A DNA stretch of 64,000 bases. It comes from Candidatus Diapherotrites archaeon LH_S9. Lineage in GTDB: Archaea; B1Sed10-29; WALL01; JAGXON01. The notes beneath the pieces are model-generated. The model saw only the letters and a list, made by a program, of their open reading frames with translations, did not search any database and was not told where the DNA came from. Below are positions 1 to 64,000 of this stretch, in pieces; positions within the stretch are counted from its first letter, which is position 1; every line of letters begins with the position of its first letter. The stretch covers positions 11,896-75,895 of the forward strand of contig JAGXON010000003.1 in NCBI GenBank assembly GCA_023659865.1, read 5' to 3'. The position numbers and the translations under genes were made by a program.

Positions 1-114
1 TCAGTGTTGAAAGAGAAGATAGGAAAAGAATTAGCTAGTAAGACAGCGACAGGGATAACTGTCGTGTCTCTAGTCTTGTTGCTTGTTAATATGCTACCTT
101 TGTTCTTTAGTTAA
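1..114 (+). CDS. 3' end of a membrane protein (partial, enters from the window edge)
   Basis: Frame 1 is open from base 1 to TAA at 112-114: SVLKEKIGKELASKTATGITVVSLVLLLVNMLPLFFS, with a hydrophobic C-terminal helix. Confidence 0.5.
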   Translation, partial: SVLKEKIGKELASKTATGITVVSLVLLLVNMLPLFFS

Positions 115-132
115 AGAGGAGAAAAGAAGAAG

Positions 133-1218
133 CTACGGTATCTCTTTGATACCTAGGTCGTTTGCCTGTGCTTCTTTTTCTTGGTCTCTTGCTGAGTGGG
201 AGAGGGCTTCGTTGCCTCTGATGTGAGGTGAGTTCACACCAGTGAAGATTCCGATTACTTCTACTCTTCCTTCGTATTCGGGAGCGATTCTCGAGCCCCA
301 GATTACTTGAGCGCTTGGGTCAATGGCTTCTGTTAGCCTTTCACCAATTTCGTTTGCTTCACCAAGCGTTAGGTCAGGGCCTCCTGTTACGTGGATTAGA
401 GCTCCTTGGGCTCCTTTGTAGTCGACGTCTAGCAAGCTGTTTTTCAGGGTGTCTTCTACTGCTTCGTTCACTCTCTTGTGTCCTTTTGATTCACCGACGC
501 TGATTAGTGAAACTCCTCCGGTTCCCATGATTGACCTCACGTCTGCGTAGTCAAGGTTCACGAGAGATGGAACAGTTATTGTTTCAGTTATTCCTTTTAC
601 TGCTCTTGCTATTACTTCGTCGGCTACACTGAACGCCTGTTCGACTGGTAGGTTCGGAACTAGCTCGACTAGCCTGTTGTTGTCAATTATGATCACGGTG
701 TCAGCTACTTTCCGTAGTTCTTCGATTCCTTCTTCTGCTTTGCCTATCCTAGATTTTTCTAGAAGGAATGGGAACGTTACCATTGAGATGACGATTGCGC
801 CTTCTTCTTTAGCTACTTCCGCGACTACTGGGGAAGCTCCGGTTCCTGTTCCTCCTCCCATTCCTGCTGTCAGGAATACGAGGTCTGAGTCCTCTAAACA
901 GGATTGTATTGCTGTCCTGCTTACTTCAGCTGATTTTGCTCCTACTTCAGGGTATCCTCCTGCTCCGAGTCCGTCTGTAACACTTTGTCCAATCAGTAAT
1001 TTTTCTACACTGTCGTGTATGAGTCCTAGGTGTTGCTTATCTGTGTTTAGAGCGATTAGTTCTGCTCCAGAAATTCCTATTCGCGCTAATCTGTTCACTG
1101 AGTTATTTCCTGCACCTCCACATCCGATGACCACGATCTTCGGTCCTTCTTCAGTGGTTTCTTCTTGGAGGTCCATCTCCTCTTCTTTCTCGGTAGCATC
1201 TCGTACAATTGTCTCCAA
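133..1218 (-). CDS. ftsZ: Cell division protein FtsZ (probably archaeal FtsZ2 clade)
   Basis: GCGGAGNN, GGGTGTG tubulin signature and NLDYAD T7 loop; IDNNRL..VPNLP resembles FtsZ2. Likely start is TTG at 1218, behind a GGTGA SD. Confidence 0.97.
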   Translation of the reverse strand: METIVRDATEKEEEMDLQEETTEEGPKIVVIGCGGAGNNSVNRLARIGISGAELIALNTDKQHLGLIHDSVEKLLIGQSVTDGLGAGGYPEVGAKSAEVSRTAIQSCLEDSDLVFLTAGMGGGTGTGASPVVAEVAKEEGAIVISMVTFPFLLEKSRIGKAEEGIEELRKVADTVIIIDNNRLVELVPNLPVEQAFSVADEVIARAVKGITETITVPSLVNLDYADVRSIMGTGGVSLISVGESKGHKRVNEAVEDTLKNSLLDVDYKGAQGALIHVTGGPDLTLGEANEIGERLTEAIDPSAQVIWGSRIAPEYEGRVEVIGIFTGVNSPHIRGNEALSHSARDQEKEAQANDLGIKEIP

Positions 1219-1433
1219 AATTATCACCAATTTAATTTGCTCTTACTATGTATTTATAGGTATGGAAAAAAGGTTTTGGTTAGTTTTCTTAACCGAAATG
1301 AAGCTCTTGTATTATACTTCTAACTTGAGGCAGATCTATTACTGGAAGAAAAAGAATTTCTAGATTAATAAGTTCTCCAACTTTCTTGAAATATCCCGAT
1401 ATGTTTTTATGTGAAGAAGAAGTATTTTTTCCT

Positions 1434-1705
1434 GCGGTGATAGGCTGGGGGGTTGGTAGTCCCCTGTAACCTTCAGTCTACCAAAGAAGGAGCCAAAAAA
1501 CCTAAGAAGAAAGATCAACATTTGCGGCCCCTTCGCTCTGTGTTGATGGCTTGTCCTGATTGGCTTGTCATCCATGTGAACCGAGTCAGGCCTTGGCGGG
1601 AGCAGCTCTAGCGTGTTTGGCAGGCGCTTTCAGGGTTACAGGTTGGAGCAGTGTGAAGGACAAGCTTGCGGGTGCTCTGATCTTTCGACTTAGGTGAATC
1701 ACCGC
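1434..1705 (+). ncRNA. ffs: Archaeal SRP (7S) RNA
   Basis: 5' GCGGTGA pairs with 3' TCACCGC; Alu-domain signature GGCTGGGGGGTTGGTAGTCCCCTGTAACC; helix 8 GAACCGAGTCAGGCCT-TGGC-GGGAGCAGCTC; long helix 5 pairing CCTAAG..AAGATCA with TGATCTT..CTTAGG. Confidence 0.92.
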
Positions 1706-1720
1706 ATTTACGGTGATTTA

Positions 1721-2899
1721 ATGACGCTTGATATACTCATTCACTTGATTCTCTTGCTTGGCCTTGCCAAGATTTTTGGAGAGATTATGGAGAGGCTAGG
1801 TTTGTCTGGTCTTTTAGGTTACGTTCTTGCAGGAGTTATCTGCGGGAGAATGGTTTTCAACATAGTTCCTCCTGGAGAGATCGAGCTTTTTTCCACTCTC
1901 GGAGCTATACTGCTTCTTTTCGTGGTAGGGTTCAAGGAAGGCAACATCGATGAAATGGTTCAGAACAAGGAAAAAATACTCACTATCATGATCACAGGTT
2001 ATGCTGCACCTTTCTTAATCACTATGCTGATCGCTTTCTTTTTTAACATGCCTTTGGCCACTATGCTCTTGTTTGCAGTGGCAGTTTCAGCTACCTCTAT
2101 AGGTACAACGATAAAGACATTGGTTGACTTGGGTAAGATAAACAGTCCGGTCGGCAGAACGCTTTTAGGAGTTACTGTAGTTGATGGAATAGCTGGATTG
2201 ATAATATTTACGGCGGTATTAACTTACATAAGCGTTGGGCAGGCAGGTTACTTTGAGATAATCAAAGTCCTTGGGTCCGTGGTAGCGTTCTTCCTACTGT
2301 TCTTTGGATTGAACAAGATTGCTCCATGGGTCATGAACAAAGCAGAGTATCTTTCGGTGGAGGAAGGGCAATTCACGTTTGCTTTCATATTCATCCTGTT
2401 TTTATCTGTTGTTGCAGAACTGATGGGGCTTCATGGAGTTATAGGAGCGTTTTTGGCAGGGATAATTCTTTCCAGAAGCAGGTTGGTCGAGACGAACTTC
2501 CTGGAAAAGATTTCAGCACTCTCGTACTCTTTGTTCGTCCCGCTGTTCTTCGTTTGGACAGGACTCATACTTGAATTCAACAACTTAGGACTTATTTCGT
2601 TTGCAGTCGTTGGAGGAGTGCTATTGATCCAGTTTCTTGTCTCCACGACAGCAGCTTACGTTACTGGAATGAAAGAGAAGGACAGGCTGATGACTGGAAT
2701 TGGAATGCTTCCAAGAGGGGGAGTTAACCTGGTTATCATCAGCGTTGGCATGAAACTCACAGATTCCGCAGGTAATTACTTGATACCAAGGCAGGTAAGT
2801 CAGTTGATTTTTTCGACCGTCATGCTCTTGATACTGCTCAGCGTGCTTTTAACTCCTACCTTACTTAAGTTCGTGGCAAAAGGATACGTGAAAAAATGA
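1721..2899 (+). CDS. Cation:proton antiporter (CPA2/KefB-like)
   Basis: About 12 TM helices; SATSIGTTIK, VVDG, GAFLAG and GMLPRGGV motifs; ATG at 1721 behind GGTGA. Confidence 0.9.
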   Translation: MTLDILIHLILLLGLAKIFGEIMERLGLSGLLGYVLAGVICGRMVFNIVPPGEIELFSTLGAILLLFVVGFKEGNIDEMVQNKEKILTIMITGYAAPFLITMLIAFFFNMPLATMLLFAVAVSATSIGTTIKTLVDLGKINSPVGRTLLGVTVVDGIAGLIIFTAVLTYISVGQAGYFEIIKVLGSVVAFFLLFFGLNKIAPWVMNKAEYLSVEEGQFTFAFIFILFLSVVAELMGLHGVIGAFLAGIILSRSRLVETNFLEKISALSYSLFVPLFFVWTGLILEFNNLGLISFAVVGGVLLIQFLVSTTAAYVTGMKEKDRLMTGIGMLPRGGVNLVIISVGMKLTDSAGNYLIPRQVSQLIFSTVMLLILLSVLLTPTLLKFVAKGYVKK

Positions 2900-3345
2900 A
2901 CGAAGAAAAACTTGAATGGATAAAGAAGATGAAGGTAAAGGACTTCATGGAAGAAGCCTTGAACACCGTGAGGCCCGAAGAATCTATTGAAAGGGTTCTG
3001 GACATCCTTCAGGAGAAAAAGGTGAAGATACTGTTAGTCACGGACGAAAGAGGGTACTTGAAAGGAAAGATAAAGGAAACGGATTTGATGAAACTGTTCA
3101 TGAGCAAAAAACACATTTCAACAACCAACATATTCGGGACTACTGCAGACTTATCTTACTTCGCTAAAAACGCTAGAGACATGATGAAAAAATACAAGAC
3201 CACTCTCAAGCCAGATAACTCCGTACCGCACGCTGCAAAAAAAATAGTTGATTCTCAAGTTAATTCTTTACCAGTAGTTAGCAAGAATGACCGGCTTGTT
3301 GGAGTGCTTCACGCAGAAGACCTGATAAAGGAGGTAACAAGATGA
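2896..3345 (+). CDS. CBS-domain pair protein
   Basis: VKDFM..TVRPEES and LPVVSKNDRLVGVL; ATGA overlap with the antiporter. Confidence 0.9.
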   Translation: MNEEKLEWIKKMKVKDFMEEALNTVRPEESIERVLDILQEKKVKILLVTDERGYLKGKIKETDLMKLFMSKKHISTTNIFGTTADLSYFAKNARDMMKKYKTTLKPDNSVPHAAKKIVDSQVNSLPVVSKNDRLVGVLHAEDLIKEVTR

Positions 3346-3794
3346 TAACAAAAGTTGCAGAAGAACCAGTTAAAGATATAATGGAAACGGATTTCCCTAC
3401 TCTGAAACCGAAAGACCCTGTTGAAAGAGCTCTTGAACTATTTAAACAAAAAGACATAAGAACAATAGCGGTCGTCAACAAGGAAGAAGAAGTAATAGGA
3501 GAAGTGGACAAGAGAGCGCTACTGAAAATCACCATAAACCCTGAAACCCTATCGGAACAAGAAATAACCAACGACCGACTGCTAGGAATCAGTTTCATGC
3601 CAAAAACCGTTGAAGAAGTCATGGAAAAGCATTTAATAGAACTAAAAACAACGGATACTATTTCGCACGCAGCAAAAGTCATGTACAGAGAGAGTGCGAC
3701 AGTACTCCCAGTGGTTGATAAAAACAAGATAGTGGGAGTCGTTTACGAAGAAGGAATACTTAACAAAGTAAGAGAACAAACAGCAAAAGCATAA
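3342..3794 (+). CDS. CBS-domain pair protein
   Basis: VKDIMETDFPTLKP and LPVVDKNKIVGVV; ATGA overlap with the previous gene. Confidence 0.9.
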   Translation: MITKVAEEPVKDIMETDFPTLKPKDPVERALELFKQKDIRTIAVVNKEEEVIGEVDKRALLKITINPETLSEQEITNDRLLGISFMPKTVEEVMEKHLIELKTTDTISHAAKVMYRESATVLPVVDKNKIVGVVYEEGILNKVREQTAKA

Positions 3795-3798
3795 ACAA

Positions 3799-3880
3799 GC
3801 TGGAGTCGCATAGCGGTATTGCGCTGGCCTGCTAAGCCAGTTGGCGTATGCCTGCGTGGGTTCGAATCCCACCTCCAGCG
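3799..3880 (+). tRNA. tRNA-Ser(GCT)
   Basis: Acceptor GCTGGAG/CTCCAGC+G; anticodon arm CTGGC-CTGCTAA-GCCAG; long variable arm; GGGTTCGAATCCC. Confidence 0.95.
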
Positions 3881-3949
3881 CTCGACCTTTTTACCGTAAT
3901 TTTATGATTCAACCTCACTATTTTATAATTTAACCTCGCTAATTCTATC

Positions 3950-4264
3950 ATGGTTTCTGAGGATGACAACGAGGAAGAGAAAGTAAAGGCATTGTCTCCT
4001 GAAGAAAGGGACAGGATTTACCGGTACAAGTTCGATGTACTACAGCGAGAGAAACGCGAGGAATCGGTCGGGAGCATGAACTTCCCAGGATTCACTCACA
4101 ACGCGATCCAGATACTTAAAGAACAGGTTTTGCCTGAACTGGACAAAGAGTCCGTTAACGTGATAGAAGTAGGCGTAGGAGAAGAAGGAGTAAGTCCTTA
4201 CCAGTTCGCTCACGCTCTAGAAAAAGAAGGAAAAGACTACAACGTCACCGCCACACTCCCATAA
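3950..4264 (+). pseudogene. Truncated orphan with the start of a class I SAM-methyltransferase (CheR-like) fold
   Basis: NVIEVGVGEEGVSPYQFAHAL..YNVTAT resembles MTase beta1-alpha-beta2 but stops at beta2, where it overlaps the 3' end of the convergent gene. Confidence 0.45.
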
Positions 4265-5012
4265 CTCTTTCCTCTATGTTTCCTAATAATCTTTTGCCTA
4301 TGGATGTGGCTGTTTTACCTGTTGGCGATATGCCTTCTTCTTTCTCTAGCCCTTCTGTCAGTTTTTTCAGCTGTCCTCCCTTAAAATGGTCTCGTTCTAT
4401 GTGACCTTTCTTTACTAGTTCGTTCAGGAGGGTTTTTGCTCCTTTTTCGTCTCCTGGGTGCTGTTCTACTTCCGAGCCTCTTCTTTTTTTGTGTAGTATC
4501 AAGCCGCTATTTATTTTGAGCGCAGTGGTCTGAACTAGGTCCTTGATATCTTTTTCTCTAAACACGTTGTTTTCTTTCATTGTTTCCACGAAATCTACAG
4601 CCTTTTCTGCTGCTACTCTACCACCGTCGCTGACAAAGGGAACTTTGCCTGACAGTTCTTCTGACTTTTCTTTTATCAGGTCTGGATGAGTTTTTGACAA
4701 AGTTTTCAGCAATTCCATGTTCTCAATCTGAGCTTCGCGAATTCCAAACCCTAGAATAGCTATAGCTGTGTCTCTCATTTTTCCAGCTTCTTCAGTATTA
4801 AACTCTCCTTCTGATAACATATTTTCAATCGATCTGCGTAATTTTCTTCGGCCTTGAGGTCCTGTTCTTTCCCCATACATGAGATTTCTCGTTCTATCAA
4901 CCAATTCTTCTCTTTCTCCTGGTCCTACTTCGTCAATGTCCTTGAGATCATTAAGATGATTTTTTAGATGATTTTTTAATGGTTCTCTCTCTTCAGCTTC
5001 TTCTTCAGGCAT
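4245..5012 (-). CDS. Charged orphan protein, paralog of 62132..62773
   Basis: Shared blocks LSKTHPDLIKEKSEELSGK / LAKTHPDLIEEKSGELSDK, MKENN..EKD.K..VQ and RDHF..GQL. Confidence 0.85.
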   Translation of the reverse strand: MPEEEAEEREPLKNHLKNHLNDLKDIDEVGPGEREELVDRTRNLMYGERTGPQGRRKLRRSIENMLSEGEFNTEEAGKMRDTAIAILGFGIREAQIENMELLKTLSKTHPDLIKEKSEELSGKVPFVSDGGRVAAEKAVDFVETMKENNVFREKDIKDLVQTTALKINSGLILHKKRRGSEVEQHPGDEKGAKTLLNELVKKGHIERDHFKGGQLKKLTEGLEKEEGISPTGKTATSIGKRLLGNIEERVMGVWR

Positions 5013-5080
5013 ATTTATTTCACCAGTAGTTTATTTTCTTCCAGGCATTTAATTGTTCTGTTTTTTGGGGTAGTGTGATG
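5013..5080 (-). repeat. Copy of the scpA 3' end plus spacer found at about 62774-62843
   Basis: TTTCACCAGTA.TTTATTTT....ATTTAATTGTTCTGTTTTT..GGTAGTGTGATG occurs at both loci; this copy has an extra base relative to scpA. Confidence 0.8.
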
Positions 5081-5084
5081 GAGT

Positions 5085-5245
5085 GTCTTTGAATTGTGTG
5101 GTTTTAAGTGATTTGCTTTTGCTAGTTCGTTCAAAAGGGTTTTTGCTTCTTTTTCTTCTCTTGCTATTGTTTGTGTTGTCGGGTTTTCTTCGGTTATTTT
5201 GTTCGTAGCGGTCTAAACTAGGTTCTTGAAATCTTTTTCTTGTTT
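5085..5245 (-). pseudogene. Third, partial copy of the 4245/62132 family, fused in frame to the end of ORF 5213..6058 and broken by TAG
   Basis: Reads QEKDFKNLV*TATNKITEE..EKEAKTLLNELAKANHL versus REKDIKDLVQTTALKI..EKGAKTLLNELVKKGHI; CAG (Q) in the paralog is TAG here. Confidence 0.8.
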
Positions 5246-6058
5246 GGTTAGTTCAGCTAGTCCAGCTAGTTTTCTTGGGTTTACTTCAACGGGTTGTTTT
5301 TCTCCGTCACGTTCTTTTACGATATAGAACTTCATTTGTATTCCCCCAAGGTTCGTTGGATGGTTCTCTTTTTCTGCCAGTTCTCTTGCTGAACCTGTGA
5401 CCAGCAGAGAACCTTCAGGCATTTTTGAGACCAGTCTGTTGAACGCTTTTTCTTCTTTGTCTTCCGGAAAGAGCTTGAGAACTTCTTTCGCGATAACAAC
5501 ATTTGAATCATTCAAATCCAGTTCAGGAGTGTCCGTTATTACATCGTAAGAAGCCATGATTTTGTCTTTCCCAACCTCCTTTTTTGGATTGTGTTCCTTT
5601 GGAACACTCGGGTTCACACGAAGCAATTCAAGCTTTCCCGGTTCCCTCACTTTATCAACGACATTATTGAGGAATGTTCCGGTAGAGTGCCCTATGTCCA
5701 CTACTTTAACGTTCCCGGCCACGTTTCCGATGGTTTTAGCGAGAGCTTCTTCAGCCTCTTCCGAAGTATAATTTTTGATTTTGCCCGGAAAACGTAGCAA
5801 TATTCCTGCTTTTTCCTTGTTTTCGTCTTTGAACAAGTCATCTAGAGGTACTTCCAGTCTATTAGCTACTCTATGAACATCCAGCTCGTTCCTTCCTTCA
5901 GGCATCCTGGAGTTAGTTTTGTAAAACCCTTTCAACCAGTCTTCCACAACCTTTTTTCTTTCAGGTTCTTCCCCAACGATTCTTGAAACGCTAGGCCTTT
6001 CCTCCAGAAACTTTTCTGTTTCTTCCTCACTTATTTTGTCTTTTTCTTGTTCGTTCAC
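5213..6058 (-). CDS. Orphan with class I SAM-methyltransferase-like domain
   Basis: Acidic N-terminus; VKVVDIGHSTGTFL motif I, YDVIT, VVIAKEVLKLF and MPEGSLLVTG. Confidence 0.55.
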   Translation of the reverse strand: MNEQEKDKISEEETEKFLEERPSVSRIVGEEPERKKVVEDWLKGFYKTNSRMPEGRNELDVHRVANRLEVPLDDLFKDENKEKAGILLRFPGKIKNYTSEEAEEALAKTIGNVAGNVKVVDIGHSTGTFLNNVVDKVREPGKLELLRVNPSVPKEHNPKKEVGKDKIMASYDVITDTPELDLNDSNVVIAKEVLKLFPEDKEEKAFNRLVSKMPEGSLLVTGSARELAEKENHPTNLGGIQMKFYIVKERDGEKQPVEVNPRKLAGLAELTKQEKDFKNLV

Positions 6059-6134
6059 TACAATAACTTTTCTTTTAAAGAAATAAAAGCGTTTTTCCGG
6101 TAAATATAAAAAACTTAGTTCAGTTCACTAAATC

Positions 6135-6356
6135 ATGAAGTTCTACCTGCCCGGCACCAAAAAACACGAAAAAGATTTGATGAACATCTTTTTAGTAGCA
6201 GGTTTAACCGTTCTTGTCGTGGTACTTGCAGTGTTTGCTGCAGGAAAAGCAAGTCTCTTCCTTTTTGCTTGGGCCGTGTTCCTACTATTTGTTTTATTGG
6301 TTTCAATGGAGTCAGTGGTCGTCAGAATATACTTAAGGAACAAGAAAAAAGATTGA
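6135..6356 (+). CDS. Small two-TM membrane protein
   Basis: Two hydrophobic helices and a basic tail; TATA-like ATATAAA upstream. Confidence 0.65.
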   Translation: MKFYLPGTKKHEKDLMNIFLVAGLTVLVVVLAVFAAGKASLFLFAWAVFLLFVLLVSMESVVVRIYLRNKKKD

Positions 6357-6376
6357 AGCTCTTGACCCAGGATCTT

Positions 6377-6661
6377 TCAGTACTTTATCGAGAAAGAACT
6401 GTACCTAGGTTCCTCAACTTCTTTGATGCCGCCCTTGATTTCTTTCACGTTTCTAGGAGAATCAAAATCCTTGATTTTTTGCTTCATCTCCAGCAACTTG
6501 TTTTTGTCCTCGGATTCTGCCATGACTCTAACGGTCCCGTCAGACAAGTTCTTGACATAACCCTTGGCACTGATTTCTCGAGCCACTCTGCGTGTGTTGG
6601 CCCTGCAGAACACTCCTTGAACTCTTCCCTTCAGGATCCATTCAGCTCGGAACAAAGACAT
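6377..6661 (-). CDS. acyP: Acylphosphatase
   Basis: GRVQGVFCR and GYVKNLSDGTV; real start is ATG at 6661 (94 aa). Confidence 0.9.
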   Translation of the reverse strand: MSLFRAEWILKGRVQGVFCRANTRRVAREISAKGYVKNLSDGTVRVMAESEDKNKLLEMKQKIKDFDSPRNVKEIKGGIKEVEEPRYSSFSIKY

Positions 6662-6688
6662 CACCGTTGAAACACTTTGAAAAACAAG

Positions 6689-6700
6689 GTATTTAAATAC
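6689..6700. promoter_or_regulatory. Palindromic TATA element between divergent acyP and eno
   Basis: GTATTTAAATAC is self-complementary and lies about 25-40 nt from both start codons. Confidence 0.5.
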
Positions 6701-6724
6701 TTTGATTGAATTGATTTTAACACC

Positions 6725-7936
6725 ATGACAATGATCAACCACGTTAAAGGAATGAAAGTACTCAACTCCAGAGGAGAATTTACAATAGAAGCAGAAGTAC
6801 AAGCCGGAGACTCAAAAGCAAGAGCTTCAGCACCATCAGGAGCAAGCAGAGGAGAACACGAAGCCAAGACAGTTTCAATAGATAAAGCAACGGAAAACAT
6901 CAAAAAGATAGAGAAAGAACTGGTCGGCAGAGACCCTGAAGACCAAGAAGGAATTGATGAAGCCATGAAAGAGCTCGATGGAACTGAAGACAAGTCCAAC
7001 TTAGGCGGTAACACCATGATCGCGGTCTCCATGGCTAACGCAAGAGTCGCTTCAAGAGTAAAACGAGAACCACTGTACAAGCACTTGAACCAACTGTCAG
7101 GCGGATACAAGCAAGAAACACCAGTACCTTTCCTGAACGTCTTGAACGGAGGACAGCACGCAGGAAACGACCTTGACTTCCAGGAATTTATGATCGTACC
7201 GCAAGCAGAAACCTTTCACGAAGCAATAGACAAAGCAGCTCACACTTACCAAGAACTAAGAGACATAATATACAAAGAACACGGCAGGAACGCCATAAAC
7301 GTCGGAGACGAAGGAGGATTCGCTCCACCGATCAGCACTCCAGAAGAAGCGCTTGAACTCCTCGAAAAAGGAATAGAGAAAGCGGGATACGAAGGAAGAA
7401 TGGACATAGCAGTCGATTCAGCAGCTACATTCTTCTACTCAGACGAAAAATACAGGTTCGGCGACAGAGAAGTCGAGACACCGGACTTCGTGGACTACAT
7501 GAAAAAACTCACAAAAGAACACCCAATAATCAGTTTAGAGGACCCGCTACGCGAAGAAGACTTCGACAGCCACGCCAGACTCACAACAAGAGCAAACGTA
7601 CAAATAGTCGGAGACGACATCTTTGTCACTAACCTCAAAAGACTGAGAGAAGGCATCAAAAGAGGAGCATGCAACGCAATACTCATCAAACCCAATCAAG
7701 TAGGAACAATAACTGAAACCATCGAAACAGTGAAATCAGCGATGAAGAACAAGTACGCGACAATGGTTTCACACAGATCAGGAGACACAGTAGACCCGTT
7801 CATAGCTGATCTAGCGGTCGGCCTAGGATGCGAGCAAATAAAGTCCGGAGCTCCGTGCAGAGGAGAAAGAGTATCCAAATACAATCGACTTCTGCGAATA
7901 GAGGAAAAAGGAATTCCTTACGCAGGAAAAGGGTGA
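6725..7936 (+). CDS. eno: Enolase
   Basis: LNSRG, PSGASRGEHEA, GDEGGFAP, LIKPNQVGT, SHRSGDT and QIKSGAPCRGER. Confidence 0.98.
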   Translation: MTMINHVKGMKVLNSRGEFTIEAEVQAGDSKARASAPSGASRGEHEAKTVSIDKATENIKKIEKELVGRDPEDQEGIDEAMKELDGTEDKSNLGGNTMIAVSMANARVASRVKREPLYKHLNQLSGGYKQETPVPFLNVLNGGQHAGNDLDFQEFMIVPQAETFHEAIDKAAHTYQELRDIIYKEHGRNAINVGDEGGFAPPISTPEEALELLEKGIEKAGYEGRMDIAVDSAATFFYSDEKYRFGDREVETPDFVDYMKKLTKEHPIISLEDPLREEDFDSHARLTTRANVQIVGDDIFVTNLKRLREGIKRGACNAILIKPNQVGTITETIETVKSAMKNKYATMVSHRSGDTVDPFIADLAVGLGCEQIKSGAPCRGERVSKYNRLLRIEEKGIPYAGKG

Positions 7937-7940
7937 ACGA

Positions 7941-9347
7941 ATGGCCTTTGGCTTGATAGTTCTGGACGGCTGGGGATACTCAGAAAAAACTGAAGGCAAT
8001 GCAGTAAAACAAGCTAAAACACCGAACTTTGACTCTTTATGGAAAAATAACTCTCATACCCTGCTTAAAGCGCACGGAAGAGCCGTTGGACTTCCTGAAG
8101 GATACATGGGCGGATCCGAAGTAGGTCATATTCACTTAGGTGCAGGCAGAAGAGTTGAACAAGAGTTCACTCGCATAAACGATTCGATAGATGACGGTAC
8201 TTTCTTTGAGAACGATGAGCTGAAGAAAGCTTTCAATCGAAAAAGAGTTCACTTGATGGGATTGACGTCCGACGCAGGAGTTCACTCTCACGTGAAGCAC
8301 TTGAAGGCCTTGATCGAGATGGGAGAAAGGCAGGGCTGCAAAACGTTCGTTCACGCTTTCACTGACGGTAGAGACACTCCGCCAAAGTACGCAGAAAATT
8401 ACCTGAAGGACTTGGAAGCGGATAGCGTTACCGGCAGGTACTTCGCGATGGATAGGGACGAGAACTGGAAGAGAACAAGAAAAACTTTCCGAATGCTTAC
8501 CGAGGGCAAGGGACACAAAGCTGAAACGGACTTAGAAGCGTTAAAAAAAGCTTACGAGCGCGGAGAAACCGATGAATTCGTTGAACCAACTCTCGTGAAC
8601 GAAGAAGCCATGATTAAACCAGAAGACGCTATAATTTTCTTCAACTTTCGCGCTGATCGAGCCAGGCAACTTACCCAGCTTTTCTTGAAGAAAGGCTTCC
8701 ATATCTTTACTTTAACTCAGTACGACGACGATTTTGATGCTCCAGTAGCTTTTCCTCCGCACTTCCTGAAGAATACGTTAGGAGAATGGCTCAGTAAAAA
8801 AGGATTAACTCAGTTTAGGACGGCCGAAACCCAGAAATACGCTCACGTCACGTTTTTCTTCAACGGAAGAAGAGAAAAACCGTTCAAGAAAGAGGAAAGA
8901 CTTATCGTTCCTTCGCCAAAAGTCCCTACGTACGACCTGCAGCCGGGGATGAATGCAGACAAAGTTACAAAGCACTTGATTGAGAAAGCAAAGCAACACG
9001 ATTTCGTGCTCGTGAATTACGCTAACCCTGACATGGTCGGTCACACTGGAAAGATGAAGGCGGCAATAAAAGCAGTTGAAGCGGTCGACAAACAGCTCGA
9101 GAAAATCATACCGTTGTTCGATCAGTGCATAATCCTTGCAGATCACGGTAATGCAGAGAGAATGAAACTAGATGACGGTTCTCCTTGTACAGCTCATTCA
9201 ACTAATCCTGTTCCATGCATGATTGTTTCCGACGAAGATCACGAGCTTAAAGAAGGAGGTTCTTTGTTTAACGTGGCCTCTACCGTGCTTGAACTCATGG
9301 GTTTGAAGAAGCCTCCGGAAATGACTGACAGCGTACTTTCGAACTAG
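7941..9347 (+). CDS. gpmI: 2,3-bisphosphoglycerate-independent phosphoglycerate mutase (bacterial-type iPGM)
   Basis: LDGWG, GGSEVGH, DGRD, GRYFAMDRD, AETQKYAHVTFF, NPDMVGHTG, ADHGNAE and TAHS. Confidence 0.97.
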   Translation: MAFGLIVLDGWGYSEKTEGNAVKQAKTPNFDSLWKNNSHTLLKAHGRAVGLPEGYMGGSEVGHIHLGAGRRVEQEFTRINDSIDDGTFFENDELKKAFNRKRVHLMGLTSDAGVHSHVKHLKALIEMGERQGCKTFVHAFTDGRDTPPKYAENYLKDLEADSVTGRYFAMDRDENWKRTRKTFRMLTEGKGHKAETDLEALKKAYERGETDEFVEPTLVNEEAMIKPEDAIIFFNFRADRARQLTQLFLKKGFHIFTLTQYDDDFDAPVAFPPHFLKNTLGEWLSKKGLTQFRTAETQKYAHVTFFFNGRREKPFKKEERLIVPSPKVPTYDLQPGMNADKVTKHLIEKAKQHDFVLVNYANPDMVGHTGKMKAAIKAVEAVDKQLEKIIPLFDQCIILADHGNAERMKLDDGSPCTAHSTNPVPCMIVSDEDHELKEGGSLFNVASTVLELMGLKKPPEMTDSVLSN

Positions 9348-9391
9348 AAAAAAACAATCTTTTTATTTCAGTGCTTGTTTAATGGTTTTTG

Positions 9392-9874
9392 ATGGCGAAC
9401 TACAAGGCTCACATGGCCCTAGGATTACTTTTATGGATATTTTTCGCGTTCTCTTTCCTAGAACTATCTTTTGAATCTCTTCCTTTGGCTAGTGCATCTT
9501 TTTTCGTGGCGTTGCTTGGGTCGGTTCTGCCGGATACAGACACTCCGAAGTCAAAGATAGGTCGATTCTTGCAGTACGGAGTTTTTTTCTTCGCTTTCTT
9601 CATAAGTTTCTCCACTTTCTACTCGAAAGATGCTCTGTACCAAAGTTTCTTCAAGTCGGGCGTGGTAGCAGGAATTATCTTTATCGTCTTTGTTTTACTG
9701 AGGCCTGGGCACAGGGGAATAACTCACAGCCTGAAGGTAAATGTTGTTTACGGTTTAGGCGTTTTCGTGTGGCTTTTCCCTAGTTTTGGAATGGTTACTG
9801 CGGGTTATATTGCATTTCTTGGTGCTGCTTGTTACTTTTCTCACCTGGTTCTGGACGAGCAGATAAAGTTCTGA
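9392..9874 (+). CDS. Membrane-bound metal-dependent hydrolase (YdjM/DUF457-like)
   Basis: N-terminal H, LPDTD, HRGITHSL and SHLVLD. Confidence 0.85.
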   Translation: MANYKAHMALGLLLWIFFAFSFLELSFESLPLASASFFVALLGSVLPDTDTPKSKIGRFLQYGVFFFAFFISFSTFYSKDALYQSFFKSGVVAGIIFIVFVLLRPGHRGITHSLKVNVVYGLGVFVWLFPSFGMVTAGYIAFLGAACYFSHLVLDEQIKF

Positions 9875-9878
9875 AGAA

Positions 9879-10196
9879 CTAAATTTCTTCCTCTTCCTGA
9901 AAATCTCTAATGTTTTCAACGTACTTTATTATGTTTTTCGCTTCCTCGAGGCTGTTACAGGTTTTAACTTTCTTGTAGATATCGAGCCGATAACGGTCTG
10001 GCAGTCCTTTCCGTAAATCATGTTCTTTTATCGTCTTCCTGATTTCTTCTGGTGGGAAAGCAAGATAAGTTTTTGATTCTGGTATGGGTTTAGATAAAGA
10101 AATAGCGTCAAATTTTTCTTTCTTTTCTTTTCTGTCTCTTATGGTTTTCAGAAGTTTTTCCCGCCTTTTTTTCAGGTGATTCTGCCTTTTTTTCTT
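9879..10196 (-). pseudogene. Unannotated tandem paralog of 10197..10538 with no ATG
   Basis: 105 sense codons in frame behind the TGA of 10197..10538: EKLLKTIRDRKEKKEKFDAISLSKPIPE..NSLEEAKNII versus RKLLQSVRDQKEKDYDVFSIFKPIPE..DSLEDAKKVV. Confidence 0.75.
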
Positions 10197-10538
10197 TCAG
10201 TAATTCTCTTCTTCCTCGTCTTCAGTTATCAAGTCTTTTTTCATCCCTTCTGCGAATCCCACAACTTTTTTTGCATCTTCCAGGCTGTCCATAGATTGGA
10301 TGTTGCTCACTATCATTCCCTCCAGGTTTTCAGGAAAGTTCTCGGACAGTTTGTATTCGTTCATAATCTTTCTTGCATCTTCTTCTGAAAGATTTTTTTC
10401 TCCCTCGGTTTCTGGTATTGGTTTAAAGATCGAGAAGACGTCGTAATCCTTTTCTTTCTGGTCTCTAACGCTCTGAAGTAGTTTCCTTGCTTTTTCTTCC
10501 TGGTCTTTCCTTGCTTTTTCTTCCTGGTCTTCTTTCAT
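10197..10538 (-). CDS. Charged orphan protein
   Basis: 113 aa; overlaps the aspS stop; KDQEEKAR repeated in tandem (24-nt repeat). Confidence 0.7.
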   Translation of the reverse strand: MKEDQEEKARKDQEEKARKLLQSVRDQKEKDYDVFSIFKPIPETEGEKNLSEEDARKIMNEYKLSENFPENLEGMIVSNIQSMDSLEDAKKVVGFAEGMKKDLITEDEEEENY

Positions 10539-11812
10539 GGTTCCACCCTCTCCTGATCTCTTGGGAACAAGACAGCTTCTCGAACGTTAGAAAGGTCTAA
10601 AAGCTTCTGCACGACTCTGTCTAATCCTATTCCAATTCCCCCGTGCGGAGGCATCCCGTACTTGAACGAGTTCAAGTAAAACTCGAAGTCCTCAGGGTCC
10701 AGGCCTTGTTTCCTGATCCTGTTCATGAGCACGTCGTACCTGTGCTCTCTTTGTCCGCCTGAAGCGATTTCAACACCTTTGTAATCGAGGTCGAAGCTGT
10801 GAGAGTACTTGTCTTCTTTTTCCATTATGTAAAACGGTTTTTCTTTTGCCGGGAAGCCCGTTATGAAGTAGAAGTCTGAATCCATTTCTTTCTCGAGCAT
10901 CTTTTCCGCTTCAGTGTCCAGGTCAACCTTGATTTCTTTTCCTTTCTCGGCAAGCATCTGCTTCACTTCCGAAAATGAAACTCGCTCGAAAGGCGTTTCA
11001 GGAACTTCTAGGTCTTTTCCAAGTATTTCAAGGAACTCTGCCTCGTGTTCTTTCACGTGCTTTACCGCGTGAGCAATACATTCTTCAGCCATTTTCATGA
11101 CGTCTTCCTGAGACTCTATGAAGCTTTGCTCGAAGTCAAAGGAAGTGAATTCCGACAAGTGCTTCGTGGTATGACTTTTCTCGGCTCTGAAGGCTGGCCC
11201 AATCTCGTAAATCCTTTCTAGGCCTGTAGCCATGAGCGCTTGTTTGAATAGTTGTGGTGATTGCGCCAGGTAAGCTTTTTTGTTGAAGTACTCTAATTGG
11301 AAGAGTGTGGCTCCGCCTTCTGCTCCAGTTGAAACTATTTTTGGGGTGTGGGTTTCTATGAATCCTTGGTCTTCAAGGTATTCTCGGATTCCGGTCAGTA
11401 AACCGTCTCGAATCATGAACACAGCTTTTACTTCATTTTTCCTGAGATCCATGAACCTTGTGTCTAAACGTGTTTTAAGTTCTGACTCTATTTTTCCTGA
11501 TATGTCCATTGGTAGTGGCTTGCTGGCTTCTGAAAGAATTTTGAGTTCTTCCGGAATTATTTCGATTCCGTCTGGGGCTTGGTCGTTTGCTTTGCTGGTT
11601 CCTTTAACGGAAATAACGGTTTCCAGGTTTAGTTCGCTGGCTTTTTCGAAAAGTTCTTCGGGTACTTTTTTCTTCGGCAAGGTTATTTGTACGGTGCCTG
11701 TTCTGTCTCTTAGAGATATGAATATGATTCTGCCTAGCGCTCGGATGTTTTCCGCCCATCCTGCTACTTTTACTTTTTTCCCAGGTTTTACGTTGGTTGT
11801 GTAAAGTCTCAT
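10535..11812 (-). CDS. aspS: Aspartyl-tRNA synthetase, archaeal type (probably non-discriminating)
   Basis: AEGGATLF, YLAQSPQL, FRAE, EIASGGQR and GMPPHGG; QAPDG (Pro) loop suggests the ND type. Confidence 0.96.
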   Translation of the reverse strand: MRLYTTNVKPGKKVKVAGWAENIRALGRIIFISLRDRTGTVQITLPKKKVPEELFEKASELNLETVISVKGTSKANDQAPDGIEIIPEELKILSEASKPLPMDISGKIESELKTRLDTRFMDLRKNEVKAVFMIRDGLLTGIREYLEDQGFIETHTPKIVSTGAEGGATLFQLEYFNKKAYLAQSPQLFKQALMATGLERIYEIGPAFRAEKSHTTKHLSEFTSFDFEQSFIESQEDVMKMAEECIAHAVKHVKEHEAEFLEILGKDLEVPETPFERVSFSEVKQMLAEKGKEIKVDLDTEAEKMLEKEMDSDFYFITGFPAKEKPFYIMEKEDKYSHSFDLDYKGVEIASGGQREHRYDVLMNRIRKQGLDPEDFEFYLNSFKYGMPPHGGIGIGLDRVVQKLLDLSNVREAVLFPRDQERVEP

Positions 11813-11841
11813 GAATGTGTTTAAGTGAAAAGGTAGTTTTA

Positions 11842-12270
11842 TTATTTTTGGAATAAGGGTTCGAACTCGAGCTCGACTTCGACTCCAGCTAGTTCTCTCA
11901 AGGCTTTTTGAACGACTTCTTCGTCCAGAACAATGTTTTTCTTATCTCTTTTAACTATTCTAACTTTTTTTATCTTTTCTTCCGGTTTATACAGTACGTT
12001 CACTCCTTTCAACCGGGCTGGTAAGATCATATCTTCAGCTAGTTCTTTGAAGCTAGTTGATTTAACTATCCTGACTTTTTTCCCTAGTTCCTGGCTTAGT
12101 ACTCGTACTATTCTTCCTTTTTTCCCGATCAGGTCCCCGACGTTTTCTTTTTTCAGAATAAGAATAAGGTTAGGTAACTCTAGTGCGTTCTCAAAGGAGG
12201 CGTCCTTGATTTTTTGCTTGTTCCTCATCTTTTCAAGGGTTCGTTTTAGCCTCTTCTCTACGTTTTTCAT
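11842..12270 (-). CDS. nusA: Archaeal NusA-like KH-domain protein
   Basis: VGDLIGKKGRIVRVLSQELGKKVRIV KH motif. Confidence 0.8.
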   Translation of the reverse strand: MKNVEKRLKRTLEKMRNKQKIKDASFENALELPNLILILKKENVGDLIGKKGRIVRVLSQELGKKVRIVKSTSFKELAEDMILPARLKGVNVLYKPEEKIKKVRIVKRDKKNIVLDEEVVQKALRELAGVEVELEFEPLFQK

Positions 12271-12304
12271 GCAGTCACTATAAAAAGAAAGGAAAAATGC
12301 CCTT

Positions 12305-12610
12305 TTATTTGGTTAGGGCTATTTCCATTGCAGAGACTTTGGAAGGACCTTCGTCGTTATCATTCCCTAGTTCTTCAGTAGAGATACTGATGTCCTTGAT
12401 CTTGGCTTCAGGAATGAACCTGTTCCTCACAATCTCGGCTGAATCTACTGCTCGGGAGATTGCTCTTCCTCTTGCTTTCAGGTACACTTCTTCTGCTCCG
12501 TTGTTGAATTGCGTCACTACTGCTAAAACGTAGCTCATAACTCCTTTTTTCCCTACGTACACTATGTTTTCGTCGTCTTCCTGGTTTTTTGATTCTTTGT
12601 TTTCTGGCAT
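12305..12610 (-). CDS. albA: Chromatin protein Alba
   Basis: [27 protein letters not shown] and VSAMEIAL. Confidence 0.95.
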
Positions 12611-12688
12611 AATTTGCACCTCCATTTTATTGTGTGTTTTGTTAGGTAAGTTAAAGTTTTTTAAGTTTATGTGAATTAATCCTTGTTA

Positions 12689-14326
12689 ATGGAGTCCGAA
12701 AAATTAGTTTCTTACCTAGAAAAACTCGAACAAACAAGTAAAACGCTTGAATTAACCGAGATAACCAGCGAATTATTCAAGGAAGCAAAAGAAGATCTTC
12801 CGATCGTTGCATTGTTTGTTCAAGGTAAAACTTTCCCTGCTCACTCTCCGAAAGAGCTAGGAATAGCTGAAAAAACAATGGTAAAATGCCTCTCCACAGT
12901 TTCAGGCTTCACTGAAGACAAAATAAAGGACGAAATAGCTGAAAAAGGCGACACAGGAAAAGCAGCTGCATTTATGCTTGATAAAAAAGTGCAGACCACT
13001 CTAGGAAAAGAAGAAGTAGACGTGAAAGGAGTAAAAAAAGCCATAAGCAAAATAGCGTCGCTGGAAGGCCGAGGATCCGAGGACGCCAAAGAAAAAAAAG
13101 TAGCCGAACTCATCAACTCCGTATCGCCAAAAGAAGCCAAGTACCTCGTAAGGCTTTTGCTGAATGAAATGCGGGTTGGAGTAGGCGAAGGAATCGTTAG
13201 AGACGCGCTGGCAAAAGCGTTCGACAAAGAAAAAAACGAAGTAGAAAAAGCATTCTCACTGCTTAACGACTACGGCGAAGTAGCCAAACTAGCGGAAGAA
13301 AACAGGCTGGACGAAGTCTCGATGAAGCTGTTTAGGCCTTTGAGGCCTATGCTCGCTCAAACAGTGGAGTCTCCAAAAGAAGCTGTAGAGGACAACTGCA
13401 GTGCCTGGGAATACAAGTACGACGGCCTTAGAACACAGATACATGTTTCAGGAGACGAAGTTAAAGTGTTCACGCGCAGGCTTGATGACGTCACTGAACA
13501 GTTTCCTGACGTGGTCAGAGCAGTTAAAGAAAACGTTTCAGCAGAAGAAGCCATAATCGAAGGAGAAACCGTGGCTGTGGACGAGAACGGGAAACCAAGA
13601 CGTTTCCAGCTCCTATCCCGCAGAATAAAAAGAAAGTACGATATAGACGAAACAGTCAAAAAGATCCCGGTAGTCACGTACTTGTTTGACTGCATGTACC
13701 TCAACGGAAAGAACTTGATCAAAAAACCTTTCCAGCAAAGAAGAAAGAAACTGAAATCCGTTGTAACCGAGGAAAAAGAACTGAAATTATCTAAGATGGT
13801 TGTTACTGAAAACGAAAACGAGATCAATCAATTCTACGAGAAAGCGCTCGAGCTAGGTCACGAGGGGGTCATGGCCAAGAACCTTGAAGCAGAATACAAA
13901 CCAGGGTCAAGGGTTGGCTACATGTACAAACTTAAACCCGAGGCCGAGACACTGGAGCTAGTGATAGTTGGAGCAGAGTGGGGGGAAGGCAAAAGAACAA
14001 AATGGCTTTCCTCGTACCTTCTTGCGTGTAAAGATCCTGATAAAGGAAGGTTCCTGAAGATCGGTAAAATGGCGACTGGACTAACAGAAAAGCAGCTGAA
14101 GTCTTTGACGGAAAGGCTTGAAAAAGACATAATCAGGCAAGAAGGAAAGAAAGTAACACTTAAGCCCAAGCTAGTTGTCGAAGTAGGATATCAAGAGATG
14201 CAGAAAAGCCCGAAATATGATTCCGGGTTCGCCCTACGATTCCCTAGACTACTGAGGATAAGAGAGGACAAAAGCCCTAATGAAATAGATACATTAGAGA
14301 GAATAAAGAAGATTTACTCGACCTAG
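12689..14326 (+). CDS. lig: ATP-dependent DNA ligase
   Basis: EYKYDGLR adenylation motif, EGVMAK, YMYKLK and ALRFPR. Confidence 0.97.
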   Translation: MESEKLVSYLEKLEQTSKTLELTEITSELFKEAKEDLPIVALFVQGKTFPAHSPKELGIAEKTMVKCLSTVSGFTEDKIKDEIAEKGDTGKAAAFMLDKKVQTTLGKEEVDVKGVKKAISKIASLEGRGSEDAKEKKVAELINSVSPKEAKYLVRLLLNEMRVGVGEGIVRDALAKAFDKEKNEVEKAFSLLNDYGEVAKLAEENRLDEVSMKLFRPLRPMLAQTVESPKEAVEDNCSAWEYKYDGLRTQIHVSGDEVKVFTRRLDDVTEQFPDVVRAVKENVSAEEAIIEGETVAVDENGKPRRFQLLSRRIKRKYDIDETVKKIPVVTYLFDCMYLNGKNLIKKPFQQRRKKLKSVVTEEKELKLSKMVVTENENEINQFYEKALELGHEGVMAKNLEAEYKPGSRVGYMYKLKPEAETLELVIVGAEWGEGKRTKWLSSYLLACKDPDKGRFLKIGKMATGLTEKQLKSLTERLEKDIIRQEGKKVTLKPKLVVEVGYQEMQKSPKYDSGFALRFPRLLRIREDKSPNEIDTLERIKKIYST

Positions 14327-15207
14327 ATTTCTCCAATCGTGTGCAAGAAAATGTTTCTGAACAACGTTTCTTGCTCGAGTTCCTGTGGATTGTATCCTAA
14401 GTAAGTTACTTTTCCACCGGTTGCTCCTGCCTTGTAAGTGATTACTGCTGGTGCTGAATGAACATCTCCTTCTCCATCCTTCCAACTGATCTTCATAACT
14501 TTCTGGTTCTGTTCATCCACGACTTCTACTACTCCAGAGAACTCTGAGTACTGAGAAGTTTCTAATGAAATAGGTGAATTGATTCCCATTCTACTGACAA
14601 TTGGGTGCTCCCATTTCGTAGGAACCAATCGCACGTCATTCATCTGTGAAGCAGTTACCGTGATATCGTTAACCGAGTCACAGTTTTCTACTGGACAACC
14701 TGGTGAAAAACTGATTATTGACCCCATGTCATCTGCCTGCCAGCCAAAAATGTATGGTGTGATGGTCACGCCATCGCTTTTCAGGCCTTTAATTCCAGCT
14801 CCTTTTACTATCATGAGGTTGCCGCCTTTCTGAACGTAGGATGTTAACTCGTCTCTTGCTTGGGTTGTTAAAGCAGTTTTTCCTCCGTAAAGGATCACGA
14901 TGTCGTAGTTGCTGGAGGTTAAGTAACCTTCAGAAACGTAGGGGATATCTTCGTTTACTACGGGATTTGTTCTAGTTACTTTTGTGTTGATGTATTTTCC
15001 GAAGTCGCTTGCTTCTTCATAGTTTTCAGGAGTGGTCAAGATCAGTGTTCTTGAAACTGTTCCTGAGCCACATAAAGCTGGTCCTATAACAGGAATCCAG
15101 CACATTTGAAGCATTTTAGCTGCTACTACCAGTATAACTAAGAGAATTAGTATTGCTGGCACAACCATTTCCTTGTAATCTGATGTTCCTTGGCCGTAGT
15201 AAGCCAT
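14323..15207 (-). CDS. Membrane-anchored extracytoplasmic protein with class I GATase-like/ThuA-like fold
   Basis: N-terminal TM; YDIVIL, LTSYVQKGGNLMI, HPIV and GGKVTYLGYNP. Confidence 0.65.
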   Translation of the reverse strand: MAYYGQGTSDYKEMVVPAILILLVILVVAAKMLQMCWIPVIGPALCGSGTVSRTLILTTPENYEEASDFGKYINTKVTRTNPVVNEDIPYVSEGYLTSSNYDIVILYGGKTALTTQARDELTSYVQKGGNLMIVKGAGIKGLKSDGVTITPYIFGWQADDMGSIISFSPGCPVENCDSVNDITVTASQMNDVRLVPTKWEHPIVSRMGINSPISLETSQYSEFSGVVEVVDEQNQKVMKISWKDGEGDVHSAPAVITYKAGATGGKVTYLGYNPQELEQETLFRNIFLHTIGEI

Positions 15208-15219
15208 TTTTTTCCTCCG

Positions 15220-16107
15220 TTATCCTTTGGAGCCCTCTGCTCCAGTTATGTATGCTACTGTGTTCAGCACTATATTTTCTTCTACTTGTGAATTTAGGTT
15301 TTCTCTTACTGGATTGAATGCCAGGTACAGAACTTTTCCAGTGTTTATTTGTCCTCTTTCAGACATTGCTGGGTAAATGTCTCCTACTTCACCTGCTTGT
15401 ACGTCTTCAGCGGAGCTGAATCCGTCGACGTATATAACTTGCTTTCCGTTTTCTGCTATGGTCACGTCGGCTAGGTTGATGCTCGCGTTCGCTGGAGTCA
15501 TCTTGGTTTCGAGGTTTAGTTTTTTCGCGAGGCTGTTGTCGTATCTTCCTTTTCCGATGTGCATTTTGGGTGCGTAAACTTCTTTAACTATTCCTTCGCA
15601 GCTTGATGTTCCTGATCCGCAGGTTACTGGAAGAATTGTTGAGAGTTCGGACCATCTTCCGTCTGATTGAGTTCCTCCTAGTCCTATTGCTATCATGTTT
15701 CCTCCTGAGTTAACCCAGTTCTTCAAGGTTATCTGCAGTGAGGGGGTTAAGTCGGTTGCGGTTACCACTACCAAGTCGTATCCTTTGTCTTTGATCCAGT
15801 CTTTTGAGTTTATTTTGTTGTATTTGTTATCGGTCACTAGCTCAACGTTCAACGGGTTTCCGAAAGTTTGTCTTGCTAGGTCGGTTGTTAAGTGGTTTTC
15901 CCAAGCGTTTTTCTCGTTCTGGTTTTCTCCGATCAAAAGAACGTCGATAGTTTGTGGTCCTACTAGTCCACCTAAAATTGGGACTCCGGCTAGTATACTT
16001 GGTTTGAGGGCAATAACTCCTACAACCAATAGAATGATAATCAGTATAGGTATTGCACCTTCAAATTGTCGTCTTAAGTCGCTTCCTCCAGCATAATACT
16101 CTGCCAT
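15220..16107 (-). CDS. Paralog of 14323..15207, membrane-anchored GATase-like fold
   Basis: N-terminal TM; YDLVVV, LKNWVNSGGNMIAIG and GKVLYLAFNP. Confidence 0.65.
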   Translation of the reverse strand: MAEYYAGGSDLRRQFEGAIPILIIILLVVGVIALKPSILAGVPILGGLVGPQTIDVLLIGENQNEKNAWENHLTTDLARQTFGNPLNVELVTDNKYNKINSKDWIKDKGYDLVVVTATDLTPSLQITLKNWVNSGGNMIAIGLGGTQSDGRWSELSTILPVTCGSGTSSCEGIVKEVYAPKMHIGKGRYDNSLAKKLNLETKMTPANASINLADVTIAENGKQVIYVDGFSSAEDVQAGEVGDIYPAMSERGQINTGKVLYLAFNPVRENLNSQVEENIVLNTVAYITGAEGSKG

Positions 16108-16161
16108 TCATTTCACCTGACACTAATTTAATACTCTTAACTACATTTAAATGTTTCCCTA

Positions 16162-18150
16162 TTAATACAGGATGAATCTCACAAGGTTGTCCACGAAAAT
16201 TTCGTCTGTTTCAGGTGGGAAAGCGTAGTACACCATGGTTCCTCTTCCAAAAACGTGCGATGCAAATCGCGGGTCTTTCACCGTTATTGCAGGCCATTTG
16301 TCTTCTCCTTTGTATTCTGGTGTTATCTTGACTTTTGAGACAACGTGAGTATGTTGGTGAGCACTGTAAACGAGCACGAAGGGTACGGGTGCTTCTTCTC
16401 CTCCTGTCACTTTTTTCTTTAGTTCAATGGATTTTGATATTCCTTGGATTAATGGGTGCTGCTCGTCTGCAGCGGTTAGTGTTGCAAGGCTCTTGCTTTT
16501 CATTTCAGGAGCTAGTTTGTCCTTGCTTTCTCGTGCTTTTTTTAATGCTTGTCCTGCTGCTTTAAATCCTTGTTCTATCTCCTGATTTTCTTCTCCGCAG
16601 ATGTACGACGATTCTTCAACTTCTTCCTGGAATTCGTCTGTTTCCGGAGCGTTCTTTATGAATTCAATTGTTCCTTTTTTGTCAGTGTGTGGTGAAGAGT
16701 AAGAGATCAGTAGCTCAGTCATTTCTTTGTTTCCTGTGGCTTCAGCCAGTTCGGTCTTCAGGTTGGTTGGTCCTTGTGCCGAGCACTCTTTGTATTCCTC
16801 GATAGCTTTTTCCAGGTCTTCAGTAACTATTTTTCCTCTTATCTTGCTTGCCATCTCTTCGTACTGTTGCTTGTATTCTTCTTTTGTTTCCAGTGCCTTC
16901 AGGTTCTCTAGTTTAGTTACTGCTTTGTTTAAAGTGCTGTTACATTTTTCCAGCTGGCTTAAGGTTTGTTCTGACGGTTCTTCCCCTACATCTTTTGTTT
17001 CAAGTTCGTTTTTCTTTTCAGTCACAATGTTTATGGCATCCTCGACCTGTATGGAGCTCGTGTTCTTGGTTTGCTTTATTGACTCGAGGTTAGTTAGTAT
17101 GACACTTAAATCGTTTTCAGCATCTTGCTTGTTGTCCTTCAGCATGTTCAGTTTTTGTTTTGCGACTGAAAGTTTTTGCTGAGGACTGCAAGTTTCTTGT
17201 GCTAAATTCTTCTCGCATTCCACAAAACCTGAGTGTGCGTCAAGTAAAAGAGTTCTTATTTTAGATACGGATTCGGATAAGTCACTGTACTCGCTCACAG
17301 CATAGTTATCTGCTATGAAAGAAATTCCAAGAATCTTCGTGCCAAAATCCAGACCTTCATGTTTTTCTTCTGAACCAAGCAAACTGTATTCTCCTCTATT
17401 CCACGGGTCCACGATTCTCTTCACTGATTTTTCGTTCTTCCAGTTGATGTAAACTTTTGAGTACTCTCCTGAAGGATTCTTGCATTGATAGCCCTGGTCT
17501 GTTCTCACTGATGCAAGGGTTCCTCCAAAGCTTTCTTCACAAACTTTTTTCAGTTCAGTCATTGCTTCTGAAGTTAGATCCTTTGTTTTAGAGGCAATGG
17601 AAGCAGAAACATTCTGTTTTGAGGGTTCGGAAACGCACAATTTTTTTTCTTCGTTGACTTCGCTTCCTTTATCTCTTTTCATGTACTTGATGCTATACTC
17701 TATGGTCTTACAAGTCTTGTCTTTTTCTCCTCCAACGGTTCCGGAGTCTCCGACCCAGATGAGTCTCCCCATGTCTCCGTAAACATAGTCCTTAATTATC
17801 TCCAGCTTGCGCGTGGGTATTTTTCGGGCTTTCTCAACAACTACAACATCGTATCCTTCGAGCATCCCAGGCGAAAGATCACCTATATTCTGCATCCTGG
17901 TTGGAAGACCGTGCTCGTCTTCAAGCAGTCTCTTCATTTTTACTGGGTATCCTAAACCTCCTCCTTCAGGATTTTGAAGGATCATAACTTTCGGAGTACC
18001 TACTATCGAGTAATAAACGTCACAGTACGAGTTACCAAAATCAGAGCAGCGAGTCAATCCCGCGTTAGTGCTTACGATCAGCAAGGCAAAAGCGAGCACC
18101 ATCAGCGCGATCAAGTGCGGGAGGTTGTTTTTCAGTTCACGAGTATCCAT
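16162..18150 (-). CDS. Large membrane-anchored protein: GATase-like domain split by a long helical/Cys-containing insertion
   Basis: YDVVVV..IKDYVYGDMGRLIWVG in the N-half and HPLIQG..GRGTMVYYAFPP in the C-half, with about 400 aa of coiled-coil-like sequence between. Confidence 0.6.
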   Translation of the reverse strand: MDTRELKNNLPHLIALMVLAFALLIVSTNAGLTRCSDFGNSYCDVYYSIVGTPKVMILQNPEGGGLGYPVKMKRLLEDEHGLPTRMQNIGDLSPGMLEGYDVVVVEKARKIPTRKLEIIKDYVYGDMGRLIWVGDSGTVGGEKDKTCKTIEYSIKYMKRDKGSEVNEEKKLCVSEPSKQNVSASIASKTKDLTSEAMTELKKVCEESFGGTLASVRTDQGYQCKNPSGEYSKVYINWKNEKSVKRIVDPWNRGEYSLLGSEEKHEGLDFGTKILGISFIADNYAVSEYSDLSESVSKIRTLLLDAHSGFVECEKNLAQETCSPQQKLSVAKQKLNMLKDNKQDAENDLSVILTNLESIKQTKNTSSIQVEDAINIVTEKKNELETKDVGEEPSEQTLSQLEKCNSTLNKAVTKLENLKALETKEEYKQQYEEMASKIRGKIVTEDLEKAIEEYKECSAQGPTNLKTELAEATGNKEMTELLISYSSPHTDKKGTIEFIKNAPETDEFQEEVEESSYICGEENQEIEQGFKAAGQALKKARESKDKLAPEMKSKSLATLTAADEQHPLIQGISKSIELKKKVTGGEEAPVPFVLVYSAHQHTHVVSKVKITPEYKGEDKWPAITVKDPRFASHVFGRGTMVYYAFPPETDEIFVDNLVRFILY

Positions 18151-18244
18151 TTTCTCAGTCTCTTTTTTGAAATTATCGGCACTAAAGTTATAAATAGTTA
18201 TGGATTATAAACTTTTACCGAGTTCCAGCCTACGAGGAGTTTAC

Positions 18245-19813
18245 ATGACCAAACTAAAATACGTTTTAGCAATCACACTACTCTTAACAACGACACTGGC
18301 AGCAACAAATGCTGAATACACACTGAAAACTTGTAAGAGTATGTTTGCTGAAGAGAACAAGAATATGAATGTTAGCATGCTTAAAGAAAATAATGAAAGA
18401 GTACTTAAAGTAAATTCTAACGATAAATCAGTAGGCCAATGGGCTATAGCGACCGAGTTCGACGCAGAATCATCGAGTTTTGACATAGAGTTCGAGGCCA
18501 GCGTTGATGCAGATGATTCGAACGATGAAAGCATTTTTGTATTTGTTTACGGAGGAGAGTTCGGTCTAGGTAAATGCACGAAAAACGCTATGGGGAACAT
18601 GGATGGTCTTGAATACGTAGGACTCTTCTGTAATGGAGTCGAAGGCGATTCTACTGAACACGTTTACTGTGTTAGTGGAGCGCCGCAAGTTTATCACGGT
18701 GTTTTAAAGGGAAGTTCTCTTGGACCGATTTCTCAGGTTGGTGGAAAGCCTATAGGTGATGGCTGGAGCGAGATAGAAGTAGATGCGGAATCGGATTCAG
18801 ATAAAGTAACTGTTGTAATAGCTGGATGGGATGGAGACTCATCGAAAAGCATTGAATGGAAAGTGAAAAACGTTAGATTAAACGGAGAAAAATATTCATT
18901 TGATGAAGTGTATCTTCAGGACGCCGGCAAGAAAATTGAGATGCCTGCAGTTTGCGGTAACGACAAGAAAAAAGGAGACGAAGCTTGCGATGGAGAGGAC
19001 GTGGAAACTGGTTACGAATGTGCTTCTGACTGCCAGTCAAAGTCACCGATCTGCGGAGACGGCCTTATAATTGGAGAAGAGGTCTGTGACAGGGGGAACG
19101 TGACCGAAGGTTACGAGTGTTCAAGCGATTGTTCTGAAGAAACACCGATTTGTGGAGACGGAGTAGTGGTTGAAGGAGAAGCTTGTGACGGAGAAGAAGG
19201 ACTTGAAGAAGGATTCGAATGCGCTGAAGACTGTTCAGCCCAGATCCCGATTTGCGGCGATGGATTGATGGTTGGAAGCGAAGAATGCGATTCTGAACTT
19301 GGAACCGAGGAAGGAAAACTGTGCACTAGCGACTGCAAGCTCTTGGATGTTTCAGAAGACCAAGAAGAATTTTTGAACAAGCTTTCTCAAGCAATAGATG
19401 GACTGGGTGAAGAAGGAACTTCATCAGAATCAGTTTCAGTTTCGTCAGCAACAATAGAAAAACAGATGATCGCGGCAAGTGCAGGAATCAATGAGTCTGC
19501 AGTAAACTTCTGCGATCAAAATCAGACTGTTTGCCCATCAGAGTACGCTGTGGCTGCAGCCCAGATTTCTGATTCAGGTATAAACCTTGAAGAAGGCTTT
19601 TCAGGTGAAATAGGAGTGTTCGAAAGCGGTGGTAATCGCTACATTGGCTTAAAACCCTCCAATTCCTCTTTACTGGATGTTTTTTCAGGTAACTGGATAT
19701 GGGTTGTCGTGGCTATGGTTATTTTGATTGGTTTGATAATTGGAGCAGGAGCCATAATAGCATTAGCTTATTATTTCCTGGTCTACAAAAAAAGAAATAG
19801 TGGAGGATTGTGA
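18245..19813 (+). CDS. Secreted, C-terminally anchored surface protein with four Cys-rich CGDG repeats
   Basis: Signal peptide MTKLKYVLAITLLLTTTLAA; repeats CG(N/D)x7-8CDx7-9Cx3C (Myxococcus Cys-rich-like); C-terminal TM followed by KKR. Confidence 0.8.
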   Translation: MTKLKYVLAITLLLTTTLAATNAEYTLKTCKSMFAEENKNMNVSMLKENNERVLKVNSNDKSVGQWAIATEFDAESSSFDIEFEASVDADDSNDESIFVFVYGGEFGLGKCTKNAMGNMDGLEYVGLFCNGVEGDSTEHVYCVSGAPQVYHGVLKGSSLGPISQVGGKPIGDGWSEIEVDAESDSDKVTVVIAGWDGDSSKSIEWKVKNVRLNGEKYSFDEVYLQDAGKKIEMPAVCGNDKKKGDEACDGEDVETGYECASDCQSKSPICGDGLIIGEEVCDRGNVTEGYECSSDCSEETPICGDGVVVEGEACDGEEGLEEGFECAEDCSAQIPICGDGLMVGSEECDSELGTEEGKLCTSDCKLLDVSEDQEEFLNKLSQAIDGLGEEGTSSESVSVSSATIEKQMIAASAGINESAVNFCDQNQTVCPSEYAVAAAQISDSGINLEEGFSGEIGVFESGGNRYIGLKPSNSSLLDVFSGNWIWVVVAMVILIGLIIGAGAIIALAYYFLVYKKRNSGGL

Positions 19814-19978
19814 ATGGCAAGAACCAAGAAAACTGAATCTCAGGGACCGATGCAAGCCGCTGGATTAGTCCAGTACTTCGACACATCCGGAGGAGGCATA
19901 GAAGTAACGCCTCAGATGGTTGTAGCGTTCGTTGGACTCTTTGTAGCGGCCGAACTCGCAATCTCTTTCTTGTTGTAG
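19814..19978 (+). CDS. secG: Preprotein translocase subunit Sec61beta (absent from ORF track)
   Basis: 54 aa MARTKKTESQGPMQAAGLVQYFDTSGGGIEVTPQMVVAFVGLFVAAELAISFLL; AGL..YF..I...P plus one TM. Confidence 0.88.
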   Translation: MARTKKTESQGPMQAAGLVQYFDTSGGGIEVTPQMVVAFVGLFVAAELAISFLL

Positions 19979-20006
19979 GAATCGTTAAAAACGAGTTTGT
20001 ATGCTT

Positions 20007-20891
20007 ATGGCAGATGCTGAAAAAGAGGATGAAGGAAACGAGCTAATTGAAGAACTAAACCAAATCATCGAAAAGATGGAGGAGGAGGAGGAAAAGAAAC
20101 CAGTTAAGATAACGGAAGAGCCTGAAGAAGTAGAAAAAGAAGAAGAAAGCCCTAGAGAGAAGTACGACGAGGCCTCTAGAAGCGTTCGGACCCTTAAAGA
20201 TTGTTTTGAAAGACTTGAAGAAAAGGGCGTGCCGCTCGAAGGAAGGAATCTAGAAGAGAAATTAGATGACTTGGAAGAGAAACATCAGCAAGTCAAGAAA
20301 GTAAAAAAATTATCGGAAAGAATCAACGAAATCTTCAGCAGAGGCCATCCTGAAGGCAGATCCATAAAAGAACTTACTGGTCAGGAAGTTTACGAGCTCC
20401 CAACTATAAGAGGACTTGTGAAAGGTACTGACTTTAGTTTCAGTTCTGAAGAAGACAAAGAGACTTTCAGAAAAGTTTACAAGCAATTTTATGAGGCAAG
20501 AAAGGATCTAGAGGGCGATGTAGAGGACTGGGTGGATAACGAAGATATCATCAGAGATTTGAAGGAAGAAGGAGAGTTTTTAAGAGGAATAGAAGAAATA
20601 GATTTAAGCAGCTCTGACGTAGGCAGCCTGGACAGAGGACTGGAGAAAATAGAAAGCCAGATAAACGAGAAAAGAGACACGGAAGAAGAGCTTTAGGGAC
20701 GGATAGATGGTTTAAGAAAAAGTTTTGGGGAAGAGAAAGATGAGGAGTACAGAAACTGGATTAAAATGAAGCACAAGTACTTAAAGAAGGTGGAAAATGG
20801 GTTGGAGGGCAAGGACGAGGACAAAAGAAGAGAGATACAGGAAGAGAAAGAAGACTTTGAAGAAACTCACGAAGAAACTGCTTCAATCTAA
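20007..20891 (+). pseudogene. Acidic coiled-coil orphan interrupted by an in-frame TAG at 20694-20696
   Basis: The frame stays open for 64 more sense codons of the same composition (GRIDGLRKSF..HEETASI) to TAA at 20889-20891, which abuts the convergent gene. Confidence 0.65.
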
Positions 20892-21361
20892 ATCGAGCTT
20901 GGAACAGCCGAACCAATAACATAAGTTACTCCAATAACTGCTGTAGTTATCGCTAAATGCTCTAAAATAACTTTATAAGTTCCCATTTTTTCTCGGACAC
21001 CTATAAAGTAACTTAAAATAATTATCAGCATGAAACCCCAAATTAAATTTATCAGGATAGCGCTATTAAGGTCGATCATAAAAATCGGGATCAAGAAACT
21101 GAAACCTACTCCTATCTTGGCTGCGAAAGTGGCTGCAGTCGATTCCCAAATTTGTTTCTGAGTGTTCTCTAACCCGGCTTCTTCAGAGATATGCATCGCA
21201 ACCGAGTCAGATAACGCGTCTGAAAAAGCTATCAACAGTATTCCAACGCCTACAACCATTTTTGAGTGAGTGCTTGCTTCCAGACCAATTATCATTCCTA
21301 AAGTGGTTATAACTGCAGTCGTTATCCCGAAGCTTACGCCTTTTACAAAACTTTTCCTCAT
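20888..21361 (-). CDS. VIT1/CCC1-like membrane transporter
   Basis: GVSFGITTAVITTLG, SDALSDSVAMHISEE and multiple TMs. Confidence 0.75.
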   Translation of the reverse strand: MRKSFVKGVSFGITTAVITTLGMIIGLEASTHSKMVVGVGILLIAFSDALSDSVAMHISEEAGLENTQKQIWESTAATFAAKIGVGFSFLIPIFMIDLNSAILINLIWGFMLIIILSYFIGVREKMGTYKVILEHLAITTAVIGVTYVIGSAVPSSI

Positions 21362-22272
21362 TTTTTTCCTCTTATCATGTTCTTCAAGTCGTTCACGGTC
21401 AAGTTCTTCTCTCTTTCTTTTTCTTTAACCACGTAGTACTTTCCGAATTCCTCTATCACTTTATGGTACTCTTTTGGTTCTTTTTCGAGCTCTAGTTCGC
21501 CCCTGCTTATTTTTTCAAGTATTTCTCCTTCTTCGTTAAGTTTTTTCTCCAGCTTTTTAATCTCTTTTTCTCTTAGTTTAACTCTTTTCTTCAGCCTTTT
21601 TATCTCTTTCTTCTTTTTCTTAACTACCTTGCTCTTGGTTTTCTGCTCAGGCTCTTTTTCCTCTAGCTCTCTGTTCTTCTTCTTCAGCTTATCAACGTAA
21701 TGCTCTAAATCGCTTACCTTCTTCTCCAGCCTTTTTTTCTCTTCTCTAAGTCTTTTCTCTATCTCGCTTGGCTTCCTAACAGGTTTTTGTTCCTCTTTCT
21801 TCTTTTCTTCTTTTCTTTTTGGCTTGGAAGCTTCTTCAATAGCTTCACTGAGTTTCACGTCCTTGAACGCTGAGCTCCAGACCTTTTCCTTGTTTTTCTC
21901 AAAGAGTTTTTTTGCTTTCCTCAGCTTTGATTCGAATGCATTGAAGCCGTTCACGGCCGCTGCCAGTGCGTCTCTCTCGTGATCGTTCTCGAAACTGTGT
22001 TCTTCGGCTAGCTTCTTTTTTTTCTTGGTGCTCAGGTCTTCTTCTGGAACAAAAACTTCAGCGTTAAAACTGCTACCGATTTTTTTCACGGTTTCTGGAC
22101 AAGGAGACACATCACAGCAAACTAGGACTGGCGAACCTTCTTCAGTTATCCAGTGCACCATGTCTCTAGGGCCAGATCCTCTTTTGCTCCTGCAGAAAGC
22201 TAGTTCCTTCTTCAGATTTAGGGCGCAGACTGCGCTCGTGGTTCCAGGATCGATTCCAATAACTAGCTTCAG
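21358..22272 (-). CDS. DUF460-family protein (RNase H-like N-terminus plus coiled coil), apparent CTG start
   Basis: Frame extends 37 codons upstream of the track start: (L)KLVIGIDPGTTSAVCALN; NDHERDALAAA motif; AGGAGG SD precedes TAA-CTG. Confidence 0.85.
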   Translation of the reverse strand: MKLVIGIDPGTTSAVCALNLKKELAFCRSKRGSGPRDMVHWITEEGSPVLVCCDVSPCPETVKKIGSSFNAEVFVPEEDLSTKKKKKLAEEHSFENDHERDALAAAVNGFNAFESKLRKAKKLFEKNKEKVWSSAFKDVKLSEAIEEASKPKRKEEKKKEEQKPVRKPSEIEKRLREEKKRLEKKVSDLEHYVDKLKKKNRELEEKEPEQKTKSKVVKKKKKEIKRLKKRVKLREKEIKKLEKKLNEEGEILEKISRGELELEKEPKEYHKVIEEFGKYYVVKEKEREKNLTVNDLKNMIRGKK

Positions 22273-22283
22273 TTAAACGCCTC

Positions 22284-23282
22284 CTAAACTCCTTTCCTGT
22301 ATTTTTTAGTGCTTTTCTTGCCTTTGGTTTCCAGCAAGCCTAGATCAGCTAAATGACTTAGGTAATTCCTGAAACTGCGTTCACCAATAGCATTCTCTTG
22401 CTTTTCTCTGTACTTATCGTACATTTCAGGTCCTTTCATCCATTTATCGTTTATCATCTCGTAAATAGTTTTCTCATGATCGTTCAACTGCTTCAAGGCC
22501 TCGCTCTTGCGCAGGTACTTCATTTTCTTGAATTCTTGCTTGACGATATCTTCAGTTACTTTTTCTTTTTCTCTTTGCTCGGATTCCATGCCAGATCTGC
22601 GTAAAGCTTCAATAGCTATCCTAGCGTCTCCTTTACTCAACCGACTTATCAACCGTAAAGCTGGATTGGGCGCGGTCCCGCTCACAAAAGCGTATTTTGT
22701 TCTTTCCTTGATTATATCAAAGATCTCGTCTTTGGAGTACGCCGGGAGATTGATTTCTTCTGGACTCAGCGAGCTTTTCGTCCGCGAGTCCAGACCAGCT
22801 AACGCAAATTTCTTGTTCGAGATCACGACTATACCGGTGTCGGCGCGGCTCAAGCTGTAAAGTAGCTTCTTGTTTTCTAGCGTGTCCACTTCATCCAGGG
22901 CCACGACCACGTTTCTTTCCTCTGCTTCTTCTTCAAAGTAGTTAAGAGCTTTTGAAGTAGAGGTTCCGGAGCCGAGATAGACGTCCAGCCCTTTCAACAG
23001 CGTTGCGAGTGTTGAGTGCATCGTGCTTTCTTTCCAGCAGTTAACAAAAGAAGTTTTCACGTCCGGAGACTGTTCTTCCAGTTTTTCTAGCGTCCATTTC
23101 ACGAGCATGGTTTTTCCTGTACCGCAAGGCCCGTGCAAGAAAACGTTTCTTGGTTTCCGGCCGTCTAGAGCTGGTTTTAGGCAGTTACCGAGTTCTTGTT
23201 TCTGTCCTTCTCTGTGCAAGATTTTTTCGGGAACGAACGCTTGCCTTAAAGGTCTTTCGTTTTTGATCATGAAAAGCCTCAC
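22284..23282 (-). CDS. cdc6: Orc1/Cdc6 replication initiator family protein
   Basis: ILHREGQ, GPCGTGKT, VNCW, LDEVD, GDARIAI and C-terminal wHTH. Confidence 0.93.
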   Translation of the reverse strand: MRLFMIKNERPLRQAFVPEKILHREGQKQELGNCLKPALDGRKPRNVFLHGPCGTGKTMLVKWTLEKLEEQSPDVKTSFVNCWKESTMHSTLATLLKGLDVYLGSGTSTSKALNYFEEEAEERNVVVALDEVDTLENKKLLYSLSRADTGIVVISNKKFALAGLDSRTKSSLSPEEINLPAYSKDEIFDIIKERTKYAFVSGTAPNPALRLISRLSKGDARIAIEALRRSGMESEQREKEKVTEDIVKQEFKKMKYLRKSEALKQLNDHEKTIYEMINDKWMKGPEMYDKYREKQENAIGERSFRNYLSHLADLGLLETKGKKSTKKYRKGV

Positions 23283-23312
23283 CTATTTATAGGTTTTTTT
23301 ACTTATTTTAGG

Positions 23313-25682
23313 ATGATGTTTTCGCCTGAAGTTGATGACGAATTAAGTGTATTAAAAGATTCTGACAGTATTTTCATCGGCAGAGACAAGTCCACGCTAG
23401 ACAAGTACGGTAGAGACGGAGCTTTGCTGACAGGAAAAGTCATCGAAAAAGATGATTTCGGCAAACTAGTTTACCTGGACGCCTTGTCACCGCACGTCAT
23501 ATTCATATCCGGAGCCAGAGGCTCAGGAAAATCTTATTCACTGAGCGTTATAGCGGAAGAACTCTCAAGCAAGAACCCGAACGCTGCCTCGGTTATCGTG
23601 GATCCAGTAGGTATTTTCTGGAGCATGAAATACCCGAACCAGGATGAAGGAGAAGTAGAAGCCCTTGCTGAAATGGGCTTGGATCCGAGAGGAGTAGACG
23701 ACGTCAGAGTATTTGTTCCGGAAGGAGTCAGCAACAAGATAGCTGAAGACACTTACGACCTCGACTACGCGCTCAAGCCATCAGATCTAACGGCTGAAGA
23801 CTGGACGCTCACTTTCGGTATGGATCGGTTCTCTCCGAAAGGCATGGTCATAGAAAAAGCTATTGAACTCGTTGAAAACGGTTACGAGACCGAAGACAAT
23901 GAAAAAATTAAGGAAAAAGGAGATTCTTACAGTGTGCAGGATTTGATTGACTGCATAAACAGCGCTAAAAAAATAAAGAGCTCGGGCAAAGGATTCAGCA
24001 GCGCTTCAAGAAGAGCAATCGTTTCCAGACTCGAGTCAGCCAAAAGCTGGGGAGTACTATCCAAATCAGGAGTAAGTCTCACAGAACTGTGTAAAGAAGG
24101 AGCAATTTCAGTTATCGATGTTTCTTTCCTCGAAGAAGACGTCATGAGCCTGGTCATTGGTATCCTGGCGAGGAAGATACTTAACGCCAGAAAGATCAGT
24201 GCTAGACGCACCTCGATGAAGAAGTTCGCTCTGGACTCGGACGTTCTTGAGACAGATATCCCGCCAACCTGGCTTTTCATTGACGAAGCACACACTTTAG
24301 TTCCTTCAGGCTCAGGTAAGACTCCGGCATCGGAACCTTTGATCGAGTACGTTAAGCAAGGAAGAAGACCTGGATGTTCACTCGTGCTCGCAACACAGCA
24401 GCCTTCAGCTATCGACACGAAAGTGCTTTCGCAGCTGGATGTGCTGATGTGCCATAAACTCGTGTTCGACCGTGATCTGAAAGAGGTTATGAAGAGAATG
24501 CCTACATCGATACCAAAAGAATACAAGAAATCCGGTCTCATGAAAAAGCTTCCGATTGGTTGCTGCATAGTTGGAGACAGAAGCGATGCGTCATCCAGAG
24601 CTTTTGCCATGAAGGTTAGGCCCAGGTTCTCTCAGCACGAGGGAAGGGAAATAAAGTCCATTGGGATGGAAGGGGAGATGAGTGAAGAGGAACTCACGAA
24701 CGCTTTGACGAAGTTAGTGCTTTCCAGGATCGAGAACAAGGGCAGGATTCATGAAGATGCTTTAGATGATTTGGTGGACACGATCGAGAGACGTTACGAC
24801 ACCGAGATCGATCGAGATAACTTGCTCGGTAAACTTAAGAGTAAGGGAGTGCTCAGGAAGGAGGATCATTTGGTTGCTGAAGGAGCTGAAGGATTGGAAG
24901 AAGAAAAAGAGAAGTCGAAGGAAGAAAGCGCTTCTGCAGAGCCGGAAGGAAACGTAACAGTGTTCAAACCTAAGATGTCGGAGAAAAAAGCCAAGGAAAT
25001 CGCTAAGAAGACGAAGAAATCAAAGTTCCTTGGTGTCTTCGGCAAAGAAGAGTTTTTAAGAGCGCTCAAGCTCAAGTACAAACCAGTCTACAAGGTTGAT
25101 TACGATTACTACAAGAAAAAAGGTCAAGGATTCAGAAAAAGCGTTTGCTTTGTTGATGCTACGGAGGCAGAGATCCTAGCCGTTGGCAAAAACGGTTTAG
25201 TGAAGAGCAAAGGAGTTTCTGAACTTCTAGAGATGAGCAAAAGCAAGAGAAAGATACTTATTGCTCTGAAGAAAGGAAAAAGCGCTAGCGCTAAGACCTT
25301 GGCCAAGATAGCTGACGTCAGCGAGGGAACCGCTAGAAAAAGTGCTAACGAGCTTGTTGAAGAAGGGTTCTTGAACGCTAGCGAGAACAAGGTAAAGGCT
25401 TATTCGCTTGCAAAGGATTTGGACTTGCCTGAAGATATAACGCGATCCGAGTACACTTCTCTGGAGTCAAGGTTTGTGATGGATGAGAAGGCGGAAGTGA
25501 AAACGGTTGAGCCCGTGATCGAGAAGGATTCTGCCGAAGATTTCCCGTCTGCTTTCGGGGAAATTGGTCACGAGAGCACTGAAGTAATTTACTTACCGGT
25601 TTATGAAGCTACTTTGTTGAGCGAGGACGGAGAAAGAAAGATCTTGATCAATGCTTTGAATGGAGAAGTTACTGGAAAGTAA
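23313..25682 (+). CDS. HerA/FtsK-superfamily (DUF87) ATPase with long C-terminal extension including a wHTH
   Basis: GARGSGKS, VDPVG, LFIDEAH, QGRRPG, LATQQPS and RPRFSQHEG; HTH KTLAKIADVSEGTARKSANELVEEG. Confidence 0.85.
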   Translation: MMFSPEVDDELSVLKDSDSIFIGRDKSTLDKYGRDGALLTGKVIEKDDFGKLVYLDALSPHVIFISGARGSGKSYSLSVIAEELSSKNPNAASVIVDPVGIFWSMKYPNQDEGEVEALAEMGLDPRGVDDVRVFVPEGVSNKIAEDTYDLDYALKPSDLTAEDWTLTFGMDRFSPKGMVIEKAIELVENGYETEDNEKIKEKGDSYSVQDLIDCINSAKKIKSSGKGFSSASRRAIVSRLESAKSWGVLSKSGVSLTELCKEGAISVIDVSFLEEDVMSLVIGILARKILNARKISARRTSMKKFALDSDVLETDIPPTWLFIDEAHTLVPSGSGKTPASEPLIEYVKQGRRPGCSLVLATQQPSAIDTKVLSQLDVLMCHKLVFDRDLKEVMKRMPTSIPKEYKKSGLMKKLPIGCCIVGDRSDASSRAFAMKVRPRFSQHEGREIKSIGMEGEMSEEELTNALTKLVLSRIENKGRIHEDALDDLVDTIERRYDTEIDRDNLLGKLKSKGVLRKEDHLVAEGAEGLEEEKEKSKEESASAEPEGNVTVFKPKMSEKKAKEIAKKTKKSKFLGVFGKEEFLRALKLKYKPVYKVDYDYYKKKGQGFRKSVCFVDATEAEILAVGKNGLVKSKGVSELLEMSKSKRKILIALKKGKSASAKTLAKIADVSEGTARKSANELVEEGFLNASENKVKAYSLAKDLDLPEDITRSEYTSLESRFVMDEKAEVKTVEPVIEKDSAEDFPSAFGEIGHESTEVIYLPVYEATLLSEDGERKILINALNGEVTGK

Positions 25683-25683
25683 A

Positions 25684-26886
25684 CTAAATTTCTTTGTTTT
25701 CCTCTGATTTTTGTTTTCTTCTATAGATTCGTATAGGGTTCGTGCCTGCCACGACTTCCTTCTTTTTATTCAGCCAGTCCTCGTTATCAAGATTAGTGTG
25801 CCAAGTCACTACCTTGAAATCGTGGTCCACCTCCTTCAGCTTTTCCTTTATCTTTTTCTCTGTTTTCTCGTTGAAAGGGTTAAACAAGAAGAAAACGGTT
25901 CCGTCAGAAAAATCGTGGTCCAGGACATTACCTTGTCTGAATTCAACGTTGTCAAGTTTTAAGTCTTCTTTTATCTTCTTGCAGTTTTCAACTCTTTCAG
26001 GAACAATTTCTATACCTACTGCTTTTTTCACGTCTGTGGTAAGAGCAGAGTAGAACACGGGCCGGCCGTAACCGGAGCCTAGGTCGTAGAACACATCGTT
26101 TTCGTTCAAGTTAAGTTCTTCAAGGAAGTTCTGAATGTGTGTGTATGGCGTCATGTTGGAGTCTTTTCCTCTCCAGCTCGAGAGATTTGTTTTTTCCTCA
26201 AGTTCTTTTTCTGTTGTGTCTCTTTCACTGAATTTTTTTTCTGTTCCGGAGTAATCTATTCCGAGTACGAGATCGATCAAGTGAGAGTACTTAAGCCGGT
26301 CCGGCTCGTTTTCTGCCAGTTTCTTCATCAAGTTCTTTATGTCTTTTTCTTTTTTTCCTTTTTCCCTGATTCTTTTGTCGTACTCGTGACGTATTTGCTC
26401 AAGTTCTTTGTACTTACTAGCGTGAGCGAAATCCATAGCCTTCTGAACTGCTTCGTTGTCCGAGCCCCTCCATTCTTTTATCCAGTCTTTTAATCTGGGT
26501 TTGTACCCCCAGAAAGAGTCTCGAAAGTCTTCAGGAATCGCCTCGTGTTTTTCAACAGCTAGAGTTGTTTTGTCGACTTTTTTCTCTATGTTCTTGAGCG
26601 CTTCCGAGATGTCCGTTATTTTTTTATACAGTTCAGGAATGCTCATGTCCTTATCTTCTATTGGATAAACTTCTTCGATTTTTTCGTCGAGTTCGATTAT
26701 TTCTCTGACATCTTCCAAGTCCTTGAGAGAAGGCCTGCTTGCTGATCGTCTTTTAACCATTCTTTCGAGAATAGTTCCTTCCCACAGTTCCTTGTCTGCG
26801 TTTCTTCCTTGATCTTTTATTTTCTTCAGATCTTCTTTGTCAGGAAGTTTGAGAGGAAGTTCTTCCGTTTCTTCTGGGGGACTCAT
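25684..26886 (-). CDS. Orphan with C-terminal DOT1-like SAM-dependent methyltransferase domain
   Basis: VFYDLGSGYGR, AVGIEIVPER, FRQGNVLDHDFSDGTVFFLFNPF; charged 220-aa N-terminus. Confidence 0.75.
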   Translation of the reverse strand: MSPPEETEELPLKLPDKEDLKKIKDQGRNADKELWEGTILERMVKRRSASRPSLKDLEDVREIIELDEKIEEVYPIEDKDMSIPELYKKITDISEALKNIEKKVDKTTLAVEKHEAIPEDFRDSFWGYKPRLKDWIKEWRGSDNEAVQKAMDFAHASKYKELEQIRHEYDKRIREKGKKEKDIKNLMKKLAENEPDRLKYSHLIDLVLGIDYSGTEKKFSERDTTEKELEEKTNLSSWRGKDSNMTPYTHIQNFLEELNLNENDVFYDLGSGYGRPVFYSALTTDVKKAVGIEIVPERVENCKKIKEDLKLDNVEFRQGNVLDHDFSDGTVFFLFNPFNEKTEKKIKEKLKEVDHDFKVVTWHTNLDNEDWLNKKKEVVAGTNPIRIYRRKQKSEENKEI

Positions 26887-26974
26887 GCAGTTGTTTAGTC
26901 TGTCTCCATGTATTTAAATTTTTAGAAATAGTTCGTTAACTAGATTGGAGCAAATTCCAGGTGCTTTACTGGTT

Positions 26975-27325
26975 CTAATGATCATCAACTTTCCAGAAAG
27001 ATATCCATTCTCCTTCTCGTTCTTTGTCTGGCGGTATCTCCTTGGTCTTAACTTTTGAAGGACTCTTATCTGAACCATTGTTCTCTGAATTTTTGTTGCT
27101 CTGGGTTTTTTCCTTCAGCTGATCGTAGTCCTTCACTTCAGCTTTTATGTCTCGGTCGGCGCACTCTATCTTTATTGTTCCGTCTCCAAGATCTTTTATG
27201 GCAATTTCGTCTTTAAGTGTTTTTTTCACTAACTGAACGTCTTTGGTCGTTGTGACCCCAAACCGCTCCATGCTCGTTATCTTAGCGGATGCAATCATCC
27301 TCTGTTCGAATCTTCCAAGTCCCAT
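26975..27325 (-). CDS. Hypothetical protein
   Basis: 116-aa ORF with plausible composition; no family recognised. Confidence 0.45.
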   Translation of the reverse strand: MGLGRFEQRMIASAKITSMERFGVTTTKDVQLVKKTLKDEIAIKDLGDGTIKIECADRDIKAEVKDYDQLKEKTQSNKNSENNGSDKSPSKVKTKEIPPDKEREGEWISFWKVDDH

Positions 27326-27718
27326 TGATTTTTACTTAAACGTAAGTCTTTTAAAAATGTTTAGGTGAAGGTCGGCGGCTTCGATTCCGGAAAATTGTTC
27401 AGTTGAAGGGTTCTCGGTTTGTCGAACTTCTTGGTTTCCAGGAGAAACGTCTTCGGTTCCAACCGCTTGCAGAAACTTTATTAATGTCAAAACACTCAAT
27501 AGGCTTGGACTCGACAATGAAAGCCATAAATTTATGTGAGCCTAGAAAAGTTATCGCTGAACACAAGAACATTCAAGACACGGTTTCTTCTATCGAAAAA
27601 CTTAGGAGCACAGGGTTCTTCGAAAAAGAAGCTGTTACTGAAACAAGGCGCAGTCCAGTGAAACCTTGAGAACCTTTTTCTAACACATTTTTATTGTTTG
27701 ATTCCAACAAAAATACTG

Positions 27719-28726
27719 ATGTTTGGAAAAATAAAGAGTTTTTTCAGCAAACTTGCAGACAGGCACAAAGAAGCTAAAAAGATAGCTGAAGAACAAGGCC
27801 TGAAATTTGGTTGGGTGCCCGTAACCGCAGAAGAAGTCAGAGAAGGCGAGACAGGGAAAGGAATCTTAGGCCTAACGACCAAGGCCAGGAAAAAACTCAC
27901 TAAAAAAACACCTATAGATCTAGATGAAATAGATACTGATACTGAAAGAGAGACTACACACCACGGATCTTTCGCAAGAGTCAGCAAGAACGGGAAAGAC
28001 TATCTCGTGAAAGTCTTGAACACGGGAGAAAGAGCTTCCAACAGAATAACCGCCAGGAAGTTAGCGAGAGATATCCAGGAACACGTGAATAATCTGAAGG
28101 AAACTGAGATGAACATCCCTGACATCCATAGGATTTTAGCTAAAAAGAAAGGCAGAGGACGTTTTGATGTGGTTTCAGTAAATGACCTCGTTGGGGAAGC
28201 AAAAAACGGAGAGTACTTCCTCACCAAATCAGATGAAGACGAAGCAGTCAATAACTTCAAAGGAATGCTCGAACAAGTTTACAAAAGCTTCAAACATCCA
28301 AAAGAAAAAGAAACAGAAGAATTTAAGTCTTTCAACGGAATAGACGCTCATCCAGGGAACTTCGTCAAAGACGAGGAAACCAACAAATTCTTTTATGTGA
28401 ATTTCTTTCCTCCTCGTGTCAGAGACAGGAAGGGACGAAACAAGTGGAAGAGACTGTTAGAAAAGGAAGAACCGGAAATACTTTCAGACGGAAGATTCGA
28501 CAAAAGAAGAGTACTACAGTACCTCGTTCTGCATTCATCAAAATGCAGGCCAGAGCTTGAACAAGAATTCTTGGACGAGGCAAAGGGCTTCTTAAAAGAA
28601 AGAGGAGAAGAAAAACTGGCAGAAGAGGTGGAAGGCAGTTACACTGACTTTAAAGAAAAGTACAAGTCATTTAAAGGAGTAGAGAAGTTAGAGGAGTTAA
28701 AGGAGTTAGAGGAATCATGGAGATAG
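27719..28726 (+). CDS. Protein-kinase-like-fold orphan (possible pseudokinase)
   Basis: HGSFARV G-loop, YLVKV, GIDAHPGNF catalytic loop, FFYVNFFPP at the DFG position. Confidence 0.65.
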   Translation: MFGKIKSFFSKLADRHKEAKKIAEEQGLKFGWVPVTAEEVREGETGKGILGLTTKARKKLTKKTPIDLDEIDTDTERETTHHGSFARVSKNGKDYLVKVLNTGERASNRITARKLARDIQEHVNNLKETEMNIPDIHRILAKKKGRGRFDVVSVNDLVGEAKNGEYFLTKSDEDEAVNNFKGMLEQVYKSFKHPKEKETEEFKSFNGIDAHPGNFVKDEETNKFFYVNFFPPRVRDRKGRNKWKRLLEKEEPEILSDGRFDKRRVLQYLVLHSSKCRPELEQEFLDEAKGFLKERGEEKLAEEVEGSYTDFKEKYKSFKGVEKLEELKELEESWR

Positions 28727-29427
28727 GAATTAGTTCAAGATGTCTTCCAGCAAAAAATTTGAACACTGAAGACTTAACTGAATTTGGAATAGACGCGGTA
28801 GAGGTGAATACGGGATCCACTCCACTAAGAATCAAGCCAAAGTACTGGAAAATCCTGCAACAGATTTCTGACGATTACGTTTTTTCTATACACCCTCACC
28901 TATTTCCTTTTTCTCAAATGAGCGGTTTCCTGCAGGAACACGCACAGGAAATCATTTCTTTCTCGGCAGAGTGCCTCTCCCGCCTGGACGGAGACTACCT
29001 TGTAGTCCATGTCAAAGGACATGAAGGTGCTGAAAGACTTGAAAAATTTCTTGAAAAAGCTCCAGGCAACATACAAGTGGTTCTGGAGAACAACAACAAA
29101 AACTATCCAGCCACATTCAAACAAACAGCTGAACTCGCAAGAAAACTTGGCGTTAAAATGAATCTTGACTTAGGTCACCTCAACATCGTTTCAGACAACC
29201 CGTTAAAAGAAATAGATGAGTACGGAGCAACAGACATCGTTGAATACATGCACCTGCATACCAACAACGGAAGAAAAGACCAGCATCTAGCGCTAGGAGA
29301 AGCAAAACCTTCTTTAGAAGAAATCGCTCAAGCAATAGATGTTTGCGAACCAGAAGTCTGTGTGATAGAGAACAGAGAAAGAAAAGAAGCGGAAAAGAGC
29401 TTGAAGCTATTAAAACAAATCCTTTGA
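28717..29427 (+). CDS. Sugar phosphate isomerase/epimerase (AP endonuclease 2 TIM barrel)
   Basis: LENN, NLDLGHLN, HLHTNNGRKDQHLALGE and VIE. Confidence 0.85.
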   Translation: MEIGISSRCLPAKNLNTEDLTEFGIDAVEVNTGSTPLRIKPKYWKILQQISDDYVFSIHPHLFPFSQMSGFLQEHAQEIISFSAECLSRLDGDYLVVHVKGHEGAERLEKFLEKAPGNIQVVLENNNKNYPATFKQTAELARKLGVKMNLDLGHLNIVSDNPLKEIDEYGATDIVEYMHLHTNNGRKDQHLALGEAKPSLEEIAQAIDVCEPEVCVIENRERKEAEKSLKLLKQIL

Positions 29428-29442
29428 ACTTTTTCTAGAAAG

Positions 29443-29534
29443 CGGGCGCGGAGGGATTCGAACCCACGATCACCGGCTTTCAACGCAAAATTGCTTAGAA
29501 GGCCGGTGCCTTGTCCGGGCTAGGCTACGCGCCC
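29443..29534 (-). tRNA. tRNA-Arg(TCT) with a 17-nt intron at 37/38
   Basis: GGGCGCG/CGCGCCC+G; CCGGC-CTTCTA-[AGCAATTTTGCGTTGAA]-A-GCCGG; GGGTTCGAATCCC. Confidence 0.9.
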
Positions 29535-29608
29535 AAGTGATATAAGTTTTTTCAGGAAAGTATTTAAATTATTTCAGGTTTATCAGGTAACTTGGCGGTT
29601 ATTATTTT

Positions 29609-30196
29609 CTACCATTCCTTGTCGAATAGCTCTTCTTTTTCCATGTCTCTAAAAACTTTCCCCCATGCTACCGTGTTTTTGTAGTTCTTGACTTTTTTTC
29701 CTGATAAATTGAACTTTTCTTGCACTTCCTTGATCTTTTTTTCCTTCTCTTTTTTATTTTCTTTTTGAAGAGCTTCTCTTAGTTCGTCCTCGCATTCTTT
29801 TCCAGGTCTTAATTCTTTTTTCAGCAGGCTGTTTTCGTGATTAGGGTTCATAAAGCTTTTTCCTATTTTTTTCATGCTTTTTTTTATTTTTTCAGGTATT
29901 TCGCCTTCCAGATAGCGCTTTGTTTCTCTTCCCTCCAGACGATACCTTTCTCCTTCTCCTTTATCTATTACAACATAGGGATAGTACCCTTTCTTGCTTT
30001 TCACCATTTTTCTGATGTCATTTCTTCCTTTCACGATATTCCTAGCTTTCTGAGCGTCCACAAAATCAATGTCGGTCGAAGTTTCTCCTGGCTCTCTCTT
30101 TTCTCTCATTTCCAGTTCTCTCATATTCTTGACGAAAGTTCTGTATCTGTGTTTTTCTCTTATCGACCATGTTTCTTCTTCTTTTTCTTCTTCCAT
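29609..30196 (-). CDS. Charged orphan protein
   Basis: MEEEKEEE start; about 40% K/E/R by eye; abuts the argS stop. Confidence 0.65.
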   Translation of the reverse strand: MEEEKEEETWSIREKHRYRTFVKNMRELEMREKREPGETSTDIDFVDAQKARNIVKGRNDIRKMVKSKKGYYPYVVIDKGEGERYRLEGRETKRYLEGEIPEKIKKSMKKIGKSFMNPNHENSLLKKELRPGKECEDELREALQKENKKEKEKKIKEVQEKFNLSGKKVKNYKNTVAWGKVFRDMEKEELFDKEW

Positions 30197-31836
30197 TACA
30201 TTTCCTCCATTGTTTCTATAGCTAAAAGATTCAGAGCGTTATGCAGCACTGTTGAAGTTGCTTCCACCAGAGCAAGTAACTCTTTTTCTTCTTCGTTACC
30301 AATGACGTGCACGTCCGAATAAAAAGAATTAAATTCTTCGGCTAGATCGTAAGCGTAGACCGCTATAACGTGCGGTGAATACGAGTCTGCAGCATCTTCA
30401 GCGATCTCTGGGAACTCACTAATTTTTTTGAGTAGTTCCTTTCCTTTGTTCAAGCGCCCGACCGAAGGCTCTTTACAGGATTTTTTAAGGATGCTCTTAC
30501 ATCTGGCGTAAGCGTACTGTATGTACGGGGCGGACTGCCCCTCAAAATCAAGCGCTTTCTTCCAATCGAAGACAATGGTCTTGTTAGAGTTAACGTGAAG
30601 CATTTCGTACTTCATTGCGCCCAGCGCTACTTCTTCTACGACTTCTTTTTTGTTCTCGAGCTCTGGATTCTTTTCTTTTACTGCTTCAAGTGCTTTTTCA
30701 CGCGTTTTTTCCGCGAAGTCTTCGTAAAGGATGGCTTTTCCTTTTCTGGAGCTCATTTTCCCTGATTTCAGTCTCACGAGCTCGTAAGCTAGGTGGAAGC
30801 ACTTGTCTGCGTTCTCGAAACCCATTTTTTTCAAGGTCTCGAAAAGCATCTGGAAGTGGAATTTTTGCTCGCTTCCTACAACGTAGATGTTTCTGTCAGG
30901 ATCGAAGTCCTTGAACTTTTTCTTAGCGAGCGCGAGCTCTGAAGTTGAGTAAAGAATCGTACCATCTGATCTCTGGATTAGGTTAACGCCTTTTGGCTTG
31001 TTGTCGACGATAACGGCACCTTCGTCTTTTTCAGCGATTTTTTCGTCCAGTAGTTCTTGAACGATGTTTCTAGCGTCTTGCTTTATGTCGGACTCGAAGT
31101 ACCACTTGTCGAAATCAGCGTCCAGCTCATCGTAAATCTCTTCAAATTCTTTGATGGACCATGAACGCGTTTTCTTCCAAAGATCCGTGATTTCTGGGTC
31201 ATGTTTCTCAAGTTTTTTCATCAACTCGCTTACTTCGTTTTTGTTCTTCTTTTCTTTTTTGCAGGCCTCGGCATAGATTTTTCCAAGCCATTTTCCCTTG
31301 CTTTCCGGCGGCTTATCGTTTTCGTGGAATTCCTGGAGCGCCCACAAGGTCTTAGCAACGTGTGCGCCCATGTCGTTAATGTAGTTGAGTCTGACCACGT
31401 TGAATCCGTTGAACTCAAGGATTCTTGACAGGGATTCGCCGAGCGCTGTGTTCCTCAAGTGCCCAATGTGGAAGGCTTTGTGCGTGTTCGGCTGCGAGTA
31501 CTCGACGAGCACTTCCTCGTTTTTTTCTTTTCTTTTCCCGTAATTGCGTTCTTTGTTGATGACTTGATCCAGCACTTTTTCACTGAATTCTTTCCAGTCG
31601 ATGAACACGTTGATGTAAGGGCCTTTTGTTTCAGTTTTTTTCACGAGCCCGATTTCTTTTATTTTGTTGGCTATTGGTCTTGGATTCTTGCTTTTGGTTT
31701 GGAAGGCTATATTCGTGCTCAGGTCTCCTAAATCAGGTGAAGGAGGTTCCGAGAAGTGGTTGAATCCAGGGGTTTTTCCTGTGGCTTCCTGGATTTTTTC
31801 ATTGATTTGTTTCTTCAGTTCTTTCAGTAAATACAT
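30196..31836 (-). CDS. argS: Arginyl-tRNA synthetase
   Basis: EYSQPNTHKAFHIGHLRN, RSDGTILY, KMSSRKG and PYIQYAYAR. Confidence 0.97.
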   Translation of the reverse strand: MYLLKELKKQINEKIQEATGKTPGFNHFSEPPSPDLGDLSTNIAFQTKSKNPRPIANKIKEIGLVKKTETKGPYINVFIDWKEFSEKVLDQVINKERNYGKRKEKNEEVLVEYSQPNTHKAFHIGHLRNTALGESLSRILEFNGFNVVRLNYINDMGAHVAKTLWALQEFHENDKPPESKGKWLGKIYAEACKKEKKNKNEVSELMKKLEKHDPEITDLWKKTRSWSIKEFEEIYDELDADFDKWYFESDIKQDARNIVQELLDEKIAEKDEGAVIVDNKPKGVNLIQRSDGTILYSTSELALAKKKFKDFDPDRNIYVVGSEQKFHFQMLFETLKKMGFENADKCFHLAYELVRLKSGKMSSRKGKAILYEDFAEKTREKALEAVKEKNPELENKKEVVEEVALGAMKYEMLHVNSNKTIVFDWKKALDFEGQSAPYIQYAYARCKSILKKSCKEPSVGRLNKGKELLKKISEFPEIAEDAADSYSPHVIAVYAYDLAEEFNSFYSDVHVIGNEEEKELLALVEATSTVLHNALNLLAIETMEEM

Positions 31837-31840
31837 TTTT

Positions 31841-32929
31841 TCACTTTTTTTCCAAGATTTCTTTAAGGTTCTGGATGTTGATGTCGCGTTGATGCCTTTT
31901 CAGCCTGTTTTCCAACCGTTCTTTCCAGTTTTCTACTTCTTTGTTTTCGTCTTCTTCTCTAAACTGCTCGTTAAGATCCTTTATCCCCATGCCGTATGGC
32001 GGGAGATCTGTTGGTTCTTTTTCCTGTTCTTCAGGTTTTCCGCTATGAACGTAGCTTTTCAGAAACATTTCCAGATCCTTCTCGTCCTGTATAAGATTGT
32101 GGTAAACCATGTTCCCTGTGATCGTGGCTATGTCGTATCCTTTTTCTTCTTGATTTGGTTCTCTCCCGCTCACGAAAGACGATTTCTCGAGATCTATTGG
32201 GTTCAAAATTATTTGTTCTTCGTGTTCTTTGTCGTACTCCTCCAAGTGCTTTCTGAAACTTTTTCTATCTTCTTTGATAAGATCTTTATCTATCCTCAGG
32301 CCTTTTTCACCTAGGTCGATGAGTATGTTTCTGAGCTTGGCGTCAGGAAAAACCAGTTGTTTATCGTGGCATTCTTTCATTTTTTCCCCTATTCTTTGTA
32401 GTATCCTCTTCCTTTTTTCTTCCTTCAGTAACTTGTAGTTCAGGGCGGACAAGGGAAGCGAGTGCTCTTCTGGCTCGAGGTACAAGTAACCCATCCTGGG
32501 CGCTTTTTTTTCTTCTGCGTCTTTTTTACTTTCTTTGTAAATCCCAAGGGGTTTGACTCTACTGATTCCTCTGTCTCTGGCGTTCACCATGTTCTTGAAC
32601 TCGTTGTTCAACCTTCTTATGTTTTTCTGGGTTTCAAGAACGTAGGGTTTTACAAGAATCGATTTTTTTCTGTCCTCTGTTTTTGCGAGGGCTTCGAACA
32701 AGCCGTGAGAGCTCTTTCCTTTTGCTCTTGCCTTTATTTCTTCTGGATTCAGTTTTCCGGGGAGTTTCCATTTTCCTTTTTTTATGAAGTCTTTGAAATC
32801 TCTTCTTGTAAAGTAGGATGCGTCAAGTCTCTTTTCAGCACCTGACGCTACAAAGATGAACTCCATGCTTTCTTTTGGTTTTACTGCAGGAGTTATTTCT
32901 TTTTCTTCCTTGGTTTCTTCTTCCACCAT
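31841..32929 (-). CDS. Kinase-like orphan (Kdo/WaaP/Bud32-like fold)
   Basis: ILVKPY, GISRVKPLG, YLYLE, CHDKQLVFPDAKLRNILI, IDLEKS and MFLKSY. Confidence 0.7.
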   Translation of the reverse strand: MVEEETKEEKEITPAVKPKESMEFIFVASGAEKRLDASYFTRRDFKDFIKKGKWKLPGKLNPEEIKARAKGKSSHGLFEALAKTEDRKKSILVKPYVLETQKNIRRLNNEFKNMVNARDRGISRVKPLGIYKESKKDAEEKKAPRMGYLYLEPEEHSLPLSALNYKLLKEEKRKRILQRIGEKMKECHDKQLVFPDAKLRNILIDLGEKGLRIDKDLIKEDRKSFRKHLEEYDKEHEEQIILNPIDLEKSSFVSGREPNQEEKGYDIATITGNMVYHNLIQDEKDLEMFLKSYVHSGKPEEQEKEPTDLPPYGMGIKDLNEQFREEDENKEVENWKERLENRLKRHQRDINIQNLKEILEKK

Positions 32930-33020
32930 CTTTTTTACTTATGCGGTTTTAAGTTAAATAAATTTTCCCGTAATTCTTTTATAGTTCTTCCTTCACAGTA
33001 TTTAGTGGAGGAAATTAATT

Positions 33021-33581
33021 ATGCCAGGGATGGAAACCGAAATAGATGAAGAAGAAACGGATTGGATGGATGAACTGAAAGACGCTAAAGAAGAAATGAA
33101 TCAAGAACTTAAGGAAGTTAAGAGTTTGAAAGAGATTATGGAGGATTCTGAATCCACGTCCACTGAAACGACTATACGCGTTCTGGAAGAAGCAAGAGAA
33201 ATTAGAGATATACTTTCAGACCATAAAGAAACAGTAAGGGCCATTACTGTATCTGGTATCATGAAAGGGGGGGGACTAACGGGTCATGAAATGGAGCAGA
33301 TTGGGAAATACTTTGATGAAGTGGAAAAACTGGAAAAGAGTCATAATGATATAATGGACAAAATAAACGAAATAATACCTAGAGACGAGAGAGAGATAGA
33401 TGCGGCTACTGTTGATGATATTGCAGATGTAGCTTCTTTTGATCTAGATGAATGGAAGGAACTACAAACAGAAAAACAGGAGAAAGAAGGTTTTAACTTA
33501 GATAGCCTAAGTGAAGGAACTATCGAAGCCCTTATAGAATTTAAAAAATTAAAAGAAGAAAAGGAGGACTTGAAGAATTAG
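33021..33581 (+). CDS. Acidic helical orphan protein
   Basis: 186 aa, very D/E-rich; GGAGG SD upstream. Confidence 0.65.
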   Translation: MPGMETEIDEEETDWMDELKDAKEEMNQELKEVKSLKEIMEDSESTSTETTIRVLEEAREIRDILSDHKETVRAITVSGIMKGGGLTGHEMEQIGKYFDEVEKLEKSHNDIMDKINEIIPRDEREIDAATVDDIADVASFDLDEWKELQTEKQEKEGFNLDSLSEGTIEALIEFKKLKEEKEDLKN

Positions 33582-33615
33582 AAGAAATAAAGGGGGACTA
33601 GAAAGAATTAGTTTT

Positions 33616-33909
33616 TCACTCGTCCGGATTTACTTCCATTTTTCCGAAACGGCCAGTGCTTAACTTTTTTTCGTCCTGGAACTCTGAAACCCAGCCGTTC
33701 GTGATGATGATAGTGTCTTCTTCGTTTACTTTTTCTATATCCTCGTTCCACAGAGTCATATCTACTTCACCGGTATCGTCTTTGACAACGGCGTTAGCTA
33801 CTTTGCCAGAGCCTCGTGCATTGCTCCAGTCTCGTGGTTCCTCGATTTCCTTAACTTCAACCTCTATTCTGTCAACTGATTCACCTATTTCTAAATCTTT
33901 AACTTTCAT
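33616..33909 (-). CDS. ssb: Single-OB-fold ssDNA-binding protein (SSB/RPA)
   Basis: KVANAVVKDDTGEVDMTLWN and NGWVSEFQ..LSTGRFG. Confidence 0.9.
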   Translation of the reverse strand: MKVKDLEIGESVDRIEVEVKEIEEPRDWSNARGSGKVANAVVKDDTGEVDMTLWNEDIEKVNEEDTIIITNGWVSEFQDEKKLSTGRFGKMEVNPDE

Positions 33910-33971
33910 GAATATCTCCGGAATAGTTGGTTACACAGGTTTTAAAAAGGTTTTCGGACTGAAAAGAAACC

Positions 33972-34433
33972 ATGAAAGCAAGAGAAATAATGACAAAAGA
34001 CATTATAACAATAGAACCAGACACGAATATACCTGAAATAGTCAAGAAAATGAGTGAGAACGGAATAAGTGGTCTGCCAGTAGTTGAAGGTGATAAAATA
34101 GTTGGTATGGTCACAGAATCCGATATAATGAAGCTTCTTGAGTTTCATGACTTCGGGAACTACATGCTGCCAATCCCTTTCGACGTTATCGAAGCAATAA
34201 TGGAGATGCGGTCAGAAATCGATGAAATCAAACAAGACTTCGACAACCTAAAGTCAGCGGAAGCAAAAGACATAATGACAAAAAAACTAGTCACCGCCAG
34301 TCCAGAAGACCATGTCACCAAAGTAAGTCAGGACATGATGGAAAAAAAAATAAACCGAATTCCAGTAATCGAGAACAATAAACTAGTTGGTATAGTAGCA
34401 AGATCCGACGTTCTGAAAGCCCTGTCTAGATAA
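33972..34433 (+). CDS. CBS-domain pair protein
   Basis: ISGLPVV..IVGMVTESD and INRIPVI..LVGIVARSD. Confidence 0.9.
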   Translation: MKAREIMTKDIITIEPDTNIPEIVKKMSENGISGLPVVEGDKIVGMVTESDIMKLLEFHDFGNYMLPIPFDVIEAIMEMRSEIDEIKQDFDNLKSAEAKDIMTKKLVTASPEDHVTKVSQDMMEKKINRIPVIENNKLVGIVARSDVLKALSR

Positions 34434-35064
34434 CAGAGTAATAAACAACGCTCATGAAAAAACAAGCGATGACAGGGATCGTGAAATTATCGTTTCCCTT
34501 AACATAAGCTTCAGTTAACACTCCAGTAAACGCTCCAGTACCAGCAACCAACGCACTCGTTAACAAATCATGTCCAACGTAAAACAAAGGAATAGAAAAC
34601 AAGAAAGCGAACAAGAAGCCTAGACCTGTTCCTTCAAACGTTTTCGTCTTTGTTTTAGGCAGTCTTCTAACGCCGAACTTTCTTCCTAAGCCAGTACAGA
34701 CAGAGTCGCCAGTAGCAACCACCATCATCGAAGCAGCAACTATCACTTTATCAACGCCAGCCACTAAACCAAACAACACAAAAATAGTCACGCTACCAAA
34801 GAAGTACCAGATAACTCCAGAACCCGTTCTCTCGCCATCTCGCCCAGTTTCTTTTGTCAACATCGAGAAAAAAGGAATCTCCACCCCTCCTTCGAGCAAT
34901 GAACCGAGAAAGAACGTAAAAAGGCTTCCAATAGCCAGAATAGCGAAAGAAACCTCCCAAGAAAAAAAGAAAACTGCCAAAGCGAATAGTAAACCAAAAG
35001 AACCATGAACTAACTGTCGTTTGCTCTCACGATGCCATAACCTGCCTCTGATCCATTCAACCAT
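34426..35064 (-). CDS. Dolichol/phytol kinase-like membrane protein (CTP-transferase family)
   Basis: RQLVH, GDSVCTGLGRKFG, KTFEGT and NDNFTIP. Confidence 0.85.
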   Translation of the reverse strand: MVEWIRGRLWHRESKRQLVHGSFGLLFALAVFFFSWEVSFAILAIGSLFTFFLGSLLEGGVEIPFFSMLTKETGRDGERTGSGVIWYFFGSVTIFVLFGLVAGVDKVIVAASMMVVATGDSVCTGLGRKFGVRRLPKTKTKTFEGTGLGFLFAFLFSIPLFYVGHDLLTSALVAGTGAFTGVLTEAYVKGNDNFTIPVIACFFMSVVYYSVI

Positions 35065-35137
35065 TTTATCAGATACATTAAAGAACTAGAGGTATAAAAA
35101 ATATTATAAAGGCTTAATCAAAAAACCTTTTACAGAT

Positions 35138-35337
35138 GGGCACATAGCTTAGCCAGGTCAGAGCGCAGGTCTTATAAGGCCAGTTCTGATACATTCGGAA
35201 ACCAAAAGGTTTTTGTATCATTTACTGCAATAAACAAAGACTGGACGGTTTTCGCCTGAGCAGGGTTCTGCCCTGCAGGGCCGAAGACAACCTGAGGCCG
35301 AGGGTTCGAAATCAAAACGAAACTCCCTCTGTGCCCA
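35138..35337 (+). tRNA. tRNA-Ile(TAT) with two introns (112 nt at 37/38, 35177-35288; 13 nt at 59/60, 35311-35323)
   Basis: GGGCACA/TGTGCCC+A; CAGGT-CTTATA-[intron]-A-ACCTG; GAGGG-TTCGAA-[intron]-T-CCCTC; splice helices TTCG/CGAA and GGCC/GGCC. Confidence 0.85.
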
Positions 35338-35369
35338 TCTATCCATACTTTAAAAGAAAGTGATGAAAA

Positions 35370-35921
35370 ATGGCAAAATACGAATGCGATATCTGCGGAA
35401 AAGAATTCTCAAGCAAGAGAGGTCTTCATATCCATCAAGGACAGAAGCACCCTGAAGCAGAAAAGAAGAAGCCGAAGAAAGAAGAGACTGTCGAAAAAGA
35501 AATTGTCGAAGAGAAAGAAGAAGTTACTGGAGTGGCCAAAACCTGGCCTGCAGTTATATTACTCGTTGTTGCAGCGATGGCTATTGGTATAGTGCTTGGC
35601 TTGAGTGCAGGAAAAACGCAGTTAGAGCAAACTCAAGCTCCAACGAGGAAACCAAAGATTTATGAACCGATGCACAATTCGTCAGAGGCTCAGGAGCTAG
35701 CTGAAAAAGTTGTTCTAGGGCTTCGAATTCCTGCCGAGGCAGAGAAACCGGTTTTTGACAAAGGCATGTGGATAGTGAACACGACTGCTAGAAGCACTAA
35801 AACAAATACTACTGCAACTATCCAGGTAAGAATAGATGACGAGACAATGGAACCACAGAAAGTTTATTTCTTGCTTCCAGTGCCAAAAAACGTCGATGCC
35901 GTAACGAATTCAACCCAGTGA
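35370..35921 (+). CDS. C2H2 zinc-finger protein with a single TM and an extracytoplasmic domain
   Basis: YECDICGKEFSSKRGLHIHQGQKH; TM WPAVILLVVAAMAIGIVLGL. Confidence 0.8.
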   Translation: MAKYECDICGKEFSSKRGLHIHQGQKHPEAEKKKPKKEETVEKEIVEEKEEVTGVAKTWPAVILLVVAAMAIGIVLGLSAGKTQLEQTQAPTRKPKIYEPMHNSSEAQELAEKVVLGLRIPAEAEKPVFDKGMWIVNTTARSTKTNTTATIQVRIDDETMEPQKVYFLLPVPKNVDAVTNSTQ

Positions 35922-35954
35922 ATTCATCTCAATTGTGCGTGGAAACCCTGTCCT

Positions 35955-36620
35955 TCAGGGCGAGGTAGCTGACTTCTTTTTGCATCGGATGAAAGCGTGA
36001 TCTTTGTGGAAGGGTTTTAGTTCAAGGGTTTCCTTTATTCTGAAGTCTTTTCTCAGTTTACTTATTTCTTTTTCGAAAACTTTTTTTGGTTCTTCGACCG
36101 CGTTGATACTTCTTGACTTTATACATAGCAGTGCTTCGTCTCCTTTTTCTAGAAATCTAGTGTTCTTCAGAAGAATTTCTGCCTGGTTTGGCTGTGCTAC
36201 GTCCTGATAAACGACGTTCACGTCCTGGCAGTAATCTGTGTACTCTTTTGGCTTGTTAGCGTCTCCCATTACTGGCAGCATGTTACTTCTTTTTTCCGCT
36301 AGCGGAATCAGTTTCTCCATTGGTTTTTCACTGTACTCGACGCACACGACTTTCCCGTTTTTATCCGCTATATCGCTCACGTGAGAAGCAGTGGTTCCTG
36401 TGCTGGCTCCGAGATACAGTACTTTTGATCCAGGAGTTATTGGCAGTTCTTTCAGCCCCTTCAGTATAGCTGAAGCTAGTTTGGATTTGTAGGGATGCCA
36501 TGAGCGAAGTTCTTTTCCGTTCCGATTTAACAGTTTTTCTCCGTGAACTTTTTTGCCTGGAACCAGGTTTTTTGTGTACAGCTTGTTGTTTATGAGGAAA
36601 ACGTTCGAGAATTTTTCCAT
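35955..36620 (-). CDS. flpA: Fibrillarin-like rRNA/tRNA 2'-O-methyltransferase
   Basis: SKLASAI, VLYLGASTGTTASH and YQDVAQPNQA. Confidence 0.97.
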   Translation of the reverse strand: MEKFSNVFLINNKLYTKNLVPGKKVHGEKLLNRNGKELRSWHPYKSKLASAILKGLKELPITPGSKVLYLGASTGTTASHVSDIADKNGKVVCVEYSEKPMEKLIPLAEKRSNMLPVMGDANKPKEYTDYCQDVNVVYQDVAQPNQAEILLKNTRFLEKGDEALLCIKSRSINAVEEPKKVFEKEISKLRKDFRIKETLELKPFHKDHAFIRCKKKSATSP

Positions 36621-36621
36621 G

Positions 36622-37401
36622 CTAACCTCTGATCTTTTTGAGTTTTTCCTGGAACTCTTTCTTCATCTCTTTTCCTTTGTGCTTGTCCCCGAAGTAATCA
36701 AGTCTTGCGGCAATCGCTAGCTTGTTCGCTAGTGATCTAGAAACTTTTCCTCTGTTGTCTTCAGAGCTTTTCCTGACTTCAGGATGGTTGAAGATCACGC
36801 CGTGTTTTGGTGGGGGAACGTTTTTCTTCAGGTGAGCGAACAATGCTTTTTCGGCTCCAAGAACCTGTATCGTGCTTGCAGGCATCTTCGCCATTTTCTC
36901 AAGTGATCCAGCTAGTGACAAAAGCCTTGCTGTCAGGATCGGTCCTGCCAAAGCTCTTAAGTTCGGTGTGACTTCTTTTGTCACGTCTTTAATGTATTCT
37001 TCGATCTCGTTCCTCTCGTTTTTCACGTCTATAGCTAGTTTGGCGAGCCTTTTTATTTGCTTTAAGTCTTTTTCGTCTAGTTCTGCTCCCATGCTCTTCT
37101 TGCTTTCTTTCTCGATTTTCTTGGCTTTTGGAGTGTGTTGCTTGAGTTTTTCTTCTTTCATTTCTGGTCTGGTGAGCAGTTCGTTAATTATGTGTAGATA
37201 CGTTTCCGGGTTTTTCACGATTTCTGGCAGTTCAGGGAAGTGAAGCGAGTGCCAGTTCTCGACTCTTTCGTAAAATAAGTTGAATACTTCGTCCATCTCT
37301 TCGACGGCTTTTATTGAGTGGATTATCAGTTGATCTCTTTCTGTTTTGGCTTCTTTAACTTTTTTTCTTGCTTCTTCGATTGCTTTCTTTCGATCTTTCA
37401 A
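36622..37401 (-). CDS. nop5: Box C/D RNP subunit Nop5/Nop56
   Basis: PASTIQVLGAEKALF, PPKHGVIF and LAIAARLDYF. Confidence 0.95.
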   Translation of the reverse strand: MKDRKKAIEEARKKVKEAKTERDQLIIHSIKAVEEMDEVFNLFYERVENWHSLHFPELPEIVKNPETYLHIINELLTRPEMKEEKLKQHTPKAKKIEKESKKSMGAELDEKDLKQIKRLAKLAIDVKNERNEIEEYIKDVTKEVTPNLRALAGPILTARLLSLAGSLEKMAKMPASTIQVLGAEKALFAHLKKNVPPPKHGVIFNHPEVRKSSEDNRGKVSRSLANKLAIAARLDYFGDKHKGKEMKKEFQEKLKKIRG

Positions 37402-37468
37402 TTTCAGTCCTCCGTGGTTAACATCTTTATATATAACTTTTTTAATTTATAATGGTAGAGTTGTTGCA

Positions 37469-38932
37469 ATGGCTTCAAAGAAATTGACAGAGATTTGTTT
37501 ACAGAGAGGAATAATTTACCCAGATGCTGAAATATACGAGGAAATGAGCGGTTTCTACGATTACGGTTCAATAGGCACCAAAATACTTAAGAAATGGAAA
37601 GACGAGTGGAGAAAATTCTTTCTAACGAAAGACAACTTCCACGAAGTCACGACCACGAACATAATGCCAGAACCCGTTTTCAGAGCATCAGGACACCTAA
37701 GTCACTTCATGGACCCGGTCGTGGAATGCAGCAAGTGCGGGAACAAAGAAAGAGCCGATCAAATCCTTGAACAAGAGCTGGACGAGAACTTCGAAGGAAA
37801 AACCCCTGAAGAACTCACCAAAATCATCGAAGAACACAACATAAAATGCTCCTCGTGCGGAGGAGAACTCAAAGAAGTTGGCAACTTCAACCTCATGTTC
37901 TCAGTAGACGTGGGCTCAAATAAACAACACAAAGCATACCTCAGACCAGAAACAGCTCAAGGCCCGTTCACAGCATTCAAAAGAGAATACAGAGCAAACC
38001 GAAAGCAATTACCTCTTGGTCTAGCGGTAATCGGAAGAGCTTACAGGAACGAAATAAACCCAAGAAAACAAGTCCTGCGAACAAGAGAATTCAACCAAGC
38101 TGAACTACAAATCTTTTTCGACAAAAAGCATTTAAACGATCGTCAGGCTTTTCCAGAAATCGAGTTCAAGGTAAAGCCAGTCGATTCAAAGGAACAGACC
38201 GCGACACCGCAAGAGCTCGTTAACTCGCTTAACCTGCCGGAAAAATACATTTACTGGATGGCGAAAGAAGTAAAATTCATGAAAAAACTTGGTCTTGAAG
38301 ACATTCGATTCAGAGAACTTTCAGACGAAGAAAAAAGCTTTTACAACAAGCATCATTGGGATCTCGAGGCCTTCATGCCAGGATTCAACGACTACGAAGA
38401 AATCGCGGCAGTTCACTATCGAACCAACCGGGATCTGAAGCTTCATGCAGAAGAATCAGGACAAAACCTCACAATCGCTTCAGGAGACTACTACCCTCAC
38501 GTCATCGAAGTCACGTTCGGCATAGACCGAAACGTGTACGCGTTACTAGATAACGCCTTACAGTCAGAAGATGATCGAACCTGGCTCTCGCTCGACCCGC
38601 TAGTCGCCCCGTACGACGCAGCAGTGTTCCCACTGATCCAGAAAAAAAGCCTTCCAAAAAAAGCAAAAAGAGTTAAAAAAATGCTTGAAAAGAAGGGCTT
38701 TTCCGTGACCTACGACCCAAAAGACTCGATAGGTCGAAGATACGCCAGAACCGATGAAATCGGAGTACCTTTCGCTATAACCATCGATTTCGACACTCTA
38801 GAAGACGATTCAGTCACGATCCGGGAAAGAGATTCAACTAAACAAATCAGAGAAGACATAAAGGATCTGCCAAAAATCTTGAGGCAGCTGAAGCACAGGA
38901 AAAAGTTGGAGGAAGTTGGAAAAGTAATTTGA
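37469..38932 (+). CDS. glyS: Glycyl-tRNA synthetase (alpha2 type)
   Basis: GFYDYG, YLRPETAQG, YRNEINPR, REFNQAE and PHVIEVTFGIDR; ATG at 37469. Confidence 0.96.
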   Translation: MASKKLTEICLQRGIIYPDAEIYEEMSGFYDYGSIGTKILKKWKDEWRKFFLTKDNFHEVTTTNIMPEPVFRASGHLSHFMDPVVECSKCGNKERADQILEQELDENFEGKTPEELTKIIEEHNIKCSSCGGELKEVGNFNLMFSVDVGSNKQHKAYLRPETAQGPFTAFKREYRANRKQLPLGLAVIGRAYRNEINPRKQVLRTREFNQAELQIFFDKKHLNDRQAFPEIEFKVKPVDSKEQTATPQELVNSLNLPEKYIYWMAKEVKFMKKLGLEDIRFRELSDEEKSFYNKHHWDLEAFMPGFNDYEEIAAVHYRTNRDLKLHAEESGQNLTIASGDYYPHVIEVTFGIDRNVYALLDNALQSEDDRTWLSLDPLVAPYDAAVFPLIQKKSLPKKAKRVKKMLEKKGFSVTYDPKDSIGRRYARTDEIGVPFAITIDFDTLEDDSVTIRERDSTKQIREDIKDLPKILRQLKHRKKLEEVGKVI

Positions 38933-38987
38933 AAAAAAGAAAACGCGCTCAAAAAATCAAATGAAGATGAACCGTTTGTGACGTGAA

Positions 38988-39518
38988 ATGAAATTCGAAC
39001 TAGATAATGGAAAAGAAATCCAGATAAAGCCATTGCAAGAAATAAACGACGTTTTTGCTTTATGCGACTTCGTAAACGAAACCAGGGAAAACTCCAGGTT
39101 CCTTGGCACCGATGAACCTGTTGATCCTGAGAACGAAGCAGACTGGCTGGAGAATAGAAAAGAAGAGATAGAGGAAAGCGAGTACATCTACTTGGCAGCT
39201 CTTGACGGCGATAAAATAATTGGTTCGTCAAGCGTGGAATGCAAAGACGGAAGAAAAAGCCATACAGCCGAAGCAGGAGTAATGATCCGAGAGAAGTACC
39301 GAGGTAACGGTCTTGGAACTTTTATGCTGAAGAAAGCAGTAGAAAAAGCGCGGGAGAACCCGAAGATGGAGGTAATTTACCTGAAGGTGTTTTCTCCGAA
39401 CAAAAAAGCTGAACACATTTACAAGAAAATTGGTTTCGAAGAAGTAGCTAGGTTACCAAAATTCTTTAAGTCAGATGAAGACGATTACGGCGACGAAATA
39501 TGGATGATTTTGAAATGA
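38988..39518 (+). CDS. GNAT-family N-acetyltransferase
   Basis: YRGNGLGT acetyl-CoA motif and N..A..IYKKIGF. Confidence 0.9.
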   Translation: MKFELDNGKEIQIKPLQEINDVFALCDFVNETRENSRFLGTDEPVDPENEADWLENRKEEIEESEYIYLAALDGDKIIGSSSVECKDGRKSHTAEAGVMIREKYRGNGLGTFMLKKAVEKARENPKMEVIYLKVFSPNKKAEHIYKKIGFEEVARLPKFFKSDEDDYGDEIWMILK

Positions 39519-40336
39519 TTAGGGTAGGAACTGCAGGGATCCCTCAAACTGCTAAAGGAAAAGGCTCGAAAAAAGCAGTGAAAGTAGTCAGCGACCTCGG
39601 TCTTAACGCAATGGAGATAGAGTACGTTTACGGCGTTAGGATGAAGGACAAAACAGCTGAGGAGATAGGGAAGGAAGCAGAAAAGCACGAAGTTTCGTTA
39701 AGTGCTCACGCTCCGTACTACGTTAATCTGAACTCAAAGGAGGAGGACAAGATCAAGGCTAGCGAAGAAAGAGTGATGAAAACGGCTCGAAAGACAGACA
39801 AGCTCGGTGGAAATAGAGTAACCTTCCACCCAGGATACTATTCGGGCAAGGAACCAGAAGAAGCTATGGAAGTATTCAAAAAAGAGTTCAAGAAAATACA
39901 GGAAAAAATAGAAAAAGAAAAACTGGACGTGACGCTTTCACCAGAAACCACAGGCAAGATCAAGCAATTTGGGGACTGGGACGAGCTCATGGAAGCGATT
40001 AAAGAAATTCCTGAGATAGGGATGACCCTTGACTTCGCGCACGTCTGGGCCAGAGAAAAAGGCAACATAGAGTTCGACAAGGTCTTCCAGACACTGGAGC
40101 AGGAGCTCGGCTCAGAATTCTTTGAAGACATGCACATGCACTTCTCAGGCATTCAATGGAACAAAGGAGGAGAAGACTCGCACTTAATTCTAGAAGAATC
40201 AGATTTTCCTTTACAAGAAATGCTGGAAGTGATCGAGAGCTATGAAGTGCAAGGAACCATGATTTGCGAGTCTCCAAACCTTGAAGAAGATGCTCTGAAA
40301 GTAAAGAAGATGCTTGAAGAAAGAGGCGTCATCTAG
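39515..40336 (+). CDS. nfo: Endonuclease IV family protein
   Basis: HAPYYVNL, TFHPG, PETTGK, DFAH, HMHFSG and ICESP. Confidence 0.9.
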   Translation: MIRVGTAGIPQTAKGKGSKKAVKVVSDLGLNAMEIEYVYGVRMKDKTAEEIGKEAEKHEVSLSAHAPYYVNLNSKEEDKIKASEERVMKTARKTDKLGGNRVTFHPGYYSGKEPEEAMEVFKKEFKKIQEKIEKEKLDVTLSPETTGKIKQFGDWDELMEAIKEIPEIGMTLDFAHVWAREKGNIEFDKVFQTLEQELGSEFFEDMHMHFSGIQWNKGGEDSHLILEESDFPLQEMLEVIESYEVQGTMICESPNLEEDALKVKKMLEERGVI

Positions 40337-40338
40337 AC

Positions 40339-41199
40339 CTAATCTCTACCTGCCATGAACAACGACAGAGCTATACCTGTCAAAAACGCTACCAATGCTT
40401 CTGTTTTGAAGTAAGCTAAGGAAATCAGTTCACTAACAGGATAAGAAGCCCAGAACAAGCCAAGGACTAGTGACAAGATGAAACCAGCTACTGTAGCTGA
40501 AGCTAAAAGCTTCAAGCTTTCTTTTGGATTTTTGTAGGTCTGGAAGATGTAGATTGTGACTCCAACATAGAAAAGAATTAGCAGACCGGCTCCCGTTTCT
40601 ATTGATGGAGCACTGATGGTTTTGGATGAGAACACACCGAATTCAGCTATCAGTATATAAGTGAACATGGTCGTGAGCGCATTTTCTCCTTCCTTTATAC
40701 TCTTCCAGGAAAGAAGCTCTCTTGCACCAGTGGGCTCTGACGGTCCTGGAGCAGGCTTTTTCCTCTTAGGTTTTTCTTCTTCCTCTTCTTTTTTGACTTT
40801 TTTGTTTCCACTGAGGTAGACCGTTCCCTTCTTCGTTTTTTTGAAAGCAGAAATGAACGCAAAAAAGACTGCAATGAACCCTATGAATATTCCGATTATG
40901 CCTAAACCAATGTATATTGGACTAGCGCCCGCCATTTTTTTCAGGAACTCGGTTATAATTGTGTAAAGTGCAAAATTAGCGACTCCGAGAAACATTATTG
41001 CTTTGAAGGCCTTGATCAAGTATTTGGTTATCCAGTGTACAAAGACCATCCCGACGTAAGTAGCTATCATCGCCACAACGATTGCTACCAAGTCCCCTGT
41101 CATCACTAATTCTGGAAGCGATTGAACATAGGAGACTCCAAAGTTCACTAGGTTCGTAGAGTTCAGTGAAAGTGCCGGGTCCATGTTATTCTCTATCAA
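40339..41199 (-). CDS. Multi-pass membrane protein, function unknown
   Basis: About 7 hydrophobic segments separated by a K/E-rich loop. Confidence 0.7.
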   Translation of the reverse strand: MIENNMDPALSLNSTNLVNFGVSYVQSLPELVMTGDLVAIVVAMIATYVGMVFVHWITKYLIKAFKAIMFLGVANFALYTIITEFLKKMAGASPIYIGLGIIGIFIGFIAVFFAFISAFKKTKKGTVYLSGNKKVKKEEEEEKPKRKKPAPGPSEPTGARELLSWKSIKEGENALTTMFTYILIAEFGVFSSKTISAPSIETGAGLLILFYVGVTIYIFQTYKNPKESLKLLASATVAGFILSLVLGLFWASYPVSELISLAYFKTEALVAFLTGIALSLFMAGRD

Positions 41200-41206
41200 A
41201 ACAAAG

Positions 41207-42487
41207 TTAATAAAGATTTTCTTTCCACTCTTTCTCCAGCACTTTCCTGATCAAAAAAGCTACGAAACCAGTGGCGAAAAGAAGAAATACAGCGATCCAG
41301 CTGACGAAAGGAATGTTGAAAAGCATTAGGGTTATGAAGAACATTCCAGCTATTGGAAGAACTGGGACGAAAGGAACTTCGAATGGTCTTTCTAAATCAG
41401 GGTGAGTGTGCCTCAGAACTATTAGACTAATGTTAACTACGAGAAAAACGATCAAGAACAATGAGTTGGTCACGTAAGCAAGTAAAGAAACTAGGTCAAG
41501 GCTTGAAGCTATTAAAATAAGGATGACCATCACGAGTATTGAGATGTAAGGCGTCCCGTGTTTTTCATGAAGCTTGGAAAAAGATTTGAAGAAAAGATTG
41601 TCTTTACTCATCGCAAAACCGATTCTTGATCCAGCAGTTAAAGAACCGTTGAATGAAGATGCAGTTGATAACAGCGCAGCAAAACCAACCAAGAAGCCAC
41701 CAAAACCTACTCCTAGAACGGTTTTAGCGACATCCATCACTGCAGTTTCAGTTAAGACGGAGTAGTTAGCTACACCGGTTATAATTAGCCCAACTGAAAT
41801 GTAAAGAATTGTCGCCAGTCCAATAGAAACCAGTATAGCTTTTGGTATCTCTTTTCCAGGATTCTTAACTTCTCCAGCTACGCTAGAAACTAATTCAAAC
41901 CCTAGGAAGGTGATGAAAAGCATTCCCGACATCTTTGCAGCTTCCGCTAGACCGTTAGGAAAGAAAGGATGAAAGTTCGATGTGTTGATGTGGAAAACTG
42001 ATGCACCTATCAAAAGAAGGAGTATGCCAAGAATCACGGCAAGTATACCTACTTGTACCTTTGCACTGGTTTTAGATCCAAGGAAGTTTACGATCCCGAT
42101 CAAAATGGCTATTAGGAGTACGCTTAAAAAATAGTTCAAGCCAAATAGATGAGCCATATATTCAGCGAAAGTGCTCACATAAATCGAACAAGCTCCTATA
42201 TACCCAAACCATACGCTCCAACCTATTAAGAAGCCAACTAAATCTCCAAGAGCTTCTCTAGCAAAAACGTACGCTCCTCCACTTTTTGAAAACATGGTTG
42301 AAAGCTCTATGTACGAAAGAGCAGTGAAAGCTGCGACCACTCCCGCAAAAATAAAGGAAAAAATCACGGAAGGACCTGCATTCGATGCTGCTATGCCACT
42401 CAAAGAAAATATTCCTGCACCGACCATGGTTCCCATAGCCATAGCTATTAAGTCAAATGTTCCTAGAGTCCGAGCTAGTCCGGACAT
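41207..42487 (-). CDS. APC-family amino acid permease
   Basis: GTMVGAGIFSL, GGAY, FLGFE and RPFEVP. Confidence 0.93.
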   Translation of the reverse strand: MSGLARTLGTFDLIAMAMGTMVGAGIFSLSGIAASNAGPSVIFSFIFAGVVAAFTALSYIELSTMFSKSGGAYVFAREALGDLVGFLIGWSVWFGYIGACSIYVSTFAEYMAHLFGLNYFLSVLLIAILIGIVNFLGSKTSAKVQVGILAVILGILLLLIGASVFHINTSNFHPFFPNGLAEAAKMSGMLFITFLGFELVSSVAGEVKNPGKEIPKAILVSIGLATILYISVGLIITGVANYSVLTETAVMDVAKTVLGVGFGGFLVGFAALLSTASSFNGSLTAGSRIGFAMSKDNLFFKSFSKLHEKHGTPYISILVMVILILIASSLDLVSLLAYVTNSLFLIVFLVVNISLIVLRHTHPDLERPFEVPFVPVLPIAGMFFITLMLFNIPFVSWIAVFLLFATGFVAFLIRKVLEKEWKENLY

Positions 42488-42490
42488 TTT

Positions 42491-43321
42491 TTACCTCAGC
42501 AAGAATTCTTTTATCAATTCTTGGTTAGAAACCATTTTCTCGCCGTCTTCTCCTTCTAGCTTGGTGTGAAATAATCCAATTCGTTTCAACTTAAATTCAG
42601 TTCCGTTGTTGTCAACTGCTTCCTCGAGTTCGTTGTTGTTTCTGAGTTTTAAACCAATCAAAAAGTTCTGCAGGTTGATCTTGAAGAAGAAAAACGAGAA
42701 AAGCAATATTACTCCACCTATCGTCAGGCCAACCAGGATCAGTAGTAGGTGTATGACTGTCGTTGCTATCTTAAGCTGAGCTAAGACGACTATTATAATT
42801 ATGAAGTAGAATATTGCCATCAGACTGTCTTCTATTATTTCTTCTCCTGCCTCAAAGTATTCTGTGGATTTTAGGACTTCCATGAAGCCTGTTTTTATTA
42901 AATGTTTAGTTATGAACCTTGCTGCCAATCCTGCTAGGAATACTCCGAGCACGAGTATGGCTACTCCAGCTATCAAGTTTGGCAAGTAATTGAATATTCT
43001 GATTGAAAGTACACTGACAGGGGTGAACCCGAGTATTTGGAAGAATAAGACGAATGAAGCAAAATAAATCAGGTACTTGGGCAGTAAAGCGGTCATCTTA
43101 GTTAAGCGTGTTCTCTCTTTCTTTTTTCCAGTTTTTTTGAAGACCTTAGTTCTTTTGAGAATTTTTTTAATTATCTTTTCTATTGCAAGGCCTAGAATCA
43201 GTCCTCCGAGCAGGAACAGTGCTGCAGCAATGAAGTTAGGTAGAAACTGCGTTAGTTGGTGTTTGAGTGTTTCCAGGCTAATCAGGTTTATTGGTGCAAT
43301 AAGATTCTGCATGTTTTTCAC
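42491..43321 (-). CDS. MscS/CmpX-like TM-helix repeat membrane protein
   Basis: FLPNFIAAALFLLGG and YLPNLIAGVAILVLG repeats; C-terminal GLFHTKL..VSNQ MscS-like beta domain. Confidence 0.7.
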   Translation of the reverse strand: MKNMQNLIAPINLISLETLKHQLTQFLPNFIAAALFLLGGLILGLAIEKIIKKILKRTKVFKKTGKKKERTRLTKMTALLPKYLIYFASFVLFFQILGFTPVSVLSIRIFNYLPNLIAGVAILVLGVFLAGLAARFITKHLIKTGFMEVLKSTEYFEAGEEIIEDSLMAIFYFIIIIVVLAQLKIATTVIHLLLILVGLTIGGVILLFSFFFFKINLQNFLIGLKLRNNNELEEAVDNNGTEFKLKRIGLFHTKLEGEDGEKMVSNQELIKEFLLR

Positions 43322-43542
43322 TCCACTGTTTCTAGCTTAAATGCTATGTTACTGTTCCCTAGTGTTTGTTGCACTCTGTCTGCCATTCTAGCAGCTTCTT
43401 TTACTCCTGCTTTTTTCCCCCAGTCATAGACGTAGTCGTAGTTCCCTTTTACTGGTCTGAAGCCCATTGACATCAGTCTTTCTGTGACGTCTGAGGGTTT
43501 GCTTCCTTCTGAATTAAACCAGATTATAAGGTAAGATTTCAT
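43318..43542 (-). CDS. Small conserved archaeal hypothetical protein
   Basis: 74 aa, translationally coupled; WFNSEG.KP and GF.P..G.YDYVYDW pattern. Confidence 0.65.
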   Translation of the reverse strand: MKSYLIIWFNSEGSKPSDVTERLMSMGFRPVKGNYDYVYDWGKKAGVKEAARMADRVQQTLGNSNIAFKLETVE

Positions 43543-43937
43543 TAATAGTTTTTCTGATTGAGTGAATAAAAAACTTGTTGGTTCAATTGCTGAGGTTTTT
43601 CCAAATAAAGGTTAAGCACTTTGCACCCTTTTCTCAGCTTTTTTCCGAACACCCGTATAAACGTCTCTCCAATGATCTTCCTCTTTTTTTCAGGATCAAC
43701 AATGCCTTCTAGGGCAGAATAAAACTTTTTGATGGCGTCCACGACGTCAATCTCTACCCTCAGTTCCCCAAACAATTCTTTTACTTCTTTGGGCTCGCCT
43801 TTTCTCATGTACCCAGTGTCGACGTAAATGTAGTGCAGTTTTTTGTCCAGTGCCTTGTGCGCCAGCACCGCGGCCACCGTGGAGTCAACTCCTCCAGAAG
43901 TTGCTATCACTGCCTCTCCCTGCAACTCTTTTTTCAT
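43542..43937 (-). pseudogene. guaAB: Truncated GMP synthase subunit B (ATP-PPase domain fragment)
   Basis: SGGVDSTVAA, VDTGYMRKGE and DPEKKRKIIGETFIRVF; homology then ends abruptly (no QGTIYPD or dimerisation domain). Confidence 0.85.
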
Positions 43938-43962
43938 TCACTTGACTTGGTCTTTTATGAAT

Positions 43963-44835
43963 TTAGCTTCGTTCAACTCGTTCACCTGTAATTGCTTCAC
44001 AAATCTCGGCGTACCTTTTGCTTACCTCGCCCACCACTTTTTTGGGAAGTTTGGGTGCGGGAGGGTTGCGGTCCCAGTCCAGGCCGAGCAAGTAGCTCCT
44101 CAGGTACTCTTTGTCCATGGACTTTGGGTTCCCTTGCTCGTAAGACTCTTTGTACCAGAAGCGCGAGGAGTCCGGCGTCAGAACTTCGTCAATTAAGATT
44201 ATTTCTCCGTCCACGAACCCGAACTCGAACTTGGTGTCACAAATGATTATGCCTTTCTTTTCTGCGTGCCTCGCGCCCCGCCCGTAAATCTCGAGAGACA
44301 TTTCTTTCAGCTTGTCTGCGTAATCGCTTATCTCCCGAGCCGTTTCCATGTCTATGTTTTCGTCGTGTCCCTCTCTTGCTTTTGTCGAGGGGGTGAACAT
44401 CGGTTCCTCTAGCTTTTGGTTTTTCTCCATCCTCTCCGGCAGCCTCGTGCCGTGGACAGTCCCGTCTTTTTTGTAGCTTCTCCAGGCAGAACCCGCCAAG
44501 TATCCCCTAACAATGCACTCCAAGGGGATTACGTCAGCCTTCTCGACCAGGACTGCCCGGCCCTTCAGTTCTGGCTTCTGGAGCTTTTCAGGAAACTTTT
44601 CCACGTCAGTGGCAATCAATTGGTTCCCGACCGCGTCTTCCATCTCCTGGAACCAGTAATTAGATACTTTGGTCAAGGCCTCTCCTTTCCCTGGTATTCC
44701 TTCGCTGAACACGCAGTCAAAAGCAGATATCCTATCCGTCGCCACAAGCAAAAGCTTGTCCCCCAAGTCGTATATGTCCCTTACCTTACCTTTCCTCTTC
44801 CGGTAAGGCAAGCTTGTTTCCATAACTGTTTTCAT
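43963..44835 (-). CDS. purC: SAICAR synthase
   Basis: GKVRDIY, TDRISAFD, PLECIVRGY, TPSTKA, DTKFEFG and DEVLTPDSSRFW. Confidence 0.97.
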   Translation of the reverse strand: MKTVMETSLPYRKRKGKVRDIYDLGDKLLLVATDRISAFDCVFSEGIPGKGEALTKVSNYWFQEMEDAVGNQLIATDVEKFPEKLQKPELKGRAVLVEKADVIPLECIVRGYLAGSAWRSYKKDGTVHGTRLPERMEKNQKLEEPMFTPSTKAREGHDENIDMETAREISDYADKLKEMSLEIYGRGARHAEKKGIIICDTKFEFGFVDGEIILIDEVLTPDSSRFWYKESYEQGNPKSMDKEYLRSYLLGLDWDRNPPAPKLPKKVVGEVSKRYAEICEAITGERVERS

Positions 44836-45037
44836 TCTAACTCTTCCTCCGCAAACTTTACTGCGTTCTCGAGCCTCGACGCCACGAGCTCTTTTTTCCT
44901 GGTCATTTTGCTGGTGGCTCTGCTGATTATTTTTGCCTCAAGCGCTATGAGCGAAAGTGTCAGACTTAATCCTATTTCACTGAAATTAGCCATCCACCCC
45001 TTTATTAAATGTTTTCTTAGTTCAAAAGTAAGAGAAC

Positions 45038-46147
45038 ATGAAAATAGCAATGGTAACGGAAACGTTTTTCCCGCAAGTGAACGGAGTATCCACCAGCATA
45101 GCCCGATTCTCACGCATGCTGAATAAGAAAGGACACGAAGTACAAATATTTGCTCCGAAACCAGGAAAAAAAGAGTTTGAGTCAATCAAAGTTCATAGGA
45201 AGTTCTCTTTAACTTTCCCTCCCTACCCTGAGTTCAAGGCACCAATCTTTCTTGGAACCGATTTATCTGAATTCGATATCATCCACACCCACGGGCCTTT
45301 CTCCGCTGGCTGGGCAGGACTATGGGAGTCCTGGGTTAAGAAGGTTCCAATAACCACTACTTTTCACACGCCTTTAGCTGACTACGTTCACTATATTACT
45401 CCTAGCTTCATGGAGAACTTCGGAAGAAAAGTGGCCTGGGCTTACTCGCGGCTTCATTACAATCGTTACCCGCTCGTTATGGCTCCATCAAAAGCTACGA
45501 TAAACCAGTTAGACGAAAAAGGAGTTAAAGCTCCAAAACAAGTTCTTAAAACAGGAATAGAGCTGAAGAAGTATGATGAAGCTCCGGATATCGATGTTAA
45601 AGAAAAATACGACGTCGACGAATTTATTTTGCATACAGGCCGGCTTAGTTACGAAAAAGACATTCCCGTGGTGCTCAAGGCATTCAAAAAGATCTTGAGA
45701 GAACGGCCGGAACTTGATTTGGTCGTGACTAGTAAGGGACCAGCTTCAGATGACTTGAAGCAACTGGCCGAGGAATTAGGTATTGAGGACAGTGTGCTGT
45801 TCACTGGTTATGTTTCCGAGGAAGAGCTGATAAACTGGTATCGTAACGCTGAACTAGGAGTGATTGCTTCTGAAGCAGAAACGCAGGGTCTTGTCGTTTT
45901 GGAGCAGATGGCTTGCGGTACGCCGGTTGTTGGAGCAGACTTTCTTGCAATACCTGAAACCATTAAGGAAGGAGAGAACGGGTTCTTGTTCCCGTTGAAC
46001 GACGTTAATGCATTGAAAGAAAAAGTGTTAACGGCTCTTGATTCCGATCTGTCTGAAATGAAGAAGAAAGCGCGCGAGACCGCGGAAAAGAACACTTCCG
46101 AGATCTGGTGCGATAGATTGCTCGAGAAGTACGAGGAATTGATTTAA
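45038..46147 (+). CDS. GT4-family glycosyltransferase
   Basis: PQVNGV, HTHGPF, GRLSYEKD and ETQGLVVLEQMACGTPVV. Confidence 0.93.
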   Translation: MKIAMVTETFFPQVNGVSTSIARFSRMLNKKGHEVQIFAPKPGKKEFESIKVHRKFSLTFPPYPEFKAPIFLGTDLSEFDIIHTHGPFSAGWAGLWESWVKKVPITTTFHTPLADYVHYITPSFMENFGRKVAWAYSRLHYNRYPLVMAPSKATINQLDEKGVKAPKQVLKTGIELKKYDEAPDIDVKEKYDVDEFILHTGRLSYEKDIPVVLKAFKKILRERPELDLVVTSKGPASDDLKQLAEELGIEDSVLFTGYVSEEELINWYRNAELGVIASEAETQGLVVLEQMACGTPVVGADFLAIPETIKEGENGFLFPLNDVNALKEKVLTALDSDLSEMKKKARETAEKNTSEIWCDRLLEKYEELI

Positions 46148-46152
46148 TTTTT

Positions 46153-46926
46153 TCACAGTTCTTCAACGTATTCTTCCATTTCAGGGTTTTCTTCCTTGTA
46201 AGCTTTCAAGAACCTTTTTTCTGATTCTTTGCTAAGGTTCCTGGTCACGGATTCCAGTTCTTTTTTCTGATCTGTTTTTCTCCAGAATAAGGGTTCTGAT
46301 AAATTCATCACGTCGAAGAAGATTGGTTCGTAACCCGTGTCTTCTTTCACGAGAAACAACGAGCTTAGTGGCGCGTGATCTCTGTCTGAAGCGAAACCTG
46401 CTTTATGAGCTTTTCCTAGTTGTTCTCCTACTTTTTCAGCTGTTTCTGGATTGTCCCTCAGAAGCAGTTTTGTTTCCCAGAAGTCAGCGCAGTCGATAAG
46501 CTTTTCGTGAGGTATTCCTTTAAAGAAAAGAGATTTTCGCTCGTAGTCCGGAGCTATAAAGTCTGGAACATTTGCTCCAACGTCCTTCAGTTTTTCGAAT
46601 CTTTTTTTCCATTCGCTGACTCTTGTGCGCAGCTCCGTTGCTCTGCCTGAAATCCTGTGAGATTTATTTTTCTTGCCCCATAATTCTTTCTCAATCAGAT
46701 CTAGGCTTTCTTTTTCCCCTTCCGGTGTCAGTAAATCTTCTTCAGGTTTTATCCTTACTTTCCATATTCTGCCATGCGTTTTCGCGCTTCTTTGTGGGCT
46801 TACTTCCTTGATTCGGTTGATTTCTCCTGCGAAGTCAGAAAAGTTTTTTTTAAAGCTTTCAGAACTAGTCAACTCCTTCTCTCTCGAACCCAGTAACCGT
46901 TTTATTTTTGCAAAAAAGTTGCTCAT
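46153..46926 (-). CDS. Degenerate kinase-like orphan (Bud32/Kdo-like)
   Basis: GRIWKV, LKDVGANVPDF, VGEQLGKAHKAGFASDRD, IFFDV and RFLKAY. Confidence 0.55.
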   Translation of the reverse strand: MSNFFAKIKRLLGSREKELTSSESFKKNFSDFAGEINRIKEVSPQRSAKTHGRIWKVRIKPEEDLLTPEGEKESLDLIEKELWGKKNKSHRISGRATELRTRVSEWKKRFEKLKDVGANVPDFIAPDYERKSLFFKGIPHEKLIDCADFWETKLLLRDNPETAEKVGEQLGKAHKAGFASDRDHAPLSSLFLVKEDTGYEPIFFDVMNLSEPLFWRKTDQKKELESVTRNLSKESEKRFLKAYKEENPEMEEYVEEL

Positions 46927-47042
46927 AGCAAGTAATTTTTTTCCCTGGATCTATAAATAATTTTCGATTTCTCCCTAAAACACCGTGAAAAACGTAACGT
47001 TTTTATATACTTTTTGACTGAAAAAACTTCGAGGTTTTAAAC

Positions 47043-47219
47043 ATGACTGATTTACTAATTGTTAAAAGCAAAGTAAGAAACTTGATTGGAAAACACGACG
47101 CTAACATGGCCGGAGACCTACCAGAAGCTCTAAGTAAAGAGGTAGTCCAAATGATAAAGAAAGGAGTAAACAGAGCTAAAGAAAACGGTAGGAAAACAGT
47201 AAGGCCAGTGGACCTTTAG
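47043..47219 (+). CDS. Minimal 58-aa histone-fold protein (face-to-face/DUF1931-like class; absent from ORF track)
   Basis: MTDLLIVKSKVRNLIGKHDANMAGDLPEALSKEVVQMIKKGVNRAKENGRKTVRPVDL; RKTV..DL L2-alpha3 motif; TTTTATATA box upstream. Confidence 0.85.
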   Translation: MTDLLIVKSKVRNLIGKHDANMAGDLPEALSKEVVQMIKKGVNRAKENGRKTVRPVDL

Positions 47220-47257
47220 AAAGAGTTTTCCATAACTTTCTTTTTTTATTTTTCTTA

Positions 47258-47632
47258 TTATATTCTGTATTCTTCCTCGCCAATGCTTTCTTCCAGGTCA
47301 GTTATGAGTCTGTTGCAATCGCCTTTTATTGCTTCTAAGTGCTTTATGACTCTTTTCTTTTCTTTCTCCATCTTTTCTATGTTCTCGTAGTCTTCTTTTG
47401 CTTCTTCGAACATCCTGTAATCTATCATGGCGTAAGGGTACTTGTTAAGTTTCTTGGTAACTCTTTTGCACACTTTTCCGAGAAATAAGTTCATGCCTTG
47501 CTTGACTTCTTTTTTGATCATTTTGTCGTCTGCTAGATTGTCTCTCATTACTCTGACAACCTGTGCTCTAGCGAAAGGAGTTTCAACATCTTCTTTAGGT
47601 GCTTTTTCTGCTTTAGACTCTTCTTCTGTCAC
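47258..47632 (-). CDS. Histone-fold protein with C-terminal coiled coil (coiled-coil histone-like)
   Basis: PFARAQVVRVMRDNL..KMIKKEVK..MNLFL histone fold followed by a long heptad helix. Confidence 0.7.
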   Translation of the reverse strand: MTEEESKAEKAPKEDVETPFARAQVVRVMRDNLADDKMIKKEVKQGMNLFLGKVCKRVTKKLNKYPYAMIDYRMFEEAKEDYENIEKMEKEKKRVIKHLEAIKGDCNRLITDLEESIGEEEYRI

Positions 47633-47666
47633 TTTATCATCTGTAAACGAAAAACAATCAAACTAT

Positions 47667-48182
47667 TTAAAGGTTTTCGTGTTCCCTGCTTTTGCTCAAC
47701 CATATCAGAAAGAACAGCAGGACCACGACGATGACAGCGAAACCAATCCACCACCATTGGAACTTTTCTACTTCCTCTTCAGACTTTTTCTCTTCCTCTT
47801 GCTCTGTGAACCTAGATAAATCTTTTGAAAAAAGATTTTCACCATTATTATCGTACACAACTAGCTCTGTTCCCTCCTCAAAAAAAGGGATCACAACCCC
47901 AAAAGTGGTGTTCGTCAGTTTTATCACGCCACCGATACTCTCGTTTCTCGAGAAATCGTCAAGAAACTTCTCGGAAGGAACCTGAAAATTCTTTGAACCT
48001 AGGACAGTACCTTCAGAAGATCTCACAGAAGCTTTTAAGCCTGATTCGGGCTCTTCAGGAGCTTTACCATCTAAAGCAGTTATTCCAACGAATTCTTTGT
48101 CTACAGTCATTTCCATGACGTAAACTTTTCCGAAAGCACCTGCAATGAAGAACATCAAGATCAAAAACGTTTTCAACTTCAT
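47667..48182 (-). CDS. Secreted, C-terminally membrane-anchored protein
   Basis: Signal peptide, beta-rich domain, TM WWWIGFAVIVVVLLFFLIWL; coupled to the upstream peptidase. Confidence 0.7.
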   Translation of the reverse strand: MKLKTFLILMFFIAGAFGKVYVMEMTVDKEFVGITALDGKAPEEPESGLKASVRSSEGTVLGSKNFQVPSEKFLDDFSRNESIGGVIKLTNTTFGVVIPFFEEGTELVVYDNNGENLFSKDLSRFTEQEEEKKSEEEVEKFQWWWIGFAVIVVVLLFFLIWLSKSREHENL

Positions 48183-49336
48183 TTGTATTCCTCCAACACT
48201 TTTTTCAAGTACTGTTCCGAAACTGGATCAAAACCAACTTTTTCAAAAGGTGGTGAAAGAACCCGTTTCTCTCTAGCTTCTATTCCCTCCATTACGGACA
48301 CTCCACCTTCTGCATCAAACTTTTTCGGGCTGTACCAGTCCGTGTAAGTGCAGCCAGGTAAACCGAATTTGTCTACCTTAACGCAAGACGTGCCCTTAAC
48401 CTGATCCCATTTTGGACAACCTTCGACATCACAGTTCGGAAGACCTTCTATTCTGCCTTGATCCGATGAGATCCCGTAACTGTATTGATCTCCTAAATTT
48501 ATCTTTTCTTTTCCAAAAGAGTGACCTAGTTCGTGAACCAGGATCTCAGGGTAAATCCTTGAAACGTAAGCGTGCGGTATGGCGCTTCCTATCATTTTGG
48601 TTGAGTTAAGCAACACCACTATTTCATCAGCTCCACATCTAGCACCTAAACGACTTATCAAAGTATCATCACACTGTATAAGATGTATCCCTTCGCTGAC
48701 TCCTTGCTTCTTACCACAGTCCAGATCCATGGACGTGTTCAAAGCAGTTATCTTTATCTCGTCCTCGTAGTCCTTGAAAGGCTGTACATTGAACAAGTAC
48801 ATCGAATGAATTCTTGCGTCATCTACAATCTGACCAGGATCAGAGTAATTGCTTCCAATGAAAACAATGTTTATTTTCCCGTTACTCACAGTGATACACT
48901 TTGTTTCTGTTAAACTGACGTTTCCAACTCTCTTTCTTTTTATTTTTCCGGAATAATCCCCTACCTCGATAAAAACCTGTTTTTTCCCTCCAGAAGAAAG
49001 TTCAGAGTTCCAGGTACCGCCAAAAACACAGTCGTTCTCTTTCTCATCTCCTTGAAGCCCGTTATCTATCAGAACAGCTTTTTCTCCACCAATCACTGCT
49101 CTTACTTCCTTCGGCTGCTCGCATTTTCTGACTCCTTCCTCAGGATAACTCGCAACCTCTGCCCGTATCGAAAAAACAGTTCCCACGGAACCCTTATCCG
49201 GATAAACATCGGTACTGGTTACCTCGGTATTGGTTAAGTCAAACTCTGGCAAAGGCTTCCAAAGAACCATCATGATTACCGAGAGCAAGGAAGCTGCTAC
49301 AATTGCGGCCACTAGTAATTTGAAGGATTGTTCCAT
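48179..49336 (-). CDS. Membrane-anchored zinc metallopeptidase (M64/IgA-peptidase-like) with a choice-of-anchor-X-like domain
   Basis: NIVFIG..Y, QPFKDY, LVHELGHSFG..LGDQY and LIDNGLQGDEKENDCVFGG. Confidence 0.75.
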   Translation of the reverse strand: MEQSFKLLVAAIVAASLLSVIMMVLWKPLPEFDLTNTEVTSTDVYPDKGSVGTVFSIRAEVASYPEEGVRKCEQPKEVRAVIGGEKAVLIDNGLQGDEKENDCVFGGTWNSELSSGGKKQVFIEVGDYSGKIKRKRVGNVSLTETKCITVSNGKINIVFIGSNYSDPGQIVDDARIHSMYLFNVQPFKDYEDEIKITALNTSMDLDCGKKQGVSEGIHLIQCDDTLISRLGARCGADEIVVLLNSTKMIGSAIPHAYVSRIYPEILVHELGHSFGKEKINLGDQYSYGISSDQGRIEGLPNCDVEGCPKWDQVKGTSCVKVDKFGLPGCTYTDWYSPKKFDAEGGVSVMEGIEAREKRVLSPPFEKVGFDPVSEQYLKKVLEEYK

Positions 49337-49435
49337 CTAACTTAAAACTATTAAGCCAGGACTTAAATAAATTTTCTGAAAAGCTTTTATAATCGGGCTT
49401 GACTAACGTACTCTGAAGAAAGGAGGTTCTTCAAA

Positions 49436-50056
49436 ATGGGAAAAAAAAGAGATCAGACAACGCTCGCTGCAACCGTTATAGCTTTAGTTATTGTCTCAGC
49501 ATTTTTTGGGTTCTTCATATCCAAAGAAATTACTGAACCAGTTAAACTCGGACTTAAAGTAAAACCAAACGTCACTCTCGTCTGGGGTCCTATAACCGAA
49601 GGAAACTACGACGGAACATCAAGCACTGCTCCTGTAGCAGCAGCCTACGGAGGAAACAGAATGAGTGTTAGATTGCTTAATCCGGAGACCCGCTTCAATT
49701 CAGTTGAAGACTTCCTCAACGACAGTGCGAAAACAGATGAAATAAACGGTTATGATGCTCTTTATTACTACAAGACCAACGAACTCCTGCTGGAAAGCAA
49801 AGAAATTAAAGGAATAGCGAATAGTTTAGGATTAGAAAGCGCGAGAGAACTGCAAGACCTTTCGGATAATCCTGAATTTGTTTCAAAAGTGAAAAAAGAG
49901 TGCGGTGGAGTTCTGTCAACAGAAGACAGAAAAAAACTTTCACAGGAAACTGAAGGAAGTTTCAGCAAATTCTCGGAAACTCAAAAAGAAGGCACTGAAA
50001 CTTTCGGAGAATACGTGCTCGAAGAAGTAGACAAATTAGTGGAAACGCACTGCTGA
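49436..50056 (+). CDS. Membrane-anchored hypothetical protein
   Basis: N-terminal TM, soluble C-terminal domain. Confidence 0.65.
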   Translation: MGKKRDQTTLAATVIALVIVSAFFGFFISKEITEPVKLGLKVKPNVTLVWGPITEGNYDGTSSTAPVAAAYGGNRMSVRLLNPETRFNSVEDFLNDSAKTDEINGYDALYYYKTNELLLESKEIKGIANSLGLESARELQDLSDNPEFVSKVKKECGGVLSTEDRKKLSQETEGSFSKFSETQKEGTETFGEYVLEEVDKLVETHC

Positions 50057-50069
50057 AAGTGGTGGTAAT

Positions 50070-51464
50070 ATAAAACTCGACAAAACCGATTTCTCGAACT
50101 GGTACAATACCATACTTGAAAAAGCCGATGTATTAGACAAACGCTACAACCTTAAAGGAACCTACGCCATCAAACCATTCGGACTCAAGCTAGTGAACCA
50201 AGTAATGGACAGAATAAGAAACGGCTTGACGGAAACAGGTCACGAAGAAGCCAGGTTTCCTCTACTTATTCCAGAAGACCAACTCGAAAAAGAATCTCAG
50301 CACGTAGCAGGATTCGAATCAGAGGTTTTCTGGGTCACCAAAGGCGGAACCAAAAAGCTAGAGAAAGAACTAGCCCTAAGGCCAACCAGTGAAACCGTTG
50401 TTTACCCGATGGCTGCGCTATGGATTAGAAGTCACACTGATTTACCTATGAAGCTGTTCCAAGTCGTGAACACTTTCAGGTACGAGACCAAGCACACTAA
50501 GCCGCTGATCCGGGACAGGGAGATACCGTTCTTTAAAGAAGCTCACTGCTTCCACGAAGACTGGGAAGACGCAGAAAAAGAAATGAGTTTAATCAAAGAC
50601 CTTTACTCCGACGTCATGAACGACATCGGCGTTCCAGTGCTCGTTAGTAAAAGACCTGAATGGGACAAGTTTCCAGGAGCTGAGTACACGGTCTCGTTTG
50701 ACACAATAATGCCTGACGGCAAAACACTTCAAATAGCTACTTCACACAACCTCGGGAAAACGTTTTCAGACGTTTTCGACATAGAGTTTGAGAACGAGGA
50801 CGGAGAGCACGACAAACCAATCATCACCTGCCACGGCATATCCGAAAGAATTATAGCAGCGCTCATAAGCGTTCACGGAGACGAGAAAGGATTGGTACTA
50901 CCACCTGAATTTGCACCTGTACAAGTAGCCGTAGTCCCAGTCGTTTTCAAAGGAAAAGAAGAAAAAACCATGGAAAAAGCAAGAGAAGTAGCGAATTCAC
51001 TTGACTGTAGAACTGAACTCGATGATCGAGATGTCAGCCCCGGCGAAAAATATTATTACTGGGAGATGAAAGGAGTACCGATACGCATAGAAATTGGTCC
51101 CAAAGAGGTCAAGGAAGACAAAGCACTTATAGTTCGCAGAGAAACTAGAGAAAAAGAAACAGTTCCCTTAAAGCAACTGGAAGAACGGGTTAACTCCGTC
51201 TTCCGAGAAATCACAGAGAACTTGCAGTCTAAAGCACAGAAGAAAATGCAGGAAATGATTGTTGAAACTGAGTCCATTGAAGAAGTTGGTTCAGAACAGA
51301 AGGTTTACAAGGTAAAAGTCTGCGGTAACGAGGAGTGTGGTAAAAAACTTGAGAAAGGCACTTTCGAGTTCCGTGGGACACTGCTAGGTGAGGAACCGGA
51401 AGGAAAATGCATTTCTTGCGGTAAAGAAGCAGAACACTATGGCATAGTGAGCAAAGCCTATTAA
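50070..51464 (+). CDS. proS: Prolyl-tRNA synthetase (archaeal type), apparent ATA start
   Basis: LRPTSET, FRYETK and QIATSHNLG; conserved N-terminus FSNWY..DKRYNLKG lies upstream of the track start, with no in-frame ATG/GTG/TTG after TAG 50037-50039. Confidence 0.95.
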   Translation: MKLDKTDFSNWYNTILEKADVLDKRYNLKGTYAIKPFGLKLVNQVMDRIRNGLTETGHEEARFPLLIPEDQLEKESQHVAGFESEVFWVTKGGTKKLEKELALRPTSETVVYPMAALWIRSHTDLPMKLFQVVNTFRYETKHTKPLIRDREIPFFKEAHCFHEDWEDAEKEMSLIKDLYSDVMNDIGVPVLVSKRPEWDKFPGAEYTVSFDTIMPDGKTLQIATSHNLGKTFSDVFDIEFENEDGEHDKPIITCHGISERIIAALISVHGDEKGLVLPPEFAPVQVAVVPVVFKGKEEKTMEKAREVANSLDCRTELDDRDVSPGEKYYYWEMKGVPIRIEIGPKEVKEDKALIVRRETREKETVPLKQLEERVNSVFREITENLQSKAQKKMQEMIVETESIEEVGSEQKVYKVKVCGNEECGKKLEKGTFEFRGTLLGEEPEGKCISCGKEAEHYGIVSKAY

Positions 51465-52792
51465 ATAGCTTCGAAATAATCTGATATTCCTCTTATCTCT
51501 TTCTCTCTCAAATCTATCTTTCTTTCTATCCTTTTTTTCTTTTCTTCAAGAGCTTCTTTCTGTTCCTCGTTTACTTTCCTGAGCTTTTCAACGTCCACTA
51601 TGTCTGAAAGAGCAGCATGGGACAATCCCTTTTCTCTCATTATTTTCACTGGTTCTGCCTTTTCTTTTGTGGCTTCAGCTATCCTCTGTTTTTCTTCTCT
51701 TAATTTGTTCAACCCGGTTTCTATCTCTGAACGTTTTTCTTTCTTTTCTTCTAGCTCTTCATGGACTTCTCTTGCTCTAGAGCTAATTCCTTCAGCTTCT
51801 TCCGCCGTCTGACCTGCCTCTTCTTCTGGTAAAGCATCTATGACGTCCGTTATTTTATCGTCTGCATCAATGAGCCTGTCAAGTTTTTCCTGAAGCTCTT
51901 CTACTTCTCCATTATAGTTAAGGCTCTCGTGCTGATCTATAGCTTTCTGGTAAAGTGAAGAAAGGAATTCAGGAGTAGCGAAGTCTGATGCCAGTTCCTC
52001 TAAATTTATTCCCTCGCTTACTTCAGGCTCCTGACCTTTCCGGGAGATCTCTAGACCCATTTTTGGCACGTAATTCCGGATAGTGTCTTCAGAAGCTCCA
52101 GTAGCAAGATAAAGTTGCTTGTATGAAGGAGGACTTCCCAGTCTCTCACTAAGGGTTTGATGAGCTTCAAGAATAGCTCTCTGAGTTGGTGTTAAAAGAC
52201 TCTTTTTTTCTTCAGGAGGCATCTTATCTATTTCTTCGTCAACGACTTCGGCAAAAAGCTTTGTTAACGGTTCTTTTCCCCCTTCTTTTTCATAAACGTT
52301 TTCAGCTATCCGATGCAACCTTTTTTTTGTTATGTCAAGATCTTCCAGAGCTTCTTCCGGAAGATTATACAAGCTAGTCTCCACTATCGGAGCAATAACG
52401 GTATGTGGATCAGATTCCTTTATTTTCTCGTCCAGGTTACCCTTCAAGTACTTTTCTTCCAGCGGTCTGACAACTTTTTTCCTCCAGTCCGACTCAAGCA
52501 AATCCTTGACGACTTCTCTGTTACTTCTCTTATCTTCCTTAGGTTCCTCTTCTTTTTCATTCAGCTCGTTTCTTAAAGTGACTTTGTACTCATTTGGATT
52601 AACTTTCTGAACGTCGAGATCACCTGAATTTACTTCGTAGTCGTCAGAAAAGTATTCTACTAGTTTTTCGTTCACTAAACCTGCACCAGGTTGATCCGAG
52701 GTACTGATCCTAATGCTTTTGTTTTTTCCTCCTCTCTTTAACTTCTCCCCTGCTTTTTCGATAGGATTGTACGCTGCCATAATACCAGTCAA
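51461..52792 (-). CDS. Orphan with an internal LexA-like winged HTH and C-terminal coiled coil
   Basis: LTPTQRAILEAHQTLSERLGSPPSYKQLYLATGASEDTIRNY. Confidence 0.6.
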   Translation of the reverse strand: MTGIMAAYNPIEKAGEKLKRGGKNKSIRISTSDQPGAGLVNEKLVEYFSDDYEVNSGDLDVQKVNPNEYKVTLRNELNEKEEEPKEDKRSNREVVKDLLESDWRKKVVRPLEEKYLKGNLDEKIKESDPHTVIAPIVETSLYNLPEEALEDLDITKKRLHRIAENVYEKEGGKEPLTKLFAEVVDEEIDKMPPEEKKSLLTPTQRAILEAHQTLSERLGSPPSYKQLYLATGASEDTIRNYVPKMGLEISRKGQEPEVSEGINLEELASDFATPEFLSSLYQKAIDQHESLNYNGEVEELQEKLDRLIDADDKITDVIDALPEEEAGQTAEEAEGISSRAREVHEELEEKKEKRSEIETGLNKLREEKQRIAEATKEKAEPVKIMREKGLSHAALSDIVDVEKLRKVNEEQKEALEEKKKRIERKIDLREKEIRGISDYFEAI

Positions 52793-52954
52793 ACTTTAAA
52801 TCAATCAAAAAATAAAAGGTTTAAGTAAACCTTTTTTATATGTGGTTTCAAAAACCTAAAAGAGTGATTCATATGGGGATTACAGCCGAAAAAACAAAGT
52901 AAGACAGACAAGCCACGTCTCCAGTCAAACTTCTTCTCGAAAAGGAGGAAAACC

Positions 52955-55759
52955 ATGGAAAACCAAGAGATAAAGAACTACTGGAAAAAAAACAACATCC
53001 GCAAAAAAACCCTTGAAAAAAACAAGGGAAAAGAGAAAAAATTCTTTATAGACGGACCGCCGTACGCTACAGGCAGCATACACATGGGAACCGCATTAAA
53101 CAAAATACTTAAAGACTACTACTTGCGCTACTTTCGTATGAAAGGATATGACGTTCTTTCACAGCCCGGGTACGACGTTCACGGCCTCCCGATCGAGAAC
53201 AAGGTCGAAGAAGAACTAGGTATCAAAGGAAAACAAGAAATCGAGGAGATGGGAGTCAAAAAATTCGTTGACAAATGCAAGCACTTCGCAGAAAAACACG
53301 TCAAAGAAATGACTGAACAATTCAAGAATCTGGGCGTATGGATGGACTGGGAAAACCCGTACGTTGCCTTCCAGGACAACTACATCGAAGGAGCATGGCA
53401 CACGTTTAAGAAAGCAGAAGAAAAAGGCTTGCTCTACAAAGGCAAATACCCTGTGCACGTCTGCCCACGATGCGAAACCGTTGTAGCATACAACGAAATA
53501 GAGTACGAGAAAAAAGAGGATACAGCAGTCTACGTGAAATTCAAGCTAAAAGACTCCAACGACTACCTCCTGATCTGGACCACGACACCATGGACCATCC
53601 CATCAAACACAGGAGTCATGATCAACCCAGAAAAAACCTACGTCAAAGTCAAGACCATGGCAGGAAACCTTATAATGGCTAAAAAGCTTCTGCCGGAAGT
53701 TATGGAAAAACTTGAAATCGGTTACAACGTTCAAGAAGAATTCAAAGGAGAAGAATTTGTAGGAAAAGAGTACGAGCACCCGATGGACCTCGAGATCCAG
53801 GAAAAAATCAACGGAAAAGTCGTTCCGTCACAAAGATACGTTGAACTCGAAACAGGAACAGGCCTCGTCCACACAGCTCCAGGCCACGGAAAAGAAGACT
53901 TTGAAATAGGACAAAAAAATGATTTACAGTTGCTCAGTCCCGTGAACTTCTCAGGAGAGTACACAGAAGAAATAGGTGAAAAATACGCTGGGATGTACGT
54001 CAAAGACGCTGACCCTAAAATAATGGAAGAATTAAGGAAATCAAGGCACTTGATGCACTCGGAAAAAGTCACGCACGATTACCCACTGTGCTGGAGATGC
54101 GATTCACCGCTTATCTTCACCTCGATACCTCAATGGTTCTTCAAAATAAATGACATAAAAGAAGACTTGATCAAAGGAAACAAGGAAGTCAACTGGGTTC
54201 CTGACTGGGCAGGAAAAAGATTCCGCGACTGGCTAGGGAAACTATCGGACTGGCCGATAAGCAGACAAAGATACTGGGGAATACCTCTACCGATATGGGT
54301 CTGCGAAGAATGCGATAACCGAAAAGTACTTGGATCAGCGGAAGACCTGGACGTAGACGAACTGCACAAACCCGAAATAGATGAAGTAACCTTTGAATGC
54401 GAAGAGTGCGGAGGAACAATGAAAAGAGTTCCTGACGTTCTGGACGTATGGTTCGATGCAGGAGTAGCTCCATGGGCTTCACTGAATTACCCAAAAGAAA
54501 GACAGCCTTTTGAAGAGTTCTGGCCGATGGATTTCGTGCTCGAGGGCTCGGATCAGACGCGTGGATGGTGGAACTCACTAAGCATCTGCGGCTTGATCAC
54601 CATGGACGAAATGCCGTTCAAAAACGTTGTTCAGCACGGCATGGTAAAAGACACGAAAGGAAGAGAGATGTCAAAAAGCAAAGGGAACGTGATTGATCCT
54701 CAAGAAGCAATAGACAGGTACAACGAGGACCAGTTCAGGTTCTACCTCGTCTCCGAGAACGTTGCAAAAGACTTAACTTGGAACTGGCAGGAGCTCGACG
54801 AAGTCAGAAAATTCTTCAACATCTACAAGAACTGCGTCAGATTCAAGAATCTTTACTGTGAAAAAGGAGAAATGAAGAACTTGAGACCGGAAGACGAATG
54901 GATACTGTCTCGATTGAACACGGTTAAGAAAAACGTATTTGGATACACAGAGAACTTCAAAGCATTTAAAGCGGTCCAGGAACTCGAAGAATTCATAGTG
55001 GAAGACGTTTCCAGATGGTACATTAAACTCGTGCGAAACAGGACCTGGCCATCCTACCAAGGAGAAGACAAGAAAGCAGCTTTTGCTTGTTTGAACAAAG
55101 TCCTTGAAGAAACCAACAGGTTGATGGCTCCGATAGTGCCGTTGTTGTCTGAGAAACTTTATCAGGACAAAGAACAAAAAGAAGAAGAAAGCGTTCACCT
55201 GAAAGAACTGCCTGAATTGAACGAGAGCAGGATAGACGCAGAACTGGAAAAGCACATGGATTCAGCGAAACAAATCGTTGAAGCCTCGTACAACGCAAGA
55301 GAAAAAGCCCAGCTCAAAAGAAGGTGGCCAGTAAAACACCTTGTGGTCATGACAGAAGACAAAGCCACTGAAAAAGCAGTAGAAAGATTCCAGGAACTGT
55401 TAAAGAAAAGATGTAACACTGAAAACATCTTGCTCAACAAAGAAGTTTCTGAAGAAACCACTGAATCAGATTTCAGTAAAGGAACAGTTGAGATGAGCGC
55501 GGAAGAAATAACGGAAAAAGCCTTCAGAAGAGACTTGCTAAGAAAAATACAGCACTTGAGGAAGAAAGCAGACCTTGACGTTGAAGACGAGATAGATCTT
55601 CAGCTTTACTCTGAAGAAAAGAAGACAAGGAAGATGCTGGAAGAAGCTCAGGACAGAGTCGAAGAAAAAGTAAAGCTCGGCAGTTACTCAGTAGCTTTAA
55701 TAGAAGAGCCTAGAGGAAGAATGGATTACAAGGACAAGAAAGTGAAGATAGACTTCTAG
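52955..55759 (+). CDS. ileS: Isoleucyl-tRNA synthetase
   Basis: DGPPYATGSIHMGT, WTTTPWT, GTGLVHTAPGHG, SRQRYWG and EMSKSKGN. Confidence 0.97.
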   Translation: MENQEIKNYWKKNNIRKKTLEKNKGKEKKFFIDGPPYATGSIHMGTALNKILKDYYLRYFRMKGYDVLSQPGYDVHGLPIENKVEEELGIKGKQEIEEMGVKKFVDKCKHFAEKHVKEMTEQFKNLGVWMDWENPYVAFQDNYIEGAWHTFKKAEEKGLLYKGKYPVHVCPRCETVVAYNEIEYEKKEDTAVYVKFKLKDSNDYLLIWTTTPWTIPSNTGVMINPEKTYVKVKTMAGNLIMAKKLLPEVMEKLEIGYNVQEEFKGEEFVGKEYEHPMDLEIQEKINGKVVPSQRYVELETGTGLVHTAPGHGKEDFEIGQKNDLQLLSPVNFSGEYTEEIGEKYAGMYVKDADPKIMEELRKSRHLMHSEKVTHDYPLCWRCDSPLIFTSIPQWFFKINDIKEDLIKGNKEVNWVPDWAGKRFRDWLGKLSDWPISRQRYWGIPLPIWVCEECDNRKVLGSAEDLDVDELHKPEIDEVTFECEECGGTMKRVPDVLDVWFDAGVAPWASLNYPKERQPFEEFWPMDFVLEGSDQTRGWWNSLSICGLITMDEMPFKNVVQHGMVKDTKGREMSKSKGNVIDPQEAIDRYNEDQFRFYLVSENVAKDLTWNWQELDEVRKFFNIYKNCVRFKNLYCEKGEMKNLRPEDEWILSRLNTVKKNVFGYTENFKAFKAVQELEEFIVEDVSRWYIKLVRNRTWPSYQGEDKKAAFACLNKVLEETNRLMAPIVPLLSEKLYQDKEQKEEESVHLKELPELNESRIDAELEKHMDSAKQIVEASYNAREKAQLKRRWPVKHLVVMTEDKATEKAVERFQELLKKRCNTENILLNKEVSEETTESDFSKGTVEMSAEEITEKAFRRDLLRKIQHLRKKADLDVEDEIDLQLYSEEKKTRKMLEEAQDRVEEKVKLGSYSVALIEEPRGRMDYKDKKVKIDF

Positions 55760-56811
55760 CTCGAGAAAATTGTTGACCTGCGGATCCGATGGCCAATAGA
55801 TCCTAGTTTCTCTTTGAATGAAAATTCTTTTTCCTCTTCTTTTTCTATATCATAGCCCGTTTCTATTTCAAAGTTTTTTCTCACTTTATCCATCTTCTGC
55901 TCCATCTCCTTATTGAACTTGACCTCAGGATATACTTTCTTTCCTTCTAATTTTCCTTTCAGTCCCCGGAATCTTTTTGCCAGCCTTTTTACACGTTCTT
56001 CGTCTCTTTCAGGATCTAAAGGCCCGAAATGAACTTTTTGGAGAAAGTCAATGGCTTCTTCCGCGTTTTTGTTGTTGTTAAAACCTTTTCCTCTTACATA
56101 GTTCCTAACCACGTCCAGCAAGGGCCCTGTAACCTCGGGCCTGACGTATCCTTTTTTCTTCATCCTTCCTAACGTAGCAATTGAAAGCCTTCTAGCATCA
56201 GGATCAGGGTGGTAAGAAGCTATTCTCCCGATTTCTTTCGGGTGAGGGAAATTTTCCTCTTTTAAATGATCTAGAAGGTCCTCGGCAAGAACTCCTTCAC
56301 TTTCTGGCCCTCTCATTGCAAGCCCGGCCGTTCCTTTGCCCACGCCGAGCTCGTGACCAAGATAAGCTGTTAGTTTCCTGGCTTTTTCTCTTTTGTTTTC
56401 TTCACCCAGAAAGCTTCTGATTCTTCTTCCTACTTTACTGTTACCCATTTCAGACGTTACGTTGTTTCTTATCCATCGATAAGTGGCATCAGCTGCCGAC
56501 AGCTTTTGAAATGCTTCATCCCTTAAACTATCTCTTTTCCCCCACCTTAAAGTGTTCTCTAGCTTCAAAATCTCTTCTTTACCGATTTCCTCTTCTTCTG
56601 GCATCTTGTCCACTGAATCATAGCTTTGAGCTTTCTCTACCTTCGTCAATATCTCTGAGGCTTGGTGGCTCAAATCTGTGTCAGAATGATATAGAAAAGT
56701 GTTTCTCAGTTTGTCTATTTCTGTTGGCTCTATTTTCTCCATAGGTTTCTCAGATATTTCGGAAAGACTTTCTTCCGAGTTATAGGCCTCTTCTTCCTCA
56801 TCCTCTGGCAT
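55756..56811 (-). CDS. Charged helical (HEAT-like) orphan protein
   Basis: MPEDEEEE start; HPDPDARRLSIATLG HEAT-like unit; overlaps the ileS stop. Confidence 0.6.
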   Translation of the reverse strand: MPEDEEEEAYNSEESLSEISEKPMEKIEPTEIDKLRNTFLYHSDTDLSHQASEILTKVEKAQSYDSVDKMPEEEEIGKEEILKLENTLRWGKRDSLRDEAFQKLSAADATYRWIRNNVTSEMGNSKVGRRIRSFLGEENKREKARKLTAYLGHELGVGKGTAGLAMRGPESEGVLAEDLLDHLKEENFPHPKEIGRIASYHPDPDARRLSIATLGRMKKKGYVRPEVTGPLLDVVRNYVRGKGFNNNKNAEEAIDFLQKVHFGPLDPERDEERVKRLAKRFRGLKGKLEGKKVYPEVKFNKEMEQKMDKVRKNFEIETGYDIEKEEEKEFSFKEKLGSIGHRIRRSTIFSS

Positions 56812-57029
56812 ATTCTAATGATGACTTTTATACAATAAAAACATTTGTAATTGACCCGTAGTTTCAGTAGTGGTGTTCTGTGTTTCAAGCACTAATCTTT
56901 TATCGACTGAGTGCCAGAGAGGGTTCTGAACCCTTTTTCAACGCGTAATCTAACGCTATTTTACGAAAAGTTTTTAAATAGGGGTTTGTAAAAATAAAGT
57001 GAACCATAAAAAGATGGAGGTGTAAAAAT

Positions 57030-57233
57030 ATGACTGAATTACCAAAAGCAGCTGTCGACAGATTAGTAAGAAAAGCAGGAGCAGAGAGAGTAGCTAGCGA
57101 CGCAGTAGACGCTCTAGTCGACATTCTGGAAGATGTCGCTGCTGACATTTCAAGCCAAGCAAACAGAATCGCAAGGCACGCAGGCAGAAAAACTGTCACA
57201 GCAGATGACATCAAGATTGCTTCACGCGGCTAA
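57030..57233 (+). CDS. Canonical archaeal histone (HMf-like)
   Basis: ELPKAAVDRLVRKAGAERV..A..HAGRKTVTADDI. Confidence 0.96.
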   Translation: MTELPKAAVDRLVRKAGAERVASDAVDALVDILEDVAADISSQANRIARHAGRKTVTADDIKIASRG

Positions 57234-57331
57234 GGTTTATACCTTACTGTAGAGCAAACCCTTCTCTTTCTTTCTTTTATTTTTGTTCCCAAGCAAGAAC
57301 CTTTTTATTTCACGAATATATCTTTTAACCA

Positions 57332-58153
57332 ATGGCGGAAAACAATTTCTTCAGCAAAAATGACTTCATCCGCGTCATGTTACTAGCCTCCTCACTATTC
57401 TTTTTTGTAGGTACAATCCAGTCAGTATTCCTTCACTCGCAGTACTCAGGCCAAGTTAACAATGTGAAAGATGAACTTAGCTCGATTTCTGGCTTGATGG
57501 ACACAAAAGCAGAACAAAGCTATTCAGCTGGAGAAGAAGGATCTCTTGATTACAAGAAAGTCTCGGAAAAAGCAAAGTCTTACTCAAAAGAAATAGAAGG
57601 TCCTGAAGTAACTCCTTTTGCATATGTTTTCTTTAATCACTGGGTTTCAAGCGCAGCATTTACAAGAATGTCTTTAAGTCCTTCGGATCTTGGCGTACCA
57701 AACGCAACAAGAGCAGTGTTCGAAAAACTTAAAAACGAGGAAGTGCTCGGTAAAAAAGGCTGGACCAACAGACAGGAGTTCAGAGGCTTTTCCAAAAAAG
57801 AAGGAGAATACGTAGTTTTCCTTAAAAAACTTCCTGAAGCACAGACCTATTTCTGGACATTTTACATCTTCTCCTTTCTCATAGCTATCGTTTCAATTTA
57901 CGTCGGAACTAAAGAAAAATACTCGTTCAGTGTCGTGCCAGAACTTATATACGGAGCTCTTTGCTTCCTACCTTTCTGGGTGGTATTCTCATTTGCTGGA
58001 GCAATAGCGGAAACAGGATTGCTTGGGTTCCTTGATCCAACGAACGTTGACCTCTTTATCTACATAGTTGCCATGAACATAATGGGAGGAATCGGAGTTT
58101 TCTCCGGCCTGATAGCTGGCCTTCTTAGAATGAAGTTCAAGGAAAAAGAGTAA
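57332..58153 (+). CDS. Membrane protein with an extracytoplasmic loop domain
   Basis: N-terminal TM, about 140-aa loop, three C-terminal TMs. Confidence 0.65.
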   Translation: MAENNFFSKNDFIRVMLLASSLFFFVGTIQSVFLHSQYSGQVNNVKDELSSISGLMDTKAEQSYSAGEEGSLDYKKVSEKAKSYSKEIEGPEVTPFAYVFFNHWVSSAAFTRMSLSPSDLGVPNATRAVFEKLKNEEVLGKKGWTNRQEFRGFSKKEGEYVVFLKKLPEAQTYFWTFYIFSFLIAIVSIYVGTKEKYSFSVVPELIYGALCFLPFWVVFSFAGAIAETGLLGFLDPTNVDLFIYIVAMNIMGGIGVFSGLIAGLLRMKFKEKE

Positions 58154-58187
58154 TCTTTTATAATTTTTTCAACCCAAACTTCTTCAC

Positions 58188-59489
58188 ATGAATTCATTAC
58201 TCCACAATTGCAGAATAGTTGAAGACAGGAAGCTGGTCAAGAAAAACATCCTGATAGAAGACGGAAAAATAAAGAAAACAGGAAAAGAAATCGACGTCGA
58301 TCACGGCCAAAAAATAGATTTAAACGGAAACACAGTCATACCAGGAGTAATCGATCCTCACGTTCACTTCAGAGCTCCAGGAGCAGAATACAAAGAAAAC
58401 TGGGTTACTGGATCAAAAGCAGCAGCAAAAGGCGGAGTAACCACCGTTCTAGACATGCCTAACAACGATCCTCCGACCACGAACGTTCAAAGGCTTGAAA
58501 ACAAAAGAGAAATAGCTCGAAAATACAGTTTTGTGAATTACGGGTTCCACTTCGGAGCCACTCCGCGAAACAAAGAAGAAATAAAAAAAGCAGAGAACAT
58601 TGCTTCAGTTAAAGTATATATGAGCGGGGCTCGAGGAAACCTCATCATAAACGACTCCAACAAACTCTACGAACTCTTCTCACTCACGAAAAAACAAGGA
58701 CTTCTCACATCAGTACACGCCGAGAACAACCAGCTGGTCAACTATTTCCTTGAAAAATCAACTTCTTCAGACCCAAGCGTGCACTCCTGGATAAGAAAAA
58801 ACGTTTGCGCAGCAGAAGCTTCTTCAAGAACAGCAATACTATCAAAAGACATCGGAAACGACCTGCACATCTGCCACGTATCCACTGCAGAGGAAGTTGA
58901 AGTACTGCAACTGGCCGGTGGAAGAGTTACTGCAGAAGCAACTCCACACCACCTGCTCTTAACAGAAAAGCAATTGAACAGAATAGGTAACTTCGCGAAA
59001 GTCAACCCACCTCTCAGAACAAAGGAAGACCAGGAAGAATTATGGGAAGCGTTGAGAGGAGGCGTTATTAACATGCTGGCTTCAGATCACGCGCCGCACA
59101 CCAAGAAAGAAAAAGAAAGAGAGTACTGGAGCGCGCCAGCAGGAGTGCCAGGCGTTGAAACCTTGTTACCGCTGATGCTGAAAAAAGTTAGTGAGGGAAC
59201 CGTTTCGCTCGAGCGAGTTGTTGAACTCACGAGCAAAGAACCAGCAAGAGTGTTCGGCATACAGAACAAGGGAAGAATCCAACCAGGTTACGACGCGGAT
59301 CTGGCAGTGATCGATCTGGACAAAGAATGGGAGCTGTCGGATGAAGACATCGTGAGCAAGTGCGGTTGGACTCCTTTCGAAGGAATGCTCATGAAGGGAG
59401 ACGTGGAAAAAACGTTCGTGAACGGCGAACTAGTTTACGATAACGGAGAATTCGGAGAAGAAGCAGGAAAAGAAGTCAGTTTCTCCTGA
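58188..59489 (+). CDS. pyrC: Dihydroorotase (amidohydrolase superfamily)
   Basis: PGVIDPHVHFRAPG, HAEN, CHVST, KVNPPLR and SDHAPH. Confidence 0.88.
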   Translation: MNSLLHNCRIVEDRKLVKKNILIEDGKIKKTGKEIDVDHGQKIDLNGNTVIPGVIDPHVHFRAPGAEYKENWVTGSKAAAKGGVTTVLDMPNNDPPTTNVQRLENKREIARKYSFVNYGFHFGATPRNKEEIKKAENIASVKVYMSGARGNLIINDSNKLYELFSLTKKQGLLTSVHAENNQLVNYFLEKSTSSDPSVHSWIRKNVCAAEASSRTAILSKDIGNDLHICHVSTAEEVEVLQLAGGRVTAEATPHHLLLTEKQLNRIGNFAKVNPPLRTKEDQEELWEALRGGVINMLASDHAPHTKKEKEREYWSAPAGVPGVETLLPLMLKKVSEGTVSLERVVELTSKEPARVFGIQNKGRIQPGYDADLAVIDLDKEWELSDEDIVSKCGWTPFEGMLMKGDVEKTFVNGELVYDNGEFGEEAGKEVSFS

Positions 59490-59495
59490 AGTTAA

Positions 59496-59680
59496 TCACT
59501 TCAGCACTTTCCTTGTTTCCATGAACCACAAATACAAATCAAGTTCAGCGAGCGCTAGATCCGATTTCTCTTAGAACCTGCTCGATCTCCAAGTAATTCT
59601 TTTTACGCAACTTTCAATCAAACAATAATATACGGAAATCGGTTATCGCTAGGTTCTTGTAACCGATGTTTCTCAAGATC
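59496..59680 (-). pseudogene. ogg: Relic of archaeal 8-oxoguanine N-glycosylase/AP lyase (Ogg) C-terminus
   Basis: LRNIGYKNLAITDFRIL..*..KKNYLEIEQVLREIG, then a frameshift to LAELDLYLWFMETRKVLK*. Confidence 0.8.
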
Positions 59681-59775
59681 TTCAATTAGTTCATCCATTG
59701 GAACTAAGTTAAGTATGTTCATCAATAGAAAGATAAGAAAAAGGAAGGAGTTTAATCCTTGAAAAATTAGTTTTT

Positions 59776-60012
59776 CTACAGTTCTTCTATGGTTCGGGCT
59801 AAGAAATCCCTTACTTCTTCTTCACCTGAAGGGAAGCCTAGTCCATTCTTATATCTTTTTTCTCCGTCTGGAGTCATGAATCCTTTGGAGATGCTGACGA
59901 AATCTGTTCCTTCTTCAGATTCACTACCTATTACTTCTTTTCTCGCTACTTCTATGAAGTTGTTGTTCCCATATTCTATTGTTTCTTCTTCAACTGTTTT
60001 GTATTCTACCAT
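59776..60012 (-). CDS. Small protein, probable PC4/Whirly-like ssDNA-binding fold
   Basis: Beta-rich FIEVARK..FVSISKGF..RYKNGLGFP followed by a C-terminal helix. Confidence 0.5.
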   Translation of the reverse strand: MVEYKTVEEETIEYGNNNFIEVARKEVIGSESEEGTDFVSISKGFMTPDGEKRYKNGLGFPSGEEEVRDFLARTIEEL

Positions 60013-60108
60013 CTGTATTCACCTTTCTTGTGTGTAATTTAGTTTGGCTTTTTTAACCTTTAAATACTTCTTCCTTTATGAACTTTATATATAAACTGGA
60101 GGACAAAA

Positions 60109-60384
60109 ATGGAGAACAAGTACAATGTCAAAATAGTTAACATGGTAGCTTCCGCTAATCTGAACATCGAACTAGACTTATTCTCTTTGGCTATGGAAGT
60201 TGACACAGTTGAATACGAGCCAGAACAATTCCCTGGAGCAATACTAAAGCTTTCTGAACCTAAATCAAGTTTACTTCTTTTCAAAAACGGGAAAGTAATC
60301 TGCACAGGCGCAAGAACTGAAGAAGACGTGGAGAAAGCCCTGAAGCAGACCACAGACCTTGTTTCCGATTTTGTCAACAAATAA
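60109..60384 (+). CDS. tbp: Single-repeat (half-length) TATA-binding protein homolog
   Basis: IVNMVAS..LDL..EYEPEQFPG..PK..LLFKNGKVICTGAR; only one of the two TBP repeats, 91 aa. Confidence 0.9.
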   Translation: MENKYNVKIVNMVASANLNIELDLFSLAMEVDTVEYEPEQFPGAILKLSEPKSSLLLFKNGKVICTGARTEEDVEKALKQTTDLVSDFVNK

Positions 60385-60635
60385 AAAACCGAAAGATTTA
60401 TAAACAGGGATGAATACATGTTAATTGCTGCCTAGGGAAGTATCTTAGGTCTTCAACTAGGAACCCTTAGTAAAGTAAAATGAAAGGGGATGTTTCCTGA
60501 TAGAGCGTCAGGAAGTAAGAACAAGAAGAAATATCTTGTTGGCCGAATGAAGATGGAAAAAAAGAGGAGAAATGCCTCTAACTAAGCTTAGTTTCTAGGT
60601 AGCAAGTTCATTTCTTCTTTCATCTTTATTTTCTT

Positions 60636-61115
60636 CTAGTCTTTTTCTTCCTTGACTTTCTTGTGCTCTTCTTTCTTTTTTTTCTTCACTTTTTTCTTGG
60701 CTTTCTTCAACTGCTTTTTTTCTTCTCCTTCAGTGAAAGAGCTTCCGAACAAGAAACCGATACCGAAATTAAGTAGTGCGGACCACTGCGTGTCCATCAA
60801 GCCTCTGAGGTTCTTTGCTGCAGGAAGAAGAAATTCATACCATTTTCCACCAGTTCTTCCAACTAAAGTCACGAGGAAGCCCTCGTCTTCATCGGAGAAG
60901 AGCCATCTGAAATTGTACTCGTACGGAAATATCTTCACTTTCGTTTCAACTATGCCTTCTTTTTCGTTCACATCGATTTCTGACTCAAAGCCTGCTTCTT
61001 TACCGTACTTGTACCTAGCGTCTTCCATCAATCCTTCAGAAATAGATTCAATCGCTCTTAAAACAGCTTTTCTTGGAATTCCTTTGAAGTGAGCTTGTTC
61101 TTTTATCTTGGTCAT
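60636..61115 (-). CDS. Hypothetical protein with Lys-rich tail
   Basis: 159-aa ORF with SD upstream; family not recognised. Confidence 0.6.
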   Translation of the reverse strand: MTKIKEQAHFKGIPRKAVLRAIESISEGLMEDARYKYGKEAGFESEIDVNEKEGIVETKVKIFPYEYNFRWLFSDEDEGFLVTLVGRTGGKWYEFLLPAAKNLRGLMDTQWSALLNFGIGFLFGSSFTEGEEKKQLKKAKKKVKKKKKEEHKKVKEEKD

Positions 61116-61181
61116 GTTAACCCCAATCCCTTTTTAACCCTTACAATTTATAAATGTTTCACGCAAAAGAAACTTGCTCGT

Positions 61182-61289
61182 GGGCTGGTAGCTTAGCCAG
61201 TACTGCTCGCTTTATGTAAGTGGTACCTAAACAGGTAGAGCGCTCGACTGATAATCGAGAGGTCGGGAGTTCGAATCTCCTCCAGCCCA
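61182..61289 (+). tRNA. tRNA-Ile(GAT) with a 34-nt D-loop intron (61199-61232)
   Basis: GGGCTGG/CCAGCCC+A; CTCGA-CTGATAA-TCGAG; BHB with central TTAG/CTAA, 3-nt bulges CCA/ACA and lower helix GTAC/GTAC. Confidence 0.9.
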
Positions 61290-61301
61290 TCCAACTTTTT
61301 T

Positions 61302-61457
61302 TTACTCGTATCCTAAAGCGTCAACTGGATCCAGTTTTGCTGCTGATCTTGCGGGCAAGAACCCGGAAATTGTTCCAACTATAAACGAAAACAGTAAGCT
61401 ACCGATGATTATTGCTGGACTAAAGCTTGCTTTAAGCAGATATGGGACAGATCGAAG
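61302..61457 (-). pseudogene. Relic of a MacB/FtsX-type ABC permease C-terminus
   Basis: ..IIIGSLLFSFIVGTISGFLPARSAAKLDPVDALGYE*; upstream in-frame stop and no start. Confidence 0.8.
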
Positions 61458-61566
61458 TCACGCCTGTGGAGACAGAACCTCTGTTCGTAAGAGCAAGTTC
61501 GGTCGTGGAATCAGGAAGCTCCTTGCGACAGCTAGGAGTAGTTCACTGTGTTACTCTTCCTTGTTT

Positions 61567-62079
61567 TTATTTTTTTTCTTGTAGTTTTGTCTGCATGGTC
61601 TTTGGGGTTAGTTTCTTTTTCTTGGCTTCTTCTCCAAAGTAACGCGTGAATTTGCGGGTGGTCTCAAGAACGTAAGTGCGTTTTTGCTTAGTTTTCTTCA
61701 CGAAACTACGTTCTACTAGTTCGTCTATATGCTTGTATGACTTGTTACCACGAATTTTAGCGACTTTAGATTGCTTTATAGGTTGTTTGAAAGCGATTAG
61801 TGCAAGTGTTCGGAGCACAGCTTTCGAGAAGTCTTTTTCTGAAGCGAGTGAAGAAACTTTTTTTGTTAACTCTCTTTTCGGCGCCATCCTGTACTTGTTT
61901 TCCTCTGTTTTAATGATCTCGAGCGCGTCGTTCGCTTCGTTGAACTGTTTTTGCGCTTTCTTGATTATCTTCAGGCCTTTATCGTATTCTGTTGTGTTCA
62001 CGAGGTTCATGAGTTGTCTGGTTGATAATGGGTTAGGGCTCATGAAGAGTGCTGCTGTCACTATTTTCTTTGGGTCCAT
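61567..62079 (-). CDS. scpB: SMC-Scp complex subunit ScpB
   Basis: AALFMSPNPLS, LRTLALIAFKQPIKQS..IRG and TTRKFTRYFG. Confidence 0.93.
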   Translation of the reverse strand: MDPKKIVTAALFMSPNPLSTRQLMNLVNTTEYDKGLKIIKKAQKQFNEANDALEIIKTEENKYRMAPKRELTKKVSSLASEKDFSKAVLRTLALIAFKQPIKQSKVAKIRGNKSYKHIDELVERSFVKKTKQKRTYVLETTRKFTRYFGEEAKKKKLTPKTMQTKLQEKK

Positions 62080-62131
62080 GGGTAGAAGTAAAAAGAAAGA
62101 GATTTTAAAAAGATTTTTTTGCTTGAAAAAA

Positions 62132-62773
62132 TTACTCTTCCACAATTTCCTTCAGCTTTTTCAATAGTCCTGCGGTTGAGGGGCCAGGGCCCTTTCCGCT
62201 TATTATAGCCATCCTAGATCCGCTTGTATCCTCTTTTAGTGTTCTCATCAGTTCTTCCAGTTGTCCGTCTTCAAAATGGTCTCGTTTTAAGTAATTTCTA
62301 AGTGCTAGTATGTTCATAAGTTTTTTTGCTCCTTTTGTTGTTGAGCCTTTTTCAGTTATTGTGTTTGTAGCGCCTTGAACTATGTTCTTGAAGTCTTTTT
62401 CTTTGAGTAAGTTGTTTTCTTTCATTGTTTTCACGAGATGTGAAGCCTTGTTTACCACTCTCATATCCGAGCTGGCAAAGAGAATTTTGTCTGACAGTTC
62501 TCCTGACTTTTCTTCTATCAGGTCTGGATGAGTTTTTGCCAAAATTTCCAGCACGTTAATGTTCTTTTTCTGAATATCGCTAGGTTCATGCCCTAGTTTA
62601 TCTATAGCTGAGTCTCTTACTTTTCCAGCTTCTTCAGCATTAAACAGATATTTTGTTCTCCTAACTAATCTTTCTTTTTCTCTTAGTCCTGCTTTACCGA
62701 TGTCCTTGATCTTGTTAACATGATCTTCTAATTGTTCTCTCTCTTCAGCTTTTTTTTCTTCAAACAAAGGCAT
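62132..62773 (-). CDS. Charged orphan, paralog of 4245..5012, lying between scpA and scpB
   Basis: See the shared blocks listed for 4245..5012. Confidence 0.85.
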   Translation of the reverse strand: MPLFEEKKAEEREQLEDHVNKIKDIGKAGLREKERLVRRTKYLFNAEEAGKVRDSAIDKLGHEPSDIQKKNINVLEILAKTHPDLIEEKSGELSDKILFASSDMRVVNKASHLVKTMKENNLLKEKDFKNIVQGATNTITEKGSTTKGAKKLMNILALRNYLKRDHFEDGQLEELMRTLKEDTSGSRMAIISGKGPGPSTAGLLKKLKEIVEE

Positions 62774-62811
62774 TGTTTCACCAGTAATTTATTTTTCTTT
62801 TTCCTGTGAAT

Positions 62812-63525
62812 TTAATTGTTCTGTTTTTCAGGTAGTGTGATGAATATTTCTTCGAAGTACTCGTCTTGCCATATTGCAACACGTTCATCGTTCGCCAGTT
62901 GGAGCAACGGAATAAAAGTCTTCAGGACCTCGAGCCGAGTGTCCTCCTCCAACAGATTTGAAAAACAAGTTATTCGCTCTCCATTCAACGAATTCTTTAC
63001 AGCTTCCTCTAACTCATCCAAAGGCTTGGCCAATTCCTTGATCTGATGCAGTTGATTTGTGTCAAACGATTTCTTGATTTTTTCTTTTTTCTTTTCTTGT
63101 TTCGCCTTGGTTCTGGCCTTTTTTTTCTGTTTCTCTATCACTGTTTCAACTGCGTCTATCAATTCATCGACGGTGACTTTTCTTTTCGTCACTCTTTTCC
63201 TGGCCTTTATTTCGGGGACGCGTTCGCCTTCAATGAAGTACTTCCAGTCCATCAGATCTTCTTCAGTTTCTTTCTTGTCCTGTTTTTTCTTGATTTGCCA
63301 GGTGTCGGACTTCATTCTTAGCAGGATAGAGCTCGCGAGAACAGCGTTTGCTGGAACGTGGAAATCGTTTTTTTTCATTGCCCGGATTTTTTTCAGGTAC
63401 TTTTCTGAGAGAACAATTAGATCTAGGTTCCAGGGGTCCATGCCCTCTTTTTTCACTGTCTGCCTGAGCAGGCTTTTCCACCCAGGTTTTTCTATCATGT
63501 CCACGAAAGTTGTTTCTTTTGGCAT
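62812..63525 (-). CDS. scpA: SMC-Scp complex kleisin ScpA
   Basis: MDPWNLDL, VLASSILLRMKS, VTVDELIDA, FIPLLQL and WQDEYFEEI. Confidence 0.9.
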   Translation of the reverse strand: MPKETTFVDMIEKPGWKSLLRQTVKKEGMDPWNLDLIVLSEKYLKKIRAMKKNDFHVPANAVLASSILLRMKSDTWQIKKKQDKKETEEDLMDWKYFIEGERVPEIKARKRVTKRKVTVDELIDAVETVIEKQKKKARTKAKQEKKKEKIKKSFDTNQLHQIKELAKPLDELEEAVKNSLNGERITCFSNLLEEDTRLEVLKTFIPLLQLANDERVAIWQDEYFEEIFITLPEKQNN

Positions 63526-63552
63526 AGGGAAACCCTTAAATATGTTTCTTAA

Positions 63553-64000
63553 GTGAACTACCGCTACCAAAATCAAGGATTTTGGAAGTGGTTTCCTGCG
63601 AGTGTTTGGACATTGGCTTGTGAGCGTATTCCGAACCTGTTTGTCGCAGCAAACCTCTCATGAAGGGAGATTGCTCGTCCACAGAGCGTTCTTGCGATAG
63701 GAAACGGTTCATTATGTTTACTGCAGAGTTTTTGTCTCTGTCCATGTTGTTTCCACAATCGCAGTCGATATTCCTTTCGTAGAGTGGTCTATTCTCTTTC
63801 TTACCGCAAACACAGCATGTTTTTGTAGTATTTGCTTCGTTGATTTCTATTACTTTTTTACCTTCAAGTTTTGCTTTGTAGGTTAGAAATCTAGCGAATC
63901 TGGATATTGTTCCTGTGTTTTGCAAGCTTCTATGTAGTGTTTTATCCCTCTTTCTGTCTTCTTTTTCATTACTAGCCATTTTTTTGACGTTCAAGTCTCC
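63553..64000 (-). mobile_element. tnpB: 3' part of an IS200/IS605-type element: TnpB C-terminus plus right end (truncated by the window)
   Basis: FLTYKA..G..V..INEANTTKTCCVCG..CDCG..MDRDKNSAVNI; right-end hairpin CCAAAATC-CTT-GATTTTGG followed by TAGTTCAC. Confidence 0.9.

Follow-up and report, generated by a model that had tools for sequence, protein, structure and literature searches.

In bacteria, initiation at AUU or AUA behind a Shine-Dalgarno (SD) sequence is known from infC and pcnB of E. coli, and infC starts at ATA in Deinococcus-Thermus. The weak codon of infC is conserved and serves the autoregulation of IF3. In both bacteria and archaea, termination at one gene can be coupled to reinitiation at the next when gene pairs are close or overlapping, as at ATGA and GTGA junctions. 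For archaea, ribosome profiling of Haloferax volcanii yielded putative alternative starts of which about 30% were near-cognate codons, and the authors limited further analysis to AUG, GUG and UUG, the near-cognate sites being possible false positives (PMC7261190). Beyond these unvalidated profiling peaks, no experimental near-cognate initiation in archaea, AUA starts included, was found in the literature searched (PMC7261190). Here, we describe a prolyl-tRNA synthetase (ProRS) gene, proS, of Candidatus Diapherotrites archaeon LH_S9 for which initiation at ATA 50070 behind a GGTGGT SD is the best explanation, with a probability of about 0.7. The deduced enzyme itself is ordinary, sharing the domain order and the C-terminal zinc-binding domain of archaeal-type class IIa ProRS (1nj1 from M. 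thermautotrophicus, 1nj8 from M. jannaschii) and differing from known ProRS in the start codon only.

The window, that is, the whole stretch of 64,000 nucleotides analyzed and the reference for all positions without a contig prefix, corresponds to G000:C32:11896-75895, where G000 denotes the source assembly of LH_S9 (671 kb in 38 contigs, 42% G+C, rated 66% complete). The organism is a tiny uncultured DPANN archaeon, whose ProRS has its closest named homologues in ‘Candidatus Diapherotrites’. The nearest proS relative is 59–60% identical; the homologue search returned none above 60% identity, no genome of the same family was among the relatives compared, and the protein cluster is a singleton on one contig. 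An exact-pattern scan of metagenome contigs for independent copies of the proS locus likewise gave 0 matches.

Upstream of proS, on the same plus strand, lies a gene at 49436..50056 (206 aa with an N-terminal membrane anchor, taken from the ORF list and showing a coding score of 0.43 per codon) whose TGA stop (50054-50056) precedes ATA 50070 (50070-50072) by 13 nt. The proS frame is closed upstream by a pair of in-frame TAG codons read from the sequence (50028-50030 and 50037-50039), is open from 50040 to TAA 51462-51464 and contains 474 intact codons. Between TAG 50037 and GTG 50193, this frame is devoid of ATG, GTG and TTG, exactly as the original prediction had read it. The first canonical codons are GTG 50193 and ATG 50205 (50193..50207), and the public gene call, with 419 aa, starts at the latter. 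From 50040 to 50192, only ATA 50070, ATA 50112, ATC 50169 and AAG 50187 are one base off ATG, and of these four, ATA 50070 alone precedes the conserved Phe codon (50091). The proposed full proS CDS, backed by Pfam and homology, hence extends over 50070..51464 (464 aa plus TAA), so that the public call lacks 45 conserved residues. The leader without canonical start spans 51 codons and exceeds the 95th percentile, which is 37 codons for the 574 gene-like ORFs; such a length is unremarkable by itself, and it is homology that is decisive.

Judged by its sequence, proS is an intact, single-copy gene encoding an archaeal-type ProRS. The deduced protein shows the Pfam domains tRNA-synt_2b (PF00587, core, E = 3e-30), HGTP_anticodon (PF03129, anticodon-binding, E = 3e-20) and ProRS-C_1 (PF09180), the last scoring 29.9 bits, just below the cut-off of 31.5 bits, and being listed in the precomputed annotation. 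PDB structure 1nj1 aligns with residues 6-464 (E = 1e-156), and a search of the organism's own assembly gave a single full-length match, proS being the sole ProRS gene found there. The 41 codons at 50070..50192 (MKLDKTDFSNWYNTILEKADVLDKRYNLKG...), in front of which no canonical start is present, translate to IKLDKTDFSNWYNTILEKADVLDKRYNLKGTYAIKPFGLKL and include the tryptic peptide TDFSNWYNTILEK, encoded 5′ of GTG 50193. They carry the FSxWY...RYxxKG segment that typically follows shortly after Met1 and here lies 7 codons after ATA. This N-terminus (FSNWY...RYNLKG) is found behind a canonical start in all 27 relatives with a readable N-terminus, 2-29 residues before FSxWY, as well as in the closest database homologues among the matches listed. 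In alignments with solved structures of ProRS from all three domains (1nj1, 1nj8, 1h4q of T. thermophilus and the human and Plasmodium enzymes included), the ATA-started protein is matched from residue 6-7 onward. These alignments to relatives and structures bear out the earlier reading that the conserved N-terminus is encoded upstream of the first GTG. Furthermore, when codon usage is scored as log-odds with the 252 longest ORFs as training set, the score reaches 0.60 per codon at 50070-50192, above the 75th percentile (0.58) of real coding windows, and amounts to -0.14 per codon at 50040-50069, the coding signal thus switching on at ATA. The stretch 50070-50192 is coding.

Several features converge on ATA 50070 as start codon. 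In the alignment with the closest homologues (MEFPKENFSEWY, METSRADFSDWY), it occupies the column of their Met1, and the Phe of FSxWY follows 7 codons later. The SD-like GGTGGT (50061-50066) is imperfect when compared with GGAGGT or GGTGAT, but its GGTG (50061-50064) pairs with ...GAUCACCUCCU of the 16S rRNA 3′ end, found on contig C38 as ...GGTTAGATCACCTCCT, and stands exactly 5 nt upstream of ATA, which is the mode of the GGTG spacer among 204 confident ATG starts. The codon after ATA is AAA (Lys), the commonest second codon (16% of confident starts, Lys codons jointly 22%). A position-weight model ranks the start context of ATA at the 56th percentile among true starts but places GTG 50193 and ATG 50205 at the 11th-12th percentile; these two are decoy-like and have no SD. 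However, the model is moderately discriminating, and as about 8% of internal codons score as high as ATA, context alone is no proof. RNA structure around the proS start did not differ from that of shuffled sequence (z = -0.44). Taken together, Met1 column, SD spacing, context and the status as sole candidate make ATA behind GGTGGT, as originally proposed, the best-supported reading. We infer that the population's DNA really carries ATA at this position, that this codon is used, that methionine is inserted and that coupling to the upstream gene helps.

For assessing whether proS stands alone, 574 gene-like ORFs were screened for coding-like leaders without canonical start, and the best candidates were compared with Pfam and relatives. 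The screen left about four genes (approximately 0.7%) with a near-cognate start, namely proS, Elp3, a DUF460 gene and a pilin-like gene. The start of Elp3 (C35:6077, minus strand) is a CTG located two codons downstream of an in-frame TGA and preceded by GGTGAT at a spacing of 5 nt; the ELP3_N match of Elp3 in Pfam runs from profile position 3, and ATG occupies that place in all of the 15 relatives examined. The DUF460 gene (21358..22285, minus strand) has its start, CTG 22272-22270, immediately behind an in-frame TAA; AGGAGG (22285-22280) lies 7 nt and the TAG stop of the upstream gene 11 nt upstream, and the second non-canonical start claimed at 22272 is thus verified. The homologous Leu-Lys-Leu begins with TTG in one relative. 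The pilin-like gene (C22:78267), encoding a class III signal peptide (MKLTNQKG/F...), probably starts at ATC. Other candidates turned out to have ordinary canonical starts after all (SHMT, PheRS-beta, EF1A, ArgRS, T2SSE ATPase, L11, FtsY and HMG-CoA reductase).

Among the relatives, the two ATA-bearing genes behave differently. On DUF460, weak starts are found throughout the class, and ATA is conserved. An SD-preceded ATA is the start in G003, G006, G008 and G010, representing one family with three genera, as well as in G022; TTG is used in six genomes (G009, G013, G015, G017, G021 and G023), ATG in G001, G002 and G025, and probably ATC in G018. Recurring across independent assemblies, the ATA starts of DUF460 indicate that this codon works as a start in the lineage and rule out sequencing error there. 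In addition, aIF1 of one relative appears to start at CTG. For proS, on the other hand, the start is ATG in 26 and GTG in one of the 27 relatives with readable N-terminus. With these starts all canonical, ATA on proS is a lineage-specific substitution without conserved control, and the suggested translational control of proS finds no support in conservation.

One rival reading is that the true proS codon is ATG, with ATA stemming from an erroneous consensus or assembly or from a minor allele taken by the assembler: the sequence is known from one assembly only, all relatives are canonical at this position (ATG 26/27), and a single G-to-A change would be enough. However, the near-cognate starts of Elp3 and DUF460 in the same genome are equally well supported, and three to four erroneous starts would imply about 2 errors per 1000 bases, while the conserved genes examined are free of internal stops and their Pfam matches start at or close to the first profile position. 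In consensus sequences built from short reads, erroneous substitutions are very rare. Considering this rarity, the implied rate of about 2 per kb and the ATA starts on DUF460 in the relatives' independent assemblies, we regard an error at proS as rather unlikely.

Alternatively, proS could be one symptom of a globally relaxed start-codon check due to altered or missing aIF1 or aIF2, as the original prediction suggested in referring to relaxed start-codon selection. Four near-cognate starts in a genome 66% complete would fit this idea, two of them being in genes for which the relatives examined show ATG, apart from one GTG on proS, and a SUI1/aIF1 search of the 66% complete G000 assembly did not find aIF1. 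Yet, aIF1 is present in 12 of 12 relatives of the same order, and in G000, contig C29 ends with the first gene of the conserved aIF1 neighborhood, the remainder of which would lie beyond the contig, so that aIF1 is most likely unassembled rather than lost. Moreover, the genome-wide count of SD-preceded near-cognate codons proposed as a check was run and gave no enrichment in 5′ leaders, with SD sequences before 3 of 110 ATA and 5 of 57 CTG codons versus a background of 3.4%. A share of about 0.7% of genes is modest, and together with the missing general SD enrichment it speaks against a relaxed regime, which was not seen genome-wide and appears improbable.

That the start has simply been lost, leaving proS a fresh pseudogene or restricting it to a truncated protein from GTG 50193 or ATG 50205, is very unlikely. 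Gene loss does occur in DPANN genomes, and the public call represents the 419-aa form. However, the frame of 474 codons is intact and covers all three Pfam domains, no other ProRS gene was found in G000, the two canonical codons have a decoy-like context without SD, and the codon-usage signal upstream of GTG 50193 is strong. In addition, the 41-45 residues that would be missing align with the N-terminus of every matched solved ProRS chain.

Two further ways of accounting for the open frame were discarded. Read-through or recoding of TAG extending the frame upstream is implausible, because two TAG codons would have to be passed and are followed by a noncoding-like stretch (-0.14 per codon). Frameshift fusion to the upstream ORF was rejected, as 119 homologues among the matches listed are all 453-496 aa long and no such proS fusion is known.

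Finally, a reassignment of AUA to Met as in mitochondrial codes, making ATA a cognate start, has the start codon itself and nothing further in its favor and has virtually no chance of being correct, since homologues show Ile (417), Leu (183) and Val (120), and Met only 5 times, at the positions of the 13 ATA codons within proS, refuting AUA = Met and identifying AUA as Ile inside genes, and since ATA is the commonest Ile codon (29 per 1000) and a tRNA-Ile(UAU) gene is present. The latter had been mentioned in the original prediction in connection with the unusual starts. The gene is plausible after removal of introns of 112 and 13 nt, which account for the missing Rfam match at this locus, but the tRNA concerns elongation and has no bearing on initiation, AUA being read as Ile and the initiator anticodon being CAU. 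An unusual initiator tRNA was likewise rejected; the one encoded on contig C1 is normal, with anticodon CAU, an A1:U72 pair and an anticodon stem containing three G-C pairs.

Returning to initiation of proS at ATA 50070, the ancestral ATG would have mutated to ATA in the LH_S9 lineage, with translation still beginning at this codon. GGTG(GT) 5 nt upstream would pair with the 16S rRNA 3′ end and thereby position the small ribosomal subunit, which would probably have stayed on the mRNA after terminating at the TGA 13 nt upstream (translational coupling). The initiator Met-tRNA (CAU) would then read AUA despite mispairing with its third base, so that the protein would begin with Met-Lys-Leu-Asp-Lys-Thr-Asp-Phe-Ser-Asn-Trp-Tyr, and the output expected would be lower than from ATG. 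The other near-cognate starts in G000 share this arrangement: all four lie 11-15 nt past an upstream stop on the same strand, with the SD in between, while an upstream stop between -10 and +20 nt is found for only 31% of the confident ATG starts (0.31^4, about 0.009). On the basis of this common stop-SD-start geometry, SD-directed initiation combined with reinitiation is proposed, and reinitiation after upstream termination would aid the near-cognate starts of this genome.

Compared with the described coupling systems, proS and the three other G000 genes resemble these in starting shortly after an upstream stop with the SD between. In relative G006, the DUF460 ATA even overlaps the upstream stop as ATAA, comparable to an ATGA junction. 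The proS start, in contrast, shows a 13-nt gap and no overlap as found at ATGA and GTGA junctions, and the ATA start of DUF460 in G003 deviates from the coupling scheme altogether, its nearest upstream gene being 265 nt away. With infC and pcnB, proS shares a near-cognate codon at the true start, a functional SD spacing, the initiator tRNA as proposed reader and the fact that gene finders miss such starts. However, the weak codon is conserved in infC, whereas ATA on proS is confined to one lineage, all 27 relatives being canonical, and a regulatory loop is not evident; besides, the archaeal system employs aIF1, aIF1A and aIF2 in place of IF1-3. The near-cognate peaks of H. volcanii share the archaeal context, but most of them do not represent the main start of a conserved gene, while the evidence for proS is comparative and ATA is the sole start available to this essential gene.

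Hence, ATA on proS looks like a tolerated, lineage-specific weakening of the start of an essential gene in a reduced genome, and a regulatory device is unlikely. For annotation, this means that Elp3, DUF460 and the pilin-like gene of G000 are truncated in the same way as proS, as is DUF460 in several relatives, and that gene finders confined to ATG, GTG and TTG systematically truncate such DPANN genes. Beyond this, the locus extends the comparative evidence that AUA, CUG and AUC can serve as archaeal starts behind an SD, typically right after an upstream stop. It is conceivable, though we hold this only tentatively and deem it less probable than its negation, that ribosomes of Iainarchaeia (DPANN) take AUA, CUG and AUC as physiological starts whenever an SD, often together with a just-terminated ribosome, sets the P site, and that selection exploits this; the retention of ATA on DUF460 across three genera, the apparent CTG start of the start-codon proofreader aIF1 in one relative and the presence of ATA on essential proS were counted toward this possibility. 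If true, the set of archaeal start codons would be wider than the textbook AUG, GUG and UUG, and weak starts would represent a conserved expression dial, possibly including an aIF1 feedback loop like that of bacterial infC.

In the LH_S9 genome, the DUF460 gene (window 21358-22285, minus strand) is assigned a CTG start, and weak initiation at this position is not confined to one organism. An ATA preceded by a Shine-Dalgarno-like (SD) motif serves as the DUF460 start in five related genomes (L071, L073, L076, L078, and L082), representing three genera within one family plus one other family, while TTG is found in most of the remaining relatives. In genome G006, stop and start are joined at this gene in an ATAA overlap. 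As read from these sequences, a weak start is conserved on a single gene family, DUF460.

For the Elp3 homologue with radical SAM and GNAT domains (G000:C35:4566-6083, L035:1710-1712, minus strand), ATG is the start in all 15 relatives examined, whereas LH_S9 has CTG, with an in-frame TGA only two codons before it that falls within the SD motif AAGGTGAT. A small pilin-like ORF (G000:C22:78267, plus strand) is probably read from ATC, which is preceded by AAAGGAG at a distance of 9 nt and by an upstream stop at 15 nt. Judged from the sequence, its class III signal peptide (MKLTNQKG/FIAIPLL...) can be derived only from this codon. On contig C3, two minus-strand ORFs (C3:982 and C3:1821) have in common the upstream block CTGAGGACCGTGCC-CTG-GTTCACAGTCAA, a repeated 5' region.

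Two very long ORFs of 1127 and 872 codons on the minus strand of C33 (G000:C33:54319-60254, L033:2720-2860) overlap by 66 nt close to a GGTTTTTTGAGG run, and the first 390 codons of the second are devoid of a canonical start. The two probably belong to a single giant gene for a surface protein, either broken by a frameshift or using one. Assignment of tRNA-Ile(UAU) to window 35138-35337 is based on the fold obtained after taking out inserts of 112 and 13 nt; with the unspliced sequence, Rfam did not give a tRNA-Ile match.

The gene heading the conserved aIF1 neighborhood of relatives lies at the end of contig C29 (G000:C29:178-885), and aIF1 together with the roughly 10 genes following it in relatives is absent from the LH_S9 assembly. 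In the same-class relative G022 (L085 on G022:C19, around locus position 550, minus strand), the zinc-knuckle motif of aIF1 is not preceded by any canonical start; a CTG follows GAGAGGTG with a 7-nt spacer, at the place that ATG occupies in other genomes (MSSICAKCGLP). The start-codon proofreader itself may be initiated from a weak start in G022.

Follow-up and report, generated by a model that had tools for sequence, protein, structure and literature searches.

The 64,000-nucleotide stretch of DNA analysed here (the window) carries a genuine stand-alone gene for a single-repeat TBP, and a canonical two-repeat TBP was found in none of the 13 species genomes of the order, the window's own assembly included. 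Judged by its relatives, the window gene (type A) is an accessory paralogue confined to three families (f1–f3), a second one-repeat gene (type B) being the universal copy. We consider it likely that type A acts as a functional, DNA-binding TBP subunit of a dimeric saddle, formed as a homodimer (A2), together with type B (A–B), or both. The gene, its divergent neighbour and the elements between them are as follows.

59776..60012, minus strand: gene of 78 aa from a conserved family of small archaeal proteins; predicted fold of four strands and a helix, PC4-like (AlphaFold2, Foldseek)
60020..60023, minus strand: GGTG, Shine-Dalgarno-like, 8 nt upstream of the 78-aa ATG, read from the sequence
60059..60066, minus strand: second TATA-like box, TTTAAATA (minus strand TATTTAAA), 47–54 nt upstream of the 78-aa ATG
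60084..60095, plus strand: TATA element TTTATATATAAA, a perfect 12-bp palindrome, 14–25 nt upstream of the TBP ATG
60098..60102, plus strand: GGAGG, Shine-Dalgarno-like purine block, 6 nt before the TBP ATG
60109..60384, plus strand: type-A TBP gene encoding 91 aa with a single TBP repeat and ending in TAA

The 91-aa protein matched the Pfam profile PF00352 once, over profile positions 2–84 of 85 (E 2.6e-27), and its frame ends in TAA, which bears out the preliminary description of an ORF with exactly one TBP repeat and a clean stop; the two tandem repeats per polypeptide expected of a TATA-box-binding protein (NCBIfam PRK00394) are not there. Accordingly low scores were obtained with the NCBIfam models for full-length TBP (65–90 bits versus cut-offs of 181–347 bits), which covered the protein with one half only, and with either half. 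Comparison with the first and second repeat of the TBP of M. jannaschii (2z8u) gave 73.4 and 76.6 bits, respectively, and type A was likewise about equally similar to both repeats of the S. acidocaldarius (1mp9) and P. woesei (1ais) proteins, with identities of 44–49% to single repeats of solved archaeal TBPs. The repeat could be traced to neither the N- nor the C-terminal half in particular, given the near-equal scores of both repeats of the solved TBPs, the matching of the NCBIfam models with either half, and a phylogenetic tree (described below) in which the clade of the class is placed between the N and C repeats. The AlphaFold2 model of type A, built on an alignment of 48 homologues, reached a pLDDT of 92.8 and was superposed by Foldseek on one lobe of solved TBPs with TMq 0.86–0.91, TMt of approximately 0.45 and an rmsd of approximately 1 Å, so that Pfam, AlphaFold2 and Foldseek agree on both the sequence and the fold of a TBP repeat. 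When the whole assembly was searched with stops read through (E <= 10), neither a second repeat nor a remnant of one appeared on the window's contig, and the gene therefore has no hidden or decayed second half there; the earlier observation that no second repeat lies nearby thus holds for the entire contig.

The residues on which TBP function depends could be placed by a register in which query positions 9–80 correspond to yeast core chain positions 7–78, i.e. residues 67–138. In this register, N11, V13, F41, F58 and T66 of type A align with yeast N69, V71, F99, F116 and T124, of which, based on TBP–DNA structures, we take the equivalents of N69, V71 and T124 to be minor-groove contacts and those of F99 and F116 to be the intercalating phenylalanines; the complete DNA-contact set (the Phe pair and the Asn, Val and Thr) is present in type A. 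The segment E35-Y-E-P-E-Q40 matches, residue for residue, the C-terminal stirrup of P. woesei TBP (1ais), which contacts TFB in that structure; type A therefore possesses the acidic stirrup by which TFB/TFIIB would be bound. Among 48 single-repeat homologues, N11, V13, F41, F58, the stirrup E35–Q40 and G67 were invariant, and T66 was conserved in the sequences inspected. Both type A and type B retain every DNA-contact and TFB-contact residue. Comparison of the window gene with three orthologues gave a pN of 0.13–0.17 per site against a saturated pS of 0.70–1.05, which indicates that the type-A protein is under strong purifying selection and is no relic.

The window sits in the middle of a 102-kb contig of an assembly of 671 kb in 38 contigs, estimated as 66% complete. 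This assembly contained only one further TBP match, on the 1.2-kb contig C26, where an ORF of 89 aa encodes a single repeat and shares 55% identity with the window protein. A search of the genome for a full-length TBP or a second half, as had been proposed, thus returned no full-length gene, and instead of a second half a separate single-repeat gene, type B. In the order as a whole, 12 of the 13 species genomes contained TBP matches, and each canonical match was an open frame with a single repeat. Three genomes of the order are 92%, 96% and 98% complete; for the window's own genome, a two-repeat TBP is excluded only by analogy with these relatives. The concern that relatives might bear a full TBP at this locus, in which case the window gene would be a recent truncation or misassembly, was answered by the single-repeat orthologues that they carry at the syntenic locus and by the lack of a two-repeat TBP in the order.

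A similar picture emerged at the level of the class (Iainarchaeia-type DPANN), where TBP matches were found in 28 of the 31 genomes searched. Single-repeat genes only were present in 23 of these 28, two adjacent repeats in one frame occurred in four (G014, G016, G018 and G019), and one TBP match was cut by a contig end. Family f4 carries one one-repeat TBP gene, and G015, a 91% complete genome on 2 contigs, contains exactly one TBP repeat, so in both a homodimer must suffice. Most other families of the class also carry one gene only, and there too a homodimer would have to suffice. In a set of 5.8 billion proteins, 866 matches of 50–159 aa were found, many of them 88–100 aa long and on contigs of up to 1.17 Mb; the close protein matches of type A were labelled 'Diapherotrites' or 'Micrarchaeota'.

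The relationship between the one-repeat genes was assessed with a maximum-likelihood tree of 58 repeats, in which the one-repeat proteins were combined with both repeats (N and C) of the class's two-repeat TBPs and with the repeats of seven outgroup archaea and G040. All class sequences formed one clade (100/100), with the canonical N and C repeats of the seven outgroup archaea lying outside it. One well-supported group inside this clade (11 sequences, 99/97) contains the window protein; nine of its members are type A from families f1, f2 and f3, and type-A orthologues were identified in eight relatives. Types A and B are distinguished by characteristic residues (IVNMVAS, DLF, VDT and GKVICTGAR in type A; IENIVAS, DLY, LDN and GKMICTGAK in type B), with mean identities of 79% among A sequences, 75% among B sequences and 63% between the two types, and they occur together in 9/9 genomes of f1–f3. 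In one genus (G005, G007 and G011) type A is preceded by a lysine-rich N-terminal tail of 60–130 aa, which type B lacks; the tail would fit a specialised alternative factor.

The two types also differ in their genomic surroundings. The neighbourhood of type A is variable, including a dihydroorotase, the 78-aa gene, a 159-aa protein and a 273-aa membrane protein. Type B adjoins a small membrane protein, followed by L21e, Rpo4/F (RpoF), DUF655 and KsgA (Pfam assignments), and the same L21e/RpoF/DUF655/KsgA cluster is found beside the two-repeat TBP of family f8 as well as beside the single-repeat TBPs of f5 and f4. Since this cluster flanks TBP in all three families, type B is placed at the ancestral TBP locus, and the presence of a second single-repeat gene at that locus in turn makes the window gene accessory and not the sole TBP. 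In the window's own genome, the copy on C26 is arranged as the membrane protein, then TBP, then a TnpB-like fragment, which probably broke the assembly at this point. This type-B copy forms a long branch in the tree, and its assignment to the genome rests on binning, GC content (41.2% versus 42.3%) and synteny.

The few two-repeat TBPs of the class are informative about how such genes may arise. Their repeats are 71–80% identical to each other, compared to 46–62% in the outgroups, their N and C repeats cluster together in the tree, and they share the signatures FPGAILKL and SLLLFKNGK. The high identity between repeats, together with the shared signatures, points to re-duplication of a single repeat or to homogenisation by gene conversion. 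In either case, these proteins show that a working saddle can be made from two copies of this repeat type.

Canonical archaeal TBPs (2z8u, 1mp9, 1pcz and 1ais) consist of two PF00352 repeats in one chain of approximately 180–190 aa. Type A shares with them the repeat fold, the intercalating Phe pair, the Asn/Val/Thr contacts and the EYEPEQ stirrup; it differs in having one repeat per polypeptide, so that a saddle needs two chains, in lacking the acidic C-terminal tail, and in reading FPGAILKL and SLLLFKNGK where canonical archaeal TBPs read FPGLVYRL and LLFSSGK. In the literature searched, stand-alone TBP domains were described only by Brindefalk et al. 2013 (PMC3597702), namely Halobacterium TbpA, a non-essential near-copy beside full-length TBPs, and a monopartite TBP-domain family of Thermococcales, which is only distantly TBP-like and coexists with a normal TBP. 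Type A resembles these as a stand-alone archaeal protein with one TBP domain. Unlike them, the one-repeat genes described here are close to TBP, with type B at the TBP locus itself, and no full-length TBP accompanies them in any of the 13 genomes of the order, the own assembly included. The full-text literature search returned nothing on one-repeat TBPs that replace a two-repeat gene or on one-repeat TBPs in DPANN, a DPANN comparative-genomics paper merely listing TBP as present (PMC8407392), and no organism with a one-repeat protein as its only TBP is described in the literature searched. The system is probably best described, from its sequences, as a TBP made from separately encoded single repeats, here in the form of the accessory type-A paralogue.

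The intergenic region offers a view of how the gene may be expressed. The upstream element attributed to the TBP gene in the preliminary description, TTTATATA, is present at 60084–60091 and forms part of the palindrome TTTATATATAAA. Its core TTTATA was invariant and at the same position in five aligned orthologous intergenic regions, in which a GGAGG or GAGGTG block separates it from the start codon. Further upstream, an A/T box (TTTAAAAGG, TTATAAAGG or CTATAAAAA) occupies the place equivalent to that of the box at 60059..60066 in the orthologous spacers, and the latter is a candidate promoter of the divergent 78-aa gene. Across the genome, TATA-like hexamers peak 26–35 nt upstream of the ATG, GGAGG and AGGTG peak at −15 to −6, and GGTGA is enriched at −10 to −1; TATA-like elements thus sit as expected for TBP-dependent promoters. 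The start site of the TBP gene is uncertain, as the proximity of the TATA element to the ATG would imply a near-leaderless transcript, yet a conserved Shine-Dalgarno-like block lies between them. It had also been suggested that palindromic TATA-like boxes would suit a symmetric dimer. Such boxes do exist: GTATTTAAATAC is present at 6689, and the palindromic 8-mers TTTATAAA, ATTTAAAT and TTATATAA are among the most enriched upstream words. A/T-rich TATA boxes are, however, near-palindromic in any archaeon, and the palindromes therefore do not discriminate between dimer models. With regard to RNA genes in the surrounding region (55000–64000), ARAGORN found no tRNA; Rfam, unlike ARAGORN, found one.

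The 78-aa ORF at 59776..60012, described earlier as a PC4-like gene divergently paired with the TBP gene, is real and lies across a 96-bp spacer. In the window and in G002, G005, G009 and G011 it lies directly next to type A in divergent orientation, with spacers of approximately 80–100 bp, and the pair stays together while the genes around it are reshuffled. The pairing is limited to these five sampled genomes of f1 and f3; in a sixth the 78-aa gene is 2.5 kb off, and in G007 three genes lie between it and type A. In family f2, type A has other neighbours and the 78-aa gene is on another contig. Further afield the two are unlinked, a TBP repeat within 4 kb being absent at 78 of the 80 best genome loci of the 78-aa gene (the other two are already-known relatives), and no other neighbours shared across lineages were found at these 80 loci. 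A HerA-like ATPase was observed at nine of the 80 loci and eIF2-gamma at seven. A general linkage between TBP and the 78-aa gene was rejected, as the latter is a near-universal single-copy gene that adjoins TBP in this lineage only. The pairing is thus a conserved feature of f1 and f3 that is compatible with a shared bidirectional promoter region but does not speak for a functional partnership in general, and the conserved divergent arrangement may reflect co-regulation of the two genes there, though no general rule.

As to the nature of the neighbour, the 78-aa protein had no match in Pfam (E <= 10) or NCBIfam. Its family comprises 27 close homologues in the 5.8-billion-protein set and 247 clusters at 50% identity among 1.84 billion protein representatives, and it was found in at least 210 species genomes carrying Iainarchaeum, Aenigmatarchaeota, Undinarchaeales, Naiadarchaeum, Micrarchaeota and Thermoplasmatota labels, among them 30 of the 31 class genomes, most of which have a single copy. 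The family motif reads G-N-N-F-I-E-V-x-R-K ... F-x-S-x-S-x-G ... G-x-K-R-Y-K ... P. In the AlphaFold2 model (pLDDT 92), strands at 3–14, 18–28, 37–46 and 52–61 are followed by a helix at 65–77, and these long antiparallel strands with a C-terminal helix reproduce a PC4-like topology. Foldseek against the PDB returned the phage T5 PC4 homologue 4bg7 as the best match, with a weak E of 0.03 and TMq 0.59, and MoSub1 at rank 6; NTF2-like folds were nearly equal (TMq 0.52–0.60). Among viral models (BFVD), an ssDNA-binding protein ranked third and a PC4 C-terminal-domain protein 37th, every match having an E above 0.001. Alignment by hhalign with the human PC4 C-terminal domain (a query identical to 1pcf) brought strands 3 and 4 and the helix into the expected register, with weak E values of 0.075–0.097. 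A profile search of the PDB gave only Lrp/AsnC-type regulators at chance level, which were discarded.

The neighbour therefore shares with PC4/Sub1, 4bhm, 4bg7 and YdbC/DUF2128 its size and its predicted four-strand-plus-C-terminal-helix topology. Unlike PC4/Sub1 (PF02229), it shows no significant sequence similarity, and unlike PC4 it lacks an N-terminal region rich in lysine and serine; the PC4 and DUF2128 profiles of Pfam matched none of 47 diverse members of the family (E <= 1). The designation 'PC4-like' consequently stands for the fold, with its four strands and helix and 4bg7 as best match, and not for the sequence, given the lack of Pfam and NCBIfam matches and the weak hhalign result: the likeness to PC4 is confined to the predicted fold, and membership of the PC4 family is not established. 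Type II PC4-like domains with such a topology work as dimers (PMC7549692), and the modelled fold suggests that the 78-aa protein is probably a dimeric binder of single-stranded nucleic acid. PC4 and Pur-alpha have been stated to be absent from archaea (PMC3575825); the family would represent a widespread family of small archaeal proteins with a PC4-like fold.

Returning to the TBP itself, the mechanism that we favour is one in which half-size chains would pair via their S1 strands into a ten-stranded saddle, as A2 and possibly also as A–B, the dimers conceivable in the own genome being A2, B2 and A–B. Each chain would supply its intercalating phenylalanines F41 and F58, the minor-groove contacts N11, V13 and T66, and an acidic stirrup, E35-Y-E-P-E-Q40, able to bind TFB. 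Since the homodimer would be exactly symmetric, promoter polarity would be set wholly by TFB reading the BRE, which already largely sets promoter polarity in archaea. A TFB gene is present in the assembly, where it is cut by a contig end and retains the C-terminal cyclin repeat and the helix-turn-helix. From the sequence evidence, we infer that type A dimerises, binds DNA and recruits TFB. Because both functional surfaces are kept in A and B, the sequences fit an A2 homodimer and an A–B partnership equally well.

An obligate A–B heterodimer, in which the duplicated one-repeat paralogues would be two non-identical saddle halves encoded in trans, nevertheless appears unlikely. It would explain why A and B occur together in all nine genomes of f1–f3, and why each type has conserved residues of its own and is more similar to itself (79% and 75%) than to the other (63%); it would also restore pseudo-symmetry in these families, making a 'split TBP' by function though not by origin. 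Both paralogues, however, keep the full sets of contact and stirrup residues, with no sign of the relaxation expected of a dedicated half, a single gene is all that f4 and most of the class possess, and the lysine tail that type A carries in one genus and type B lacks would suit an alternative factor better. Nor does a split by origin, i.e. an N-half gene and a C-half gene as raised in the preliminary description, agree with the phylogeny, as A and B both fall inside the class-specific clade, and type A scores near-equally with the two canonical repeats, instead of one gene being orthologous to the N and the other to the C repeat. Forcing an N/C split on the tree cost 64.9 lnL (AU p 0.0003), the grouping having been named after the tree was seen.

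Less probable still is that type A would be a regulator or decoy which, as a TBP mimic, titrates TFB, TATA boxes or type-B subunits and does not initiate. Type A is indeed accessory, being missing from f4 and the rest of the class, and TbpA, the single-domain TBP already described from halobacteria, is not essential (PMC3597702). A pure decoy would, on the other hand, be expected to shed one of the two surfaces; in type A every DNA-binding and TFB-binding residue is kept, with conservation as strong as that of type B, and the mimic or regulator proposed earlier is disfavoured for this reason. Finally, an artefact in the form of a recently truncated or misassembled two-repeat TBP, which the fragmented, incomplete assembly (38 contigs, 66% complete) might have suggested, is hardly credible: the gene is far from the ends of its 102-kb contig, its start, stop and promoter are intact, reading through stops reveals no trace of a second repeat, purifying selection is evident, and other assemblies contain eight orthologues of the same length (apart from the N-terminal tail of G005, G007 and G011).

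With type A as a likely subunit of a dimeric saddle, the observations may be combined into a broader reading, which we put forward tentatively and with slightly less than even confidence. Most Iainarchaeia (23 of the 28 TBP-bearing species genomes, and all of this order) would initiate via a symmetric homodimer of a one-repeat TBP of approximately 90 aa, the few two-repeat TBPs would be secondary re-fusions, and the duplication in f1–f3 would repeat in trans, as separate subunits, a step toward the pseudo-symmetric TBP. TBP is the textbook pseudo-symmetric protein thought to descend from a homodimer, and an order with only one-repeat genes at the TBP locus makes the idea of a homodimeric ancestor testable. 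If the reading is true, the number of TBP repeats would be labile in evolution, and functional equivalents of the postulated ancestor would be alive today. The lineage may thus provide a natural system for asking whether a directional pre-initiation complex can be built up from a symmetric TBP dimer, what share of promoter polarity is due to TFB and BRE by themselves, and how asymmetry evolves after duplication, since the one-gene state of f4 and the two-paralogue state of f1–f3, including the genome studied here, can be compared within one lineage.

The genes around the type-A TBP gene, the accessory single-repeat paralogue of the window, were compared with those of relatives in the class Iainarchaeia. 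The window features concerned are the following:

57030-57233, + strand: archaeal histone, 67 aa (NCBIfam archaea_histone, E 4e-24)
60385-60635: stretch of 250 nt that separates the type-A TBP gene from the 159-aa gene
60636-61115, - strand: gene for a 159-aa protein, convergent to the type-A TBP gene
61182-61289, + strand: tRNA-Ile(GAT)-like gene, about 108 nt

Gene-order comparison placed homologues of the 67-aa histone at most 2 kb from a TBP gene in two genomes (G018 and G026), and showed that the 159-aa protein is kept close to type A in five relatives. This protein, which ends in a lysine-rich C-terminal tail, received no family assignment from the Pfam search, and neither an ORF nor an Rfam match was found in the 250 nt 3' of the type-A gene.

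Lysine-rich tails also occur on TBPs of the class. The type-A orthologues of one genus (L052:7004-7696, L043:7076-7768 and L047:5824-6327, all on the - strand) carry an N-terminal, histone-H1-like tail of 60-130 aa rich in lysine and alanine. The TBPs of other class members (loci L065, L049 and L069) bear lysine-rich tails at the C-terminal end.

The tRNA-Ile(GAT)-like gene was recognized by an Rfam match of 41.3 bits, covering model positions 5-66 only, with the acceptor, T-arm and anticodon arm assigned by eye; ARAGORN, run on window positions 55000-64000, missed it. Some 32 extra nt within its D-loop (at roughly 61201-61233) resemble a non-canonical intron.

The type-B half-TBP of the same assembly lies on contig C26, which is only 1.2 kb long, probably because a TnpB/IS200-605-like fragment (L002:622-1212, - strand) follows directly 3' of it.

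In family f10 (L061, L063, L066, L067 and L068), the single-repeat gene is the sole TBP gene of the genome, flanked by a HerA/FtsK-like P-loop ATPase of about 500 aa on one side and RNA polymerase subunit K on the other, with a TFB gene nearby. A KaiC/RadA-like P-loop ATPase (L036:7356-8096, + strand, Pfam PF06745, E 7e-29; also at L069 and L042) is the direct neighbour of a TBP gene in two genomes, G002 and G014; in G005 it is a few genes away from one. G014, a relative from the class, has a 726-aa open frame with four consecutive TBP repeats (C8:9538-10695; 50-77 bits per repeat). It also encodes a normal two-repeat TBP, whose C-terminal tail is long and rich in lysine. Finally, a 218-aa protein of G005 (L044:6888-7544 on contig C1, + strand) has two very divergent TBP-like repeats after a lipoprotein-type signal (…LLAGC…), which suggests a TBP-fold protein that is exported or anchored in the membrane.

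Follow-up and report, generated by a model that had tools for sequence, protein, structure and literature searches.

A tnpB-only remnant of an IS200/IS605-family element very probably lies in the scpA promoter of Candidatus Diapherotrites archaeon LH_S9, where it is immobilised and encodes an intact TnpB with a relocated catalytic glutamate. The window, that is the whole 64,000-nt stretch of DNA that was analysed (C32:11896-75895), comes from an assembly of 671 kb in 38 contigs that is 66% complete, and its last positions fall inside tnpB. The element is fully delimited, with a candidate TAM (TTTAAC), a right end that finishes ...GTTCAC and a 141-nt omegaRNA model with covariation, and its family occurs widely among Asgard archaea, methanogens and brine-pool archaea. 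A TAM resembling an archaeal TATA box can land such an element in a core promoter, and the locus may be a natural example of dependence of an essential chromosome-segregation operon on transcription from a dead transposon. The features of the locus are listed in Table 1.

Table 1. Features of tnpB, the element end and scpA, in window positions
Feature	Position	Strand	Basis
tnpB, C-terminal 154 codons and stop	63536..64000	-	ORF lists, Pfam, phmmer, AlphaFold2, Foldseek
Gly288 codon, canonical RuvC-II Glu position	63998..64000	-	Alignment, homologues, model
Glu342 codon, alternative catalytic Glu	63836..63838	-	Homologues, Fanzor2 alignment, model
Zinc finger, CxxC (349-352)...CxC (367-369)	63755..63817	-	Homologues
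Asp376 codon, RuvC-III	63734..63736	-	Homologues; aligns with DRD of ISDra2 TnpB and Fanzor2
omegaRNA scaffold, ~141 nt	63553..63693	-	RNAalifold consensus, covariance model R1
Right-end terminal hairpin: outer stem CCAC/GCGG, inner stem CCAAAATC/GATTTTGG	63561..63591	-	Covariation among copies
Last 7 nt of the right end, AGTTCAC, at the position of the relatives' TATA heptamer	63553..63559	-	Alignment anchored on TATTTAAG
Predicted guide, TTAAGAAACATATTTAAGGG	63533..63552	-	Flank directly 3' of the right end
scpA proximal promoter element, TATTTAAG	63535..63542	-	Identical in 6/7 relatives, TATATAAT in the seventh
scpA, 237 aa	62812..63525	-	Pfam PF02616; co-directional with tnpB

TnpB and its active site

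The frame that enters the window at its edge starts GDLNVKKM, finishes ...SGSSLKKHI and matches Pfam PF07282 (Cas12f1-like TNB domain, 7e-20). The initial annotation, made from this fragment, raised the question of whether the part beyond the edge is frameshifted or lacks the RuvC-I aspartate. Neither is the case. The full gene (C32:75434-76756, L001:1640-2962, minus strand) begins with an ATG at C32:76756 that has an SD-like AAGGT on its 5' side, and it encodes 441 amino acids without a frameshift, Asp199 included. A Pfam search of the whole protein returned PF12323 (1e-9), PF01385 (8e-16) and PF07282 (3e-19), which is the domain order of TnpB: HTH_OrfB_IS605, OrfB_IS605 (WED/RuvC) and Cas12f1-like TNB. 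More than 1,100 database proteins match it, many of them annotated as InsQ/TnpB, and phmmer aligned residues 7-388 with TnpB of ISDra2 from Deinococcus radiodurans at 2e-18. The AlphaFold2 model (pLDDT 84, pTM 0.69) is disordered at residues 410-441, its best Foldseek matches are TnpB and Cas12f (E 1e-18), and it has the fold of ISDra2 TnpB (8exa, 8h1j; TMt 0.78-0.79).

The active site was examined in 121 homologues (54-77% identity), which come from genomes of MSBL1, Hadarchaeota, Asgard archaea and methanogens. The initial annotation had read a Gly at the usual RuvC-II Glu position and a Glu 54 residues later, followed by a zinc finger and the RuvC-III DRD, and all of this was borne out. The motifs are AFD199LG at RuvC-I, IIVG288DLN at the old RuvC-II position, INE342ANTTKTC, a zinc finger formed by C349CVC (349-352) and C367DC (367-369), and D374RD376 (374-376, in DRDKN) at RuvC-III. 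D199 is conserved in 121/121 homologues, position 288 is Gly in 121/121, E342 is kept in 120/121 with a gap in the remaining one, and D376 and all four zinc-finger cysteines are each kept in 120/121. The acidic RuvC triad is therefore complete (D199, D376 and, at the alternative position, E342), with each member present in at least 120 of the 121. Gly288 aligns with the Glu of ...AVEDLN in 9yyg, an AI-designed RNA-guided nuclease that is the best PDB sequence match by phmmer; the pairwise alignment to ISDra2 TnpB itself is locally offset at the RuvC-II motif. Glu342 falls on residue 467 of the mimivirus Fanzor2 (9b0l) in an alignment that is gap-free from query 330 and target 455; the E467A substitution in this Fanzor2 (ApmFz) abolishes cleavage (PMC10530073). 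In the model G288 lies inside beta-strand 284-289 (beta4) and E342 just after strand 336-341 (beta5), and the same relocation of the Glu, from beta4 to beta5, has been described in the RIIr clades (PMC10691335).

Rearrangements of RuvC-II fall into two major clades with eight large branches, several of them archaeal (PMC10691335). Proteins with the alternative Glu ("Ealt") have been split into a D-Phi-G clade and a DPG clade, the latter holding the Fanzors and the cyanobacterial IS607 pro-Fanzors; a Fanzor or pro-Fanzor is marked by a DPG motif at RuvC-I together with the alternative Glu and association with an IS607 serine recombinase (PMC10711439). The relocated-Glu group has also been called "TnpB2" and includes a biochemically tested archaeal enzyme, TvTnpB of Thermoplasma volcanium (PMC10530073). 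The rearranged class is recognised by a non-acidic residue (Gly or Pro) at the old Glu position and by a conserved Glu some 45-55 residues further on, six residues before the first CxxC; the protein studied here has both features, with Gly288 and, 54 residues on, E342-x6-C349. Its RuvC-I motif is DLG, with Leu in 118/121 homologues and no Pro among the residues counted (L, M, F, I). By the published motif criteria and its transposase association, on which this placement rests, TnpB belongs to the D-Phi-G group with the alternative Glu, a large catalogued class (TnpB2, RIIr, "Ealt"). Like other members of that class (PMC10530073, PMC10691335, PMC10711439) it is archaeal and associated with IS200/IS605 Y1 elements, and its omegaRNA lies at the right end. 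It differs from them in a second zinc knuckle that is CxC and not CxxC, in a truncated left end and in an ORF that reads through the right end; its probable TAM is TTTAAC, whereas that of TvTnpB is NTGAC (PMC10530073). As a nuclease it adds nothing new, since relocated-Glu TnpBs are already catalogued, tested archaeal enzymes among them. From its sequence we infer that it has nuclease activity, and should it prove active, its compactness (~410 ordered residues) and its A/T-rich TAM of 6 nt would make it one more candidate for genome editing.

The initial annotation went further and assigned the protein to the Fanzor clade, an assignment that has to be given up. The two kinds of protein do have in common the Gly at RuvC-II and a Glu placed six residues ahead of the zinc finger. 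For the C-terminal third, Fanzor2 of Acanthamoeba polyphaga mimivirus is the best-aligning natural protein: the last 160 residues match it at 2e-15, with GKLNV and VNEYLTTKTC of Fanzor2 opposite GDLNV and INEANTTKTC. However, that sequence alignment covers the C-terminal third alone, over the full length the canonical ISDra2 TnpB is at least as similar (2e-18), and Foldseek TM-scores are alike for Cas12f, TnpB and Fanzor2 (0.62-0.68). Fanzor2, a eukaryotic or viral protein, carries DPG at RuvC-I and is part of IS607-type elements. In contrast, the present TnpB has DLG, its element family has IS200/IS605-type hairpin ends, and the nearest relative element carries a Y1 tnpA and not an IS607 serine recombinase. 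It is extremely unlikely that this is an archaeal member of the lineage ancestral to eukaryotic Fanzors; the protein is "Fanzor-like" solely in the arrangement of its active site and stands outside the Fanzor lineage.

Element ends, omegaRNA and mobility

The right end finishes ...GGTAGTTCAC, and its last base is position 63553 of the window, as initially annotated. The pattern ...CCAAAATC-NNN-GATTTTGG-NN-GNGG-TAGTTCAC is common to nine right-end copies of this genome, and beyond it they have nothing in common. The ending ...GGGGTAGTTCAC was found in seven near-identical copies of Methanohalarchaeum thermophilum HMET1 and in one copy of archaeon SCG-AAA382B04 (L098). Homology thus stops at the same base in more than 15 copies (9 here and 8 foreign) with unrelated flanks. 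The outer stem of the terminal hairpin has one A-C mismatch in the scpA copy and covaries among copies (CCAC:GTGG, CCGC:GCGG, CCCC:GGGG), and the inner stem is swapped for CTCACG:CGTGAG in Methanohalarchaeum.

Left ends were compared in 12 copies in which this end is intact, seven from Methanohalarchaeum, one from SCG-AAA382B04 and four from this genome (contigs C11, C34, C33 and C35). They are preceded by TTTAAC (11/12) or CTTAAC, with left flanks that are otherwise unrelated, and they carry a hairpin resembling that of the right end, followed by the TATA-like TTTATATA. In SCG-AAA382B04, which holds the closest relative element, a gene for a 143-aa Y1 transposase lies between the left end and tnpB. 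Because a Y1 tnpA and this left-end layout are those of a classic IS200/IS605 element, TTTAAC is the probable target motif and TAM, although the comparison of copies by itself also allows it to be the first bases of the element. The family therefore has the left-flank motif and the similar hairpins at both ends that characterise IS200/IS605 elements, whereas the scpA copy has no left hairpin. It shares with the others the inner left-end sequence alone, from AAAGCTAC (C32:76977), and is without ~120 nt of the left end, hairpin included; no other such hairpin is found nearby. A tnpA or a serine recombinase had been named in the initial annotation as a possible companion of tnpB. Neither a Y1 transposase (PF01797) nor a serine recombinase (PF00239) has a match in the 66%-complete assembly. 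With its left end truncated and with no tnpA in the 66%-complete assembly, the scpA copy is, as far as sequence can tell, immobile, and this combination is what is new here.

Several other copies were seen. The other two copies of the same subfamily in this genome (G000) are fragments. One (C34:26855-27288, L002) is decayed, its first 24 nt of inner left end being joined to tnpB codon 304 at a junction that is an internal deletion. The other (C33:7543-7895, L003) is decayed by frameshifts. At L003:1850-1853, on the same contig, a convergent 459-aa gene takes its stop TGA from the TCA of the terminal GTTCAC, so that the insertion clipped or replaced the native end of that gene. HMET1 (L091-L097) has at least seven near-identical full copies, along with 24 matches to Y1 transposases and dozens of motifs like the right-end hairpin, and its omegaRNA region is 84% DNA-identical to that of the small genome studied here, which suggests recent horizontal spread of the element among archaea of hypersaline sites. 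A second tnpB in this genome (C11:107454-108596, L015/L005, minus strand; 380 aa, 34% identical) encodes a protein that keeps the canonical RuvC-II Glu (IAVEDLN), lacks the alternative one and has lost its zinc finger by deletion. The left end of its element is ~80% identical over 220 nt to that of the copy with the alternative Glu, and both elements have the final 45 nt of the right end in common. These shared ends indicate that one transposon frame carries two TnpB classes in one genome.

The omegaRNA scaffold overlaps the part of tnpB that encodes the disordered C-terminal tail and finishes at the right end. With its relatives this region folds into a multi-helix RNAalifold consensus. A covariance model built from five sequences (R1) found full-length matches directly after tnpB in loci of Methanosarcinaceae, Bathyarchaeia and Heimdallarchaeota. 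In the R1 alignment 92% of cells are paired and 30 of the 44 pairs show a compensatory change, against a mean of 15 in shuffled and 7-11 in slid controls; the alignment was fitted to the model, which favours the structure, and the margin over the controls is large. With the family model the 141-nt scaffold of the scpA copy reaches 163 bits, a score that no other member exceeds. A search of Rfam returned no family for this region at E up to 1. In the relatives tnpB stops at a TGA within the terminal hairpin, 20 nt before the element end. The scpA copy is without this stop, and its ORF runs 17 nt into the flank. An internal omegaRNA promoter in the NIM codons (A[AC]ATAATG, ~24 nt before the scaffold) was considered and rejected, as no TATA-like sequence is conserved there; homologues in Methanosarcinaceae and Bathyarchaeia encode the Ile of NIM as ATC.

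The guide of a TnpB comes from the flank beyond the right end, and a match between guide and flank is trivial for any insertion. The guide initially annotated in front of scpA follows directly from the right-end boundary. It would comprise the first 16-20 nt beyond the right end, TTAAGAAACATATTTAAGGG at its longest, and so cover up to -27..-8 of scpA. The 16-mer has no second target in the whole genome at two or fewer mismatches; at three mismatches there are 11 matches besides its own site, fewer than the 18 of a reversed-pattern control. The sequence in front of the target at the element's own locus is GTTCAC and not TTTAAC. Since the right end finishes TTCAC, one mismatch from TTAAC, self-targeting is possible. 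The layout as a whole is that of ISDra2, in which the omegaRNA likewise overlaps the 3' end of the gene, the guide derives from the right flank and the TAM is the Y1 target motif of the left flank. It differs in that ISDra2 TnpB keeps the canonical Glu in beta4, and the two scaffold sequences are unrelated.

The scpA promoter at the insertion point

The ATG of scpA is at 63525, and the tnpB stop lies 10 nt upstream. The N-terminus of ScpA, MPKETTFVDMIEKP, matches MELDELVDMIEKP and MELDAFVDLIEKP of relatives. Because the residues before IEKP are kept as protein in these relatives (DVHDQLV...), the first ATG is the scpA start, and a reading in which TATTTAAG is the TATA box of a downstream start at Met10 was ruled out by the same residues.

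The state of the locus before insertion was approached through relatives. No tnpB match was found in the 11 scpA loci that were fetched from them. ScpA is 39-44% identical in the seven same-order genomes compared; in all seven a KaiC-like ATPase gene (70-74% identical in six of them) is divergent from the scpA match and, by its mapped start, 86-94 nt away. Their scpA promoters are built in a constant order: a TATA heptamer, exactly 10 nt, TATTTAAG, 3-12 nt and the ATG. The heptamer reads CTATAAC, GTATAAC, ATATAAC, CATATAC or CTATAAA in six genomes. The seventh, G009, keeps the spacing and reads TAACAAC with TATATAAT. The present genome keeps TATTTAAG and the 10-nt spacing, and AGTTCAC of the right end stands in the position of the heptamer. 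TATA-like hexamers peak at -31..-28 from start codons across this genome, and the right end finishes at -28 relative to the scpA ATG. The initial annotation took ATATTTAA for the scpA TATA box; this sequence is the proximal element, at -18..-11, and in the relatives the TATA heptamer sits exactly 10 nt upstream of it, so that identification was mistaken. From the conserved architecture of the same-order relatives the ancestral sequence at the insertion point can be tentatively reconstructed. No match to a conspecific empty or filled site was returned by an exact 23-mer search of metagenomes, and a ScpA-based metagenome scan returned distant relatives alone (at most 45% identity). Of a spacer of ~90 bases, 48 are left, 21 on the KaiC side and 27 on the scpA side, and this reduction indicates that the left-end deletion also removed host spacer.

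The bipartite scpA promoter (relatives' loci L023-L028 and L032; window 63526-63552) is strictly spaced, and its ATG is almost leaderless. A comparable proximal element, of the TTTAAA type, belongs to the divergent KaiC-like gene. Upstream of long ORFs in this genome the TATA-like hexamers at -31..-28 are accompanied by a G-rich SD-like signal at -10..-8, and the two signals point to a mix of leaderless and leadered genes.

The stretch from the scaffold to scpA is free of T5 runs. Together with the displaced TATA box and the tnpB stop only 10 nt away, this makes read-through transcription into scpA-scpB plausible, and the apparent displacement of the TATA box makes it more so. Alternatively, the A/T-rich flank TTAAGAAA, at -27..-20 of scpA, could serve as a substitute TATA box, and read-through would then be unneeded. 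The suggestion in the initial annotation that the element may influence scpA is a reasonable one on these grounds. The match of the guide to the scpA flank is in itself no sign of regulation, because any TnpB guide copies its own flank. A general preference of the element family for promoters was considered and set aside: 1/9 right ends in this genome, that of the scpA copy, lies within 30 nt upstream of a co-directional gene, and several adjoin the 3' ends of convergent genes.

Between scpA and scpB the window contains a 213-aa Lys/Glu-rich ORF (62132-62773, minus strand) without a significant Pfam match. The relatives' loci that were examined contain no match to it, and in them scpB comes immediately after scpA.

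History and present role of the locus

The following history very probably accounts for these observations. The element inserted into the ~90-nt divergent promoter region that separates scpA-scpB from the KaiC-like ATPase gene, at a point immediately 3' of the scpA TATA box, where the TATAAC of the relatives (an xTAAC end) resembles the TAM. The ancestral empty site would be expected to read xTAAC followed by TTAAGAAAC.... The last 141 nt of the element encode the omegaRNA scaffold, and the 16-20 nt beyond the right end would be transcribed as guide. A TnpB complex so programmed would recognise 5'-TTTAAC followed by the guide sequence, that is, the uninterrupted ancestral site, and its cutting of that site would be the usual route to transposon retention. 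A later deletion took ~120 nt of the left end, with the hairpin, the cleavage site and the TATA-like TTTATATA, and in the same event ~40 nt of host spacer. With its original TATA box lost, scpA now probably owes its expression to read-through out of the element or to the A/T-rich flank.

A possible, though doubtful, alternative is that the locus is a dead relic, whose ORF is open because the insertion is young, whose TnpB and omegaRNA are unmade or inactive, and whose neighbour scpA runs from a new promoter in the A/T flank. The deleted left-end segment held the sole TATA-like stretch of intact left ends, the terminal hairpin contains the A-C mismatch, the in-hairpin stop of the relatives has been lost and the ORF runs into the flank. 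The other two subfamily copies in the genome are fragmentary, and TTAAGAAA begins at -27, a workable position for a TATA box. All of this is consistent with decay. Conversely, 441 codons with every catalytic and zinc-binding residue are intact, the scaffold scores as well as the best family members, and the SD-like AAGGT still stands 5' of the tnpB ATG.

At the other extreme, TnpB and its omegaRNA might have been exapted to bind the scpA core promoter and tune scpA-scpB. TldR proteins are nuclease-dead, TnpB-like guide-RNA repressors that have lost RuvC residues and act in trans on target promoters beside a TAM. As with TldR, a TnpB-type protein is here paired with a guide that matches a host promoter; the guide covers the conserved TATTTAAG, and the element, unable to move, is confined between two conserved host genes. 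Unlike TldR, however, the present protein has an intact triad and zinc finger, and its guide matches the element's own flank, as any TnpB guide does by construction. Its target at this locus has GTTCAC in front of it in place of the TAM, 0/11 scpA loci of relatives have a tnpB match, which speaks against a conserved association, and the position just upstream of a co-directional gene is that of one right end in nine. Such a role is highly unlikely. A looser form, in which the stranded element has become part of scpA control by supplying the transcription of the condensin genes scpA-scpB, and perhaps by setting their dosage through TnpB-omegaRNA processing or binding, is unlikely. If it were true, the nuclease would still cut a restored, element-free promoter (TATAAC or TTTAAC followed by the guide sequence), the two effects combined would lock the arrangement in place, and the locus would represent TnpB domestication at an early stage, in a reduced genome of the DPANN type. 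An immobilised remnant with an intact relocated-Glu TnpB remains the preferred reading of the locus.

The deletion junction of this remnant has a feature of its own. Just outside the window, the ATG of the KaiC-like gene is 21 nt from the truncated left end (L001:3183-3207, C32:76977-77001), and a TTTAAAAAA run spans the junction, with CTTT contributed by the element and AAAAAATC by the host. This run may act as a TATA element in one or both directions.
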